DNA of 64,000 bases from Nitrospirota bacterium (GTDB lineage Bacteria > Nitrospirota > UBA9217), in NCBI GenBank assembly GCA_963741205.1, contig CAVUHW010000013.1, forward strand, positions 96,001-160,000, read 5' to 3'. The notes below the pieces were generated by a model that was not told the origin of the DNA, made no database searches, and was given only the letters and a program-made list of their open reading frames with translations. Shown piece by piece: positions 1 to 64,000 of this stretch. Every line of letters begins with the position of its first letter. Position 1 is the stretch's first letter. The position numbers were made by a program, and so were the translations under genes.

Positions 1-1
1 C

Positions 2-238
2 CGTCTGAAGGAGAAAAACAACGTATTGACCTTTGAAGTCAAGGTCGATGCAAACAAGGTGCAGGTGAAGAAGGCGGTCGAAGGTATTTTTAAAGTCAAG
101 GTCGCCGACATCACTACGGTAAAGAATGCAGGCAAGAAAAAGCGTGTCGGAACGCGGTTGGGCCGCAGGTCCGACTGGAAAAAAGCATACGTGACGCTGA
201 AGCCTGGTGAAAAGATCGATATCTTTGAGGGTGCGTAA
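2..238 (+). CDS. rplW: 50S ribosomal protein L23 (5' truncated by window edge)
   Basis: TFEVKVDANKVQVKKAVE...DWKKAYVTL motif; frame open from base 2; directly upstream of L2. Confidence 0.97.
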   Translation, partial: RLKEKNNVLTFEVKVDANKVQVKKAVEGIFKVKVADITTVKNAGKKKRVGTRLGRRSDWKKAYVTLKPGEKIDIFEGA

Positions 239-1066
239 ATGCCGGTAAAGTCCTATAATCCAACGTCTCCGGGAAGACGGTTCCAGACAACCTCGACGTT
301 CGACGAGGTTACGCGCAGCAGGCCGGAGAAATCGCTGCTCGTGAAGATCAGCCAGAGCGGCGGTAGAAATAACCGCGGCAAGGTGACTGTTCGTTACCGC
401 GGCGGCTGGCACAAGAAAAAATACAGGATAATCGACTTCAGACGTGATAAAGTCGGCGTTCCTGCAAAGGTCGCGGAGATCGAGTACGATCCGAACAGGT
501 CTGCGCGCATCGCTCTCCTTCATTATACCGACGGCGAGAAGCGTTATATCATCGCCCCGCTCGGTTTAAAGGTGGGAGACGGCGTAATGTCCGGTCCCGA
601 TGCCGACATCAAGACCGGGAATGCGCTCCCGATGACCGCGATCCCCGTTGGTACGATCCTCCATAACGTCGAGCTAAAAAAAGGCGCAGGTGGCCAGCTT
701 GCCCGGAGCGCCGGCTCATCGGTACAGCTTCTAGCGCGGGAAGGCGAGTACGCTACGCTGCGGCTGAACTCGGGGGAAGTTCGCATGGTCCGCTCCGAGT
801 GCATGGCGACGATCGGTCAGGTGGGTAACCTGGATCATGAGAATATCAGCATCGGCAAGGCCGGCAGGGCCCGCTGGATGGGGATGCGTCCGAGGGTCCG
901 CGGTGTGGCGAAGAACCCGGTTGACCACCCCCTCGGAGGCGGCGAGGGAAAATCCTCGGGCGGAAGACCGGGTTGCTCGCCCTGGGGCCTTCCGGACGGG
1001 ACAAAGACCAGACATAATAAAGTAACGAACAAGTATATTATCACCAGAAGAACGAAGAGCAGGTAA
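239..1066 (+). CDS. rplB: 50S ribosomal protein L2
   Basis: [29 protein letters not shown] motifs. Confidence 0.99.
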
Positions 1067-1159
1067 GGGTAGGGCAAATTCGAAATCTTAAACCCGAAAT
1101 TCTAAACAATGAGAATCGAGAAATTAGAGTTTCGGATTTGATCCAAGCTGGAGGGTACG

Positions 1160-1450
1160 GTGCCGAGATCAGTAAAAAAAGGCCCTTTTATCGACAAGAG
1201 CCTCATGAAGAGAATAGAGACCATGAATGCAGCCGGTGAAAAGAAGATCGTGAAAACGTGGTCTCGAAGGTCGATGATTACGCCAGAATTCGTGGGCCAC
1301 ACCATGGCGGTGCATAACGGCAGGAAGTTTATTCCTGTGTACGTCAGTGAGAACATGGTCGGCCACAAGCTCGGAGAATTTTCGCCGACTCGGACATTCA
1401 AGGCGCACGGCGGATCAAAGGCAGCAGAAAAGGCGAGCGCCCCTAAGTAG
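1160..1450 (+). CDS. rpsS: 30S ribosomal protein S19
   Basis: [10 protein letters not shown]...KTWSRRS...[11 protein letters not shown]. Confidence 0.99.
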
Positions 1451-1489
1451 GATGCGTCTCACTCCGTTCATGAGAAAGAGGATAGTGCC

Positions 1490-1819
1490 ATGGAAGCAAG
1501 CGCTACAGTCAGACATATACGCATCACGCCGCGCAAGGCGAGACAGGTAATCGACCTTATCCGGGGTAAGATGGTGGGAGACGCCGTTAATATTCTCACC
1601 TTTACGCCGCTCCACGCCGCACGGATTGTCAAAAAGCTCCTTGATTCGGCGGTGGCTAATGCTGAGCAGAAGAAGGTTGGCGATTTGGACACGCTCAAGG
1701 TGACCAAGGCTTATGTAAACCAGGGAGTCACCATGAAACGGATGCGGGCGCGGGCAATGGGCCGCGGCAATGTGATCAGGAAGAGGACCAGCCACATAAC
1801 GCTGGTGCTTTCAGCATAG
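1490..1819 (+). CDS. rplV: 50S ribosomal protein L22
   Basis: RITPRKAR...SAVANA...RKRTSHITL. Confidence 0.99.
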
Positions 1820-1838
1820 GATAGTTAACGGAGGCGGC

Positions 1839-2483
1839 ATGGGACAAAAGGTACATCCGATCGGGTTTCGGCTCGGGATCATCAAAACGTGGGATTCCCG
1901 CTGGTTTTCACAGAAGAACTATGCAGCGCTTCTGCATGAGGATATCAAGATACGCAAGATTGTAAAAGAGCGGCTTATGCATGCGGGCGTTGCGAAGGTT
2001 GAAATAGAGCGGGCAGGCCAGAAGGCGAAGATCAACATCCACACTGCACGTCCCGGCATTATCATCGGCAAAAAAGGCGCTGAGGTGGACAAGCTCAAAA
2101 AGGACCTCGAAGCGATGACCGGCAAGCAGATGTACATCAATATCCAGGAAATCAGACGTCCGGAATTAGATGCGCAACTTGTGGCTGAGAACATCGCCCT
2201 GCAGCTGGAACGCCGTATAGCGTTTCGAAGGGCTATGAAGAAGGCTGTCACTTCGGCGCTCCGCCTCGGCGCGCAGGGCATCAAGATCACCTGCGCGGGA
2301 CGCCTGGCAGGCGCGGAAATTGCGCGAACCGAGTGGTATCGTGAGGGGCGGGTTCCGCTGCACACACTGCGCGCAGATATCAACTATGGTTTCTTTGAGG
2401 CAAAGACAACGATGGGCCAGATAGGTGTCAAGGTCTGGATTTACCGCGGAGACGTTCTCCAGAAGCCCACTACCGCGGCATAA
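1839..2483 (+). CDS. rpsC: 30S ribosomal protein S3
   Basis: [25 protein letters not shown]. Confidence 0.99.
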
Positions 2484-2525
2484 GTGCAAGGCAAAACGAT
2501 TACGAGCGATTAAAGGACTGTCATC

Positions 2526-2942
2526 ATGTTAGCACCCAAACGAGTCAAACACAGGAAGATGCATAAGGGAAGAATGAAGGGTACTGCCTACCGCGGCGCG
2601 GAAGTAAGCTACGGTGAATTCGGGCTGAAGGTCCTGGAACCCGGATGGATCACGAGCAGACAGATAGAGGCAGCGCGCATTGCCATGACCCGTTACGTAA
2701 AGCGGGGCGGTAAGATATGGATAAGAATTTTCCCCGACAAGCCAATAACGAAAAAGCCGGCTGAAACCCGCATGGGAAAAGGCAAGGGAGCGCCTGAGTA
2801 CTGGGTTGCGGTCGTGAAACCGGGACGGGTGCTCTACGAGATGGGCGGCGTTGACGAGTCTGTCGCGAGAGAAGCGTTCCGGTTGGCAGCTTACAAACTG
2901 CCGATTGCGACGAAGTTTGTCTCCCGGGAGGCCGAAATATGA
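2526..2942 (+). CDS. rplP: 50S ribosomal protein L16
   Basis: [16 protein letters not shown]. Confidence 0.99.
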
Positions 2943-3139
2943 AAATACGTGCGCGGGAATTGCGTGATCTGTCGAACGACGAGTTACAGGTCAAGGCGGT
3001 TGAACTCAAGAAGGAGTTGTTCAACCTCCGGGTCCAGCAGGCGATGGGCCAGATCGAAAATCCGATGCGCCTCAGGACGTTGCGGAAGGATATCGCAAAA
3101 GCAAAAACGGTGTTAAAGGAAAAATATGGAAGAGTCTAA
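2939..3139 (+). CDS. rpmC: 50S ribosomal protein L29
   Basis: ELFNLR...RKDIAK; operon position. Confidence 0.97.
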
Positions 3140-3383
3140 AAAGAGAAAAGCCTACATCGGGCAGGTCATCAGCGATAAAATGGACAAGACGGTCGTGCTG
3201 GCGGTAACGAGACGCATCTCGCATGCCCGATACGGAAAAACAATCAAACGCACCACCAAGTTCAAGGCCCATGACGAAAAGAATGAGTGCAAAGTCGGCG
3301 ATGTAGTGCGGTTTATCGAGACCCGGCCCCTCTCCAAGGAAAAGCGGTGGAAGGTGCTGGAGATCATTGAGAAGGCCATATAA
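3126..3383 (+). CDS. rpsQ: 30S ribosomal protein S17
   Basis: SDKMDKT, AHDE, ETRPLSK. Confidence 0.98.
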
Positions 3384-3419
3384 ATTCAAGGACGAAAAAT
3401 CTTCGTAGAGGATTGAGAT

Positions 3420-3788
3420 ATGATTCAGCAGCAGACGGTATTGGACGTTGCCGATAACTCCGGCGCAAAAAAAGTGATGTGCATAAAGGTCCTGGGCGGG
3501 ACGCGCAAACGCTATGCGACTCTCGGCGACGTAATCGTCGTAGCGATCAAGATGGCGATCCCTGAAGGGCAGGTTAAAAAAGGGACGGTAGCCAAGGCCG
3601 TGGTCGTTCGCACGACGAAGGAAGTGCGGCGGCAGGACGGTTCGTACATCAAGTTCGACCGCAATGCTGCCGTCTTGATCAACAATGCGAACGAGCCGAT
3701 CGGGACGCGCATCTTCGGACCTGTCGCCCGTGAGCTCCGCAAGAAGAACTTTATGAAGATTATTTCACTGGCGCCTGAAGTGCTGTAG
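3420..3788 (+). CDS. rplN: 50S ribosomal protein L14
   Basis: VADNSGAK...[13 protein letters not shown]...SLAPEVL. Confidence 0.99.
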
Positions 3789-3833
3789 AGACGCACAAAG
3801 ATGCCAGCTTAACGAAAAGCAGGAATAGAGGCC

Positions 3834-4145
3834 ATGCAGATAAAGAAAAATGATAATGTGATGGTGATCTCCGGCAAGGAGAAAGGGAAGCGCGGCAGGG
3901 TCATTGCCGTTTATCCCTCGAAGAACAGGCTGTTGGTGGAAAAACTCAACATGATCAAACGGCATACACGACCCAACCAGCAACTCAGGCAGGGGGGCAT
4001 CGTAGAGAAGGAAAGCCCGATCTCGGTCGCGAACGTGCAACTGATCTGCTCGAAATGCAATAAGCCTACCGCGGTATCGCGGCAAGATCAAGGTGACGGT
4101 TCCCGCGTTCGGGTGTGTAAGACCTGCAACGAGACTCTTGATTAG
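3834..4145 (+). CDS. rplX: 50S ribosomal protein L24
   Basis: KOW motif IKKNDNVMVISGKEKGKRG. Confidence 0.98.
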   Translation: MQIKKNDNVMVISGKEKGKRGRVIAVYPSKNRLLVEKLNMIKRHTRPNQQLRQGGIVEKESPISVANVQLICSKCNKPTAVSRQDQGDGSRVRVCKTCNETLD

Positions 4146-4199
4146 GTCGCATCTTCAGCTTGGTCCGACATTCAGATGATAAAACAGGAAAATTGATCT

Positions 4200-4904
4200 A
4201 TGGCAGATAAAAAAGACAAAACCCAAGAGACAAAAGGCGGCGACCAAAAGAAGTCGGCTGCCAAGGCGCCTAAGGCGGCTGCGAAATCAAAGGCCCCGGC
4301 GGGTGCAAAAAAGGAAGTGGCTCAAGCGGAGGGCGGCAAAAAAAGTGCTCCCGAGAAGATCCCGACTCCCCGCCTGAAGCAGCGGTATCATGAAGTCGCG
4401 GTCCCCGCGCTCATGAAGGAGTTTCAGTACAAGAACCCCATGCAGGCGCCGAAGCTCGTCAAGGTGGTCCTGAATATGGGGATGGGAGAGGCAATTGCCA
4501 ATGCAAAGGCCCTCGACCACGCCGCAGAGGAAATGGCGAAGATTTCGGGGCAGCGGCCCGTTATTACCCGCGCCAAGAAGTCCATTGCTACGTATAAACT
4601 GAGAGAAGGGATGGCGATCGGATGCATGGTAACGCTCAGGCGCGAACGCATGTTCGAGTTTCTTGACCGGTTCATCAGCGCGGCGCTTCCCCGAATCAGG
4701 GACTTCAAGGGAATTTCGGCAAAGTCTTTTGACGGTAGAGGAAACTATTCTCTGGGGATAAAGGAACAAGTAATCTTCCCGGAAATCGATATTGACAAGG
4801 TGGACTCGATCCACGGCATGGATATCGTGATTGTTACGACGGCCAAGACCGATGAGGAAGGCAGGGCATTGCTCAGCCACCTGGGGATGCCGTACCGGAA
4901 GTAG
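4200..4904 (+). CDS. rplE: 50S ribosomal protein L5 with Lys/Ala-rich N-terminal extension
   Basis: [19 protein letters not shown]; about 55 extra low-complexity N-terminal residues. Confidence 0.97.
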
Positions 4905-4935
4905 TCCGGACGGAACCGGACATGACGGAGGAATG

Positions 4936-5121
4936 ATGGCAAAGAAGTCACTGATAGCGAAGGCGCAGAGACCCGCAAAGTTCAAAGTTCGGACCTACCA
5001 CCGCTGCCCGCTGTGCGGACGGTCACGGGGGTACTTGAGGAAGTTTGACATGTGCAGGATCTGTTTTAGGAACCGGGCGCTTCGGGGAGAGATCCCGGGC
5101 GTGATTAAGGCAAGCTGGTAA
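4936..5121 (+). CDS. rpsZ: 30S ribosomal protein S14, zinc-binding type Z (61 aa)
   Basis: MAKKSLIAK...RCPLCGR...MCRICFR...ASW; SD GGAGG upstream. Confidence 0.96.
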
Positions 5122-5141
5122 ACAATAAGGGGTTAGAACCA

Positions 5142-5537
5142 ATGATGACCGATCCGATCGCGGATATGTTAACGCGTATTCGCAACGCCAGTAAGGCAAA
5201 GCATGAAAAAGTAGACATTCCTTCATCAAAACTGAAGATAGAGATTGCAAAAATCCTCAAGGATGAGGGATTTGTCAAGAACGTGAAGCTGGTGAAGGAC
5301 CGCCGGCAAGGCTTGATCCGTGTCTACCTTAAATATACCGACGAGGAGCTTCCGGTTATTCAGGGCCTGAAGCGGGTAAGCAGGCCAGGTTGCCGCGTCT
5401 ACGCTGGCAACGACGCCATTCCCAAGGTCTTGGCCGGCCTCGGCACGGCGATCCTGTCGACACCGAAGGGCATACAGACCGGGAGACAGGCGAAAAAAGA
5501 TAAAGTCGGTGGAGAAGTTCTCTGCCACGTGTGGTAA
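5142..5537 (+). CDS. rpsH: 30S ribosomal protein S8
   Basis: [20 protein letters not shown]. Confidence 0.99.
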
Positions 5538-5582
5538 GTATCAAACAGTGAAATCGTCCTCTAGAAGAGTGTAGGAGCTGTC

Positions 5583-6131
5583 ATGTCGAGGGTTGGAAAA
5601 AAACCGATAGATATTCCCTCCGGAGTCGAGGCGAAGCTCGAAACCGGCAAGATTACCGTGAAGGGTCCGCTGGGCGAAATTGTCCAGGCTGTGAATCCGA
5701 AACTGTTGATCAAGAAAGAAAATAACAAGCTGCTCGTTGAGCGCCCGTCAAACCAGAAGGTGTACCGGGAACTGCACGGATTAACGAGAAACCTGATCGC
5801 CAATATGGTGACCGGGGTCAGCAAGGGATATGAAAAGACCCTTGAAATTACCGGCGTCGGATTCAAGGCATCGGCGCAGGGGTCAAACCTGATGCTGAAC
5901 CTCGGCTTCTCCCATCCGATCATGTATCCTATGCCGAAGGGTATCAAGGCGACGGTGGACCCCAAGCAGACGCTGATCACCCTGAAGGGCGTCGACAAGC
6001 AGCTCGTCGGTCAGATCGCCGCGAATCTGAGAAGTTTGAAGAAACCCGAACCGTATAAGGGGAAGGGCATCAAGTACGGCGGCGAAGTAATTCACCGCAA
6101 AGAAGGCAAGGCTGGCAAGGGCGGGAAATAA
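5583..6131 (+). CDS. rplF: 50S ribosomal protein L6
   Basis: MSRVGKKPI, PEPYKGKGI. Confidence 0.99.
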   Translation: MSRVGKKPIDIPSGVEAKLETGKITVKGPLGEIVQAVNPKLLIKKENNKLLVERPSNQKVYRELHGLTRNLIANMVTGVSKGYEKTLEITGVGFKASAQGSNLMLNLGFSHPIMYPMPKGIKATVDPKQTLITLKGVDKQLVGQIAANLRSLKKPEPYKGKGIKYGGEVIHRKEGKAGKGGK

Positions 6132-6192
6132 TTAAATTTCGGATTGTGGACTGCGGAATGAAGAAGTAAATTCCCATTCCATAACTGGCGGG

Positions 6193-6567
6193 ATGGAGCG
6201 AACTGTGGCACAGAGCAAATTAAAGTCAAGACAGAGAAGGCACGAAAGAATCAGGAAAAAAGTGTTCGGCACGGCGAGCAAACCGAGGCTGAGCGTGTTT
6301 AAGAGTCTGAGCCATATCTACGCACAGCTTATCGACGATACGGCGGGGAAGACGCTCATTACGGCATCGACGACTGAAAAGACGGTGAAGACCGATCTCA
6401 AGCACGGCGGCAATGTTGAGGCCGCCAAGAAGGTCGGTGCGAGCATAGCCGCCCGGGCTTTGGATAAGAATATCAAGGCCGTGGTGTTTGACCGCGGGGG
6501 GTATCAGTATCACGGATGCGTCAAGGCGCTGGCGGAAGCGGCGCGTGAAAAAGGGCTCACTTTTTAG
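6193..6567 (+). CDS. rplR: 50S ribosomal protein L18 (start uncertain)
   Basis: [24 protein letters not shown]. Confidence 0.98.
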
Positions 6568-6593
6568 GGTTGGCATTCATTTCGGAGGCGGCA

Positions 6594-7106
6594 TTGGCAG
6601 AGCGATACGGTAATAAAGAGGCAGAAGAAGGCGACGGCCTGAAAGATAAATTGGTGTACCTGAACCGGGTGGCCAAGGTGGTGAAGGGCGGCAAACGGTT
6701 CAACTTCAGCGCACTCGTGGTCGTCGGCGACGGCAAGGGCAGGATCGGCGTGGGCAAGGGCAAAGCCGCGGAGGCGCCGGTGGCCATCAAGAAAGCCGTG
6801 GAGCGGGCCAAGAAGAGCATGGTCCTCGTCTCCCTGAAGGGGGATACGATTCCCCATGAAATACTGGGACACTACGGCGCAGGCAAGGTGTTGCTCAAGC
6901 CGGCCTCGGAAGGTACGGGATTGATCGCAGGCGGCGCAAGCAGATCAGTGCTCGAGGTCGTAGGGGTGCGGAATGTGCTCTGCAAGTCCCTCGGCTCCAG
7001 CAACCCCCATAACGTGGTCAGCGCGACGATCAACGGATTGACCAGACTGCGGACCGCCGAACAGGTGGCATCGCTTCGCGGCAAAACCGTGGAGGAGTTG
7101 GCTTAA
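6594..7106 (+). CDS. rpsE: 30S ribosomal protein S5
   Basis: [22 protein letters not shown]; TTG start chosen after SD GGAGG. Confidence 0.97.
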
Positions 7107-7107
7107 C

Positions 7108-7308
7108 ATGGTGAAGAGCGATGCGAAACAACTGAAAATTACGCTTGTGAAGAGCGGAATAGCCCGCCCGGGCAAACATAAGGTCGTCCTTATCGGACTG
7201 GGTCTCAAAAAACTCAACAAATCAGTGGTGCGCCAGGATACCCCCGAAATTCGCGGGATGATCAATAAGGTAAGTCACTTGATCCAGGTTGAAGAAGTAA
7301 AAAACTAA
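7108..7308 (+). CDS. rpmD: 50S ribosomal protein L30
   Basis: KITLVKS.I...LGL...[11 protein letters not shown]. Confidence 0.97.
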
Positions 7309-7339
7309 ATCGCAGGGTTCAAGCGTGGGATCGTATACT

Positions 7340-7780
7340 ATGAGATTAGAAGATTTAAAGCCTGTAAAAGGGTCAACAAAAAAAACAAAAAGGGTCGGCA
7401 GAGGAGTGGGCTCCGGTTCCGGAAAAACCTCCGGCAAGGGCCATAAGGGGCAGAAGGCCCGTTCGGGCGGCGTCAAAGGCGCAGGATTTGAAGGCGGCCA
7501 GATGCCCCTTCAGCGCAGGATCCCGAAACGAGGTTTCACCAATATTTTCCGGAAGGAATACGCCATTGTTAATCTGTCTGACCTCGATAAAATCGCAGGC
7601 TCCGAGCCGGTCACGCCGGAAATGCTCATGCAGAACGGCCTGATCAAGGATATGAAGAAGGGCGTCAAGGTGCTCGGCATGGGGGAACTTAAATCCAAGC
7701 TTACGGTCCGCGCCCATAAGTTCAGTAAAAGCGCTCTTGATAAAATACAGGCCGCAGGCGGCAAGGCCGAGGTGATATAA
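7340..7780 (+). CDS. rplO: 50S ribosomal protein L15
   Basis: [29 protein letters not shown]. Confidence 0.98.
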
Positions 7781-7783
7781 CCC

Positions 7784-9088
7784 TTGTTCACCGGCCTGAA
7801 GAACATATTCAACATTCCCGAGCTCAGGAAGCGTGTCATCTTTACGCTCCTGATGCTTGCTGTCTATCGCATCGGAGCGCATATCCCGACACCGGGAGTG
7901 AAGGGCGAGGCGCTCAGCCAGTTCCTGCACCAGTCGGCAGCCGGCCTGATGGGTTTCTTCGATATGTTTTCCGGCGGCGCTTTGTCGAGGGTCACGATTT
8001 TTGCGCTCGGCATCATGCCCTATATTACCGCCTCCATCGTGCTGCAGCTGCTGACGGTGGTGATTCCCGCGGCTGCAGGCGCTGGCCAAAGAGGGTGAGG
8101 CAGGCCGAAAGAAGATTACCGAGTATACCCGGTACGGCACGGTTTTGATTTCCGGATTTCAGTCGTTCTGGATGGCCGTCGGCATAGAAAAAATGGGCGG
8201 CGGGGCTTTTGTTGAGTCCACAGGATGGTCGTTCCGCATTCTCACCATGATTACCCTGACGGCGGGCACGACGTTCATCATGTGGCTCGGTGAGCAGATC
8301 ACAGAACGCGGGATCGGCAATGGGATCTCGCTGATCATATTTGCCGGCATCGTAGCGGGATTTCCGCGCGCAGTCACCAATACCGATCGGACTTGTTGAG
8401 CTCGGGTGAAATCGCCTACTTTATGGTCTTTATCATTATCGCGATTGATCGTTTCCGTCGTTGCCGCCATTATTGTGATGGAACGCGGGCAGCGAAAAAT
8501 ATCAATTCAGTACGCTCAGCGGATGGTGGGAAGAAAGATTTATAAAGGACAGAGCACGCATCTGCCGCTCAAGATCAATTCTGCCGGCGTGATTCCCCCG
8601 ATTTTCGCATCATCGATCCTGCTTTTTCCGGCTACGATCGCGGGTTTTGTACAGGTCGGCTGGCTTCAGTGGTTTGCTCAGCAGCTTGGTCCCGGGAAAC
8701 CGCTCTATACGCTGGTCTATGTGTTCATGATCGTCGGGTTTTTCGTATTTCTACACCGCGATCGTGTTCAATCCGGTGGATATTGCGGATAATCTGAAGA
8801 AGTACGGCGGCTTTATCCCGGGGATCAGGCCGGGAAAAAAGACCTCGGACTATCTGTTCCGGGTGTTGAACCGGATCACGCTCGGCGGCGCACTGTATCT
8901 AGCAGCGGTCTGTGTTTTGCCCGATATTTTCTACAAGATTTTTCAATGTTCCGTTTTATTTCGGCGGGACGTCGCTGCTGATCGTGATCGGCGTCGCGCT
9001 TGATACGGTTTCGCAGATAGAGTCGCATTTAATTCAAAGACACTACGGAGGTTTCCTGAAGGGCGTTTCGATCAAAGGGAGACGGTAA
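7784..9088 (+). CDS. secY: Preprotein translocase SecY (several apparent sequencing frameshifts)
   Basis: Fragments [51 protein letters not shown] in different frames. Confidence 0.95.
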
Positions 9089-9103
9089 GACCCGGGAGCG
9101 GTC

Positions 9104-9853
9104 ATGATCATTCTCAAGTCCCTTCAGGAGATCGAAAAGATCCGGCAGGCCTGTATAGTCGTTGCTGATGTACTGGACAGTATTCGCGACCTGGTCAAAC
9201 CGGGGGTCAGTACTCAGACCCTTGATGAATTCGCTGAACGACGGATCCTTGCAGCAGGCGCAAAACCCGCATTCAAAGGCTACCGGGGATATCCGAAGAC
9301 ATTGTGTACGTCGGTCAACCATGAGGTCATTCACGGTATTCCGTCAAAGGACGTCGTGCTGAAACAGGGTGACATCGTCAGCATTGACGTGGGGGCAATC
9401 GTCGACGGATTCTACGGCGACGCAGCCATTACCCTGCCGGTCGGCACAATTTCGCAAGAGGCCGAGCGGCTGATCAGGGTAACGGAAGAGTCGCTCAACC
9501 GGGGTATCGAGCAGGCAAAGGCTGGGAAGAGACTGTACGATATTTCTCATGCGGTCCAGCATCACGTAGAGGCTCATGGATACTCAGTAGTACGGGAATT
9601 TGTAGGCCACGGAATAGGGCGAAGCCTGCATGAGGATCCGCAGATACCCAATTTCGGACCGCAGGGGCAGGGGCCGAGGATCAAGCCGGGCATGGTCCTT
9701 GCCGTGGAGCCCATGGTCAATAGAGGCGCGAGCGCAACGGTTGTTAAGGAAGACGGATGGACGGCGGTTACCGCAGACGGCAGCCTGTCGGCCCATTTTG
9801 AACATACCATTGCCGTGATGCCGGATGGGCCGTGGATTCTGACAAAGAGGTAG
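9104..9853 (+). CDS. map: Methionine aminopeptidase type I
   Basis: HGIP, GHGIG..LHE, AHFEHT. Confidence 0.98.
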   Translation: MIILKSLQEIEKIRQACIVVADVLDSIRDLVKPGVSTQTLDEFAERRILAAGAKPAFKGYRGYPKTLCTSVNHEVIHGIPSKDVVLKQGDIVSIDVGAIVDGFYGDAAITLPVGTISQEAERLIRVTEESLNRGIEQAKAGKRLYDISHAVQHHVEAHGYSVVREFVGHGIGRSLHEDPQIPNFGPQGQGPRIKPGMVLAVEPMVNRGASATVVKEDGWTAVTADGSLSAHFEHTIAVMPDGPWILTKR

Positions 9854-9895
9854 TACGGAGCAATTCCCGCTGCGGCGGGACGTTCATTACGGCGA

Positions 9896-9957
9896 CACCC
9901 TGAACTCGCGCTGCTACTCGTAAGCGTTGGGTGTGATCTCGTAATCGCGGGTGCGGG
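9896..9957. repeat. Degenerate copy of the ~44-bp CACCCTG...GGGTGCAGG mini-element plus an extra 3' half
   Basis: CACCCTGAACTCGCGCTGCTACTCGTAAGCGTTGGGTG resembles copies at 22231 and 34947. Confidence 0.6.
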
Positions 9958-9981
9958 CACAGTTACGTTAGTCTAAAAGAT

Positions 9982-10200
9982 ATGGCCAAAGAAGATTCCA
10001 TAGAAGTTCAGGGTACGGTACTGGAAACGCTTCCCAACGCGATGTTTCGCGTTGAGATGGAGAACGGCCACAAGATTTTGGCGCATATTTCCGGCAAGAT
10101 GAGGATGCATTTTATCAAGATCCTCCCGGGGGATAAGGTAACGGTGGAACTTACTCCCTATGATTTGACGAGAGGCAGAATAACGTACCGGTTTAAGTAG
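9982..10200 (+). CDS. infA: Translation initiation factor IF-1
   Basis: LAHISGKMR...[18 protein letters not shown]. Confidence 0.99.
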
Positions 10201-10261
10201 GATTGAGAGACCCGTGAAGATACGGGCATAAATACACTTAGGAAAACGGAAGTAGGGAACC

Positions 10262-10375
10262 ATGAAAGTTCGCTCATCAGTAAGAAAAATTTGTCCGAAG
10301 TGCTCCATCATTCGCCGCAAAGGCATTGTGCGCGTGATTTGCGAAAATTCACGCCACAAGCAGCGACAGGGATAG
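10262..10375 (+). CDS. rpmJ: 50S ribosomal protein L36 (not in ORF track)
   Basis: Manual translation [37 protein letters not shown]. Confidence 0.97.
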
Positions 10376-10514
10376 TGAAAGAACGAAATCCCAACGCTGA
10401 GATTATCGTCAAGCTCAAAATCCAAACTATAAACTATTCCGGATTTTGGTCATTCGATGCTGATTGGGATTTAGTGTTTCGAACTTAGGATTTGTTCTGA
10501 GTTGAGGAGGAAAC

Positions 10515-10907
10515 GTGGCACGAATTGCTGGGGTAGATCTCCCCAAAGACAAAAAAATCGAGATTGCACTTACTTATATATACGGGATTGGTCCGACGTC
10601 TGCGAAGAAAATTCTCGCAGAGTCCGGCATCGATCCCAATATGAAAAGCAGTAATCTGGCCGAATCTGACATCGTCAAGATCCGTGCAATTCTGGATCGG
10701 GACTATACCGTGGAGGGGGACCTCCGCAGGGACGTGACGATGCATATCAAGCGATTGATGGACATCGGCAGTTATCGCGGGCTCCGTCATCGCAAAGGTT
10801 TGCCGGCGCGGGGCCAGCGAACGAAGACGAACGCAAGGACGAGAAAAGGACCGAAGAAATCCGCGATGTCGGGCAGGGGCAAGAAAAAAGGCATGGCAAA
10901 GAAGTAA
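10515..10907 (+). CDS. rpsM: 30S ribosomal protein S13
   Basis: [34 protein letters not shown]. Confidence 0.99.
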
Positions 10908-10978
10908 TATGGCGCGGTGCCGGCGCGGACATGTGCCGGAGCGTACGCGCGGTAGTCGGCGTAGTTTCATGAGGAGGA

Positions 10979-11356
10979 ATGATGGCCAAGAAGGGCAAAG
11001 AAAGAAAGAACGTGGCCAATGGAGTGGCGCACATCCATGCTTCGTTTAATAATACGATCGTAACGATCACGGATACGGCGGGTAATGTTATTACATGGTC
11101 GAGCTCCGGCAACAAGGGATTCAAGGGATCGCGGAAAAGCACCCCCTTCGCCTCGCAGCTTGCTGCGGAAGCCGCCGCAAAGAAAGCCATGGAGCACGGC
11201 ATGAGGCAGGTCGAGGTCTACGTCAAAGGTCCGGGCACTGGCAGAGAGTCGGCCATCAGGTCGATCCAGGCAGCGGGCCTTGAAATCGTGGCGATCAAGG
11301 ATGTGACGCCGATCCCCCACAACGGATGCAGGCCGCCAAAGCGGAGAAGGGTGTAG
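10979..11356 (+). CDS. rpsK: 30S ribosomal protein S11
   Basis: [30 protein letters not shown]. Confidence 0.99.
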
Positions 11357-11427
11357 GAGAAAAAATCGTACTTGTCTGACTCGTCCGGTACACCTGACGT
11401 GTCGGACTGTTTAACACAGGAGGAATC

Positions 11428-12057
11428 GTGGCACGGTATATCGGATCAGTTTGTAAGCTCTGCAGGAGAGAGGGCATGAAGCTCTTCTTAAAGGCCGAGC
11501 GTTGTTATACGGACAAGTGCGGCGTAACGCGGAGGAGCTATCCCCCGGGGCAGCACGGCCAGGCCAGAATTAAACAGTCGGAATACAGTCTGCAGCTCAG
11601 GGAAAAACAGAAAATCCGGCGCGTCTATGGAGTGCTCGAACGGCAGTTCCGCGGCTATTTTGAAAAGGCCGAACGGATGAAGGGTGTCACCGGAGATAAC
11701 TTGCTCCAGCTCCTCGAACGCCGGCTCGACAACGTCGTCCAGCGGATGGGATTTGCCGGCGCAAAAAAGGAAGCCCGTCAGCTTGTTCGGCACGGACACT
11801 TGCTCGTCAATGGCAGGAAAGTAAATATCCCGTCCTATCTTCTGAAGGCCGGGGACATCGTAGAGCTCCGGGAGAAGAGCAGAGGCATTGTCCAGATCCA
11901 GCAGACCTTGGCGGCCGTTGAAAAACGCGGTTTTCCCTCGTGGCTGGAGATAGACAAGGTTCAATTCAAGGGGAAGGTTCTGTCCCTGCCGGCCAGGGAC
12001 GAGAGTACGCTGCCGACCGTGAAAGAACAGCTGGTCGTCGAGCTCTATTCGAAGTAA
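11428..12057 (+). CDS. rpsD: 30S ribosomal protein S4
   Basis: [23 protein letters not shown]. Confidence 0.99.
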
Positions 12058-12169
12058 GTTCCTTCATAACATTGGAAATAATGCTGAGGGCTGCGTGAGC
12101 GCTCGTAATGGCGGGTGCTCCCTGGTCTTTATTGTGTAAAAAGTTTTGTTACTCCGTTCTGGAGGACCC

Positions 12170-13193
12170 ATGCTCAAGAAAGCCAAAGATTTCCAGATGC
12201 CCAAAAAGCTCCAGTATGATCAGAAAAAGATAACCGATACGTATGGGAAGTTCACGGCCGAGCCCTTGGAACGAGGTTTTGGAACCACTTTGGGCAATTC
12301 GCTGCGGCGCGTTCTTCTTTCCTCTCTGGAGGGGTCTGCCATTACGTCACTGAAAATTTCGGGTGTGCAGCATGAATTTTCCAGTATCCCGGGAGTGATC
12401 GAAGACACAACGGATCTGATCCTGAATCTCAAGGAAATCAGGCTCAAGCTCCATACCGATAAACCCAAGACCCTTCTCCTCAAGGCCAAGGGTCCGGGCG
12501 AGGTCACGGCAAAAGACATCGAGGCGGACGCAGAAGTTGAGATCCTGAATCCGGACCTGCACCTTGCGACGATCGATAAAAACGGCAAACTCGAGCTTGA
12601 AATGCGCGCCCGGCGCGGGAGGGGGTATGTCTCCGCGGAACGGAACAAGGAGCCTGGACAGTCGATCGGCGTCATCCCGATCGATTCGATCTTTTCCCCG
12701 ATCCGCAAAGTCAATTTCAAGGTGGAGAACGCCCGTGTCGGCCAGGACACGGACTATGATAAACTGATCCTGGAAATCTGGACCGACGGCAGCATCAGGC
12801 CGGACGACGCCGTAGCGCACGCTGCAAAGCTGTTGAAGGACCATCTCATCGATCTTCATCCACCTTCCCGAGGAAGAAGAGGAACTCCTGCTTACGGAGG
12901 AGGAAATCAAAAAAGTACCCTCCTTCAACGAAAATCTTCTTCGAAGCGTCAATGAGCTTGAGCTCTCCGTGCGCGCGGCAAACTGCCTCAAGAACGCGGG
13001 AATCGAGACTATCGCGGAAATGGTGCAGAAGACCGAGAGCGAGATGCTCAAAACAAAGAATTTCGGAAGAAAGTCGCTGAACGAAATAAAAGAGATACTG
13101 GCGGAGATGGGCCTCTCGCTGGGATTGAAGGTGGACGATAAAATCGTCGCCGAGGCCAGGCGGCTCCTGGCAGAAAAACCGAGTGAAGCGTAA
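12170..13193 (+). CDS. rpoA: RNA polymerase alpha subunit (frameshift near 12850-12870)
   Basis: [22 protein letters not shown]; [28 protein letters not shown] in another frame. Confidence 0.97.
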
Positions 13194-13217
13194 TATCATA
13201 AGAGTAAGGATGCCAAA

Positions 13218-13640
13218 ATGAGACATGGATGCGCAGGCAGGCAATTTGGAAGAAACTCCGGGCACCGCAAGGCGCTGCTCCGGATGCTCGTGACCGCATT
13301 GCTGAAGAATGAAAAGATCGAGACGACCTCGGCTAAGGCGAAGGAAATTCGTCCCTTGGCAGAGAAAATGATCACCCTCGCCAAGAGGGGCGATCTGCAC
13401 GCACGGCGGCAGGCCCTCAGTTTTATTCAAGATGATTCAGTGGTCGGCAATCTCTTTTCCCAGATCGGGCCGCGGTTCGCTTCGCGGAACGGCGGGTATA
13501 CGCGCATCGTGCCGACCCGCAACCGCATGGGCGATGCGGCGCCCATGGCGGTGATAGAATTGGTCGAGCGGCCGAAAAAAGAGGCCTCGGAGACCAAGGC
13601 TTCAGGTAAGACGAAGGCCTCGAAGACGGCATCTGCCTAA
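13218..13640 (+). CDS. rplQ: 50S ribosomal protein L17
   Basis: MRHG...HRKALLR...GGYTRI...[12 protein letters not shown]. Confidence 0.99.
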
Positions 13641-13646
13641 AATAGA

Positions 13647-13666
13647 CCTGGCCGGCAACGGCCAGG
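13647..13666 (+). terminator. GC-rich hairpin with GCAA tetraloop closing the ribosomal operon (no U-tract)
   Basis: CCTGGCCG-GCAA-CGGCCAGG perfect 8-bp stem 7 nt after rplQ stop. Confidence 0.5.
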
Positions 13667-14129
13667 CGCTTCCCACCAAAACCGCTTCGGATTAGGATTC
13701 GACAACATAAAATATCAGAGCCGCTGAGGACAAGACATCAGGTTTGGATCGGCTAGAGGTTGACGGCTTCAACACCGGGACTCACCGCTCATTGAGACTG
13801 CTTTCACCTCGGTTAACCACGATCCTGCCCATTCATTTCCGGATCGAATCATAGAGCTGTAAACCTCTTCCTTCCTACGGCGGCGCAACCAATCCTCCGA
13901 ACCAACTGGATACATGGCATTTCCCGAAGCGTTCGATAATGACATTCTCTGACCCTGCTAGGCCTGTTCTCCTCTACTAAAAAAACCTTACTTCGAAAGG
14001 AAATTCGTCTGAAACGCAAATACTCTGCTCAGCCGAACAGGTCCCGACGGGTATTTGCCATTTTTATTTAGATTTACACATAAATGCTTTTATGTTAAAA
14101 TATGTCGCATTGTTTCTCTGCGGAGAGCC

Positions 14130-16234
14130 ATGGCAGATGCAAAAAGCATAACCGCAGTGCCGGCGGCGCGCATGCGTCAGGTTTTCCTCAGGTGGCGGGG
14201 AGGGATCGGGTGCAGGGTATCCTTCTTTATGATGGCGGCCCTCATTCTCGTCGCCGCTCTGGTTGGAGCTTTCTTTTTCTGGGAAGGTGAAAAAAACCTT
14301 GATGCCGAGATTCGCGGCAGAACCTTTACCGCTGCGCGGCAACTGTCGGCCCTGATCGCAGAAGATATTATTACCGGAAACCGGCGCGATCTTTACAAAA
14401 AGGTTTCCCTTCCTTTCGCGGCAAATGAAGACGCTCAAGCCGGAAGTGTCCTCCTCTACCAGATGGTTTACGACAGCAACTGCGATCTTCTCATCGGCAG
14501 CACCCCTACCGATGTCTTTTTTAATCGTGACTCATATTTCTATACGCTCCCCGTGGAGAAGAAAAAAGAATGGGAAAACGTAGCATTAAAATGCGATGTT
14601 TCGCAGACGCACGCACCAGTGCTGGTCACCAGTAAAAACGGCGTTTATGATCTGACGTTCCCGGTGCTGGTAGGGAAAGAACAGGTCGGTTTTGTCCAGG
14701 TGGGCGTCTCGGGCGAGCCCTACGAGAAAAAATTTTTCGGAATAGTAAAAAAATCGGCGTTGCCCTTCTGGGGGTCCTTCTCGTGGGCCTGGCCTTCAGC
14801 CGAATCATCGCGGTCGCTATAACCAGGCCAATCCAGCACCTGAGCGAGGCGGCAGAAAAACTCGGGCGTCAGAATTGGGATTCGCCTCTTCCCGTGCGGG
14901 GAACCGATGAGATAGGCAAGCTCAGTACTGCGTTTAATCAAATGGCCCTGACCTTGAAGCAGCGTGAGGCGAGCCTCTCCCGGGGCAACCGCGATCTCTT
15001 CCTTCTCCACACGACGGGCCTGGATCTCATGGAGAGCCTTGACCGCAATGCACTGTTCGCCAAAGTCGCCGCGCGGGCCGAAGACCTGGTTCGGGCCGAC
15101 ACCGCGGCCGTATCCATCGTGGACCGCGAGGATCGCACGCTCAAATACGTCGGTGTGTACGGCACAAGAGCGGAATGGATCACCGGGATGGAACTGCCGT
15201 TTGAAGCGGGCGGCATCTACAACTGGCTTGCGAGCTATGGAACGCCGCTCCTTATTGCCGACGCTCAAGAGGATTTCAGGCTCGACGGCGCCCTGATGAA
15301 GTCCCTGGGTATCAGGAGCGTTTTGACGGTTCCCCTGTGGTCAACGAACACGATGATCGGCCTGCTGACCGCGATTAATAAGAAGGGAGGCGCCAGTTTC
15401 GACAAACACGACCTCCGGCTGTTTACGGTTTTCGCCAACATGGCATCGGTGGCGCTGCAGAATGCCTCCCTGTACGGAGACTTGGCGGCGAACATGAATG
15501 AATTGAAAACCGCCCAGGAGCAGCTCATCCATTCAACAAAGATGGCGGCGATTGGCGAGTTATCAGCCAACATCGCGCACGAAATCAACAACCCCTTGAC
15601 GAGCGTGCTCGGTTATACCACGCACCTCCTGAAGACGCTCGATCTCCCCGAAGCGCCGCGGAAGATGCTGGGGGTGATGGAGCAGGAGACCCTGAGGGTG
15701 CGAAAGATCATCCGCAATCTCCTCGATTTTACAAGGCAGCGGCCTACGTGGCTGCAGCCGGAAGATATCCTGCTGCCGATGCGCGAAACGGTGGCGCTCA
15801 TTCAAGGACTTGCCGAAGCATCCTCCGTGCGAATCAACGAAGTGTACCCTTCTGAGTCGTTTCTCGTGAATATGGACCATGACGAGATCAAGCAGGTTTT
15901 TGTCAATATTGTGAATAATGCACTCCAGGCCATGCCGCGGGGCGGGGAGATCCGGATACGGGTGGAAGCGGCGGGCGAGAACGAAATCCTCATAGAGCTG
16001 TCCGATACCGGCATCGGTATCGCGCCCGAGCACACGAACCGGATCTTTGAACCTTTTTTCTCCACGAAGGGCAACGGCCACGGAACAGGTCTTGGGCTGT
16101 CGATCAGTTACCGGATCATACAGAACCATGGCGGCAGGATCGAGATGGAGAGCATTGTCGGAAGTGGAACGACCTTCCGGATATTCTTGCCACGGTACCG
16201 ACAAGCCCAGCTCGTGCATAATGCCGGGCGATAA
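14130..16234 (+). CDS. Membrane sensor histidine kinase, periplasmic domain-HAMP-GAF-HisKA-HATPase (frameshift near 14760-14780)
   Basis: TM segments, ITRPIQHL..DEIGKL HAMP, GAF, H-box [22 protein letters not shown]. Confidence 0.9.
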
Positions 16235-16363
16235 GGTGAGGGCGATACGGCGCACTAGGGAGACGCCCCGAACGGTGAATTCGAACAGGTCGTCATGCTG
16301 TCGACCGAGGTCGGATTCAATCTGAAAACGTATCGGTTCGCCGATAATCAAGCGAAATCTTTC

Positions 16364-17802
16364 ATGAAAAAGAGAATACTCACGGGCTTCGGCCTGCTGC
16401 TCGCAATTTTTCTCAGCGGATGCATCATTGCCGCCCTGTACATTACCAGGACGGCGCAGCGCATGGACAAATTGATCATGCTCCATCAGGTTGAAATTCT
16501 GCGTGAAGATCTGATCATTCACATACATCAGCTCCAGTCGCATATTTCTCGAAGCAAGATCCGGAGCAAGGGAGATGTGGATGTGCTCATCGCGCAGGAG
16601 CAGGATATGGACCGCTTAATGAACTCCTGCATGGGCTGTCACCATTCACCCGAATTGACGCAAGGACTTACGGGCATGCGTGACCTGGCCGATGATTACA
16701 AAAACGCGATCACACGCCTCGTCACCGCCCCGGCGAACGCGCAGCAAATCGCGGCGCTCGAGCGCCGGGCACAGGACCTCGGGCAGGAACTCATCACCAT
16801 GACGCAGGGCATGGCCTTCACAGCCAACGTGCGGCTGCAGCAGAAGACCCAGGAAACGATGACAACAATCCGAGAAATCAGAAGCGTGCTGTACGGCACG
16901 CTGCTGATCGGCTTCATCCTCGCGGTCGTTACAGCCTATCTCCTGACCACGAGCCTCGATGGGCAGCTGCAAAAATTACTCGAGGCGACACGGCGCATCG
17001 CCCGGGGAGAGCTCCAGCATCGAGTTGACATCAACGATGCCAAAGGAAGTGAATTCAAGGAACTGGGAGAGGCCTTTAATACCATGACGCAGAACCTGCA
17101 TCAGTCACAGCGTCAACTGGTCCAGAGCGCGAAGCTGGCCGCCATCGGAGAACTGGCAACCAATATTGCCTATGAGGTCAACAATCCTTTGACCGGTGTC
17201 CTGGGTTATACAGGCCTGCTGTTGAAGGCCGATGATATTCCCGCCGACAAAAAGGAGCAGTTGAGAACCATTGAGCGGGAAACGATCCGCGCCAGGGAAG
17301 TGTTGAAGAACCTGCTGGACTTCTCGAGGCGGAAGCCCCCGCAGCTCGTCAAGACGGACATCGCGGACCTCATCGAGGACACGATACTCTTGGTGAAAGG
17401 GCAGGCGAAATTGGGAAACGTGGAGATAGTCCGGGACTGCACCCCCGGTCTTCCGCCGATTTCACTGGACGCCGATGAAATGAAGCAGGTCTTCGTGAAC
17501 CTGATCAATAACGCATTTGTTGCCATGTCCAAGGGAGGGACCCTGACGATCCGATGCAGACAGGCCAGGGATCGATCGGGAAACGAGGTTGTCATGGTGG
17601 AACTCGCCGATACGGGACAGGGTATTCCCGAGGAGCACGTGGACAAGATCTTCGATCCTTTTTTTACTACAGACCTGACGGCGAGGGAACGGGACTGGGG
17701 CTCTCCATCAGCTACTTGATCGTCCAGAACCATGGGGGACGAATCGAGGTGGAAAGTAAAGCCGGGGAAGGCTCAACCTTCCGGGTCAGTCTGCCGGTGT
17801 AG
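16364..17802 (+). CDS. Membrane sensor histidine kinase-like protein with periplasmic c-type heme motif and HAMP; H-box His replaced by Tyr (frameshift near 17670)
   Basis: CMGCH between two TM helices; IAYEVNNPL; [25 protein letters not shown]. Confidence 0.88.
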
Positions 17803-17906
17803 ACATTGAGGCTTGCGGATCTCTTTGACGGCATTCCGGCATGCTTGAAGCCCGGGTGAATCACAAAAAAGCGGCACTGCAGTGATTGGGAAAGAGGAGC
17901 ATACAT

Positions 17907-19441
17907 ATGGCTGGAGAGAAAATTCTCGTTGTCGACGACGAGGACATGATCAGAGACCTTTGTTATCATATTCTGTCCGCCGAGGGGTATCAGGTGTCCA
18001 TGGTTTCGAACGGCACAGCTGCGCTGGAAGAGCTGGGACGGACGCCGGTTGACCTGTTGATCACGGACATCAAGATGCCCGGCATCGACGGGCTGGAGCT
18101 TTTCGAGCGGGTCAAGGGCCGGAATCTCGACCTCGTGACGATCTTCATTACGGGTCACGGCACGCTTGATACGGCCATCGAGTCCCTCATGCGCGGCGTT
18201 GACGGTTTCGTCCTCAAGCCCTTCACCCAGGAGGAACTGCTCGGCGCGGTCGCGCGCGCCATCAACAGCAGCCGGCTGAAAAAGGAGAACATCAGGCTCA
18301 AGGCGCTGATCCCCCTGTTCGAGATCAGCAAATTGCTCGTGACCGAGATCGACCTCGCCCATCTTTTCAAGATCATCACCGAGGTGCTCGTGCAGGAATT
18401 TGCCGTGGACCGCGTGTCGCTGATGCTGATGGACGATGCCAGCGGGACCCTCCTGATCCGGGCCTCGCACGGGCTGCCGCCGGACATTGCGCTCAAGGCC
18501 CGCCGAGGGCAGGGAGAAGGCGTCGCTGGACTGGTGCTCAAGCACCGGAAACCCTTGATTATCTCGGCGGGAAAGCACCCGGACCAGGAAGTGATGAACG
18601 CAATCAACCGGGAGGACATGCCCGCATCGTCCATGTCGGTGCCGCTCATCGGAAAGAACAAGATGTTCGGCGTGCTCAATGTGAGCAAGTTTTCCGGGCC
18701 GCCCTTCACGACCAGCGACCTCCAGGTCGTCCTGATCCTGTCGAGCCAGGTGGTGACGGCCATGGAGAACGCGTCGTTGTATGAAAACCTGCGGGAGAAT
18801 TATTTCCGTACGATCCAGGCCCTCGTGGCCGCCGTAGAGGCAAAGGATCCTTACACCCGCTGGCACTCCACCAATGTCGCGAAATACGCCGTGGCTATCG
18901 CGCGCGACTTGGGGATGAGTCCGTCGCACCTTGAGGAGATGCACATCGCCGCCATTCTCCATGATGTCGGCAAGATCGGCATCAGCGAACTCATTATCAG
19001 TAAGCCCGACCGTCTGAGCCGCGAGGAGTTCGACTATCATGAAAGACCATCCAGCGCACGGGCTCAGGATTCTCGATCCGATCGGCTTCTCGTCGTCCAT
19101 CACAACCGCGATCTATCAGCACCATGAACGGTACGACGGCAAGGGCTATCCCCAGGGGCTGGCCGGAGAACAGATCGCGTTCTCAGCGCGGATACTGAAT
19201 GTCGCGGACACGATCGATGCCATGGTGTCCGAACGTCCTTACCGGGGCACGATTTCCAGCCAGGACGTTCTTCTTGAGCTGGAGCGGGAGGCCGGGGCGG
19301 CAATTCGACCCCGGGGTTTCCTCATCCGCCAGGCGGCTCATCGAAAAGGGCCTGCTGAAGCTCGGCATACATTCGTATTTCCAGCATTCGGGCGGTCCTG
19401 ACCAGGCAGAGCGGGAAGGCAAAGAAGCGGGCCACGGGTAG
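17907..19441 (+). CDS. Response regulator REC-GAF-HD-GYP (c-di-GMP phosphodiesterase-type; frameshifts near 19035 and 19295)
   Basis: ILVVDDE, LITDIKMPG; EAKDPYT..HS, LHDVGKIG, HHERYDGKGYP. Confidence 0.9.
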
Positions 19442-19536
19442 AACAGGGTGGGATTACAACCCGAGTATGACCTTCCTGATCCAGGGCGTCCAGGAAGAAT
19501 CTTAACCCTGCACCTTGTTGGCAAACCAAAAACCTC

Positions 19537-19565
19537 TTGACTTAAATAAGTTACTTTGTTATAGT
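19537..19565 (+). promoter_or_regulatory. Sigma70-type promoter upstream of porin
   Basis: TTGACT-17nt-TATAGT with extended TG. Confidence 0.6.
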
Positions 19566-20018
19566 CTGCCTTAAGTTTTGGCTGATTTTAATAAGCAGCA
19601 GCCCTTGCGCCGCATCTCGAAGCACTCGTCACATTGTAGCAGTTTGTAATAGTGGCAGATTCAAACGATTTACACGAGCTATGATTACCACTAGCAGACC
19701 TACATATTTCACGCACATCTGCGTCCGTGATGAGAAACCTGTCGGCGGACCATGCAGGGCCTTTTCAGCGCCCCCCGCACCTCGTCAATCTCCAAAGGCA
19801 AAATCTGAAGTTTACACAATCTCTCGATTTAAACTTGAGGCTTTCAGTTTTAGAACCGAGCAGAGATTCTATTTCATTTTTCATGGAAAGGGGGGGTGGA
19901 CCGAAATCATACCATAGATGAACACAGACTCATCGCAGCAACGAAGCATTCATTTCACTCTAAGGTTACCAGGTGTTTGGTTAAGACAAAGGCAAATCTA
20001 TTTTAGGGAGGATAAACG

Positions 20019-21298
20019 ATGAAGAAGTTTCTAGCAGTATTTGCAGTGCTGGCAATGGTAGGTTTGAGTTCGATCGCATTTGCCGCAGCGGAAGTGACCG
20101 TTGGCGGCAGCGTGCAGATCCGGAGCAGGGATTTCAAGATCTGAACTTTGACAAGAACGAATGCCCGCAAACACGGTCGACACGCAGGAACGTATCATGA
20201 TCGACGTGAACGCCAAGGCTGGCGACAACGTCAAGGGCAAGATCACGCTCTGGAACGATTTTGAAGACTGGGGCAGACTTGAAAGCAACCAGGGCAACGG
20301 CTTCGGAAGCGCAACCGGCACTGACGTGCTCGCAGGGCACCGACCACCACCGGTGGCAGGGTAATGGACATTTCGGTTTCCGTGAGGCATGGCTCAGTTT
20401 CAATCTTCCCGGCATTCCGGTGAACGTGACGGCGGGCCACCAGCTCCTGGCTCTGGGCAATGAGTGGTTCCTCCGAAACAAGCATTTCGGTTCCGATGCG
20501 TGGGTAATCGCAAATGTGACCGGCGCTAACACGGCCGCCTTTGTCGATATCAAGGTTGCCGAGGGTCTGGTAGGGAGAAGCGATGATGTTGACGCCTATG
20601 CCTTGCTCGACGTATTCAAGCTCAACGATGACAACATGATCGGCATCAACCTGACCAACGTGCGCCTTGGGACGAGCGACAATGCGCTCCAGAACATCGA
20701 GCTCCATTATGCCGGAAAGCTCGCCATGATCAATTTGAAGGCGCAGGGGGACATGCAAATGGGCACGGCCAAGGCCTCGGCAACGGGTGCTGCAGCCGAT
20801 CAGAAATACAAGGGCGCGCAGGCCATTATCCAGGGCAACGTGGCGCTTGATCCTGTTACGATCAACTTCTTGCTTGGCTGGGGTACGGGTCCCAAGCCTA
20901 ATCAGACCGATATAAATCAGTATATCAACTTCCTGGACATCGACCCCCACTATACCTTCCTGTATGAGTATAAGATTGCCGGCGCATGCGGCGCGAGAAA
21001 CCAGGGCTTCTGTAACACGACGGCCGCCAGCGTGGGCGCCGCGTTTGCTGCTACCAAGAGCCTGACGATAGGCGCTGATTACTATTTCCTGCAGGCGACT
21101 GAGAAGGTGTCAAACAAGAAATCCGGCATTGCCGGTGAGACGACCAACGACCTCGGACAAGAAGTCGATGTGATCGTGAACTGGAAGCTCTATGACAACC
21201 TGACCTGGAACTGGACCTTAGGCTACCTTACGCCCGGCGATGGATTGGGCAAAGATGCCGCGATGGGCGTCCAGGGTATCCTGGCCTTCAAGTTCTAA
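20019..21298 (+). CDS. Outer membrane beta-barrel porin (alginate-export/OmpJ-like), frameshifted near the 5' end
   Basis: SD GGGAGG; signal peptide MKKFLAVFAVLA; GFREAWL, DLGQEVD..VNWKLYDNL; C-terminal Phe (AFKF). Confidence 0.8.
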
Positions 21299-21339
21299 CA
21301 TACTCGCACCACACGTTTACTCAACAGGTAACGGAAACG

Positions 21340-21376
21340 AAAACCCCGGGGGATCAATCCTCCGGGGTTTTTTTTG
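21340..21376 (+). terminator. Rho-independent terminator
   Basis: AAAACCCCGGGGGAT-CA-ATCCTCCGGGGTTTTTTTT. Confidence 0.85.
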
Positions 21377-21390
21377 CCCATACCACAGAC

Positions 21391-21474
21391 CGTCATCCCC
21401 GAAGGTTCTATCAGGGATCCGATTTCTTTAAAGACGAAGAGTGGATTCCCGCTCAGAACCACTGCGGGAATGAC
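21391..21474. repeat. REP-like inverted doublet (GTCAT(T/C)CCCG...GGAATGAC family)
   Basis: CGTCATCCCCGAAG... and TGGATTCCCGC...GCGGGAATGAC. Confidence 0.75.
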
Positions 21475-21694
21475 AATTATGTTGTTTTTTGTCAATGTCG
21501 ATTCCCTCGAAAGATGGTGTATCTGTATATTATGTTTCTTAGATTAATAGCCTTGAGAAGCAAAATATAATGTGCTAAAATGTGTTGCCTTGCGATTTAA
21601 TAAGCACAACGGTTTTATCCAGGCAAGATGCGGGCTCTCCAAGCAGAGTTGTACCAGTTGAGCTAGACTGTGCAGGAATGGAGACGCGGGGAGC

Positions 21695-22084
21695 ATGAAG
21701 ACTCAAGTTGGTTCCGGAACAATCCTGATCGTGGAGGATGAACAGCTTGTGGCGAATCTCGCCCGAGACGTCCTTCTGCGTTTCGGCTATAGGGTGCTGG
21801 TCGTAAATTGCGGCGCGCACGCGATTGACCTGTATCAGCAGCAGTCCCGAGACATCGTGGCAGTCGTCCTGGACATGGTTATGCCGGAGATGGACGGCAG
21901 CGAGGTCTTTCGGAGGCTGCGCGCCATTAACCCCCAAGTGAAAGTGATCGTAACAACCGGTTACGACCGCGCTTCGGACATCGACGAGATGCTTAAGCAA
22001 GGTGCGGCGGGATTCATTCAGAAGCCTTACCGGATTGCAGAACTCGTCAAAGCGGTGGGCGAGGCGGTGGAGGGGGGAACCTAA
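21695..22084 (+). CDS. Single-domain response regulator (REC)
   Basis: ILIVEDE, VLDMVMPEMDG, FIQKPY. Confidence 0.92.
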   Translation: MKTQVGSGTILIVEDEQLVANLARDVLLRFGYRVLVVNCGAHAIDLYQQQSRDIVAVVLDMVMPEMDGSEVFRRLRAINPQVKVIVTTGYDRASDIDEMLKQGAAGFIQKPYRIAELVKAVGEAVEGGT

Positions 22085-22146
22085 ATTGCGGATTACCCTG
22101 CACTCGCGCGACGCGCTTGAAGGCGGGCATAAACGGAATTAAAACG

Positions 22147-22176
22147 AAAACGCTCCTAAAATATCAGGAGCGTTTT
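22147..22176. terminator. Bidirectional terminator between convergent genes
   Basis: AAAACGCTCCT-N8-AGGAGCGTTTT. Confidence 0.75.
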
Positions 22177-22230
22177 CCTATCTGAGACAGGCGGTTTTAC
22201 GCAAGAGGATTGAGAAATCCGGAACCCGCA

Positions 22231-22318
22231 CACCCCTGAACTCACGCGTGCGCACACCCTGCATTCGCGCTACGCACTCATAAACGCTGGCCGCAGGCTC
22301 ATAACCGCTGGGTGCAGG
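22231..22318. repeat. Self-nested ~44-bp mini-element (inner copy 22255-22297)
   Basis: Outer CACCCCTGAACTCACGCG...CTCATAACCGCTGGGTGCAGG interrupted by a full second copy. Confidence 0.7.
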
Positions 22319-22339
22319 CTCCGGATTCCGAAATTGCTC

Positions 22340-23195
22340 TTACGGATTTTGCAGTTTCGCCGCCTTGACCACATGCTTCAGCAGCACGCGTGTCGTCACG
22401 GTGCCGACGCCGCCCGGCACCGGCGTGATCGCTCCGGCCACATCCTTCGCGGGCTCGGTGTCCACATCTCCGAAGAGCTTATCTCCCTCCACATTGATGC
22501 CGACATCCATGACCGTCGCGCCGTTCTTGATGTAGTCCTTCGTGATCATCTCTCGCCTTGCCGATGGCCGCAACCAGGATATCGGCCCGCCTGCATACAC
22601 CCGGGGAGGTCCTGCGTCTTTGAATGACAGACCGTTACGGTGGCGTTCTCGCCCAGGAGCAGCATGGACATGGGTTTGCCGACCACCATGGAGCGGCCGA
22701 CGACCACCGCCTCCTTGCCGCTCATCGGGATCTGATAGAAGCGGAGGATCTCCATGACCGCCTGAGGCGTTGCCGGCGGGAAGCCGGTCATGTCTCCGGC
22801 CATGATCTTTCCCGCGTTCACCGGGTTAAAGCAGTCCACGTCCTTTTCCGGCGAAAGGATGTATTTCACCACGTCTTCCCTGATCTGCTTCGGGAACGGA
22901 CGCATCACGATGATCCCGTGGATGCTTCTTGTCCGCGTTCCGCTCTTTCAGGATATTCACGAACTCGTCCTGGCTCGTTGAGCCGGGCAGCTGTTCGATG
23001 CTCGCAGGCAATGCCGTTCTTTTCCGCCATCTTTTTTGCGCTGTTCGCGTAGGAGACGGAGTCCGCCGCGTCTCCTACGATCATGATCCTGAGCGCGGGA
23101 TTGACGCCCTTGGCCTTGAGCTCCTGCACGTCCTTCTGGATGTCCAGGTCCATCTTCTGAGCCACTTCTTTTCCTGTTAATAGTTTTGCCGGCAT
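22340..23195 (-). CDS. folD: Methylenetetrahydrofolate dehydrogenase FolD (frameshifted)
   Basis: [36 protein letters not shown]. Confidence 0.93.
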
Positions 23196-23231
23196 GATTG
23201 CTCCTTGAAAAAAGTTAGTTGTGAGACACAC

Positions 23232-23257
23232 TGGATTCCTGCTTTCGCAGGAATGAC
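23232..23257. repeat. Single REP-like hairpin
   Basis: TGGATTCCTGC-TTTC-GCAGGAATGAC. Confidence 0.7.
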
Positions 23258-23308
23258 AAGATTTTATTCTGTTCCGCATTCCGCACTATCCGCAATCCGC
23301 ATTCGAAT

Positions 23309-23936
23309 CTATCCCATCTTCTTATACGTCGTTGCCATCACGGATTTTTCAAGGGCCGCGACCTTTGTCAGAACGTCCTGCATGCGCGTCCAGGTCTCCT
23401 TGTTGTACGCCTCGTCCTTGATGCTGTTCACGTTGATCTTGACGTTCAGCGCCGCGCTCTGGGCGCAGGCCTGGGCGAGGAGCACGGCAACCCCGGCATC
23501 GCTCACGGCGCGACATTGCCGATATCGGCGGCGCGTTCCGCGAGCTTTGGCGACTTCAAGCGACTTGAGCCCGATTTCGAACGGGACCTGGCAGGCCTTT
23601 TTGAGCGCTTCCTGCATCTTTGCGGTACGGGCCGCCTTTTCCGCATCGGTGTTCTTCGGCATCTTGTAGACCTGGGACAGCGCCCCATAGGCCTCGGTAT
23701 CTTTCTGGATGAGGTCCTGCATGTCCGACCGGAGTTTCTCCGATTCTTTGAGCAGCGCTTCGACCTGCGGCTGAACGTCCTTGTATTTTTCCTTGCCCAG
23801 CGTGAGATTGGCCACCATGCTCACGAGCGCCGCGCCGAGCGCACCCGGTAAGGGCAGCCACGCTGCCGCCTCCCGGCTCGGGGGATTTGCTTGCCAGTTT
23901 GTCCATAAAGTGCCGCAACGGCTGATCGATATACAT
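23309..23936 (-). CDS. fchA: Cyclodeaminase/cyclohydrolase family protein (FchA-like methenyl-THF cyclohydrolase; frameshifted)
   Basis: LASKSPEPGGGSVAAL.GALGAALVSMVANLT, SDAGVA, ALNVKIN. Confidence 0.85.
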
Positions 23937-23976
23937 GGTTTCCTCCTGTATCCGTGATTAAGAGTCTGGGATACAA

Positions 23977-24005
23977 AGAATAATGAAAGCGACATTTTTT
24001 GTCAA
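23977..24005 (-). promoter_or_regulatory. Sigma70 promoter for fchA-folD
   Basis: TTGACA-17nt-TATTCT on minus strand. Confidence 0.6.
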
Positions 24006-24282
24006 TAAAAAAATCTATCCATGCCAGGTTGTCAGGTTCACGGTTCCTGATTGGCAGCCGCACCTTTCAGGGTGCGTTACTTGCCTCCAGGCGAGTCGAA
24101 GCATCGGTCTTTATGATCTTTCCAACCTTAACCCCGAACCGTGAACTTCGAATCTGCGCATCGATCATATAAACCCGTAATTTTAGAACACATCAAGCGG
24201 AAAATAGCAAAAGTTTTACTTGACTCTTTTTCATGAGCTTTGGTATTATGTAGAATTCTGATCTCGGGAGGATGCGCCGCTC

Positions 24283-25003
24283 ATGGATGTTTCACACGGA
24301 TTAACCCTGTCTGTTCTTTTCTTTTCGCTCCTCATGGGACTCGTCTCCTTTGCGTCTCCCATGCATTCTTCCCGCTCATTCCCTCGTATGTCTCCTATAT
24401 CACCGGGATAAGCTATGATGAACTCGTAAGCCCCGAGTCGCGCAGGAAGTAACATGAACGTTACCGTTCTTCACTCCCTCGCGTTTGTCGCGGGTTTTTC
24501 GCTTATTTTTGTGTTACTGGGGGCTACGGCAAGCTTTGCCGGAAGCGTCCTTTCGCGGCACCTCGATGCCATCCGGATCGCGGGGGGGCATTCTCATCAT
24601 CATCATGGGTGTCTTCGTCATGGACGTGGTGAACATCCCCTTTCTTCAGCGCGAGGCCAAACTGCAGCTCAAGACGCGGCCTGCAGGGTATGTCGGCACC
24701 ATGCTCGTCGGCATGATTTTCGGCGCCGGCTGGACCCCCTGCACCGGCCCCTTTCTGGGATCCGTGCTCACCCTGGCCATGGGAACCGAGACCCTTGGCC
24801 GGGGCATGGCGCTCCTTGCATTCTATTCGCTCGGCCTCGGGATCCCGTTTATCCTGTCGGCCATTGCTATCAGCGCATTCCTGTCGTCCTTCAACAGGCT
24901 GAAAAAACATTTCAAGATCATCAAGATAACAAGCGGCGCCATCCTGATCATCATGGGCGTGCTGCTTATCATGGACAAGATGACCATCCTTATAATCCGA
25001 TAG
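24283..25003 (+). CDS. ccdA: Cytochrome c biogenesis protein CcdA (frameshifted)
   Basis: SFASPCILPLIPSYVSYITG and FGAGWTPCTGP, YSLGLGIPF. Confidence 0.88.
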
Positions 25004-25027
25004 ACAATCGGCGGGAGAATAACGCAT

Positions 25028-25447
25028 ATGTCAGTTGACGGTTTGGATATATTGAAAGACAAGGATGCGCCGCTCTATACCATGGGGGTTGCCGCAAAAC
25101 TGGTCGGCACCACGGCGCAGACGCTGCGCCTCTACGAGAAGCACGGATTGATCCTGCCGACGCGTGAGCGCAGGAACAGGCTGTATACGGAAAATGACAT
25201 CAAGTGGCTGCGCTGCATCCGCGAGCTGATCCACTCCAAAAAGATCAGCATCGAGGGGATCAAGAAACTTCTCGACTATGCGCCGTGCTGGGAGATCAAG
25301 GATTGTCCCGACGATCGGCGGGCTGTTTGCACGGCTTTCACGGACAAGGGCAAGCCATGCTGGGAGACCACCCGGTGCCGCATGGAAAACGACTGCTCGA
25401 CCTGCGTGGTGTTCCTGAGGAACGGGAAAAAAGCGGCGAAGAAATAG
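25028..25447 (+). CDS. MerR-family (HspR-like) regulator with Cys-rich C-terminal two-CW domain
   Basis: PLYTMGVAAKLVG...QTLRLYEKHGL...RLY; CWEIKDC..C..PCW...C...CSTC. Confidence 0.88.
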   Translation: MSVDGLDILKDKDAPLYTMGVAAKLVGTTAQTLRLYEKHGLILPTRERRNRLYTENDIKWLRCIRELIHSKKISIEGIKKLLDYAPCWEIKDCPDDRRAVCTAFTDKGKPCWETTRCRMENDCSTCVVFLRNGKKAAKK

Positions 25448-25563
25448 CAGATAGAGCGACGAAGTCAGAATAGAAGATCAGACGAATCAGGAAGGTTCAA
25501 TATGTACGCTCACGTGTTCTAGTCTGATCTCCGTCGTATTCTCTGTACATTCTGGCATCTTCC

Positions 25564-26250
25564 TCACGGATGTTCCTCCACCCAGACCTCTCCCTCCGGC
25601 GTTGTTTCCTTCTTCCAGATCGGCGTGATCCGTTTTAACTCATCGATGCAGAAACGGCAGGCCTTGAACGCCTCGTCACGGTGGCCTGCGGCTACCGCGA
25701 TCAGCACGATGTTTTCTCCTACCGGCAGCGTGCCCACGCGGTGAATGATCAGTCACGTCGATCACTCCGTATTCTTTGATCGCCCGCTCCCTGATCTCCT
25801 CAAGTTTCTTTTCCGCCATGCCCGGATAGTATTCAAACTCGAGCTTGGCGACCTGCTTGCCTTTTGAGAAGTCCCGCGTCGTCCCGAGGAACGTGACGAT
25901 CGCGCCGATGGATGCGGACGCTCGCTTGAGGTCCGCGATCTCCCGGTCAAGAGAGAAGGGCTCTCGCTGGATACGTACACATCGCGGTGGGTTCGTCCCC
26001 GCCTGAAAACGGCGGCATAAGCGCCACCTCGTCTCCGTCTTTAACCCGCGATTCCGGCCTCACGAACTCCTGGTTCACGGAGACCAGTATCCCCCCGGCA
26101 GGCAAGGATGTCTGTGAGAGCAGGATGCTCCCTGGAGACCTGCTCCAGCAGGTCCGCTACCGTTTCTCCGGTGAAAGCGATGGATAATTCGCTCCGGCCG
26201 GCCTTGTCCTTTACGAGTGCGAAGAGCTTGATGGTGATCATAAATAGCAT
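25564..26250 (-). CDS. Molybdopterin synthase MoaD-MoaE fusion (MoaX-like; frameshifted)
   Basis: ITIKLFA...VNQEF...GDEVALMPPFSGG with no stop, then IGAIVTFLGTTR, HRVGTL, PIWKKE. Confidence 0.8.
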
Positions 26251-26275
26251 GGCCTCCAGCGGCAGCCAGCAAGAT

Positions 26276-26408
26276 GGTTATCCCCGAATGAATTTATCGG
26301 GGAGTCGGTTTTTTTGGATCAAGGCAACCATGTTGCCGTGATGACGCTTACACGGTCGGTTCGCGCCATAAACACCAGATTCCCGATTAAGGCATTCGGG
26401 AATGACGG
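26276..26408. repeat. REP-like inverted doublet
   Basis: GTTATCCCCGAATG...TCGGGGAGTC and GATTCCCGA...TTCGGGAATGACGG. Confidence 0.7.
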
Positions 26409-26422
26409 TTTTTCCCCCTGAG

Positions 26423-27265
26423 TTATTCTCCGGCCAAAAGCGCTTTGTCGGAGTGCGGAAACACGCCGCGCGCCTCCGCCTCATCGAACAACCGGCGTAC
26501 GGCGGCGAGGCCTTCCTGCCCCAGGTCCAGCGAAAAATCATTCACGTACAGGTCAATATGGCTTTTCATCACTCTTTCGTCCATCTCCTGGCTGTGCTGT
26601 TTGCAGTATCCCAGGACCTCGGCCGGGTGTGCATGGGCGTAGCGGAGACTCTCCCGGATGCCTGATTCAACGTCGAGCAGCGTTTCCCGCCCCAGAGAGC
26701 GTTTACCGAGAATGCCGCCCAGAGGGATCGGGAGACCCGAGTACTTCTCCCACCACTCCCCGAGGTCGAGCAGTTTTTCAAGCTTATAGAGCGGATAGGT
26801 AAAACGGCTTTCGTGGATGATGAGACCGGCTGTCGCTTCTCCCCGGGAAACGGCATCCATGATGCGGTCGAAGGGCATGACCATGACGTGCGTGAGCGAA
26901 GGATCGAAGAGGCGAAGAAGAAGATGGGCGGTCGTGAGCTTTCCCGGGGATCGCGATAGCGCCGTGTTTCAGGTCCGCAAGCGAAACGCCCGGCTTGGCG
27001 ACGATGAGCGGGCCCACAGCCCCGTCCGAGCGCGCCCCCGGAGCGGAGCAATGCATAGCTGTTCACGCAGATGTCCAAGGGCGTGGTACGAGATCTTGGT
27101 AAAGTCCAGCCTGCCTTCGAGCGCCATTTGATTCAGCGTCTCCACGTCTTCGAGCTGTTCGCGAAACTCGATGCCCGGGACCCGCACTTTCCCGTGGATG
27201 AGTGCATAGAAAATAAACGTATCGTTCGGGCAGGGAGAGTAGCCGATGGTGAGTGTTTTATCCAT
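26423..27265 (-). CDS. mqnD: 1,4-dihydroxy-6-naphthoate synthase (futalosine pathway; frameshifted)
   Basis: GYSPCPNDTFIF, EDVETLN, LIIHESRFTY, DLGEWW, LPIPLG, HIDLYVN. Confidence 0.93.
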
Positions 27266-27385
27266 AAAATTCAAATCCTGGAAATGCTCAGGCTGCCTCC
27301 AATGCCACAGCACATGCTTTAAGACTGTTTCAATGTCCGCAATCCATGCGATTTACCTGCAAGCCATGATTCGCTTCATCACTGC

Positions 27386-28115
27386 TCATGCCCTCCAGCA
27401 ATGCTGGATCTGAACCGCCCGCTGAGCTGCCTGCGCTGCCCGGGGAATGTCCCATTTCCGAAGATCGCGGTCCTCGACGATGTTCGATATCCCGCGAACC
27501 TCAAGCCAGGGGACGTTGTGCAGCGCCGCCACCTGAGCCACCGCGGCCCCCTCCATGTTTTCGCACAGGCCGTGATAGCGTGTTTCCAATTCCTTTGCGC
27601 GCTCGGTGGTCCCGGTGCAGGTTGAGAGGGTGACGAAGGTGCCGGCGTGTATCCTTTGCACCTGCGGTCCCTGAAGAGACTTGAGCAGTTGCAGTGACCG
27701 CATTACCAATGGCTCCGGAGCGGGATAGGTGGAATAAATACTCAGACGTAGCCGTCTTGACAAGAGGTATCCCGATGTATTCCGTATCCTTGAAACCTTC
27801 GGCGTCAGCACGCCTTCGTCGCCGGCGATTTCTTCCTTCGCGAGCGCGACATCGCCCACGATTGCGCCCCCGAGAGGGATAAGCGCCGCCCACGCCAAAG
27901 ACGAGAAGGACCTCGGGGTTAAAGCGAGTCAGCAGGAGCGTTGCAGCGTGGGAGGCATTGACCTTGCCCATGCCGCCGACGCACAAAAGAACACGCTGAT
28001 TATAAAGCGTACCCTCGATCACCGATTTGGACCCAAGTTTCACCGTGCTCGAAGCGGCGATTTCTTCGAGGAGGCGGTCGGCTTCGGCCTCGACGGCACA
28101 GATGAGGGCAATCAT
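27386..28115 (-). CDS. mqnB: Futalosine hydrolase (frameshifted)
   Basis: GGMGKVNA, GVGGAY, ENMEGAAVAQVA, EVRGISNIVEDRD..W. Confidence 0.88.
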
Positions 28116-28384
28116 AGAGTCCTTTTATTAAAGCAGTGTTTGAACATCTTATTGAAAAATAAGGAATTTACGGCACCAAGCACCCTCATTCAACCTTGTT
28201 CAGATGATTGCCCGGGCAAGCCGAATACCCTGAAAATCCCCATGAATATACCATACTTTTAATTGCACTTCTACGGCAAATTTGCTATGATAAGCGCGAT
28301 TTTACAGGTGTTTTTTCGTCCGAAACGACTTTCGCCCAGGGGTTGAAGCCGAGGGGCAGCATAATTCGGTCTTGACGGGGAGGG

Positions 28385-29579
28385 ATGATGTTGCGATTTT
28401 TAACCGCCGGGGAGTCTCACGGTGAGCTGCTCATGGGAATCATCGAGGGCATGCCTGCAGGCCTCTTGATCAGGGTAACGGACATAGACCGCGATCTTGC
28501 CAGGCGGCAGGCCGGATACGGACGCGGCGGCCGTATGAAGATCGAGAAGGACTCGGTCAAGATCTACACCGGCGTGCGCTGGGGCCGGACGCTCGGCAGC
28601 CCCATCGGGCTCATGATCCGGAACAAGGACTGGGAGAACTGGCGGGACAAGATGTCGCCGGACCCCATGTTCCTGAATTCCGCGGAGCCGGTCACGCGGC
28701 CCCGTCCGGGCCATGCCGACCTGGCGGGCGCCCTGAAGTACGGGATGACCGACATCCGGAACATCCTCGAGCGCTCGAGCGCGCGCGAGACGGCCATGCG
28801 TGTTGCCGTGGGTGCGGTGGCGAAGAGGCTGCTCGAAGAGTTCGGCATCGAGGTCGTGAGCCATGTGCTTTCCATCGGCGGGGTCTACGCCAAGGTGCCG
28901 AAGGTGTCCCCTGCGGAATCAAAAAAAGGGCGGAGGCCTCGGAACTGCGCTGCACCGACCATGAAGCGGAAAGACGGATGATGCACAAGATCGACGAGGC
29001 CAGGGCGGCAGGCGATTCCCTGGGCGGTGTTTTCGAGTTGATCATAACCGGCGTTCCGACAGGGCTCGGCAGTCATGCGCACTGGGACCGGAAGCTCGAC
29101 GGCAAACTCGCCGCGGCGCTCATGAGCGTCCAGGCGATCAAGGGCGTCGAGATCGGCGCGGGATTCGGCGTGGCGAACCGTCCCGGCTCCCTGGTGCATG
29201 ACGAGATCTTCTGGAGCAGGAAGGAAGGGTTCTTCCGCAAGACGAACATGGCCGGCGGCATCGAGGGCGGGATGAGCAACGGCGGGCCCATCGTCGCTTC
29301 GCGCCGCCATGAAGCCGATCCCCACGCTCATGAAGCCGCTTCGCTCCGTCGACATCGTGAGCAAGAAGCCCTTCAAGGCGGGCGTCGAGCGTTCCGACGT
29401 CTGCGCCGTGCCAGCTGCCGGCGTGGTGGCCGAGGCCGCTGGTGGCCTTCGAGATCGCGTCGGCCATGATCGAGAAATTCGGCGGCGACAGCATCGACGA
29501 GATGAAGCGGAACTACATCGCGTATGAAAAGCATCTGAAGGCGCGAATGGAAGTGGAAGAAGAACAGGAGAAGAAGTAG
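28385..29579 (+). CDS. aroC: Chorismate synthase (frameshifted)
   Basis: [51 protein letters not shown]. Confidence 0.96.
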
Positions 29580-29676
29580 GAAGTCAGAGTCAGAGAGTCA
29601 GAGACTCATGGCACGTCAGAGGAAGTCAGATCTTCCTCAGTGCATCTACGGTTTGCTCATGCAGCTGGAAAGACTC

Positions 29677-31285
<1,609 letters not shown>

Positions 31286-31373
31286 CGTAGCAGTGAGTAC
31301 AGTAGCAAGGTTTTGATCACCTTGCCCCTTGCTACTTGACCCTGACTCCTGACTCCTGACCCACGGAGGGAAC

Positions 31374-32067
31374 ATGAGCGAATATCTCTGGCATTGCCCG
31401 TTCTGCAACAGGGAGCAGACCGTTACCGAGAAGGACAGGCAGACGGCCTTCGCCGATCTCACCATTGATAATGCGGATGGCCCGCGTCGTCTCGTGACCA
31501 AGTTCGTGGTCTGTCCCAATCCCGAGTGCCGGAAGTTCTCGCTCTCCGCATCCCTGCACGGCACTGAAGCAGAGCGGAGGCCGTTCCTACACAGGGCAGC
31601 TTCAGAAGACCTGGGACCTCGTCCCGCCGTCCCGCGCCCGTTCCTTTCCCGTCGCCATCCCCCAGAACGTCCTTGAAGACTACCAGGAAGCCTGCATCAC
31701 CCTGGAACTAAGCCCCAAGGTCGCAGCAGCCCTGTCGCGTCGCTGCCTTTCGAAGATGCTGAGGGACTTCTGGCAGGTGCAGCCCGGCAGGCTCATCGAT
31801 GAGTTCCGCCAGATCAAGGGCGCGGCAGACCCCCTGACCTGGGAGGCGATCGAGTCCGTGCGAAACAGCGGGATGATCGGCGCCCGGTTCGAGAGCGAGG
31901 GTGCCGAGATCTTCGACATCGACCCCGGCGAGGCAAAGCTCCTGATCGGCCTGATCGAGACGCTCATCGAGGACTGGTACATCGGCCGGGAGGAGCGCAG
32001 GAAGCGTTTGAAGGGTATCAGGCAGATCACCGGAGAGCCGGCCTCGGAGAAGGCGCCGGAAGAGTGA
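31374..32067 (+). CDS. Zinc-ribbon plus DUF4145 (HEPN-like) domain protein (frameshifted)
   Basis: CPFC...CPNPEC; DYQEAC..LSPK.AAALSRRCL..MLRDFW; EA.LLIGLIE.LIEDWY. Confidence 0.75.
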
Positions 32068-32085
32068 GGGACGCCTGAAATCAGC

Positions 32086-32113
32086 TTGACAAAAAAGTGA
32101 TGTGTACTATAAT
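32086..32113 (+). promoter_or_regulatory. Consensus sigma70 promoter
   Basis: TTGACA-16nt-TATAAT. Confidence 0.7.
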
Positions 32114-32352
32114 TGGTCAGAGTTACCGTAAATTCGTTCCAACATCTGCCCACCATGACTAAGCTTGCTGCCTAAAATGAGGAATGGGAAATGCGGAGCG
32201 CGGAATTGAAATCAGAAGAACAGAAACTTAACCCGAAGCTGCATTGGAGCCGTTCAGAGAAATTGCGGCTGATTTAGTCTCCCGCCCCGATGGAATCGGG
32301 TTAAACTTAACTCCGGTACGGAGAAAGCGGAGAGAAAACCTTAGGAGCTGCC

Positions 32353-32691
32353 ATGGCCGAGTTTTTCAAAAGACGAAAAGTCAAAGTGGTTCTTGCCGCT
32401 ATCGCAGTTTGTATCCTGACGGTGTTATACAGTTACTTTGTCGCGGACACCATAACGACAAGAATAACCGACGCCCAGATGATGAAGGTGGATGGGAAGT
32501 TCATGATCGCCACAGAGGACCGGCCTTTTGTCAATTTTGACGCCAAATGGCGGTTCAAGTTCAATTCCGGCACCGTTCAGAACGACGCGATAAAGTTGCG
32601 GGGAAAGCTGGTAAAGATCAAAAAATACGGATGGCGGATACCAATTCTCTCTCAGTATGAGAATGTGGTGAAGATCGAAGAGGTTAAGTAG
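32353..32691 (+). CDS. DUF1523-like membrane-anchored protein
   Basis: N-terminal TM; FKFNSG.VQ and YGWRIP.LS..EN motifs; SD AGGAG. Confidence 0.65.
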   Translation: MAEFFKRRKVKVVLAAIAVCILTVLYSYFVADTITTRITDAQMMKVDGKFMIATEDRPFVNFDAKWRFKFNSGTVQNDAIKLRGKLVKIKKYGWRIPILSQYENVVKIEEVK

Positions 32692-32785
32692 AGGAAATTA
32701 CGGCCACACCTGCTTTACCGCTCCTCTCTCAAGTTCCCCGTCACATAAGCTTTTCTGCCAACCTGTCTTTTCAGGAACGCACAGC

Positions 32786-32980
32786 CTAATGCATCCGGCA
32801 GGTTATATCGACTATGCTGTGCGCTTCTTCCTTACTCATGCCGTCCGTCTGGTAATAGATATAGTCATCGACCATATCACAAAGCTCTTTGCGGGTAATG
32901 TCCGGAGCTATTGCGCGGACTTCACCTTGAAAAATCCTCGAAGCATCAGGAGCTGTTTCTTTTCTTTCTATCCTGTTCAT
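32786..32980 (-). CDS. Small hypothetical protein (64 aa)
   Basis: SD GGGAGG before ATG; protein-like composition. Confidence 0.5.
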   Translation of the reverse strand: MNRIERKETAPDASRIFQGEVRAIAPDITRKELCDMVDDYIYYQTDGMSKEEAHSIVDITCRMH

Positions 32981-33113
32981 CAGCCCTCCCTTCGACAGCA
33001 GAACCCCACTGAAAAACCACCTCTTGTGCAGCATGTGGTGCGTTCCCTGAAGGAAAAAAATCTGTCCCTATTTTTATTATATCAGTATTTTCCGTGAGGA
33101 GACACGCGGTGGA

Positions 33114-33881
33114 CTACTCCTTCCTCCTGAACGACAGCGCCGCGAGCGTAAGCATGACCGCAGAGATGGTCGCGACAACAACGAGGTCCAGCGCGAGCGA
33201 GAACTCCGGGCCGAGGGGAGGAGTGCCGTTCCGCAGCAGGACGTGCTTGAACGCGTCGATGCCGTAGGTGAGGGGGTTGAACATGGTCAGGTGGCGGAGC
33301 AGGGCGGGCATGGCCGTGACCGGGTACATGGCCCCGGAGAGGAACAGCATGGGCATGACGAGGAAGTTCATGATGATGTTGAACCCGTCAAAGGACGTGA
33401 GGCGCGCGGCAATCAGGATTCCCAGTGACGTGATGCAGAACGAGACCAGCACGGACACGGCCACGACTTCAACGAACTGCATCAGCGTAAGGTGTATGCC
33501 GAGGAAAGGGATGAGGACGAGGATGATGACGGCCTGCGCGACGGATATGAATGTGCCTGAGATGGCCTTCCCCACGACGATGGAAAGGCGCGAGATGGGG
33601 GCCACGAGCATTTCCTTCATGAACCCGAATTCCCGGTCCCAGACAATCGAGATGGACGAAAAGATCGACGAGAAAAGGATCGTCATGCCGATCATGCCGG
33701 GGAAGATGAATTGCAGGTACGAAAAGCCCGCCTGCGGCTTGATGAGAGAGCTCATGCCGTTGCCGACCACGAAGAGCCAGAGGACCGGCCGGGCAAGCGT
33801 GCCCAGGAGCCGGCTCTTTTCGCGGAAGAATTTTATGAACTCCCGGAGGCAGATGACGTAGATAGGCCGGAGCAGGATCAC
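33114..33881 (-). CDS. ABC-2 type transporter permease
   Basis: FIFPGMIGM, IVWDREFGFMKEMLVAP, NPLTYGID. Confidence 0.93.
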   Translation of the reverse strand: MILLRPIYVICLREFIKFFREKSRLLGTLARPVLWLFVVGNGMSSLIKPQAGFSYLQFIFPGMIGMTILFSSIFSSISIVWDREFGFMKEMLVAPISRLSIVVGKAISGTFISVAQAVIILVLIPFLGIHLTLMQFVEVVAVSVLVSFCITSLGILIAARLTSFDGFNIIMNFLVMPMLFLSGAMYPVTAMPALLRHLTMFNPLTYGIDAFKHVLLRNGTPPLGPEFSLALDLVVVATISAVMLTLAALSFRRKE

Positions 33882-34861
33882 CGCTGCGCCCTCCGGTGGC
33901 TCCGCACAAACTCGCGCGTCGCTTCCTTATCGTCCGGGAGAACTTCGTCCCTGATGGTCCTGCCGGTGAGTTTCAGGAACACGTCGTTCAGCGTGGGCTT
34001 CTTGAGGCTTACGGAGACGGTCCGGACCGGAAGCGAATGGATCATCTTCGGGATGAATTCATCGCCTTTTTCCGTTTCAAGGACCAACCCGCCGTTTTCC
34101 TCACGTGCACTGATGTTAAAACTCTTTTGGAGCTCCTCGATCGCGCGTTTATTGTCGGCAGTCACGAGATGAATAACATCGCCCTGCACCATCTGTTTGA
34201 GACGCGCGGGCGTGTCCAGCGCAATGATCCTGCCGTGGTCGATGATGGCGATGCGGTCGCAGTTCTCAGCCTCCTCCATGTAATGGGTCGTCATGAAGAC
34301 GGTGATCTTCTCTTTTTTTCTGAGCGTATTGATGAAATCCCAGATCGTGTTCCGTGTCTGCGGGTCGAGGCCCAGGGTCGGCTCGTCCAGGAACAGCACG
34401 CGAGGATAATGGAGGAGCCCCCGGGCGATCTCGAGCCGCCGCTTCATGCCGCCGGAGAAGTTCTTGATCAGGTCGTGCTTGCGTCCCTGGAGCTCGACCA
34501 CCCCGAGCATCTCGTCGATCCGTTTTTCCGTCAGCCTGCGGTCGAGGTTGTAGAGGTAGGCGTGAAACTTGAGGTTCTCATAGGCGGTCAGGCCGGAGTC
34601 CAGGGTCGTGTCCTGGAAGATGATGCCGATGGCCGCACGCACACGGTCGGGGTCCTTCGCGCAATCGAACCCGCCGATCGCCGCCGCTCCCGATGAGGGA
34701 GAGAGCAGCGTGCAGAGGATGCTGATGGTCGTGGTCTTGCCCGCGCCGTTAGGCCCGAGGAACCCGAAGACCTCGCCTTCCTCCACGTCGAACGAAATGC
34801 CGTCGACGGCCTTGAGCGCTTTGAACTGCTTGGAGAGATTTTGAACGGTGATGATGGACAT
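33878..34861 (-). CDS. ABC transporter ATP-binding protein (DrrA-like)
   Basis: GPNGAGKTT, FSGGMKRRLEIARGL, LDEPT, THYMEEAE. Confidence 0.95.
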   Translation of the reverse strand: MSIITVQNLSKQFKALKAVDGISFDVEEGEVFGFLGPNGAGKTTTISILCTLLSPSSGAAAIGGFDCAKDPDRVRAAIGIIFQDTTLDSGLTAYENLKFHAYLYNLDRRLTEKRIDEMLGVVELQGRKHDLIKNFSGGMKRRLEIARGLLHYPRVLFLDEPTLGLDPQTRNTIWDFINTLRKKEKITVFMTTHYMEEAENCDRIAIIDHGRIIALDTPARLKQMVQGDVIHLVTADNKRAIEELQKSFNISAREENGGLVLETEKGDEFIPKMIHSLPVRTVSVSLKKPTLNDVFLKLTGRTIRDEVLPDDKEATREFVRSHRRAQR

Positions 34862-34885
34862 GATTATTATAGATCGATACTTTTC

Positions 34886-35024
34886 CGTCATTCCCGAATG
34901 CCTCTATCGGGAATCCAGGTTATTCAAGCGAATGAATTCAAAGACACACCCTGCACTCGCGCTGCCGCACTCGTAAACGCTGGGTGCAGGCTGGATTCCG
35001 GCTAGAACCATGCCGGAATGACGG
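34886..35024. repeat. REP-like inverted doublet carrying an inserted 44-bp mini-element (34947-34990)
   Basis: CGTCATTCCCGAATG...GGGAATCCAG / CTGGATTCCGGC...GCCGGAATGACGG. Confidence 0.78.
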
Positions 35025-35041
35025 CTGATGTGAACTCGGTC

Positions 35042-36742
35042 TTACCATTCCGTCCTGTTCTTCGGCACATACCACTCCCGGAAGTTGTAGAATATCCCGA
35101 GCGGCGCGACCTTGATGCCTTTGAACCGCTTGTGCACGATCGGCGTGGCGTCGGGCACATAGAGGAAAGCGTAGGGCTGCTCCTCGGCCAGGATCGCGTG
35201 GATGCGGTAGTAGATTTTTTTCCGTTTTTCTATGTTGAAGGTCCGGCGGCCCTCGACGAGCAGGCGGTCGACCACGGGGTTGCTGTAGCCGATGAAATTG
35301 TATTCGCCCTTCCTGGTCTTGCTCGAATGCCAGATATCGTAGAGGTCCGGGTCGCGGCTCATGCTCCAGCCCAGGATGATCGCGTCGAAGGACCGCTTGT
35401 CGATCTGTTCGAGGAAGGCCTGCCACTCCATGACCCTGATGTTCACGACGACGCCCACGGCTTTCAGGTTCTGCTGGATGATCTCCGCGGTGCGGATGCG
35501 CTCGTTGTTCCCCTGGTTCGTCATGATCGTGAACCTGAAAAGGCGGCCGTTCTTCTCCCGGATGCCGCCGGATTTTTCCTTCCAGCCCGCTTGCTCGAGC
35601 ATGCGGCGGGCACGCTCAGGGTCGTAGTTGTAGCTCTTCGCGTTGGGGTTGTAAGCCCAGGATACGGTGGAAAAGGGGCCTGTGCAGGGCCGTCCGATGC
35701 CGAGGAGAATGCCGTCGATAATGCCCTGACGGTCAATGGCATACGAGAGCGCCTGACGGACCCTCATGTCCTTGAAGAGGGGACTCCGCAGGTTATACCC
35801 CATGTAGGTAAAGGCGTTCGCGGGATAGCGGAACTTGCGGTAATTATCCTTGATGCGGGGCGTTTCGCTTTTCCTGAGGTACTGGAGGGGATTCAGCCCC
35901 ATCATGTCCACGCCGCCGGAGAGCAGTTCCTGGAACATGGTGGAACTGTCGGGGATGACCCGGTAGATGAACTGGTCGATGTTCGGCCTGCCTTCGAAGT
36001 ACTCGTCGTTCGCGTCGAGCACGATTTTCTGGCCGGAGATCCATTCCTTGAACCTGTACGGCCCCGTGCCGACGGGGTGCCGGTTGAAATCGGCGGTATT
36101 GATGTCCTTGCCTTCCAGGAGGTGCCTGGGGATGATTCCCATGGCCCAGCTTTCGAGGGCGGGGGAAAACGGCTCTTTGTATGTCACGCGGAAAACGTAT
36201 TTGCTCACGACTTCGGCCTTCTTGATGTCCATGTAGGAGCTGCTGTAGGGCGTGGCCACGTTGGGGTCGATGAGTTTCTTGTAGGTAAAGAGGCAGTCCT
36301 CGGCCGTGAATGCCACACCGTCATGCCACTTTACTCCCTTGCGGAGATAGAAGGTGACGGTCTTGCCTCCGTTTTCGACGGTCCACCGTTCGGCCAGATC
36401 GCCGATGAGCTTGATGTCCTTGTCGTACTTCACGAGCCCATTGAATACTTGGTCGTTGATCTCACCCGATGAGGCGTCGTTCGCGATGACCGGATTCAGC
36501 CGTCTGGCGTCCCCGATGGAACTCTCGACGAAGGTATTCGGGTTCCGCTCGACCTTCCGACCGCAGGCGGAGAGAAGGACAGAGGAGAAACGAGAACAAA
36601 GAACATAGAGCGGATAACTCGCAGAAGACGCAGAGGAAAGCGAGATTCCTGCTCTTAAGACGAAATCATGAATCCCTCTGCGTTCTCCGCGACCTCGGCG
36701 GTAAAAGTCTATTTCCTTACGGTGCTTTGTATACGTCATCAT
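35042..36742 (-). CDS. Peptide ABC transporter substrate-binding lipoprotein (family 5); start uncertain
   Basis: LLSAC lipobox, GDLAERW, LRKGVKWHDG, PVGTGPYRF, VRQALSYAIDR. Confidence 0.92.
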   Translation of the reverse strand: MMTYTKHRKEIDFYRRGRGERRGIHDFVLRAGISLSSASSASYPLYVLCSRFSSVLLSACGRKVERNPNTFVESSIGDARRLNPVIANDASSGEINDQVFNGLVKYDKDIKLIGDLAERWTVENGGKTVTFYLRKGVKWHDGVAFTAEDCLFTYKKLIDPNVATPYSSSYMDIKKAEVVSKYVFRVTYKEPFSPALESWAMGIIPRHLLEGKDINTADFNRHPVGTGPYRFKEWISGQKIVLDANDEYFEGRPNIDQFIYRVIPDSSTMFQELLSGGVDMMGLNPLQYLRKSETPRIKDNYRKFRYPANAFTYMGYNLRSPLFKDMRVRQALSYAIDRQGIIDGILLGIGRPCTGPFSTVSWAYNPNAKSYNYDPERARRMLEQAGWKEKSGGIREKNGRLFRFTIMTNQGNNERIRTAEIIQQNLKAVGVVVNIRVMEWQAFLEQIDKRSFDAIILGWSMSRDPDLYDIWHSSKTRKGEYNFIGYSNPVVDRLLVEGRRTFNIEKRKKIYYRIHAILAEEQPYAFLYVPDATPIVHKRFKGIKVAPLGIFYNFREWYVPKNRTEW

Positions 36743-36809
36743 GAAAAAACAAAAGGGTAGGCAAAGCCTACCCGTGCATGCAGCGTTACATCAAACATTC
36801 ATCAGCAAC

Positions 36810-37142
36810 CTATTTTGCCGGCGCCGGGACCGGCGCTGATTGAGAGGGCGGGGCCATCGGAACAGCCGGGGCCGTCTGGGTCTGCGGCGGCGTCATGTCC
36901 TGCATGACCGAGCTCTTTTTCGCCGTCGTCAGCGCAAGGCCGAGCGACGTGAACATGAAAACGATCGCCGCGCCGGTTGTCAGCTTTGCCATGAAGCTTG
37001 CCGCCCCCCGGGGGCCGAAAACGGTTTGCGATGCTCCGCCAAAGGCAGCGCCGATGTCCGCACCCTTGCCTTTTTGCAACAGAACCATCCCGATCAGGAT
37101 GGCCGAGACGATGACATGAAGTGATACCAGAAAAATGCGCAT
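36810..37142 (-). CDS. secG: Preprotein translocase SecG
   Basis: VLLQKGKGADIGAAFGG, FMAKLT; follows tpiA. Confidence 0.95.
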   Translation of the reverse strand: MRIFLVSLHVIVSAILIGMVLLQKGKGADIGAAFGGASQTVFGPRGAASFMAKLTTGAAIVFMFTSLGLALTTAKKSSVMQDMTPPQTQTAPAVPMAPPSQSAPVPAPAK

Positions 37143-37235
37143 TGTTACCTCCGTGAAGATATATTCTTACCGCAGAGTACACCGAGAAAAATTCAGTATT
37201 TAAATCTACTGCGCTCTCTGCGGTGAAAAATCATT

Positions 37236-37997
37236 TTATTTGAAGTTAACCAGCGCCGCGAACGATTCCGGTTTCAGGCTCGCCCCGCCTACGAGGGCGC
37301 CGTCGATGTCGGGCTTGGCCATGAGCGCGGACACGTTATCCGGCGTTACGCTCCCGCCGTATTGGATGCGAAGGCCTTCCGCGATCTCCGCGTTGTACAG
37401 GTCCTTCACCTTCTGCCGGATCAGGGCATGGACTTCCTCGGCCTGTTCGGGGGTCGCCGTCTTGCCCGTGCCGATGGCCCAGACCGGTTCGTAGGCGATG
37501 ACCGCTTTTTTCATGTCCTCGGCGCTGATGTCTTTCAGCCCGCCGGTCACCTGCCTGCTGATGATGTCGTTCAGCTTGCCGGCCTCGCGCTCCGCCAAGG
37601 TCTCGCCGATGCACATGATCGGGAGCAATCCCTTCTTAAGCGCCTGCTTCACTTTCCTGTTCACGCCCTCGTCAGTCTCTCCGAAGTACTGCCTGCGTTC
37701 GCTGTGGCCAATAATAACATATTTACAGCCCAAATCCAATAGCATTTCCGCGGAAATCTCTCCGGTAAAGGCGCCTTTGTCTTCCCAATGGAGGTTCTGG
37801 GCCGCAAGGCTCATGTTCGTTCCCTTGATGGCCCCGGCCACGGTCTGGAGGGCCGTAAAGGTGGGCGCGAGCACGATCTCCCGGTCGTGAACGCCTGAGA
37901 CAAGCGGCGCAAGCTTGGTCGCAAGGTCCCGTGCCTCGGCTGTTGTCTTGTTCATCTTCCAGTTGCCTGCAATGATCGGTTTACGTTTAGGATTCAT
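37236..37997 (-). CDS. tpiA: Triosephosphate isomerase
   Basis: AGNWKMN, GHSERR, AYEPVWAIGTG, YGGSV. Confidence 0.99.
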   Translation of the reverse strand: MNPKRKPIIAGNWKMNKTTAEARDLATKLAPLVSGVHDREIVLAPTFTALQTVAGAIKGTNMSLAAQNLHWEDKGAFTGEISAEMLLDLGCKYVIIGHSERRQYFGETDEGVNRKVKQALKKGLLPIMCIGETLAEREAGKLNDIISRQVTGGLKDISAEDMKKAVIAYEPVWAIGTGKTATPEQAEEVHALIRQKVKDLYNAEIAEGLRIQYGGSVTPDNVSALMAKPDIDGALVGGASLKPESFAALVNFK

Positions 37998-38024
37998 AAG
38001 AATGACCTCTTTTCAATTTCATCG

Positions 38025-38106
38025 GTAATACCTGCGAGGAAGCAGGTATCCATATGGCTTCTATCAAATAAACTTCAAAATGGATTCCGGCTTTCGCGGA
38101 AATGAC
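38025..38106. repeat. Degenerate REP-like inverted doublet
   Basis: GTAATACCTGC..GCAGGTATCCA and TGGATTCCGGCTTTCGCGGAAATGAC. Confidence 0.65.
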
Positions 38107-38134
38107 AAAAGATTAGCCGTAGGGTTTTTATCCT

Positions 38135-39328
38135 TTAATCCTTATCGTCTGTCAGGGCCGCAAGGCCCGGCAGTTCCTTGCCTTCGAGAAGTTCGAGCGA
38201 TGCGCCGCCGCCCGTCGAGATGAAAGTGATGCTGTCTGAAACGCCTGCCTTGTGCACGGCAACGTCGGTGTCGCCGCCGCCCACGATAGTGGTCGCGTAT
38301 GCATCGGCCACTGCCCGGGCTATCGCAAAGGTGCCCCGGGAGTAGGCGTCCTTTTCGAACATGCCCATGGGCCCGTTCCAGATAATGGTTTTCGCGTCCT
38401 GTATCGCCTCGGTGAAGAGCCGGACGGTTGCAGGCCCGATGTCCAGGCCCACCCACCCCTTGGGTATCTCCTGAGACGTGACGATTTTTGTCTCGGCCCC
38501 GTCATTCATGTTCTCGGCGACCACGAAGTCCACTGGAAGATAGAATTTGACGCCCTTCTCGCGTGCATTATTTCTAATGCTCATGGCGGTATTGAGCATG
38601 TCATGCTCAACGAGGGAGTTGCCTACTTCATCGCCCCAGGCTTTGTTGAAGGTAAAGGCCATGGCGCCGCCCACGATCACCTTGTCTACCTTGTCTTTCA
38701 GGTTCTCGATCACCCCGATCTTGCCCGAGACCTTGGCGCCGCCGAGGATCGCCACAAAAGGCCGCACGGGATTTGCGACGGCCTTCTGGAGGTATTCGAT
38801 TTCCTTTTTCATGAGGAAACCCGCGACGGACTGATTCACGTACCGGGTGATGCCGAAGGTGGAAGCATGGGCGCGGTGCGCCGTACCGAAGGCATCGTTT
38901 ACGAAGATATCGGCGAAGGCCGCGAGGGCCTTGGAGAAACCCTCGTCGTTTTTTTCCTCTTCCGCATGGAACCTGAGGTTCTCCAGGAGCAGCACATCGC
39001 CGGGACGCATTCCCGCGACCAGATGCTCCACGTCAGGGCCTATGCAGTCCTTGGCGAACTTGACCTCTTTGTTGAGGAGACGGTTCAGCCGCAGGGCTAC
39101 CGGAGCTAAACTGTACTTCGGAGAGGGCTTGCCCTTAGGCCGGCCCAGGTGAGACGCGAGGATGACCTTGGCGCCGGCATCGAGCGCATAGTTGATCGTC
39201 GGGAGCGTGGAGCGGATCCTTCCGTCGTCGGTGATGTTGCCGTTCTCGTCGAGCGGCACGTTGAAATCCGCGCGGATAAAGACCCGCTTGCCCTTCAGGT
39301 CGACTTTTTCGATGGTCTTTTTATCCAT
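38135..39328 (-). CDS. pgk: Phosphoglycerate kinase
   Basis: [35 protein letters not shown]. Confidence 0.99.
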
Positions 39329-39439
39329 TATGTCTCCTACAACCACAGGCGACTTCGTCGCACACGGTTTAAGAAAAACGCTTTCTGTTCTTTTATCCGT
39401 GTTTATCGGTGTGTTCTGCGGAGCAGAACCCGTGGTTGC

Positions 39440-40474
<1,035 letters not shown>

Positions 40475-40557
40475 TCAAGTAGCAGAGTGCAAAGTTCAGA
40501 AGTAGGTAACGGTCATGAGTCTTCCGGTACCTTTGCACTCTGACCTTTGCACCTGTA

Positions 40558-41884
40558 TTAATCGATCTTATGCATCACCAGCCCGGTCAGGAGCTTGGGG
40601 TAGAAGTACGTCGCCTTCTGCGGCATGCGCTCGCCCGCGGCCGCCACTTCCTTCACCTCCTGCACCTTCGTCGGGTTCATGAAGAAGACGATATCGGCGG
40701 CGCCGTCATGGACCCGCTTGTCCGCCTCCTCCGCCTCCTTGATATATTCGATGTTGAGGCCGAGCTTGTGGGTCTCCATCTTGACGCCCAGGAGCCGGTC
40801 GATGATCAGATGGTGCAGGATCGAAACATCCAGCCTCCGGTACGCCGGCGATTTGTCCGGGAGCAGCGCGTCCATGTCCGCCTCGTTCCGAAGCGTCAGG
40901 AGATAATAGCTGTGCTCGCCCCTGACCCGCATTCCGAAGACATGGGCATGGTCCGCCCGGTGCGCCAAGGTGTCCAGGATCGTGCGCCGGTCCTTGGTCT
41001 CCGACTTTTTATCGAAATCGATGCGCTCGATGTTGAAATAGCGGTTCAGATCGTCCTCGAAGCGCCGCGGATCGAAGTCCGCGAGGTTGAAGAGCGCGCG
41101 GTGCGCCGGGAGGATCGTGAGCCCCGGGTCCTCGATCCGGGCCAGGAACATGGCCGTGTAATTGTAGCCTTCCTCTCCGGTGAACGAGCCTGCGGCCTTG
41201 CGCCGCTCGTTGCGGTAATTGAGCGCCGTATCATAGCGGTGATGGCCGTCGGCGATAAAAATGGGTTGGTCCGTCATTGCGCGGGCCACCGTCTCGATGT
41301 CATCCTTGTCGGTCAGGGACCAGATACGGTGATGGACTCCGTCGCTGTTTCTCACTTCCATCTCGGGCTTGCCCGCGGTCTTGCCGAGGACGGCGGAGAC
41401 CGTTCCCTGCGGGTCCGAAAAGAGCGAAAAGATCTGGCTGAAGCTCGCCCTGCAGGCGCGCAGGAGATTGAGCCGGTCGGTCTTGGGACCCGAGAGCGTG
41501 GTCTCGTGGGGCTTGACGATCCCCGAGTCGTAGTCCTCGATCCTGACGAGACAGACAAAACCGCGGAGCCTTTTTTTCGACTCGCCGGTCTTGTACTCCA
41601 TTTCGTAAATATAGAAGGCCGGGTCCTGCCCCTGGCGCAGGATGTCTTTTTCGAACCACTCGTCCAGAAGGGCGGCCAGCGCGGGTATAGCGGTTGTCTT
41701 CCTCCGTATCGCCGGGACTCTCGAGGCCGTACTCAAGCCGAACTACATTATACGGGCTTCTCCGGTATAGTTCCTGCTGGGTCTCGTGCGAAATGATATC
41801 GTACGGCGGACAGACAAGATCGGCGATAGTGCCCGCTTTTGCCTGGTTGTACGCCATACCCCGGAAGGGGATGATTTTCGCCAT
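40558..41884 (-). CDS. DUF1015 family protein (frameshift near 41680)
   Basis: IPFRG..Y, PPYDII, PHETT, IADGHHRY, MPQKATYFYPKL. Confidence 0.9.
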
Positions 41885-41939
41885 TGATTGCGTCCTTGCC
41901 GCCCGATTGAGGCCGGGAAAGGCCTCCCAAAAGACTTCT

Positions 41940-41969
41940 TTTATAGCACAGCCTTCATTTTATTGTCAA
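41940..41969 (-). promoter_or_regulatory. Putative sigma70 promoter for the DUF1015-gap operon
   Basis: TTGACA-18nt-TATAAA on minus strand. Confidence 0.5.
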
Positions 41970-42025
41970 TATATTATATTTTGGTGCCAGGTACTCTATC
42001 GGGACTATCGGACGCGGGTTTGATG

Positions 42026-42622
42026 TTATAAATTCGATTGATACCGCTTCAGAATCATCGCATAGTCTTTTCGCGTATCCATGTCGAGGAGCACTCCTTC
42101 ATCCCTGACCGGTGCGAGCCGCACCCGGTCGGGGTCCTTCTTGACGATATCGCGGAGGGTGGCGCCGGAAAAAATATCATCGAGAGCGCTTCTCGGGAAG
42201 AGACTCGGATGGCCCCGTTTCCCCTCATATTCCGGGATGATGATGGCGTCGGGAAACGCCCGGTGCTCGCGAAGGATGAGCCTGACTGTTTCCGGCGACA
42301 CAAGCGGCTGGTCGGATAAACAGACGAGGACGGGAGAGGTATAGTGGCGAAGCTGTTTTAACCCGGTCCTGACCGATTCCGCCATATCGCTGTAAGGCGT
42401 TTCATTCACGGCGATTGACACGGGAAGTCCGCGCAGGTGCGGCGCAAGTTTATTCCCGCATGCGCCGACGACGACCAGGATTTCGTTCACCCCCCCATCG
42501 ACAAGCGAGTCGATGCAGTGCCTGATGACCGTCTTGTCACCGAGCTTGAGAAGCTGCTTGGTCTGCCCCATCCTGCTGGACGATCCCGCCGCAAGCAGCA
42601 GGGCCGAGACGGGCTGCTCCAT
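42026..42622 (-). CDS. mocA: Molybdenum cofactor cytidylyltransferase (MocA-like nucleotidyltransferase)
   Basis: LLAAGSSSRMG..KQLL, LSDQP, GHPSLF, DMDT. Confidence 0.85.
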   Translation of the reverse strand: MEQPVSALLLAAGSSSRMGQTKQLLKLGDKTVIRHCIDSLVDGGVNEILVVVGACGNKLAPHLRGLPVSIAVNETPYSDMAESVRTGLKQLRHYTSPVLVCLSDQPLVSPETVRLILREHRAFPDAIIIPEYEGKRGHPSLFPRSALDDIFSGATLRDIVKKDPDRVRLAPVRDEGVLLDMDTRKDYAMILKRYQSNL

Positions 42623-43379
42623 GCTGTCTCCTTTTTTCGATGATCTGCGCCATGATGCTCACGGCTATCTCCTCCGGCGTCACCGAGCCGATGGGGGCCC
42701 CCACGGGGATGATGACCCTTTCGATGTCCTGCCGGGAAAACCCGCTGTCGGCCAGAGCACCATACAACAGGCCTTTCTTGCGCCTGCTCCCGAGCAGGCC
42801 GAGGTACTGCGAGTCGGTCCTGAGCGCGGCCTTCACCGCGTCCAGGTCGTGATTATGCCCCCGCGTCGCCACGACGATGAAGGTCTTTTTGTCGACCGGC
42901 ACCTGCTCAAAGGCGCGATCGAATGCATTCACCACAATATCGTTTGCATCGGGGATATTCTCCCGGTTCGCGAATTCCGCACGGTCGTCCACCACGGTAA
43001 CCCGGAACCCGGAAAACCTTGCGAGCTTGGAGAGGGTCTTTCCCACGTGGCCGGCCCCGAGGATCACGAGGTGGGGCTCGAGCATGACCGGTTCAATGTA
43101 AACGAGCACCGCTCCGCCGCAAACGAGCCCGCCCTCGCGCTCCGTAAGCTCGAAGGGCAGGGTCATGGGGTTGCCGTCCTTCATGGCCATGAGCGCCGCC
43201 TGCACAACGTCCGCCTCAAGACAGCCGCCGCCCAGGGTCCCCAGGAGGGAGCCGTCGTCCCTGACGAGCATCTTAGCGCCCTGCTTCTGGGGCGCCGAGC
43301 CGCGGCACTCGACGATGGTGGCGATGGCGGAGATCCTGCCCAGGCGCTTGAGCCGGATCACTTCTTCGTAGATATGCAT
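42537..43379 (-). CDS. XdhC family molybdoenzyme maturation factor
   Basis: GSAPQKQGAKM, GTLGGGCLE, CGG, GAGHV, YLGLLGSRRK, TPEEIAVSI. Confidence 0.93.
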   Translation of the reverse strand: MHIYEEVIRLKRLGRISAIATIVECRGSAPQKQGAKMLVRDDGSLLGTLGGGCLEADVVQAALMAMKDGNPMTLPFELTEREGGLVCGGAVLVYIEPVMLEPHLVILGAGHVGKTLSKLARFSGFRVTVVDDRAEFANRENIPDANDIVVNAFDRAFEQVPVDKKTFIVVATRGHNHDLDAVKAALRTDSQYLGLLGSRRKKGLLYGALADSGFSRQDIERVIIPVGAPIGSVTPEEIAVSIMAQIIEKRRQHGAARLGPAACGGIVQQDGADQAASQAR

Positions 43380-43506
43380 GAACACCTCGAAAAATACAAA
43401 ATATGTTGGACGCAGATTTGCGCAGAAGGAGCGGATTTAACTTCGCAGGAATGACGGTAAAAGCCTTAATCCGCATTTTCCGCGTTCATCTGCGTCCTGA
43501 AAATTG

Positions 43507-45668
<2,162 letters not shown>

Positions 45669-45672
<4 letters not shown>

Positions 45673-46121
45673 TTTTTACCTCCTGCCGAGGCGAGGCGTA
45701 TGGCGCTCTTGATCTTCGGATAAGTGCCGCAGCGGCAGAGGTTGCCGTTCATGTGCTCGACGATCTTTTCCTCCGAGGGGTGGGGATTCTCGGAAAGGAG
45801 CGCCGCGGCCTGCATGATCTGGCCGGGCTGGCAGTAACCGCACTGGGGGACCTGCTCCTTGATCCACGCCTGCTTGACGGGATGGTTTTCCGGGAGCCCT
45901 TCGATGGTCGTGATCTTCTTCCCTTGCGCGCTTCCCGCGGGCGTCTGGCAGGAACGCTCCGCCTTGCCGTCGATGTGCACCGTGCAGGAGCCGCACATGC
46001 CGATGCCGCAGCCGAACTTGGTGCCGGTAAGCTTGAGCCGCTCCCTGATGACCCACAACAGCGGCACATCCGGCGCAACATCCACCTGGTACGCTTTGCC
46101 GTTGATATCGAGACTGATCAT
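45669..46121 (-). CDS. (2Fe-2S)-binding subunit (IorA-like)
   Basis: [30 protein letters not shown]. Confidence 0.95.
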
Positions 46122-46427
46122 ACAAACACCTCCTGTTCACGATGGGACTGTAGTTTGAATGCCTTCATACTTATTAATTGTGGGGGAAGAAAAAGCGGCG
46201 CGCGAGGTTCGGCCGCATGATGAAAGCTTATCATTGATGGGGATATTGTCAAGGATAGGAAGCGAGAGACTTATACGGACTAAAGTATCAGTAATGAAGC
46301 TTTCATGCGAAGCCCATTCGTTTGTAGCCGCAGGCTTATCGAGCCTGCGTGTATAGCCTTATTAACAGAGGATGCGGCGCAGAACTGAAGGGTTTGACGG
46401 CTAACAAGCATGGCCCGACGTTGGATC

Positions 46428-47459
46428 CTAAAAATCATTAATCGCATCGATCAGGCTTTTCAGCCTGCCGAAGTCATGTCGGTTGAAGTCGACCTGGAGA
46501 CGCGGCATGTCGACGACATCGTTGTCTTCGGCTTCAACGGGAAGGGGGCCGGACGGTACGATCTCACCTTGAGGGACAAGGATGTCGCGAAAGCCTCTGT
46601 CAGCTTCGAGATGTTCGCCGCGCTGAGCTGCGACGTGAGCCGGAACACGAGCTTGCCGTCCACATAGCGCATGCTGTGGTAGCGGCTGTAAAAGCGGTTG
46701 ATCCTCGCGACCGCGGCCTCCACGGAATCGAAGCGCTCGAAGAGTGCAAGGTCGGTCTTGCTGATCAGGTTGCGCGTCAGGAGCTCCTCTTCGACGAACT
46801 TGATGAGCTCGGTCCAGTACGAGCAGACGGGGTCGTCCACGAGCACGAGCGGAAGGGGATTTCGCTTGCCGGTCTGGACCAGCGTGAGCGTCTCCATGGC
46901 CTCATCGAGCGTGCCGAAGCCCGCCGGGAAAGAGCGCCACGGCATCGGCCTCCTTCAGGAAGGCCACTTTGCGGTTGAAGAAATACTTGTACGTGATGAG
47001 CCGCGGGTTGCCCTCGAGCACGGGATTGGCCTTCTGCTCAAAGGGCAGCCGGATGTTGACGCCGAAGGAATGTTCGGGTCCGGCGCCTTCGTTGGCGGCC
47101 TGCATGATCCCGCCTCCTCCGCCGGTAATGACCATGTAACCCGCCTCGGCGAGTTTCCGCCCGAACATCTGCGCCATCCCGTATATCGGTTCGTCGGGCT
47201 GCGTCCTCGCCGAGCCGAAGACCGTGACCTTGCGCTTGTCGCGGTAGGGGCCGAACACCTTGGAGGTGAACCGCATCTCCTTGAGCGTCGTGTTCATGAG
47301 CTTGAGGTCCGCGCTCTCGTCGTCTTCCTGTCCCGCCTTGAGCGCCGCGAGGATCATTTCGCGCACGTATTCGGGCCGGCGGATGCCTTCCGCGGTCTGC
47401 ATCAATCTATCGATGGCCTCGTCAATGGGGCCGTTCGTTTTGGTGAAGTGAAGTTTCAT
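46428..47459 (-). CDS. LOG family protein (frameshifted)
   Basis: TVFGSAR, ITGGGGGIM.AAN, YFFNRK, PGGFGTLDE. Confidence 0.9.
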
Positions 47460-47618
47460 GGTTTGCTGTTCGCTCCTTCGAAAGAGGGGATGCTGCAAGA
47501 AGAAATAATAAGACTTTCCGCGCCGTTTGTCGAGGGGAAAGAGGCCGGAATCTCCATGCGGTATGATTCTGCTATACTGATATACTGAATGATACCAATT
47601 GCGAAGGAGGAATCCGTC

Positions 47619-48009
47619 ATGAAATACATCGTTGTCCTCGGCAGGTTATTGTACGTAGCGATATTTATCATGGCAGCGCCCGGGCATTTCACGTCAGGCA
47701 CCATCGCCTACTCGGCGAGCAAGGGCGTGCCCATGGCATCGATCACTCGTTCCCCTGTCCGGAGTGATCGCGCTCCTCGGGGGCCTCAGCATCCTGCTGG
47801 GCTACCAGGCGAAGCTCGGCGGCTGGATGCTCGTGCTCTTCCTGGTTCCGGTTACGCTGATCATGCACAACTTCTGGACCGACATCGATCCCATGCAGGC
47901 AGGCATGCAGCAGATCATGTTCATGAAGAACGTCTCCATGCTGGGGGCCGCCCTTCTGATCGCCCACTTCGGGTCGGGGCCTCTGAGCCTGGACAACAGA
48001 AACAAGTAA
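47619..48009 (+). CDS. DoxX family membrane protein (frameshifted)
   Basis: LGRLL...GGLSILLG...HNFW...FMKNVSMLG. Confidence 0.88.
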
Positions 48010-48036
48010 TAGCCGCTTACTTTGCATATCCCAATC

Positions 48037-48120
48037 CGTCATTCCCGCAGTGGTTCTGAGCGGGAATCCATTTTATATCACATCACAATGGATCCCCGAT
48101 GCAAACATCGGCGGATGACA
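48037..48120. repeat. REP-like inverted doublet
   Basis: CGTCATTCCCGC...GCGGGAATCCA and TGGATCCCCGATG...CATCGGCGGATGACA. Confidence 0.78.
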
Positions 48121-48187
48121 ATTTGTTTGCGCGTTCTGCAGGTTTGAGGCAATGCCTCGCTAATATATATTTGACGGGAGGTTCACC

Positions 48188-48583
48188 ATGAAGCGAATAC
48201 TATTCCTGCTGACGGCTCTTTTTCTTATCGTTATAAGCCCGATGATTTCACGTGCCGCTGAAATGGCTCAACAGTCAAAAGCGGCTGACCCGGCGCAGCA
48301 GAAGGAAGAGTACGAGAAGAGCATGGAAGAGCGGCTGAGAATTCTCGGTAAACAGCTCGACGAGCTGAAGGTGAAGGCCGCTGCAAGGACGGAAGAGGCG
48401 CGAAAAGATCTGAACCAGTACATGAAAGACGCCGATAAAAAGCAGGAGGCCGCGTCCAGGAAACTCGAGGAGACGAGAAAGGCGTCAGTCAAAAAGTGGA
48501 AGAAATTTGTCTCCGATATGGACAATGCCGCCGATGAGTTCGAAACGGCCTATAAAAGGGCCGAGCAGCACTTCAAGGAGTAG
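48188..48583 (+). CDS. Secreted coiled-coil hypothetical protein
   Basis: Signal peptide then K/E-rich helix; SD GGGAGG. Confidence 0.75.
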   Translation: MKRILFLLTALFLIVISPMISRAAEMAQQSKAADPAQQKEEYEKSMEERLRILGKQLDELKVKAAARTEEARKDLNQYMKDADKKQEAASRKLEETRKASVKKWKKFVSDMDNAADEFETAYKRAEQHFKE

Positions 48584-48603
48584 CCGTACCGCAGCCTCGC
48601 TCT

Positions 48604-49293
48604 TCATGCTTTCCGCCGTTCCCACGCAACCGCCCTCTCATAATCTTTGAAGAGCCTTTCTCTTTTTCTGAATTCCCTCGAATGGACGCTCCTTCTTTTT
48701 CCCTGGAGGAGCAAGCCTATGGCGGCATGGAGCATTTCGTGGTAGACGACGAAGGCGACATAATACCGGGGGACCGTCTTCCTGTCGAGCACCGGGTTGA
48801 TCCTGATCGTGTTCGACCGTTCGCTGTAGCTCCCGAGGGTCCTCTTCCTGACGGCCCAGCGCGGACTCTTCGCGCCCCAGGTGATGGCCGCGTTAATCAT
48901 GCCGCCGAAATATTCCTCGTTGATTTCCCGGTACAGTTCGCGAAGGTCAAAGAATTTACCCGAGGGTCTTTTCTGATATCCTGTTCGGCGGCCTTTTGCG
49001 GAGCTGCTCCCCGTGATCGCGAACGAACCTCTGGAAATGGGTCATCTTGCTTTTTCTGTTTTTCAGAAACGAGATGATTTCGTCGATCACCTGACGTCCG
49101 AGTTGAGAAATATCCGGTGCAGGCGCACGTGCAAAACGCCGTCCCGCACCCGCGCCGAGAGCATGCTCGTCGAATTATCGGTGAGGACGAGGGAAACAGG
49201 CCTTCCGAGGTGTACTTCGAGATGACGGCCGAGAGAGGTCTCCGTATGGCCGAAGAGTAAATTTAGTTGGAAGTCCGTTGTAATAGGCGACAT
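48604..49293 (-). CDS. SprT/M48-like zinc metallopeptidase domain protein (frameshifted)
   Basis: TLGSY, IRINPVLD, VVYHEMLH (HExxH). Confidence 0.75.
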
Positions 49294-49449
49294 GGATTTT
49301 GAAGGATGCCCTTGGGAAAGTGTATTGAAATTCGCCAGATACGTCAAGTCATTTTATTATTGACCGAACATAAAACCGCATGATACTCTCTTATTAACGG
49401 CATCAGCCTCGCCGATTACATGATGGACCATAAAACAAGGAGGAAGACT

Positions 49450-50823
49450 ATGAAACCCAACTCAAGCTTCGCTTTGGCGTGTGCTGTCACCCTGTTGGCG
49501 GCGCTCTGCGTATTCGCCGGCGGCTGCGCCCACTGGCCCGCCACACCGCGGCTGGAGCACGCCGGCGCGCCCGGCTACCGGCTCGCCGAGGTGACCCGCC
49601 CCGGCCAGTCCGACGACCTGCTGGTGGTCCTCGCCATCTCCGGCGGCGGCACGCGCGCCGCGGCGCTGGGCTACGGCGTCCTGGAAGAGCTGCGCCGCAC
49701 CGAGGTGATGGTGAACGGCGTGAAACGCCGACTCCTCGACGAGGTGGACGTGATCTCGGCAGTGTCGGGAGGCACGCTGCCCGCCACCTATTACAGCCCT
49801 GCGCGGCGAGAAGACGTTCGAGGAGTTCGAGGCGAAGGTGCTGTCGCGCAATCTCGAGCGCGAGCTGGCGCTGCGCATCTTTACCCCGACCAACTGGTTC
49901 CGGCTTCCCTCCGGGACCTTCGGAAAGTCGGATCTCTTCGCCGAGCTCTACGACGAGACGGTGTTCGACCATGCCACCTTCGGCGACCTGAAGCGGGCCA
50001 ACGGGCCCTTCGTGATCATAAACGGCACCGATGTCACCACCGGCGCCCGGTTCAGCTTTACGCAGGACTACTTCGACGCTATCTGCGGCGATCTCTCGCG
50101 GGTGACGCTGGGACGGGCCATTGCCACCTCGACGGCGCTGCCGCCGCTGCTCACGCCCATCACCCTGGAGAACCGCGGCGGGACCTGCGGCAGGAAGGCG
50201 CCGGCCTGGCAGGCCGCTGCCGAGGCCGCTATCGGCGAGTCCGAGACGCCAGGCCGCGCCCTGCTCCGCGCCCGCGCGCTCCAGTCCTACGAGGACCCGG
50301 CCCGCCCTTACATTCACCTCTTCGACGGCGGTCTCTCCGAAAATCTCGGCCTGACCGAGGTGCTCAGGGCCTTCGAGCTCCTGAAGGTCGACCCGGACGA
50401 GACGGTGCTGCCGGCGCTCCGCCGGGCCCGCAAGGTGGTGGTCATCATTGTGAACGCGCTGCGCTTCCCCGAGGTGGACTGGGACCGCTCCCCCGAGCCG
50501 CCGAACACCGATACGCTGCGGACCAGATGTGGTCGATCCCGGTCGACCGGATATCCCTCGACGCGGTGGAGCAGGTGCGCGAGAAACTGGCCGCCTGGCA
50601 GGCTGACGCTCGCGTGGGCGGCCCGGAGCGGCGCGGGTACCTGGCGCAGGTCACCTTCGACGCCCTGAAGGACCCGTCGGAGCGCCTCTATTTCAAGCGG
50701 GTGAAGACCAGCTTGACGCTGCCCAAGGAGCAGGTGGACCGGCTGCGCGAGGTCGCCGGCCGGCTCCTGCGCGAGGCGCCCGCCTACCAGAGACTGCTCG
50801 TTGACCTGGAATCGGGACGCTAG
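49450..50823 (+). CDS. Patatin-like phospholipase family lipoprotein (frameshifted)
   Basis: AGGC lipobox, SGGGTRAAA, SAVSGG, DGGLSENLG. Confidence 0.88.
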   Translation: MKPNSSFALACAVTLLAALCVFAGGCAHWPATPRLEHAGAPGYRLAEVTRPGQSDDLLVVLAISGGGTRAAALGYGVLEELRRTEVMVNGVKRRLLDEVDVISAVSGGTLPATYYSPARREDVRGVRGEGAVAQSRARAGAAHLYPDQLVPASLRDLRKVGSLRRALRRDGVRPCHLRRPEAGQRALRDHKRHRCHHRRPVQLYAGLLRRYLRRSLAGDAGTGHCHLDGAAAAAHAHHPGEPRRDLRQEGAGLAGRCRGRYRRVRDARPRPAPRPRAPVLRGPGPPLHSPLRRRSLRKSRPDRGAQGLRAPEGRPGRDGAAGAPPGPQGGGHHCERAALPRGGLGPLPRAAEHRYAADQMWSIPVDRISLDAVEQVREKLAAWQADARVGGPERRGYLAQVTFDALKDPSERLYFKRVKTSLTLPKEQVDRLREVAGRLLREAPAYQRLLVDLESGR

Positions 50824-51015
50824 AATCTGTTTTCAAAAAGACCAAGCGCTTTGCCTTTTATGTCGGCAAGCGATGCAGCAGCTCGACGATCGGGGATGTC
50901 GCCAAGGAGTTCCGGCCAACTTCGTAGAAAAAGCAACACGGCTGCAACGTCCATGATTATTTAGGCTTGCAAACAGCCCCATAATCGGATAAATTTGTCA
51001 TCAGAGGAGATTAAC

Positions 51016-51216
51016 GTGAAGATAGATATCGAGAAAGAAGAAGACGGACGTTGGATTGCCGAAGTATCCGATCTTCCCGGCGTCTTGGCCTATGGAACAA
51101 CGCGCGAAGATGCCATTGCCAAAGTTGAAGCACTTGCTCTCCGAGTGATTGCGGATCGAATCGATCATGGTGAGACCATCCCGGAGCTCGATGAACTTTT
51201 TGCGGTCACTGCATGA
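51016..51216 (+). CDS. hicB: HicB family antitoxin (short form, no DNA-binding domain)
   Basis: EEDGRWIAEV.DLPGVLAYG.TREDA. Confidence 0.88.
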   Translation: MKIDIEKEEDGRWIAEVSDLPGVLAYGTTREDAIAKVEALALRVIADRIDHGETIPELDELFAVTA

Positions 51217-51428
51217 GCCAATGGCCTTCTACGAAAACCCACACGGTTCTTGCCGCACTCCTTCATATCGGCTGGTCCATTAAACGAGAAACTGCCGGTT
51301 CCCACCGCATTCTTTCACGGCCTGGGTGGCCTGATTTTGTCTTCGCCTTTCATGATGGTACTGAAATCGGTCCCCGCATGCTTGCTCGCATCGCGAAGAA
51401 GACGGGTCTCCATCCTGTCGATTTATAG
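51213..51428 (+). CDS. hicA: HicA family toxin
   Basis: LLHIGW..KRE.GSHRIL...FHDG.EIGPRML; ATGA overlap with hicB. Confidence 0.88.
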   Translation: MSQWPSTKTHTVLAALLHIGWSIKRETAGSHRILSRPGWPDFVFAFHDGTEIGPRMLARIAKKTGLHPVDL

Positions 51429-51535
51429 AATAACCGAATTATTATCCAGCTTGTCGTTCCACGCCGACCGCTTCGCGGCTCGTCGTTAACAATTTATTGC
51501 CCTCACTTGACTTCGTCGTTGCGCTGCATCGACCT

Positions 51536-52456
51536 ATGGTTACACTGACATCAGCCATCGCGCCGGTTCTTGTTCTTATCCTGCTTGGTTTCGGCCTGAG
51601 GAAGACCCATTTCCTTACGGACGATGCGTGGACGGGTCTGGAGAAGCTGACCTATTTCATATTGTTCCCCGCATTGCTCGTCCGCGAGCTGGCAAATCAA
51701 AGGCTGACCGGTGTGCCGTGGCCCCCTATCCTGCTGGTTGTACTGGGAACGCTCCTGACAGCGGCAATCGTGCTCGTCCTTTGGCAAAGGGTCCGGAAGT
51801 CGTCATCCGGTCCCGTCTTTACTTCCATATTCCAGGGAGGAGTCCGTTTCAACACCTACATTGCACTTGCCGTTGCCCAGGCAGTGTACGGCGCCGAGGG
51901 GCTCGCACTGGCTGCGGTTGCCGCCGGGTTCATGATCGTCGTGATCAACATTCTCTGTATCTCGGTGTTCGCGGTATGGGGAGAGGGCCGGGAGAGTGGG
52001 GCAAGACCGGTCATCCGGGAGGTCGTCGGCAATCCGCTGATCATCAGCTGCGCGCTCGGATGGTTGCTGAGCATGAGCCAGATAGGCCTGCCGGGAATAT
52101 CGAAGGATGTCGTAGATATCGCGGCCCGGGCTGCCCTGCCGCTCGGGCTCCTGGCCGTAGGGGGTGCGCTCCGGCCCGAAGCGGTGAGAGGTCATCTCGG
52201 TCCGATCGCCGTGTCGTCGATCGTCCAGTTCGTCATCAAACCGCTTACCGCCGCGTTCATGATCTCTCTGACCGGCGTGACCGGCGTTGCCGCGGGAGCG
52301 CTGCTCATCGCGATGACGACGCCCACCGCGCCCTCGGCCGTTATCCTTGCCCGGCAGCTCGGCGGCGACACGGAAACGATGGCCTCGATCATTACGATTC
52401 AGACCGGCATGGCGTTCCTTCTCATGCCGATCCTTGGCACTCAGCTTCCGCGATGA
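51536..52456 (+). CDS. AEC family transporter
   Basis: EKLTYFILFPALL, RFNTYI, NPLI, PTAPSA..LARQLGGD. Confidence 0.9.
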   Translation: MVTLTSAIAPVLVLILLGFGLRKTHFLTDDAWTGLEKLTYFILFPALLVRELANQRLTGVPWPPILLVVLGTLLTAAIVLVLWQRVRKSSSGPVFTSIFQGGVRFNTYIALAVAQAVYGAEGLALAAVAAGFMIVVINILCISVFAVWGEGRESGARPVIREVVGNPLIISCALGWLLSMSQIGLPGISKDVVDIAARAALPLGLLAVGGALRPEAVRGHLGPIAVSSIVQFVIKPLTAAFMISLTGVTGVAAGALLIAMTTPTAPSAVILARQLGGDTETMASIITIQTGMAFLLMPILGTQLPR

Positions 52457-52482
52457 ATGCAGGGATGAGGGGATGAGGCTTC

Positions 52483-52912
52483 ATGACACCAAAAAGATCA
52501 AAGACAAATGCGATCCGAACGACGCTGATCGCCCCCTGTGGAATGAACTGTCGTCTCTGTTGCGCATATACAAGAGACAAGAAGGCATGCCCCGGTTGCC
52601 GAGGCGACGACAGCGTCAAACCAAAAACCCGCGTCACCTGCCGAATCAAGAACTGTGAGAAGATAGCGGCAAGGTAAAGTCAGGTACTGCTTCAGCTGTG
52701 ACAGGTTTCCTTGCGACAGGCTGAACCACCTGGATGAGCGGTATAGAGCCAAGTATGGAATGAGTATGATTGACAATCTCGTGCACATAAAGAAGTTCGG
52801 CATAAGACATTTCATTCGAAACGAAAAGGAACGTTGGACCTGTCCCGAGTGCGGTCAGCTGATCTGTGTTCATAAACCGCAATGCCTTATATGCGGCCGC
52901 ACGTGGCGCTAG
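52483..52912 (+). CDS. DUF3795-like Cys-rich protein (frameshift near 52670)
   Basis: APCGMNCRLC, CPGC, C.IKNC, YCFSCDRFPC, CPECG. Confidence 0.8.
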
Positions 52913-52989
52913 AAATATTCCCATGGACGTACCCGTATTGAGCGATATAACTGCAAAAAAAATCTACGATCCTATTTGGAAACAACATC

Positions 52990-53515
52990 ATGGCTGACAA
53001 ACGATCCAACATCATACTGATCGGAATGCCCGGCTCGGGCAAGAGCACCGTGGGGGTGATCCTGGCAAAGCTTCTGTCGATGGGCTTCATCGATACCGAT
53101 GTCCTTATCCAGACCGGGCAGGGCCGCACGCTGCAGGACATCGTCGATCATGAAGGCTACATGGTCTTGCGCAAGATCGAGGAGGACGTGCTCATAAAAC
53201 TCGATTGCCGCAATCACGTTATCGCCACCGGCGGCAGCGCGGTGTACAGCCAAGAAGCCATGGGGCATCTGAAATCGAACGGGACCGCCGTCTTTCTGAA
53301 CGTGGACCTGGCTACGCTCAAATCGAGAGTTCATGATTACGATACGAGGGGTCTTGCGAAACGGCCGGACCAGAGCGTAGACGACCTCTTCGCGGAGCGG
53401 TTCGCCCTGTACCGGCGAGCATGCGGACATCACCATCGATTGCGTGGGCCTCACGCATGAGGAGGTCTGCGCACGGATCATGCAAGAGCTGGAAGCGGGA
53501 AGGGGAGTCAAGTGA
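52990..53515 (+). CDS. Second shikimate kinase-family protein (frameshift near the 3' end)
   Basis: ILIGMPGSGKSTVG, DTD, IATGGSAVY. Confidence 0.88.
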
Positions 53516-53701
53516 GAAAAAGCGCTGAGCTTTCGGATCGGAAGCTATAGATATTTTTTACGCGGTTTAGTATAATTATATCTATCCGCGCCCGGAAAGA
53601 AGCGGTGTCAAGCCCCGGCTCACGAACAGTCAAAAAGCGGACAGCATAACGGAACGCGGGCCTTGAGGAGCATTGAAAATTCCGGATCAGGAGGTGCTGA
53701 T

Positions 53702-55900
53702 ATGATGAAAGCGATGCGTTTTCCGGGATTTCCCGCCCTGCTTCTCGCTCTTGCCGCTCTCATTACCGCGGCCGCCTGCCACAGCGGCGGCAGCGCCGCC
53801 GATACCGCAGACGCCCCCCTTTTCAGCCAAGCTCGTCAAGGCCTTTGACCCCGGCTGATCTGGAGAAGCGCCTCAAGGCGGAATTGATCCGCCGCTACAG
53901 CGGGAGTATGATCCGTTACAGCTATGGCGGGTCGCTTCCCGGTGGGTGGCGGCTGCGGTCATGCCCCCGACAACGTCCCAACCCGATAGCAGCACCCCCA
54001 CCGCGGCCGGAGGCAATGCCGATACCAGCCACTCCAGACGAATGTGCAGGAAAAGGGAGTTGATGAAGGCGACCTGGTCAAGACGGACGGGGCCTTCATT
54101 TACCTGGCCCGCGGCAGCGCACTTTTTCGTGTTACAGGCAAAGCCTGCCGAGCAGACCGCCCTCGTCAGCGACATAGACCTCAAGGAGTCTATCATCGAA
54201 CTCCACCTTTCCGGTTCCAGGGTAACAGTCATGACAGACTCTCTATGATCATTCCCGATGATCGTATCGGGCGGGACTGCGACCGTCGTCTCCCTTGGTC
54301 TGTTCGAACGAGACGACGACGGTCGTTTCTCCTCCGCCCGGCTCGGGCGGGACGCACACACCACGGTGATTTCTCCCACTGTTGCCGGCGCTGCCCACTC
54401 ATGCGCGTCCCCAGATATCAGCCGGTCACCAAAGTCTATTCCTACGACGTGACCAATCCTGTCTACGCCGGTCCTGTCGGCCAGCATCGAATTTCCCGGC
54501 AGCCTGGAGGGAAGCCGCCGCATCAACAACACCATCTATCTCGTACTCAATCATACGATCGATATTCCGAATCCGGTCAGTCCCTGGGACTATTTAACTG
54601 CCGGGATGCTCCTATGACCAGTCCGGGTATGAAATGGCAAGCAAACTGGCCCTTGAAGAAAACACCAGGAGGATCAACGAGCTGACGCTTGACGATCTCC
54701 TGTCCACCTACACTACCACCCTTTACAGCGGCGGCACCGGAACAGCCATCACGAACCCTGCCGTTTCCGCGGGCGATGTCTACATTCCTGAATTCGGCAA
54801 CGGAACCGACCTTTCCCTCGTCATGAGCCTCGACCTCGGCAGCCCGGTCCCTGCAGTAGCCTCCTCGGCGGTGCTCAGTTCCTGGTGCCGCGTCTACATG
54901 AACCAGGACAGCCTCTACCTCTCCTCGGACAACAACTGGTTGTGGATCGAGCCGATGGTCAATGCCGCCATGCCTCAAGGCAATCCCGAACCACGGACCG
55001 CAGTCCATAAATTCGCCATAGACCCCACAACGGGCAAACCTTTCTATCGCGGCAGCGGGATCGTGGACGGCTGGCTCAATGACCGGTTCAGCATGAGCGA
55101 CTACCAGGGCTATCTGCGCATCGGCACCACCCGCGGCGGGTGGTGGGGCGAGGGGATCAGCAACCAGCTGACCATCCTGGGTGAGGCAGAACGACAACCT
55201 CGTATCAACGGGCACCGTCACGGGAATCGCCCCCGGCGAGCGCATCTATTCCATGCGCTTCGACCGGGACCGGGGCTACATGGTAACGTTCCGCCGGACC
55301 GATCCGCTCTTTACCTTCGACCTGAGCGACCCCGCGAACCCGCGGCTCGCGGGCGAAATAACGGTAAACGGCTTTGCGACGTACATCCATCTTCTGGGCG
55401 CGAGACGAGACTTCTGACCATCGGCCAGTCCGCTGATTCAACCGGCAGGGTGAACGGCAACAAGCTCCAGCTCTTCGACGTGAGCGATTTGTCGGCGCCG
55501 ACGCTGCTCTGCCGACTATGAACTGGGGCCAGGCTGGTCGGACGCCCTCTACGATCCGCATGCATTCCTCTACTACGAGCCCCTGGGCGTCCCTCCGGGA
55601 TCCTCACTATCCCGTATTATAGCTATGGGGACTACATTCGACTCATACAGCACCGGCCTGGACGTCTTCGATATCGATCCTGCAGGCAGCATCACCAAGC
55701 GGGGGGTCATTTCCGCCCCGACCGTTACGACGAACTACGGCAGCTACCTCGACACGGTGGACCGCTCCGTGATCATCGGCAGCACCATCTTTTCCGTGGC
55801 CCACCGTTCCGTTACCGCTGCTGGCGCGGACCTCCTTGATGTAAAAAAGTGGCGATCCTTCCGGAAAGCTATTCCTACGGCGGCACTATCGGCGGAATAG
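53702..55900 (+). CDS. Secreted beta-propeller domain lipoprotein (heavily frameshifted)
   Basis: AAC lipobox; NVQEKGVDEGDLVKTDG, LNDRFSMSDY.GYLRIGTT, GERIYSMRF...VTFRRTDPLF. Confidence 0.8.
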
Positions 55901-56012
55901 TCCCGATCGGAATTCCGACCCCTTTGCGCGCCTCGACAAGGAAATGATGCGCGTGCATCCTGCTTGGACGAATGTGCTTGCATCTCTATCCCTGCATCCG
56001 GCATAATGCCTG

Positions 56013-57570
56013 ATGCTCCTCATCTTCCCTCCTGTTGCAAAACCCTGCGAACCGCCGGCAGGCATCGCGAAGCTTGCCGGCGCGCTTAAAGCCCACGGAA
56101 TATCCTGCGAACTCCTTGACGCGAATATCGAAGGGCTGCTCCATCTTCTCGGACAAACGCAAACAGCCTCCGATACCTGGACCCGCAGGGCGGTCAAAAA
56201 CATTTCAGCGAACATCGCCGCGCTCAGAGATCCGAGGACCTATCAATCTCCCGACCGATACGACCGGGCGGTCCGGGACGTGAACCGCGTCCTCTCGGTT
56301 TCGGGCGGACACGGCGCGCTCGTCGGCCTGGCGGATTATCAGCACCGAAGTCTCTCGCCCCTGCAGAGCGCTGACCTGCTTTTTTCCGCAGCACATCCCG
56401 AACAAAATCCCTTCTATCCGTACTTCAGCAAGCGGCTGCCGGAAATGCTCGATCGCGCGACAACCGGGATGGTCGGTCTTTCCCTGAACTTTCTGAGCCA
56501 GGCGCTCACAGCCTTCGCCATGATCGGGTTTATCAGGAAGGAATTCCCGGGAGTGAAGATCATCCTCGGCGGCGGACTGGTCGAGTTCATGGATGAAAAG
56601 GCCTGGCTTTCAGAATCCCTTCGGCGATCTCGTGGATCACTTGATCGCCGGCCCGGGAGAGGGGCCCCTGCTCGATTTGCTCGGCGTCAAAAAAGTCACG
56701 AGTCATCACTATACGCCGGATTACGCCTCACTCCCGGTCAACGATTATCTTTCACCCGGCTTCATCCTTCCCTACAGCGGGTCGAGCGGGTGCTACTGGA
56801 ATAAATGCTCCTTCTGCCCCGAGACAGCAGAGGACAATCCCTATGTTTCGGTCCCCGTTCCGCAGGCAATGGCTGATCTAAGGGCACTGGCCGCGAATAC
56901 GAAGCCGGTCATCATCCATCTCCTGGACAATTCGGTGAGTCCCGCGCTCATGCAGGCGCTCGCGGCCGACCCTGTCGGGGTCCCCTGGTACGGGTTCGCG
57001 AGGATCGGCAAGGACCTGTGCGATCTCGATTACTGCATGGCCCTCAGGCGTTCTGGGTGCGTGATGCTCAAGCTCGGACTGGAATCTGGGGACCAGGGAG
57101 TTCTCGACCGGTTGAACAAGGGCATCGACCTCGAAACGGCGTCGAAGGTCTTAACGAATCTCTCGAAGGCGGGGATAGCCGCGTACGTCTATCTTCTCTT
57201 CGGCACGCCCGCTGAAACAGTGGTCGAAGCGCGGAAGACACTCGAATATGTGGCCGCTCACGCGGAGGCGATCACGTTCCTCAATCTGGCCATCTTCAAT
57301 TTGCCCGTGTGCGGCGCTGAGGCCGCTCTCTATGAGACCGGTCAGTTCTATGAAGGAGACCTCTCGCTCTACAGCGGTTTCAAGCACCCGCGCGGATGGG
57401 ACCGGAAGGAGGTGCGCAGATTTCTGGACGCCGAGTTCAAACGCCATCCTGCTGTAGCAGCCATCCTCAAGAACGACCCGCCGTTTTCACCTCCAATCAC
57501 GCCGCTTTTTTCGCGCCCGCCTCGAGGCCGATGCCTTGAAATTTGTCTTTTTTCAGCTATAGTAAAATGA
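56013..57570 (+). CDS. B12-binding/radical SAM protein (frameshift near 56585; 3' end uncertain)
   Basis: IILGGG; GCYWNKCSFC; LKLGLESG; LFGTP.ET. Confidence 0.85.
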
Positions 57571-57632
57571 GTGGCATTACAAAGATCCCTCGTAACAAAT
57601 CCAGCCGATGCTTCATGACAAGGAGGACAACA

Positions 57633-58701
57633 ATGAATAGCGCAAGAGGCATTACCTCACGGTTTTTTCTTAGGTTCCCGTTGATCTTCGCCGCATTGTG
57701 CATCACTCTATTCGTCGCGAGGTCCCTGTTTGCCGCGAGCGCGGATGGAGATCTCATGGACAAGGCCAAGTCGGTCTTCGGGCCGCTCCCCGCCTCCATG
57801 CCGTCTCCGGACAATCCCATAACCCCCGCGAAGGTGAAACTGGGGAGGGTGCTTTTCTATGAATCGCGGATTTCCATCGACGGGACCGTGAGCTGCGCCA
57901 AATGCCACCCCATGGGCCTGTACGCGGCGGACGGGCTCAAAAAGGCCGATCGGCAACAACTGCAAGGTCCTCCCGCGAAACTCGCCGACCCTCTTCAACG
58001 CGGCGGCCCAGATTTCGCAGCACTGGATCGGCAACCGGACGAGCGTCGAAGACCAGGCCAGGCAAGCGGTGACCGGGCCCCCGGCATTCGGCATGCCGTC
58101 CAATGAATCCGTTGAGAATATCCTCAAGGGGATGAAGGGGTATGTTGCTCTGTTCAAGGAGGCCTTTCCCGGAGACAAGGACCCCGTAACCATGGAAAAT
58201 TTCGCAAAGGCGGTCGGGGCGTTTGAGCGGACGCTCGTGACGCCGGCGCCCTTTGACGATTACGCCCGGGGCGATGCCGGCGCGCTGACGGCAGAGCAGA
58301 AGCGGGGATTTAAGACTTTTCTGGACACGGGGTGCATGATGTGTCATGCCGGTCCTTACTTCGGCGGCCAGATGTATCAGAAGTTCGGCATGCTGGAGCC
58401 GTACGAGAAATACACGAAGAGCCAGCCGGTGGACGAGGGACGGTTCGCGGTCACGAAAGACCCGACCGACAAGTATGTGTTCAAAGTCCCGGTGCTCCGT
58501 AACGTTGCCGAAACGCCGCCGTATTTTCACGACGGGTCCGTGGAAAAGCTTGAAGACGCGGTCGTAATCATGGCGAGGATCCAGCTCGGGAAGAACCTGA
58601 CAAAAGAGCAGGCGGGTGACATTGTCGCTTTTCTTAAGTCATTGACCGGCAAGATTCCCGATGCGGCGCTGACCGTGCCTGTGCTGCCGTCGGAGGAATG
58701 A
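57633..58701 (+). CDS. Di-heme cytochrome c peroxidase (frameshift near 57945)
   Basis: LGRVLFYESRIS, CAKCH, CMMCH, FKVPVLRNV..TPPYFHDG. Confidence 0.92.
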
Positions 58702-58723
58702 GACGGAGGCTGTCAGAAAAGGC

Positions 58724-58805
58724 CGTCATTCCCGCAACGTTTCAGAGCGGGAATCCATTTTTATCTCAGAACAATGGATCCCGATAGAGGCATTCGGGGA
58801 TGACA
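58724..58805. repeat. REP-like inverted doublet
   Basis: CGTCATTCCCGC...GCGGGAATCCA and TGGATCCCGA...TTCGGGGATGACA. Confidence 0.78.
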
Positions 58806-58857
58806 ACTCTGATCGACTTAATGAAAACGTTTTACGAAAATCCGAAGGAGGTCCGGC

Positions 58858-59379
58858 ATGGGCAATCTGATCCAGGGAGACCTGGTGCGGCACGAGCGGT
58901 TCGGCATCGGACGCATCGAAGAAATATCGGGTGCGGGGGTAAGCCGGGATTGCGTTGTCTATTTCTCCCGCATGGACAAAAGAACCTCCGTATCGGAAGA
59001 TGACCTCGTCGTGCTGTCCGAAGCGGAGACAACGGCCTACGAAATGATGAAGCTCGCGGTGTATGAAGTAAATCGCGAGGACCTCCCCAAGATGGAATTG
59101 GGTGCGCGCTGGCAGGACGGGGAAATGATTTTGAAGCCCGGCGATCCGAAGCTGGCGGCAAAGAGCGTGCCCATCGAGACCTTTTTCCATAAGATCGTGA
59201 TGGTCCGCGATCGCCTGCGGGTCATGGAGGCGCAGATCAATTCACACAAGCTCCTTTCGGACGGCGAGAAAGTCGATTTTCAGCAATACATCACGCGCAT
59301 CTACGGTTCGCTTACCACATTCAATGTCCTGTTCAAGGACAAGGAAGATCACTTCATCGGCCAGAAGGGAGATGTTTGA
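58858..59379 (+). CDS. Conserved hypothetical protein with N-terminal SH3/Tudor-like segment
   Basis: GDLVRHERFGIGRI; FFHKIVMVRDRLRV...QYITRIYGSLTTFNVLF; SD AAGGAGG. Confidence 0.75.
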   Translation: MGNLIQGDLVRHERFGIGRIEEISGAGVSRDCVVYFSRMDKRTSVSEDDLVVLSEAETTAYEMMKLAVYEVNREDLPKMELGARWQDGEMILKPGDPKLAAKSVPIETFFHKIVMVRDRLRVMEAQINSHKLLSDGEKVDFQQYITRIYGSLTTFNVLFKDKEDHFIGQKGDV

Positions 59380-59532
59380 AGAGCGCGATATTTAGCGGCG
59401 TGATACTTTATGATTAGCCGCTTACTCATCCCCTCCGTAACGATCGTCATTATGGTAATTTGCAGTTCTTCGGAATTGTCTTGAAAAGAGCGGTGGAAGA
59501 GGGATAAAATCCCATACCTTGGGGGATTAACT

Positions 59533-60081
59533 ATGAAGCGGGTTCTCATACCAGGATTCCTGATCATACTGATCGGATTGGTTACGATCTCCGGTTGCGG
59601 GGGTAGCAGCGGCGGAGGATCCGCCCCGCCCCCCGCAGCCGCGTCCGTGCCCTCATCAGCGTCGGCGGCGAAGGCGATAATAACGCTTTCGACCCAGGGC
59701 ACGCTTACTGCGCCCGCCCTGATCGGCAGTATTGACGGCGTCGTTAACCTGCCGGCGAACGTGACGGTCAAGGCAAGCGCTCAAGACAGTTTGATAACCG
59801 ACACCAGCGTGGTTTCCGCCGTTGGCGCAGCCGCTGGAGCGGAAAAGGCGCAATATATCTACGGGACATCGGCGACGGGGACTACACACAGCGTCCACGT
59901 CTTCATCGCAAAAACCGCCGGTTTTACGACCGGCGACTTTGCGACGGTGATCTGCGATATTGCCCCAGGGAGCAGCCCTCCAACAGCCGACTTCAGCCTT
60001 GCCGGTTTCACGGTTGTTGATTCGCTGAGCGGCCTGGCCCTCTCCGGCCTGACGGTAAATTTTAACGTCGTTCTCCAGTAA
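59533..60081 (+). CDS. Lipoprotein, all-beta cohesin-like domain
   Basis: ISGC lipobox, Gly/Ser/Pro linker, Thr/Ala/Val-rich beta domain. Confidence 0.7.
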   Translation: MKRVLIPGFLIILIGLVTISGCGGSSGGGSAPPPAAASVPSSASAAKAIITLSTQGTLTAPALIGSIDGVVNLPANVTVKASAQDSLITDTSVVSAVGAAAGAEKAQYIYGTSATGTTHSVHVFIAKTAGFTTGDFATVICDIAPGSSPPTADFSLAGFTVVDSLSGLALSGLTVNFNVVLQ

Positions 60082-60282
60082 CTCGCCGGGCAAGACTGAA
60101 GCGATCATCCTGGTTTCCATAACACGGCATCTTTATACAAGGGATCTGAACGGCGACGGCAAGCAAGACTCCCTCGATTACATCTTCACGGCGAACTTTA
60201 TCGCCGCGCGACAGAAAAAGTAAAAGTGTCTCCGGCACTATGCAGGTAATGAAGTCGTCCGATTGCGGCGGGAGGCCGCGCT

Positions 60283-60885
60283 ATGAATATCGAGCCCATC
60301 AACGTGTTGCTGATAGAAGACAGCCCCGATGACGCCCTTCTTATCAGCAAGTCCCTGGCCGGCGCTATGAAGACGCCCTACGGGTTCAAACATGTCGGGA
60401 AACTGACTGACGGCATGGAATGCCTGGCGGGAGGGGGCATCGATATCGTGCTTTTGGACCTTGGGCTGCCGGACGGCCGCGGCATCAGCACCTTTGCCGT
60501 GCTGCATAAACACTCGCCCGATGTCCCGGTAATCGTTCTGACCGGCCACGATGATGAAGAACTCGCCATCGAGGCCGTTCAAAAAGGCGCACAGGACTAT
60601 CTCGTGAAGGGGAAGGTCGACGGTGGGCTCCTGCGGCGCTCCATCCGCTATGCGATCGAACGGCAGAAACTGCGCACCCAACTGAAGCAGTCGATGAAGG
60701 AGATCAACACACTGCGGGGCTTCCTGCCCATCTGCGCGAATTGTAAAAAGATCCGTGACGACCACGGCTATTGGACCCAGATCGAAACGTATATCAGCAT
60801 GCACTCGGAAGCGGAATTCAGCCACGGCCTCTGTCCCGAATGTGTTGTCAAGCTCTACGGAAATGAAATCGGGAAAAAAGAATGA
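60283..60885 (+). CDS. Response regulator REC plus C-terminal CxxC...CxxC domain
   Basis: LLIEDSPDD, LLDLGLPD, QDYLVK; LPICANCKKIRD...SHGLCPEC. Confidence 0.9.
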   Translation: MNIEPINVLLIEDSPDDALLISKSLAGAMKTPYGFKHVGKLTDGMECLAGGGIDIVLLDLGLPDGRGISTFAVLHKHSPDVPVIVLTGHDDEELAIEAVQKGAQDYLVKGKVDGGLLRRSIRYAIERQKLRTQLKQSMKEINTLRGFLPICANCKKIRDDHGYWTQIETYISMHSEAEFSHGLCPECVVKLYGNEIGKKE

Positions 60886-61074
60886 CAAAGGCTGTCGGGC
60901 ACCCGTCTCTCAAATCGACGCCTTTCGAGCGCCCTGCCTCTGGAACACCGTATCATCCAGCCTCCCTCATCGCCGTTCGCTGTCCACGGCGCATGCCCGA
61001 AGCGGAAGCGTCACGCCGGCGTCATGATATTTTCTGTTGTATTAGCAAGCCATTTGGAATAAATTACTTTGTCC

Positions 61075-62109
61075 ATGTCTGAATCCTCTGTCCCTTATAA
61101 AATTCGTGGCCTGGTGTTGACGGCCCTCTTGATCGTGCTCTGGCTCGTCCTGGGCATGGTCTTCCTGGAACGGTTCATCCCGCCCTTTGACCGGCTCGAG
61201 CCGTGGCTCATGCCGTGGAAGGGCCTGATCCCTCAGGAGGCCACTCTCGACCGGCGTCTTTATCTCATGCAGAGCCAGCTCGATGCGTCCAGCAGGGTCG
61301 CCCATTACGCGCTGGTCATCATGATCGCGTCCTTTGCCGCGCTCAGCATGTACTTGTCCGTCGTCTACCAGCAAAAGCAGAGGAGGGCGCGCGAGAACAT
61401 GCTGCTCATGCTGAAAAATCAGGAAATAGCCCGGCGCAACGAATTTATCCGCTATATCTCGGCGACCATCGGGCATGAATTCAAGAACAACCTGGGGAGG
61501 ATCAAACGGAGGATCGATCTGCTCCCCGATCTTCCGCCGGAGGCGCAGGAGCGCATCGACGACAACCTGGACAAGCTCTTTGCCGATATCGATATCTTCA
61601 AAAAGATCTCCGATAAACGCGAAGAGGGCCTCGTGGAGTTCAAGAATATCGACATCCAGGCCATGCTCGGCGATCTGACGCCTCATTACGGCGACCTCGC
61701 CGATATCACGACCGTCGAAGGGGCGACCGTGCCCATGATCTATGCCGCCCCGCCGCTCTTAAAGACGGTCTTTGAAAATCTGATCGACAACTCCATCAAG
61801 TATAAAAAACCGGACCAGGCCCGCGCGCGCGTGCGCGTCGCGTGCGAGATCGACCGGGACGGAACCAGGCGCTATGTGACGATTTCGTTCCGGGACGAGG
61901 GGATCGGCATGGACGAACAGCAGGCGGACCAGTGTTTTTACAAGGGGAGGACCACCGGCGAGGGATGGGGCCAGGGGCTTTACTATGTCAAATACGTCAT
62001 AGGCCTCCATGCCGGGAAAATCAGGATCGGGAAGGAATATACCGCCCCGGGGGTCGGCACGGAGATAATCATCAAACTCCCCTTCGTAGAGGAGGCGCCG
62101 GATGTTTAG
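61075..62109 (+). CDS. Membrane sensor histidine kinase (2 TM, short periplasmic loop)
   Basis: GHEFKNNL H-box, FENLIDNSIKY, DEGIGM, GWGQGL. Confidence 0.88.
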   Translation: MSESSVPYKIRGLVLTALLIVLWLVLGMVFLERFIPPFDRLEPWLMPWKGLIPQEATLDRRLYLMQSQLDASSRVAHYALVIMIASFAALSMYLSVVYQQKQRRARENMLLMLKNQEIARRNEFIRYISATIGHEFKNNLGRIKRRIDLLPDLPPEAQERIDDNLDKLFADIDIFKKISDKREEGLVEFKNIDIQAMLGDLTPHYGDLADITTVEGATVPMIYAAPPLLKTVFENLIDNSIKYKKPDQARARVRVACEIDRDGTRRYVTISFRDEGIGMDEQQADQCFYKGRTTGEGWGQGLYYVKYVIGLHAGKIRIGKEYTAPGVGTEIIIKLPFVEEAPDV

Positions 62110-62994
62110 GGTGCTGATCGCCGACGACGACTTCGAGGACCGGGAGCTGCTGAAACTCGAAATACAGAAAGCGCTTCAGCGAAGAGGAGCCCGACCTCCG
62201 GTTTCAGGAGGCGCCCAGCGTCCGGCAAGCCCTCAAGGTCCTGACGGCGCAGATCGTCGACCTGCTGACGCTCGATATCGAGTTTGACCGGCTGAACGAA
62301 GGCATCGACGCCCTGCCCGAGCTTTTCGAAACCTATCCGACGCTGAACATCATCGTCATCAGCGGCAAACTCGATAAAAGCGAGGTGTCGGAACGGCTCT
62401 TCCGCTTTACGAAGGACAACGTCCTGAAGGGCAAACGCTGGGCCCGGCATTTCGACGTCCTCGACAAGAAGGACGACAAAACCGAGGCCTTGCGCCGCGC
62501 CTATGCCTTTGCCGTCAAGCAGCGGGAGGGCGCGGACAGCATCCGGGAACTGTTTCTCCTTGCCGAATCCTATCTCGAGAAGAACATGCTCGACAAGTGC
62601 CTGGAGGTCTATCAGAAAATACAGCGCCTGGCCCCCGGCGAAGTAGAGTCGGGGGAGAACATCCGCATCGTCAAGGGGGACGTATCCGCACAGCAGGCGC
62701 TGGACTATTTCCGGGCAGGAGAGAAGGTCGTGGCCGCCCTACTGCTGGGCTATCATCTTGAAAACCGTCTGAGGGCGTTCACCGCAGCGGCGCTCGGCAC
62801 GGACGCTTCCGACGCTCATTGAAGGGTTGAAGGAGATGGACCAGGGCCGCCGCATCAGCCACTTCAAGAAGGAACTGTTCAGCGACCTGGTAGGCCTGCG
62901 AAACAAGGCCATCCACCAGCCGACCAACGTCACTGAGGCGGATTTCCAGGCGGCGGTGAAAAAACTTGCCCTGCTGGAGGAAACAGCGCCATGA
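62102..62994 (+). CDS. Response regulator REC-TPR-HEPN-like protein (frameshifts near 62177 and 62800)
   Basis: VLIADDD, LLTLDIEF, IVISG; TPR-like LAESYLEKNMLDKCLEVYQKI; YHLENRL...LVGLRNKAIHQ. Confidence 0.75.
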
Positions 62995-63638
62995 ACGTCA
63001 AGGCCCCATGGAAATACGTTCCGCCGCCGGGCCCGGTCCTCAGCCTCCTGCTGATCGGTTTGGTACTCTTGAGTTCTCTCCTCTATTACCGGTCGGTCAA
63101 GATCCAGCGGTTTCTGGAGCCCGCCCTTGCCCTGTCCCAGCCCCGGAACGAGTTCACCAAGAACATCAAGCAAATCATCCAGAAAGAGTTCGGGGCGGGC
63201 AAGATCGAGGGCCTCAATGTTAAGACGAGCTCGATTGTCATGGAAACGTCTCTGTTGTTTTCCCCCGACGGCCGCCTCAAGGCCTCGGCGCAGACCGATC
63301 TCCAGAAGCTTGCCCGTGTTTTTTTGGCGCTCATGAAGGATGACCACCTGAGGTCTGAGATCAGTCTCGTCCTGATCATCGGCCACTTTCCCGCATCCGG
63401 GGCAAGAGAGGCAAGCGTTGCGGAGAGGATGATGGTGGCGCGCATGGTCGCGTTCATACAGGACGCCCTGTTTAAGTTGGAGCCCGGTCTCGGAAAAGGA
63501 TACTCGACCTATTTTGCGGCCGCTGTCCGGCCGATGGATCCGCGCGAGGGAAACATAGGCGTCGTGGAGTTCCGCATCGTTCCGTCGGAATATCTGCACA
63601 TCGAGGTGCTGGAGAAATTGGAGAAGTATTCCCGTTGA
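62991..63638 (+). CDS. Single-TM protein with degenerate OmpA/MotB(ZorB)-like periplasmic domain
   Basis: TM, then LLF...L...LQKLARVF...ISLVLIIGH...VEFRI; ATGA overlap with the regulator. Confidence 0.62.
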   Translation: MNVKAPWKYVPPPGPVLSLLLIGLVLLSSLLYYRSVKIQRFLEPALALSQPRNEFTKNIKQIIQKEFGAGKIEGLNVKTSSIVMETSLLFSPDGRLKASAQTDLQKLARVFLALMKDDHLRSEISLVLIIGHFPASGAREASVAERMMVARMVAFIQDALFKLEPGLGKGYSTYFAAAVRPMDPREGNIGVVEFRIVPSEYLHIEVLEKLEKYSR

Positions 63639-63694
63639 GCGTCTCATACAGGTCAGCCGGCTTCACTGGAGAAGTAAGATAACCGCACCTAAGC

Positions 63695-63723
63695 TTGACA
63701 AGGGGGGGCGGATTTGTTAGAGT
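63695..63723 (+). promoter_or_regulatory. Putative sigma70 promoter
   Basis: TTGACA-17nt-TAGAGT, followed by SD AAGGAGG. Confidence 0.5.
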
Positions 63724-63762
63724 TGCGAAACTATTCCAATGGGGAAAGGAGGTGAAATCAAA

Positions 63763-64000
63763 ATGAAGAAGATCCTTACGTTCATCATTGCTGTTGTGTT
63801 CGCCATGACGTTCGGCGTTGCTTTCGCGGAAGACAAGCCGGGCGGCGAGGTCCATAAGGCCGAGAAGACGGAGAAGACCGAGAAGGTCGAGAAGACTGAA
63901 AAGGCCGGTGAGACCCATACAAACGCCAAAGGCGAGAAGGCCGAAACGCACAAACACAAGCAAAAGGGCAAGAAGAAGAAGACCGAGGCAGAGACGGCTG
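63763..64000 (+). CDS. Secreted low-complexity Lys/Glu-rich protein (3' truncated; not in ORF track)
   Basis: MKKILTFIIAVVFAMTFGVAFAEDK...EKTEKTEKVEKTEK; strong SD. Confidence 0.75.
   Translation, partial: MKKILTFIIAVVFAMTFGVAFAEDKPGGEVHKAEKTEKTEKVEKTEKAGETHTNAKGEKAETHKHKQKGKKKKTEAETA

Follow-up and report, generated by a model that had tools for sequence, protein, structure and literature searches.

A three-gene two-component module of uncultured Nitrospirota whose response regulator ends in a putative HEPN ribonuclease domain

The output domains known from response regulators bind DNA or RNA, or are of the cyclic-nucleotide, methylesterase or phosphodiesterase type. A locus of a Nitrospirota assembly (GCA_963741205.1, contig CAVUHW010000013.1) raises the question of whether a His-Asp phosphorelay may also end directly in the cleavage of RNA and, if so, what such a device would serve in the cell. 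The locus lies in the window analysed in this study, i.e. the whole stretch of 64,000 nucleotides. A previous interpretation, made from the letters of the DNA (the sequence-only reading), had proposed an envelope-sensing two-component system whose output is phosphorylation-gated RNA cleavage, acting in anti-phage defence, dormancy or post-transcriptional control.

The locus (61069-63638) comprises three genes overlapping end to start, which code for a histidine kinase with two transmembrane (TM) helices, a response regulator and a single-pass protein of 215 aa (Table 1). The coupling of the three genes by overlaps, pointed out in the sequence-only reading, was confirmed when both junctions were re-read: the stop codon of the kinase gene (TAG, 62107-62109) falls within the start of the regulator gene (ATGTTTAG at 62102), while the stop codon of the latter (TGA, 62992-62994) overlaps the ATG of the third gene at 62991 (ATGA). 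A promoter and terminator scan gave no signal above that of shuffled sequences.

Table 1. Features of the three-gene locus (positions in the window)
Feature	Position	Strand	Basis or remark
Sensor histidine kinase, 346 aa	61069..62109	+	ORF, TTG start; alternative ATG at 61075
Codon for H136, the predicted phospho-acceptor His in the kinase	61474..61476	+	read from sequence; column invariant in 18/18
Response regulator, 296 aa if read through	62102..62994	+	three frames here, two single extra bases
REC domain, residues 1-122	62102..62468	+	phospho-acceptor D58 at 62274-62276
First extra base, T of TT 62175-62176 (alignment); 62179 by contig mapping	62175..62179	+	gap column in 5/5 relatives
Helical TPR-like linker, residues ~127-205	62481..62717	+	profile match and AF2 helices
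HEPN-like (DUF4145-related) domain, residues ~208-292	62724..62979	+	hhalign, sub-threshold Pfam, AF2 helices; spans second extra base
E-x3-[KR] motif, E220...R224 (E-N-R-L-R)	62760..62774	+	long helix of HEPN-like domain
Second extra base, A at 62799 (alignment); 62801 by contig mapping	62799..62801	+	gap column in 5/5 relatives
R-N-K-A-I-H, Rx4H HEPN signature (R266, N267, H271)	62899..62916	+	invariant columns
Single-pass membrane protein, MotB/ZorB/OmpA-like fold, 215 aa	62991..63638	+	ORF and structure search

In the window, the regulator gene is read in three frames (one starting at 62102, a second at 62154-62822 and a final one running to 62994), and a tblastn search with an intact orthologue returned three abutting pieces (residues 1-32, 28-232 and 232-295), each in a different frame. 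Alignment with the intact genes of five relatives revealed exactly two gap columns, each corresponding to one extra base in the window (a T at about 62175 and an A at about 62799). The alignment gives a regulator of 296 residues, the same length as in the relatives and in agreement with the approximately 295 residues previously obtained by joining two indels. The apparent stop codon at 62820-62822 is caused by the second extra base. The first extra base is absent from the sole covering contigs of X2 and X4, and the second from the covering contig of X1; all are short-read contigs of near-identical strains (94-98% identity), which come from other samples, not demonstrably those that were assembled. 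Matching DNA was contained in 20 sequencing runs, each with a small share of it, and no RNA run was among those listed.

The neighbouring genes CCP_MauG and a B12/radical-SAM gene are likewise split in the window, and more than one frame is also needed to read 6 of the 16 unrelated (non-trio) orthologue-like genes examined on other contigs of the same assembly. Because the extra bases do not occur in the contigs of near-identical strains, and because so many other genes of this assembly change frame, the two breaks are most likely assembly or sequencing errors. The stop at 62822, which would leave the C-terminal motif untranslated if it were real, is thus explained by a single base missing in the short-read contigs. 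Alternatively, the regulator gene might have been inactivated recently and be a genuine pseudogene, both frameshifts being real, as the assembly does show both extra bases and the contigs used for comparison are of other origin. We consider this highly improbable, since every covering contig of the related strains is devoid of the extra bases, all three original frames are free of stops, the tblastn pieces span residues 1-295 without loss, and the same assembly breaks the other genes mentioned above. Apparent stop codons in this assembly should not be taken as biology.

The trio was found in 48 of 401 Nitrospirota genomes, representing at least seven families. It was intact, in the same order and with abutting genes in every locus of relatives examined (7/7 and 15/15, i.e. 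22/22), so that the synteny on which the earlier proposal depended is borne out at all of these loci. The regulator is 60-80% identical across families and retains one fixed architecture. Within the genus the distribution of the trio is patchy (7 of 14), and some nearly complete genomes do not carry it. Neither a fourth conserved gene nor a shared neighbourhood was found over the 22 loci, the flanks of which vary. At 8 loci, the trio is flanked by genes for multihaem cytochromes, glycosyltransferases, TPR proteins and signalling proteins; none of the 47 flanking ORFs matched a defence or mobile-element family (12 of the 47 were without any match). The cassette is a self-contained three-gene two-component module of uncultured Nitrospirota.

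The protein encoded by the first gene contains two N-terminal TM helices, an outside loop of about 45 aa, an H-box (GHEFKNNL, invariant in 18/18 orthologues) and a HATPase_c domain (Pfam, 61.4 bits vs a cut-off of 26.4). A HisKA match was not listed in the Pfam search of this protein, and in NCBIfam the matches were confined to generic similarities of the REC and kinase kind, which scored well under the cut-offs. Judged by its sequence, gene 1 fits a sensor histidine kinase, as both the H-box His and HATPase_c are present.

The product of the third gene consists of an N-terminal TM helix and a C-terminal OmpA-like domain, an arrangement typical of MotB/ZorB stator subunits. Its best Foldseek matches were ZorB chains of Zorya, while in the VIA search ZorB was tied with MotS/MotB and was not specifically closer. 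These results agree with the earlier description of this protein as a degenerate MotB/ZorB-like anchor with one TM helix. Ion coupling in stator subunits relies on a conserved Asp in the TM helix, at its cytoplasmic end. The gene 3 protein differs from such MotB/ZorB/OmpA-like anchors (YfiB also belongs here) in several respects: no invariant or near-invariant Asp was found in its first ~45 residues (20 to 21 aligned sequences), no MotA/ZorA/ExbB-type partner occurs among the 47 flanking ORFs (over the 22 loci only the trio recurs), and Pfam OmpA was not matched. In addition, no residue is invariant where the peptidoglycan-binding motif usually lies. Because the stator features have been lost, gene 3 most likely encodes an accessory, envelope-facing partner of the kinase, as suggested by its operon membership and fold.

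In the regulator, a REC domain is followed by a TPR-like linker and a C-terminal HEPN-like domain. The receiver motifs ADDD, TLDIEF (which holds D58) and ISG can all be read in the window, and the receiver fold, acidic pocket, phospho-acceptor Asp and conserved Ser/Thr are all present, i.e. the receiver is intact, as was previously stated. The linker was described earlier as a TPR-like hairpin. Its Pfam TPR_2 matches were below the cut-off (E from 7e-4 to 1e-2), but a profile matched consensus TPR structures (positions 151-206, E 4e-6) and the AF2 model contains five helices in this region, which backs that description. The regulator is without a DNA-binding domain. Fold searches with the whole regulator model (Foldseek PDB, VIA wide and BFVD) gave essentially receiver matches and were silent on the C-terminal domain; the top Foldseek matches in the PDB were PorX chains, found via REC.

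HEPN domains are defined by an Rx4-6H motif in which a polar residue follows the R, placed where helix 3 ends, and by an upstream acidic residue, typically within E-x3-[KR] (PMC3710099). The regulator contains RNKAIH exactly where an RNxxxH had been noticed before, and in the whole-regulator AF2 model (helices 208-231, 238-247, 253-271 and 278-292; pLDDT of the block 82-94) this motif (266-271) is located at the end of the third helix of the domain, which is consistent with the up-down bundle of four helices of the HEPN superfamily. R266, N267 and H271 are invariant in both alignments prepared (22/22 and 20/20 sequences), which answers the question of whether the R and H are conserved across genomes. 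E220 is invariant in 20/20 divergent copies, and the rows shown carry K or R at position 224.

The relationship to HEPN proteins was examined with hhalign, a profile built from the last ~100 aa being aligned to HEPN-family alignments. DUF4145 was matched with a probability of 95.7% (E 1.1e-8, 89 columns, score 47.6) and HepT-like with a probability of 69.1% (E 4.4e-5, score 31.3), the RN..H of the regulator falling on the catalytic RN..H of the latter. Column shuffles peaked at scores of 18.7 and 20.9, respectively, and as a yardstick, DUF4145 and HepT-like match each other in hhalign at only 49.1. This comparison, of a kind that the sequence-only reading had suggested, speaks for a HEPN domain. 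With single sequences, Pfam searches of 12 C-terminal segments returned DUF4145, HepT-like and HEPN_Swt1 (7 segments each), RiboL-PSP (2) and Apea (1), all below the curated cut-offs (best E 5.6e-4); for DUF4145 (PF13643) the cut-off of 23.1 bits was not reached (13.1 bits for L009). By these sequence comparisons, the domain is related to DUF4145, yet lies outside the family as Pfam draws it. A sequence-profile search of the PDB with the C-terminal alignment gave a sole match at chance level (E 0.51), and a complex prediction for two copies of the domain scored 0.08 vs a mark of 0.42.

The DUF4145 domain of RAZR is reported to be an RNase acting on ssRNA in experiments and requiring its R and H (PMC13017515). 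The tested Arg of that protein is located 8 residues before the His (R146/H154), a position occupied by an invariant Leu in the aligned regulators. The Arg apparently used here, 5 residues before the His, follows the canonical HEPN pattern and not that of DUF4145.

Two other functions have to be weighed against that of a phosphorylation-gated RNase. The C-terminal domain might be a non-catalytic helical module, in which case the regulator would be a phosphorylation-dependent adaptor of the REC-TPR kind, which is widespread, binding a partner protein or nucleotide and leaving RNA uncut. Several HEPN families have indeed lost catalysis and serve as binding domains (PMC3710099), the fold searches of the regulator were filled by REC, and the nearest named clusters among the ESM Atlas leads consist of REC-TPR response regulators from a wide range of phyla (scores 0.84-0.85). 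HEPN domains that retain the motif are, however, predicted RNases, whereas the versions that only bind have lost it (PMC3710099), and in the regulator E220, R266, N267 and H271 are strictly invariant across at least seven families, while their surroundings vary. For this reason we regard an adaptor as distinctly unlikely.

It is also conceivable that the same device mediates anti-phage abortive infection: perturbation of the envelope by a phage would be sensed via the MotB/ZorB-like protein and the kinase, and the phosphorylated regulator would destroy RNA, stopping the infected cell. Zorya is composed of ZorA, ZorB and type-specific effectors. In PADLOC the resemblance of the trio is confined to a weak ZorB match, and there is no ZorA-like neighbour among the 47 flanking ORFs or over the 22 loci, no conserved TM Asp in gene 3 and, as stated above, a tie between ZorB and MotS/MotB. 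PADLOC returned PDC-M60B/C on the REC part and ZorB on gene 3 (E 0.0025), leaving the kinase unmatched. The matches in this check, which the sequence-only reading had proposed, were all weak and at noise level. HEPN domains of the DUF4145 type are characteristic of defence proteins (PMC3710099; RAZR), which fits this possibility, as do the Foldseek matches of gene 3 and the self-contained nature of the cassette, with its varying contexts and patchy occurrence within the genus. It is opposed by the lack of defence or mobile families in the flanks, and by the fixed architecture and the identity of the regulator across families, in contrast to defence genes, which usually diversify fast. We therefore judge abortive infection to be unlikely; by genomic context and PADLOC, anti-phage defence is the least favoured of the three roles considered previously, and a regulatory role is more likely.

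We consider it somewhat probable that the cassette is a self-contained two-component module of Nitrospirota, in which an envelope-facing kinase complex controls a phosphorylation-gated HEPN RNase, an activity that we infer from the conserved motif and the profile comparisons. The kinase, with its two TM helices and short outside loop, would phosphorylate D58 of the regulator, and the outside domain of the gene 3 protein (MotB/OmpA-like) would serve the kinase at the envelope, where a signal may be perceived. In HEPN RNases, the two subunits of a dimer together form the composite site where RNA is cut. For this reason, phosphorylation-driven dimerisation or rearrangement of REC would be expected to switch on a metal-independent HEPN endoribonuclease. 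The signal would then act on putative target RNAs and not at the level of transcription, resulting in growth arrest or post-transcriptional control.

If this proves true, RNA cleavage would be a primary output of His-Asp signalling, and a regulator with an RNase output would extend two-component signalling by a branch acting directly at the post-transcriptional level (or through growth arrest), as well as supplying a simple HEPN enzyme switchable by phosphorylation. We found no description of a REC-HEPN response-regulator output, or of the kinase/REC-TPR-HEPN arrangement, although the full architecture lists of the HEPN survey (PMC3710099) might include a REC fusion. Conservation of the family is strong, in one fixed architecture, and its intact orthologues are testable in E. 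coli even though the hosts are uncultured.

The cassette may tentatively be viewed as following, in a bacterium, the principle of Ire1/RNase L, with an envelope-facing kinase complex phosphorylating a receiver that directly switches on a HEPN endoribonuclease; we see this as possible, though short of probable. Ire1 and RNase L of eukaryotes, in which a kinase is fused to the HEPN RNase domain KEN, are activated by dimerisation. They are likewise stress- or ligand-sensing, phosphorylation-linked modules controlling a HEPN RNase (putative in the present case), but here the place of a Ser/Thr kinase is taken by a bacterial His-Asp phosphorelay, with the REC domain carried by a separate protein, and no sequence relationship exists beyond the HEPN superfamily, in which KEN is listed as a family fused to S/T/Y kinases (PMC3710099). 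Csm6/Csx1 (CARF-HEPN) of type III CRISPR systems also combine an N-terminal sensor domain with a C-terminal HEPN domain in one polypeptide. In these proteins, sensing of cyclic oligoadenylate by CARF gates the HEPN RNase. The regulator differs in its sensor, which is REC (phosphorylation) and not CARF, and in the lack of a CRISPR context; the Csm6/Csx1 family is listed among HEPN (PMC3710099).

DUF4145, the closest HEPN family by profile comparison, links the regulator with RAZR (PD-T7-4, zinc finger plus DUF4145 HEPN RNase), which contains neither REC nor TPR and responds to rings of a phage protein as its activator. PorX (REC-PglZ) and ANTAR regulators resemble the regulator in that a His-Asp phosphorelay ends in an output other than DNA binding, although neither type of output domain is related to HEPN. 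ANTAR binds RNA and is not known to cut it. The PglZ domain of PorX is a phosphodiesterase acting on oligonucleotides (PMC12839542). REC-TPR response regulators (190-330 aa) share the order of REC and TPR-like helices, but no HEPN family appears in their Atlas listing, whereas the last ~90 residues of the regulator described here are HEPN-like. A further ESM Atlas lead, with a score of 0.89, pointed to clusters partly labelled DUF4145.

The window encodes what appears, from its sequence, to be a two-component system with a new class of output, composed of a kinase, a response regulator (receiver, TPR-like linker and HEPN-like domain) and a MotB/ZorB/OmpA-like third protein. The three ORFs lie on the + strand and the end of each overlaps the start of the next, which corroborates the gene overlaps noted in the sequence-only reading; the RNxxxH motif of the regulator was likewise found exactly where that reading had placed it.

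Coordinates of the trio and of neighbouring features in the window
Feature	Position	Strand	Remarks
B12-binding/radical-SAM gene	56013-56804 + 56593-57570		split over two overlapping ORFs
CCP_MauG gene	57543-58106 + 58069-58701		split over two ORFs; like the B12-binding/radical-SAM gene, within the 8 kb upstream
Second response regulator	60283-60885	+	just upstream of the trio
Kinase	61069-62109	+	ORF, 346 aa; stop inside the regulator's ATG at 62102
H136 of the kinase H-box	61474-61476	+	sequence
Response regulator	62102-62994	+	reading frame changes twice: 62102 onward; 62154-62822; up to 62994
Motif RNKAIH of the regulator	62899-62916	+	sequence
Third gene	62991-63638	+	ORF, 215 aa; ATG overlaps the regulator's stop (ATGA)
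Sigma-70-like site	63695-63723		before the downstream gene
Downstream gene	63739-64000 and on		L001:3086-3460

In intact orthologues of the regulator, the Pfam family Response_reg is matched at residues 4-98 (42.5 bits, cut-off 30.2) and TPR, below threshold, at residues 149-179, while a PDB profile search placed CheY at 3-122 and a consensus TPR at 151-206. The AF2 model (mean pLDDT 76.9) contains a receiver fold, five linker helices and a C-terminal four-helix segment (208-231, 238-247, 253-271 and 278-292), which is modelled confidently (block pLDDT 82-94). Three fold searches with the whole model returned lists filled by receiver matches.

The C-terminal segment, as modelled, is consistent with the HEPN features described in PMC3710099: an Rx4-6H motif at the end of helix 3 with a polar residue following the Arg, an upstream E-x3-[KR] and an insert that separates helices 2 and 3. 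The motif is conserved: R266, N267 and H271 do not vary in 22 of 22 sequences of the family, some of them of 40-60% identity, nor in 20 of 20 orthologues from different genomes, in all of which E220 is also invariant, with R or K completing the E-x3-[KR] pattern in those listed. When 12 such segments were compared with Pfam, DUF4145 was matched by seven (best E 5.6e-4), HepT-like by seven, HEPN_Swt1 by seven, RiboL-PSP-HEPN by two and Apea-HEPN by one, all below cut-off, and six other families by one segment each; the regulator domain scores below Pfam's own DUF4145 threshold. Profile comparison with 17 aligned Nitrospirota DUF4145 domains gave a probability of 94.7 to 95.7 (E down to 1.1e-8, 86 to 89 columns), and that with 29 aligned HepT-like domains a probability of 69.1 (E 4.4e-5), RN..H falling on RN..H. 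The real scores (45.6, 47.6 and 31.3) exceeded the maxima of column shuffles (18.0, 18.7 and 20.9; 100 and 50+50 shuffles) and the reversed query (13.9); as a yardstick, the comparison of DUF4145 with HepT-like, both of them accepted HEPN families, gave 27.2. DUF4145 belongs to the HEPN clan according to the accessible part of PMC3710099 and, in RAZR, is an experimentally demonstrated RNase which needs its R and H (accessible part of PMC13017515). The Arg of RAZR lies eight residues before the His, whereas that of the regulator lies five before, position eight being an invariant Leu.

The hexapeptide RNKAIH is also present in a genuine DUF4145 domain from a different Nitrospirota family (L028, G033:C14:13838-14110, - strand), and the canonical Rx4H version therefore occurs inside DUF4145 as well. 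Stand-alone HEPN genes are common in Nitrospirota, with HepT-like matches in 65 of 101 genomes (up to 10 each) and DUF4145 matches in 18 of 151. At these thresholds none of either kind was found in the window's own genome, an absence for which its frame errors may be partly responsible.

The regulator gene is uninterrupted (296 aa) in relatives. Alignment of the window's DNA with that of five relatives revealed exactly two gap columns, an extra T at about 62175 and an extra A at about 62799, and tblastn with an intact orthologue recovered residues 1-32, 28-232 and 232-295 as three pieces that adjoin one another, with nothing further lost; the joining of two indels into one regulator in the sequence-only reading is thereby upheld. 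We also aligned on this stretch the contigs of four public short-read runs, which are other samples with small shares and are not shown to be its source. Neither extra base was present in any aligned contig of these runs: one base fewer was found at the first site in the covering contigs of runs X2 (5 differences in 151 bases) and X4 (31 in 562), and at the second in that of X1 (5 in 231). Other genes of this assembly (84% complete, 50 contigs) are broken too, among them the two split genes listed in the table. Moreover, when 74 ORFs of relatives were compared with the whole assembly, 32 had an orthologue-like match, 16 of them outside the trio, and six of these 16 were read in two or three frames (contigs C6, C12, C13 and C18). 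The stop at 62822, which would have left the motif untranslated, is very probably an assembly error. Since frame breaks are many, apparent stops or split genes anywhere in this assembly should be distrusted.

The trio is syntenic elsewhere, being complete, ordered and abutting in 7 of 7 loci of the same family and 15 of 15 of other families; identity to the L002 orthologue is 60-80% for the regulator, 56-71% for the kinase and 38-55% for the third protein. A search of 401 Nitrospirota genomes with the C-terminal domain profile yielded 48 strong matches, the window's own genome being the 48th, and two weak ones (L065, L066) without the trio. Matches were found in 33 of 63 genomes of family f1, 4 of 5 of f13, 3 of 4 of f25, 3 of 9 of f27, 2 of 14 of f24, 1 of 7 of f4 and 1 of 35 of f11. 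Half of the genomes in the window's genus (7 of 14) have the domain, and some non-carriers are 96-99% complete. Three genomes (G009, G056 and G246) have two copies of it, each on its own contig; the cassette is otherwise single-copy. A pattern scan of all prokaryotes (one genome per species) gave 35 loci, 34 titled Nitrospirota, Thermodesulfovibrionales, Ca. Sulfobium or Nitrospira MAGs and one (L067) Betaproteobacteria, probably a labelling or binning discrepancy rather than a transfer. The C-terminal half, searched against 1.84 billion representative proteins, found 33 proteins, 12 of the regulator's family (mostly fragments) and 21 long TPR proteins matching the linker only. The family is narrow.

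The kinase combines two hydrophobic helices at its N-terminus with HATPase_c and an H-box (GHEFKNNL) that is invariant. The third protein, which has no Pfam or NCBIfam match, had been described as a degenerate MotB/ZorB-like anchor. Its model (pLDDT 77.8) matches full-length ZorB chains in Foldseek (E 1.9e-7, 2.9e-7 and 7.5e-6), which supports the fold; because MotB, MotS, PomB, Pal, OmpA and YfiB domains match too, ZorB is not specifically closer than MotB. Only 11 columns are invariant across 20 orthologues, near the C-terminus and around the TM (GP before, YY..QR.LEP after). No invariant Asp occurs at the TM in these 20 sequences and no MotA/ZorA-type gene among the flanking genes examined, so "degenerate" is apt: the protein has a stator subunit's shape without stator-defining features.

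We propose that an envelope-side cue would reach the kinase, probably acting jointly with the membrane-located MotB-like protein, and that the kinase would phosphorylate D58 of the regulator. The phosphorylated receiver might then rearrange the TPR-like linker so that two HEPN domains form a composite active site and cut RNA. Phosphorylation commonly triggers dimerisation of receivers. HEPN RNases work as dimers according to PMC13017515 and PMC7701990. We give this scheme, from cue to RNA cleavage, somewhat better than an even chance; its last step would fall away if the regulator were a non-catalytic adaptor, which we consider quite improbable.

The genes flanking the trio vary from locus to locus, with no recurring fourth gene. 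Among 47 flanking ORFs at 8 loci, 12 had no Pfam match and none matched a defence or mobile-element family; the others encode multihaem cytochromes, TPR/PMT_2 proteins, spermine-synthase fusions, glycosyltransferases, HD-GYP, STAS, GGDEF and housekeeping enzymes. Patchiness within genera and varying locations would suit an abortive infection system, but the context is chromosomal and non-defence and a single architecture is strongly conserved; for these reasons a regulatory or stress role is favoured, and defence seems unlikely.

The closest known systems are, in function, the kinase-KEN RNases (Ire1, RNase L) and CARF-HEPN RNases; in sequence, the DUF4145 of RAZR; and in architecture, REC-TPR regulators and PorX-type regulators with nucleic-acid-directed enzymatic output. 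The impression that the architecture had not been described was shared by our search, which found no receiver-HEPN regulator in the openly readable literature, subscription journals and the full lists of the 2013 HEPN census lying outside its view. Receivers figure in the accessible part of that census (PMC3710099) solely as an alternative partner for a TM domain.

In several genomes of the same family (flanks L031, L033, L034 and L035) the neighbours of the trio repeatedly include, in differing order, multihaem cytochromes (Paired_CXXCH), TPR/PMT_2 proteins and spermine-synthase/MFS/TPR fusions, which may reflect either linkage or simply how common such genes are there. The second response regulator of the window, absent beside the trio in relatives' loci, comprises a receiver (64.9 bits), a coiled segment and a Cys-rich tail of about 50 aa (C-x2-C ... 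C-x2-C) belonging to no Pfam family. The downstream gene has a signal-peptide-like start, Lys/Glu-rich EKT/EKV repeats and a Pro-Ala-Thr repeat tail, and is preceded by a sigma-70-like site of a kind no commoner here than in shuffles.
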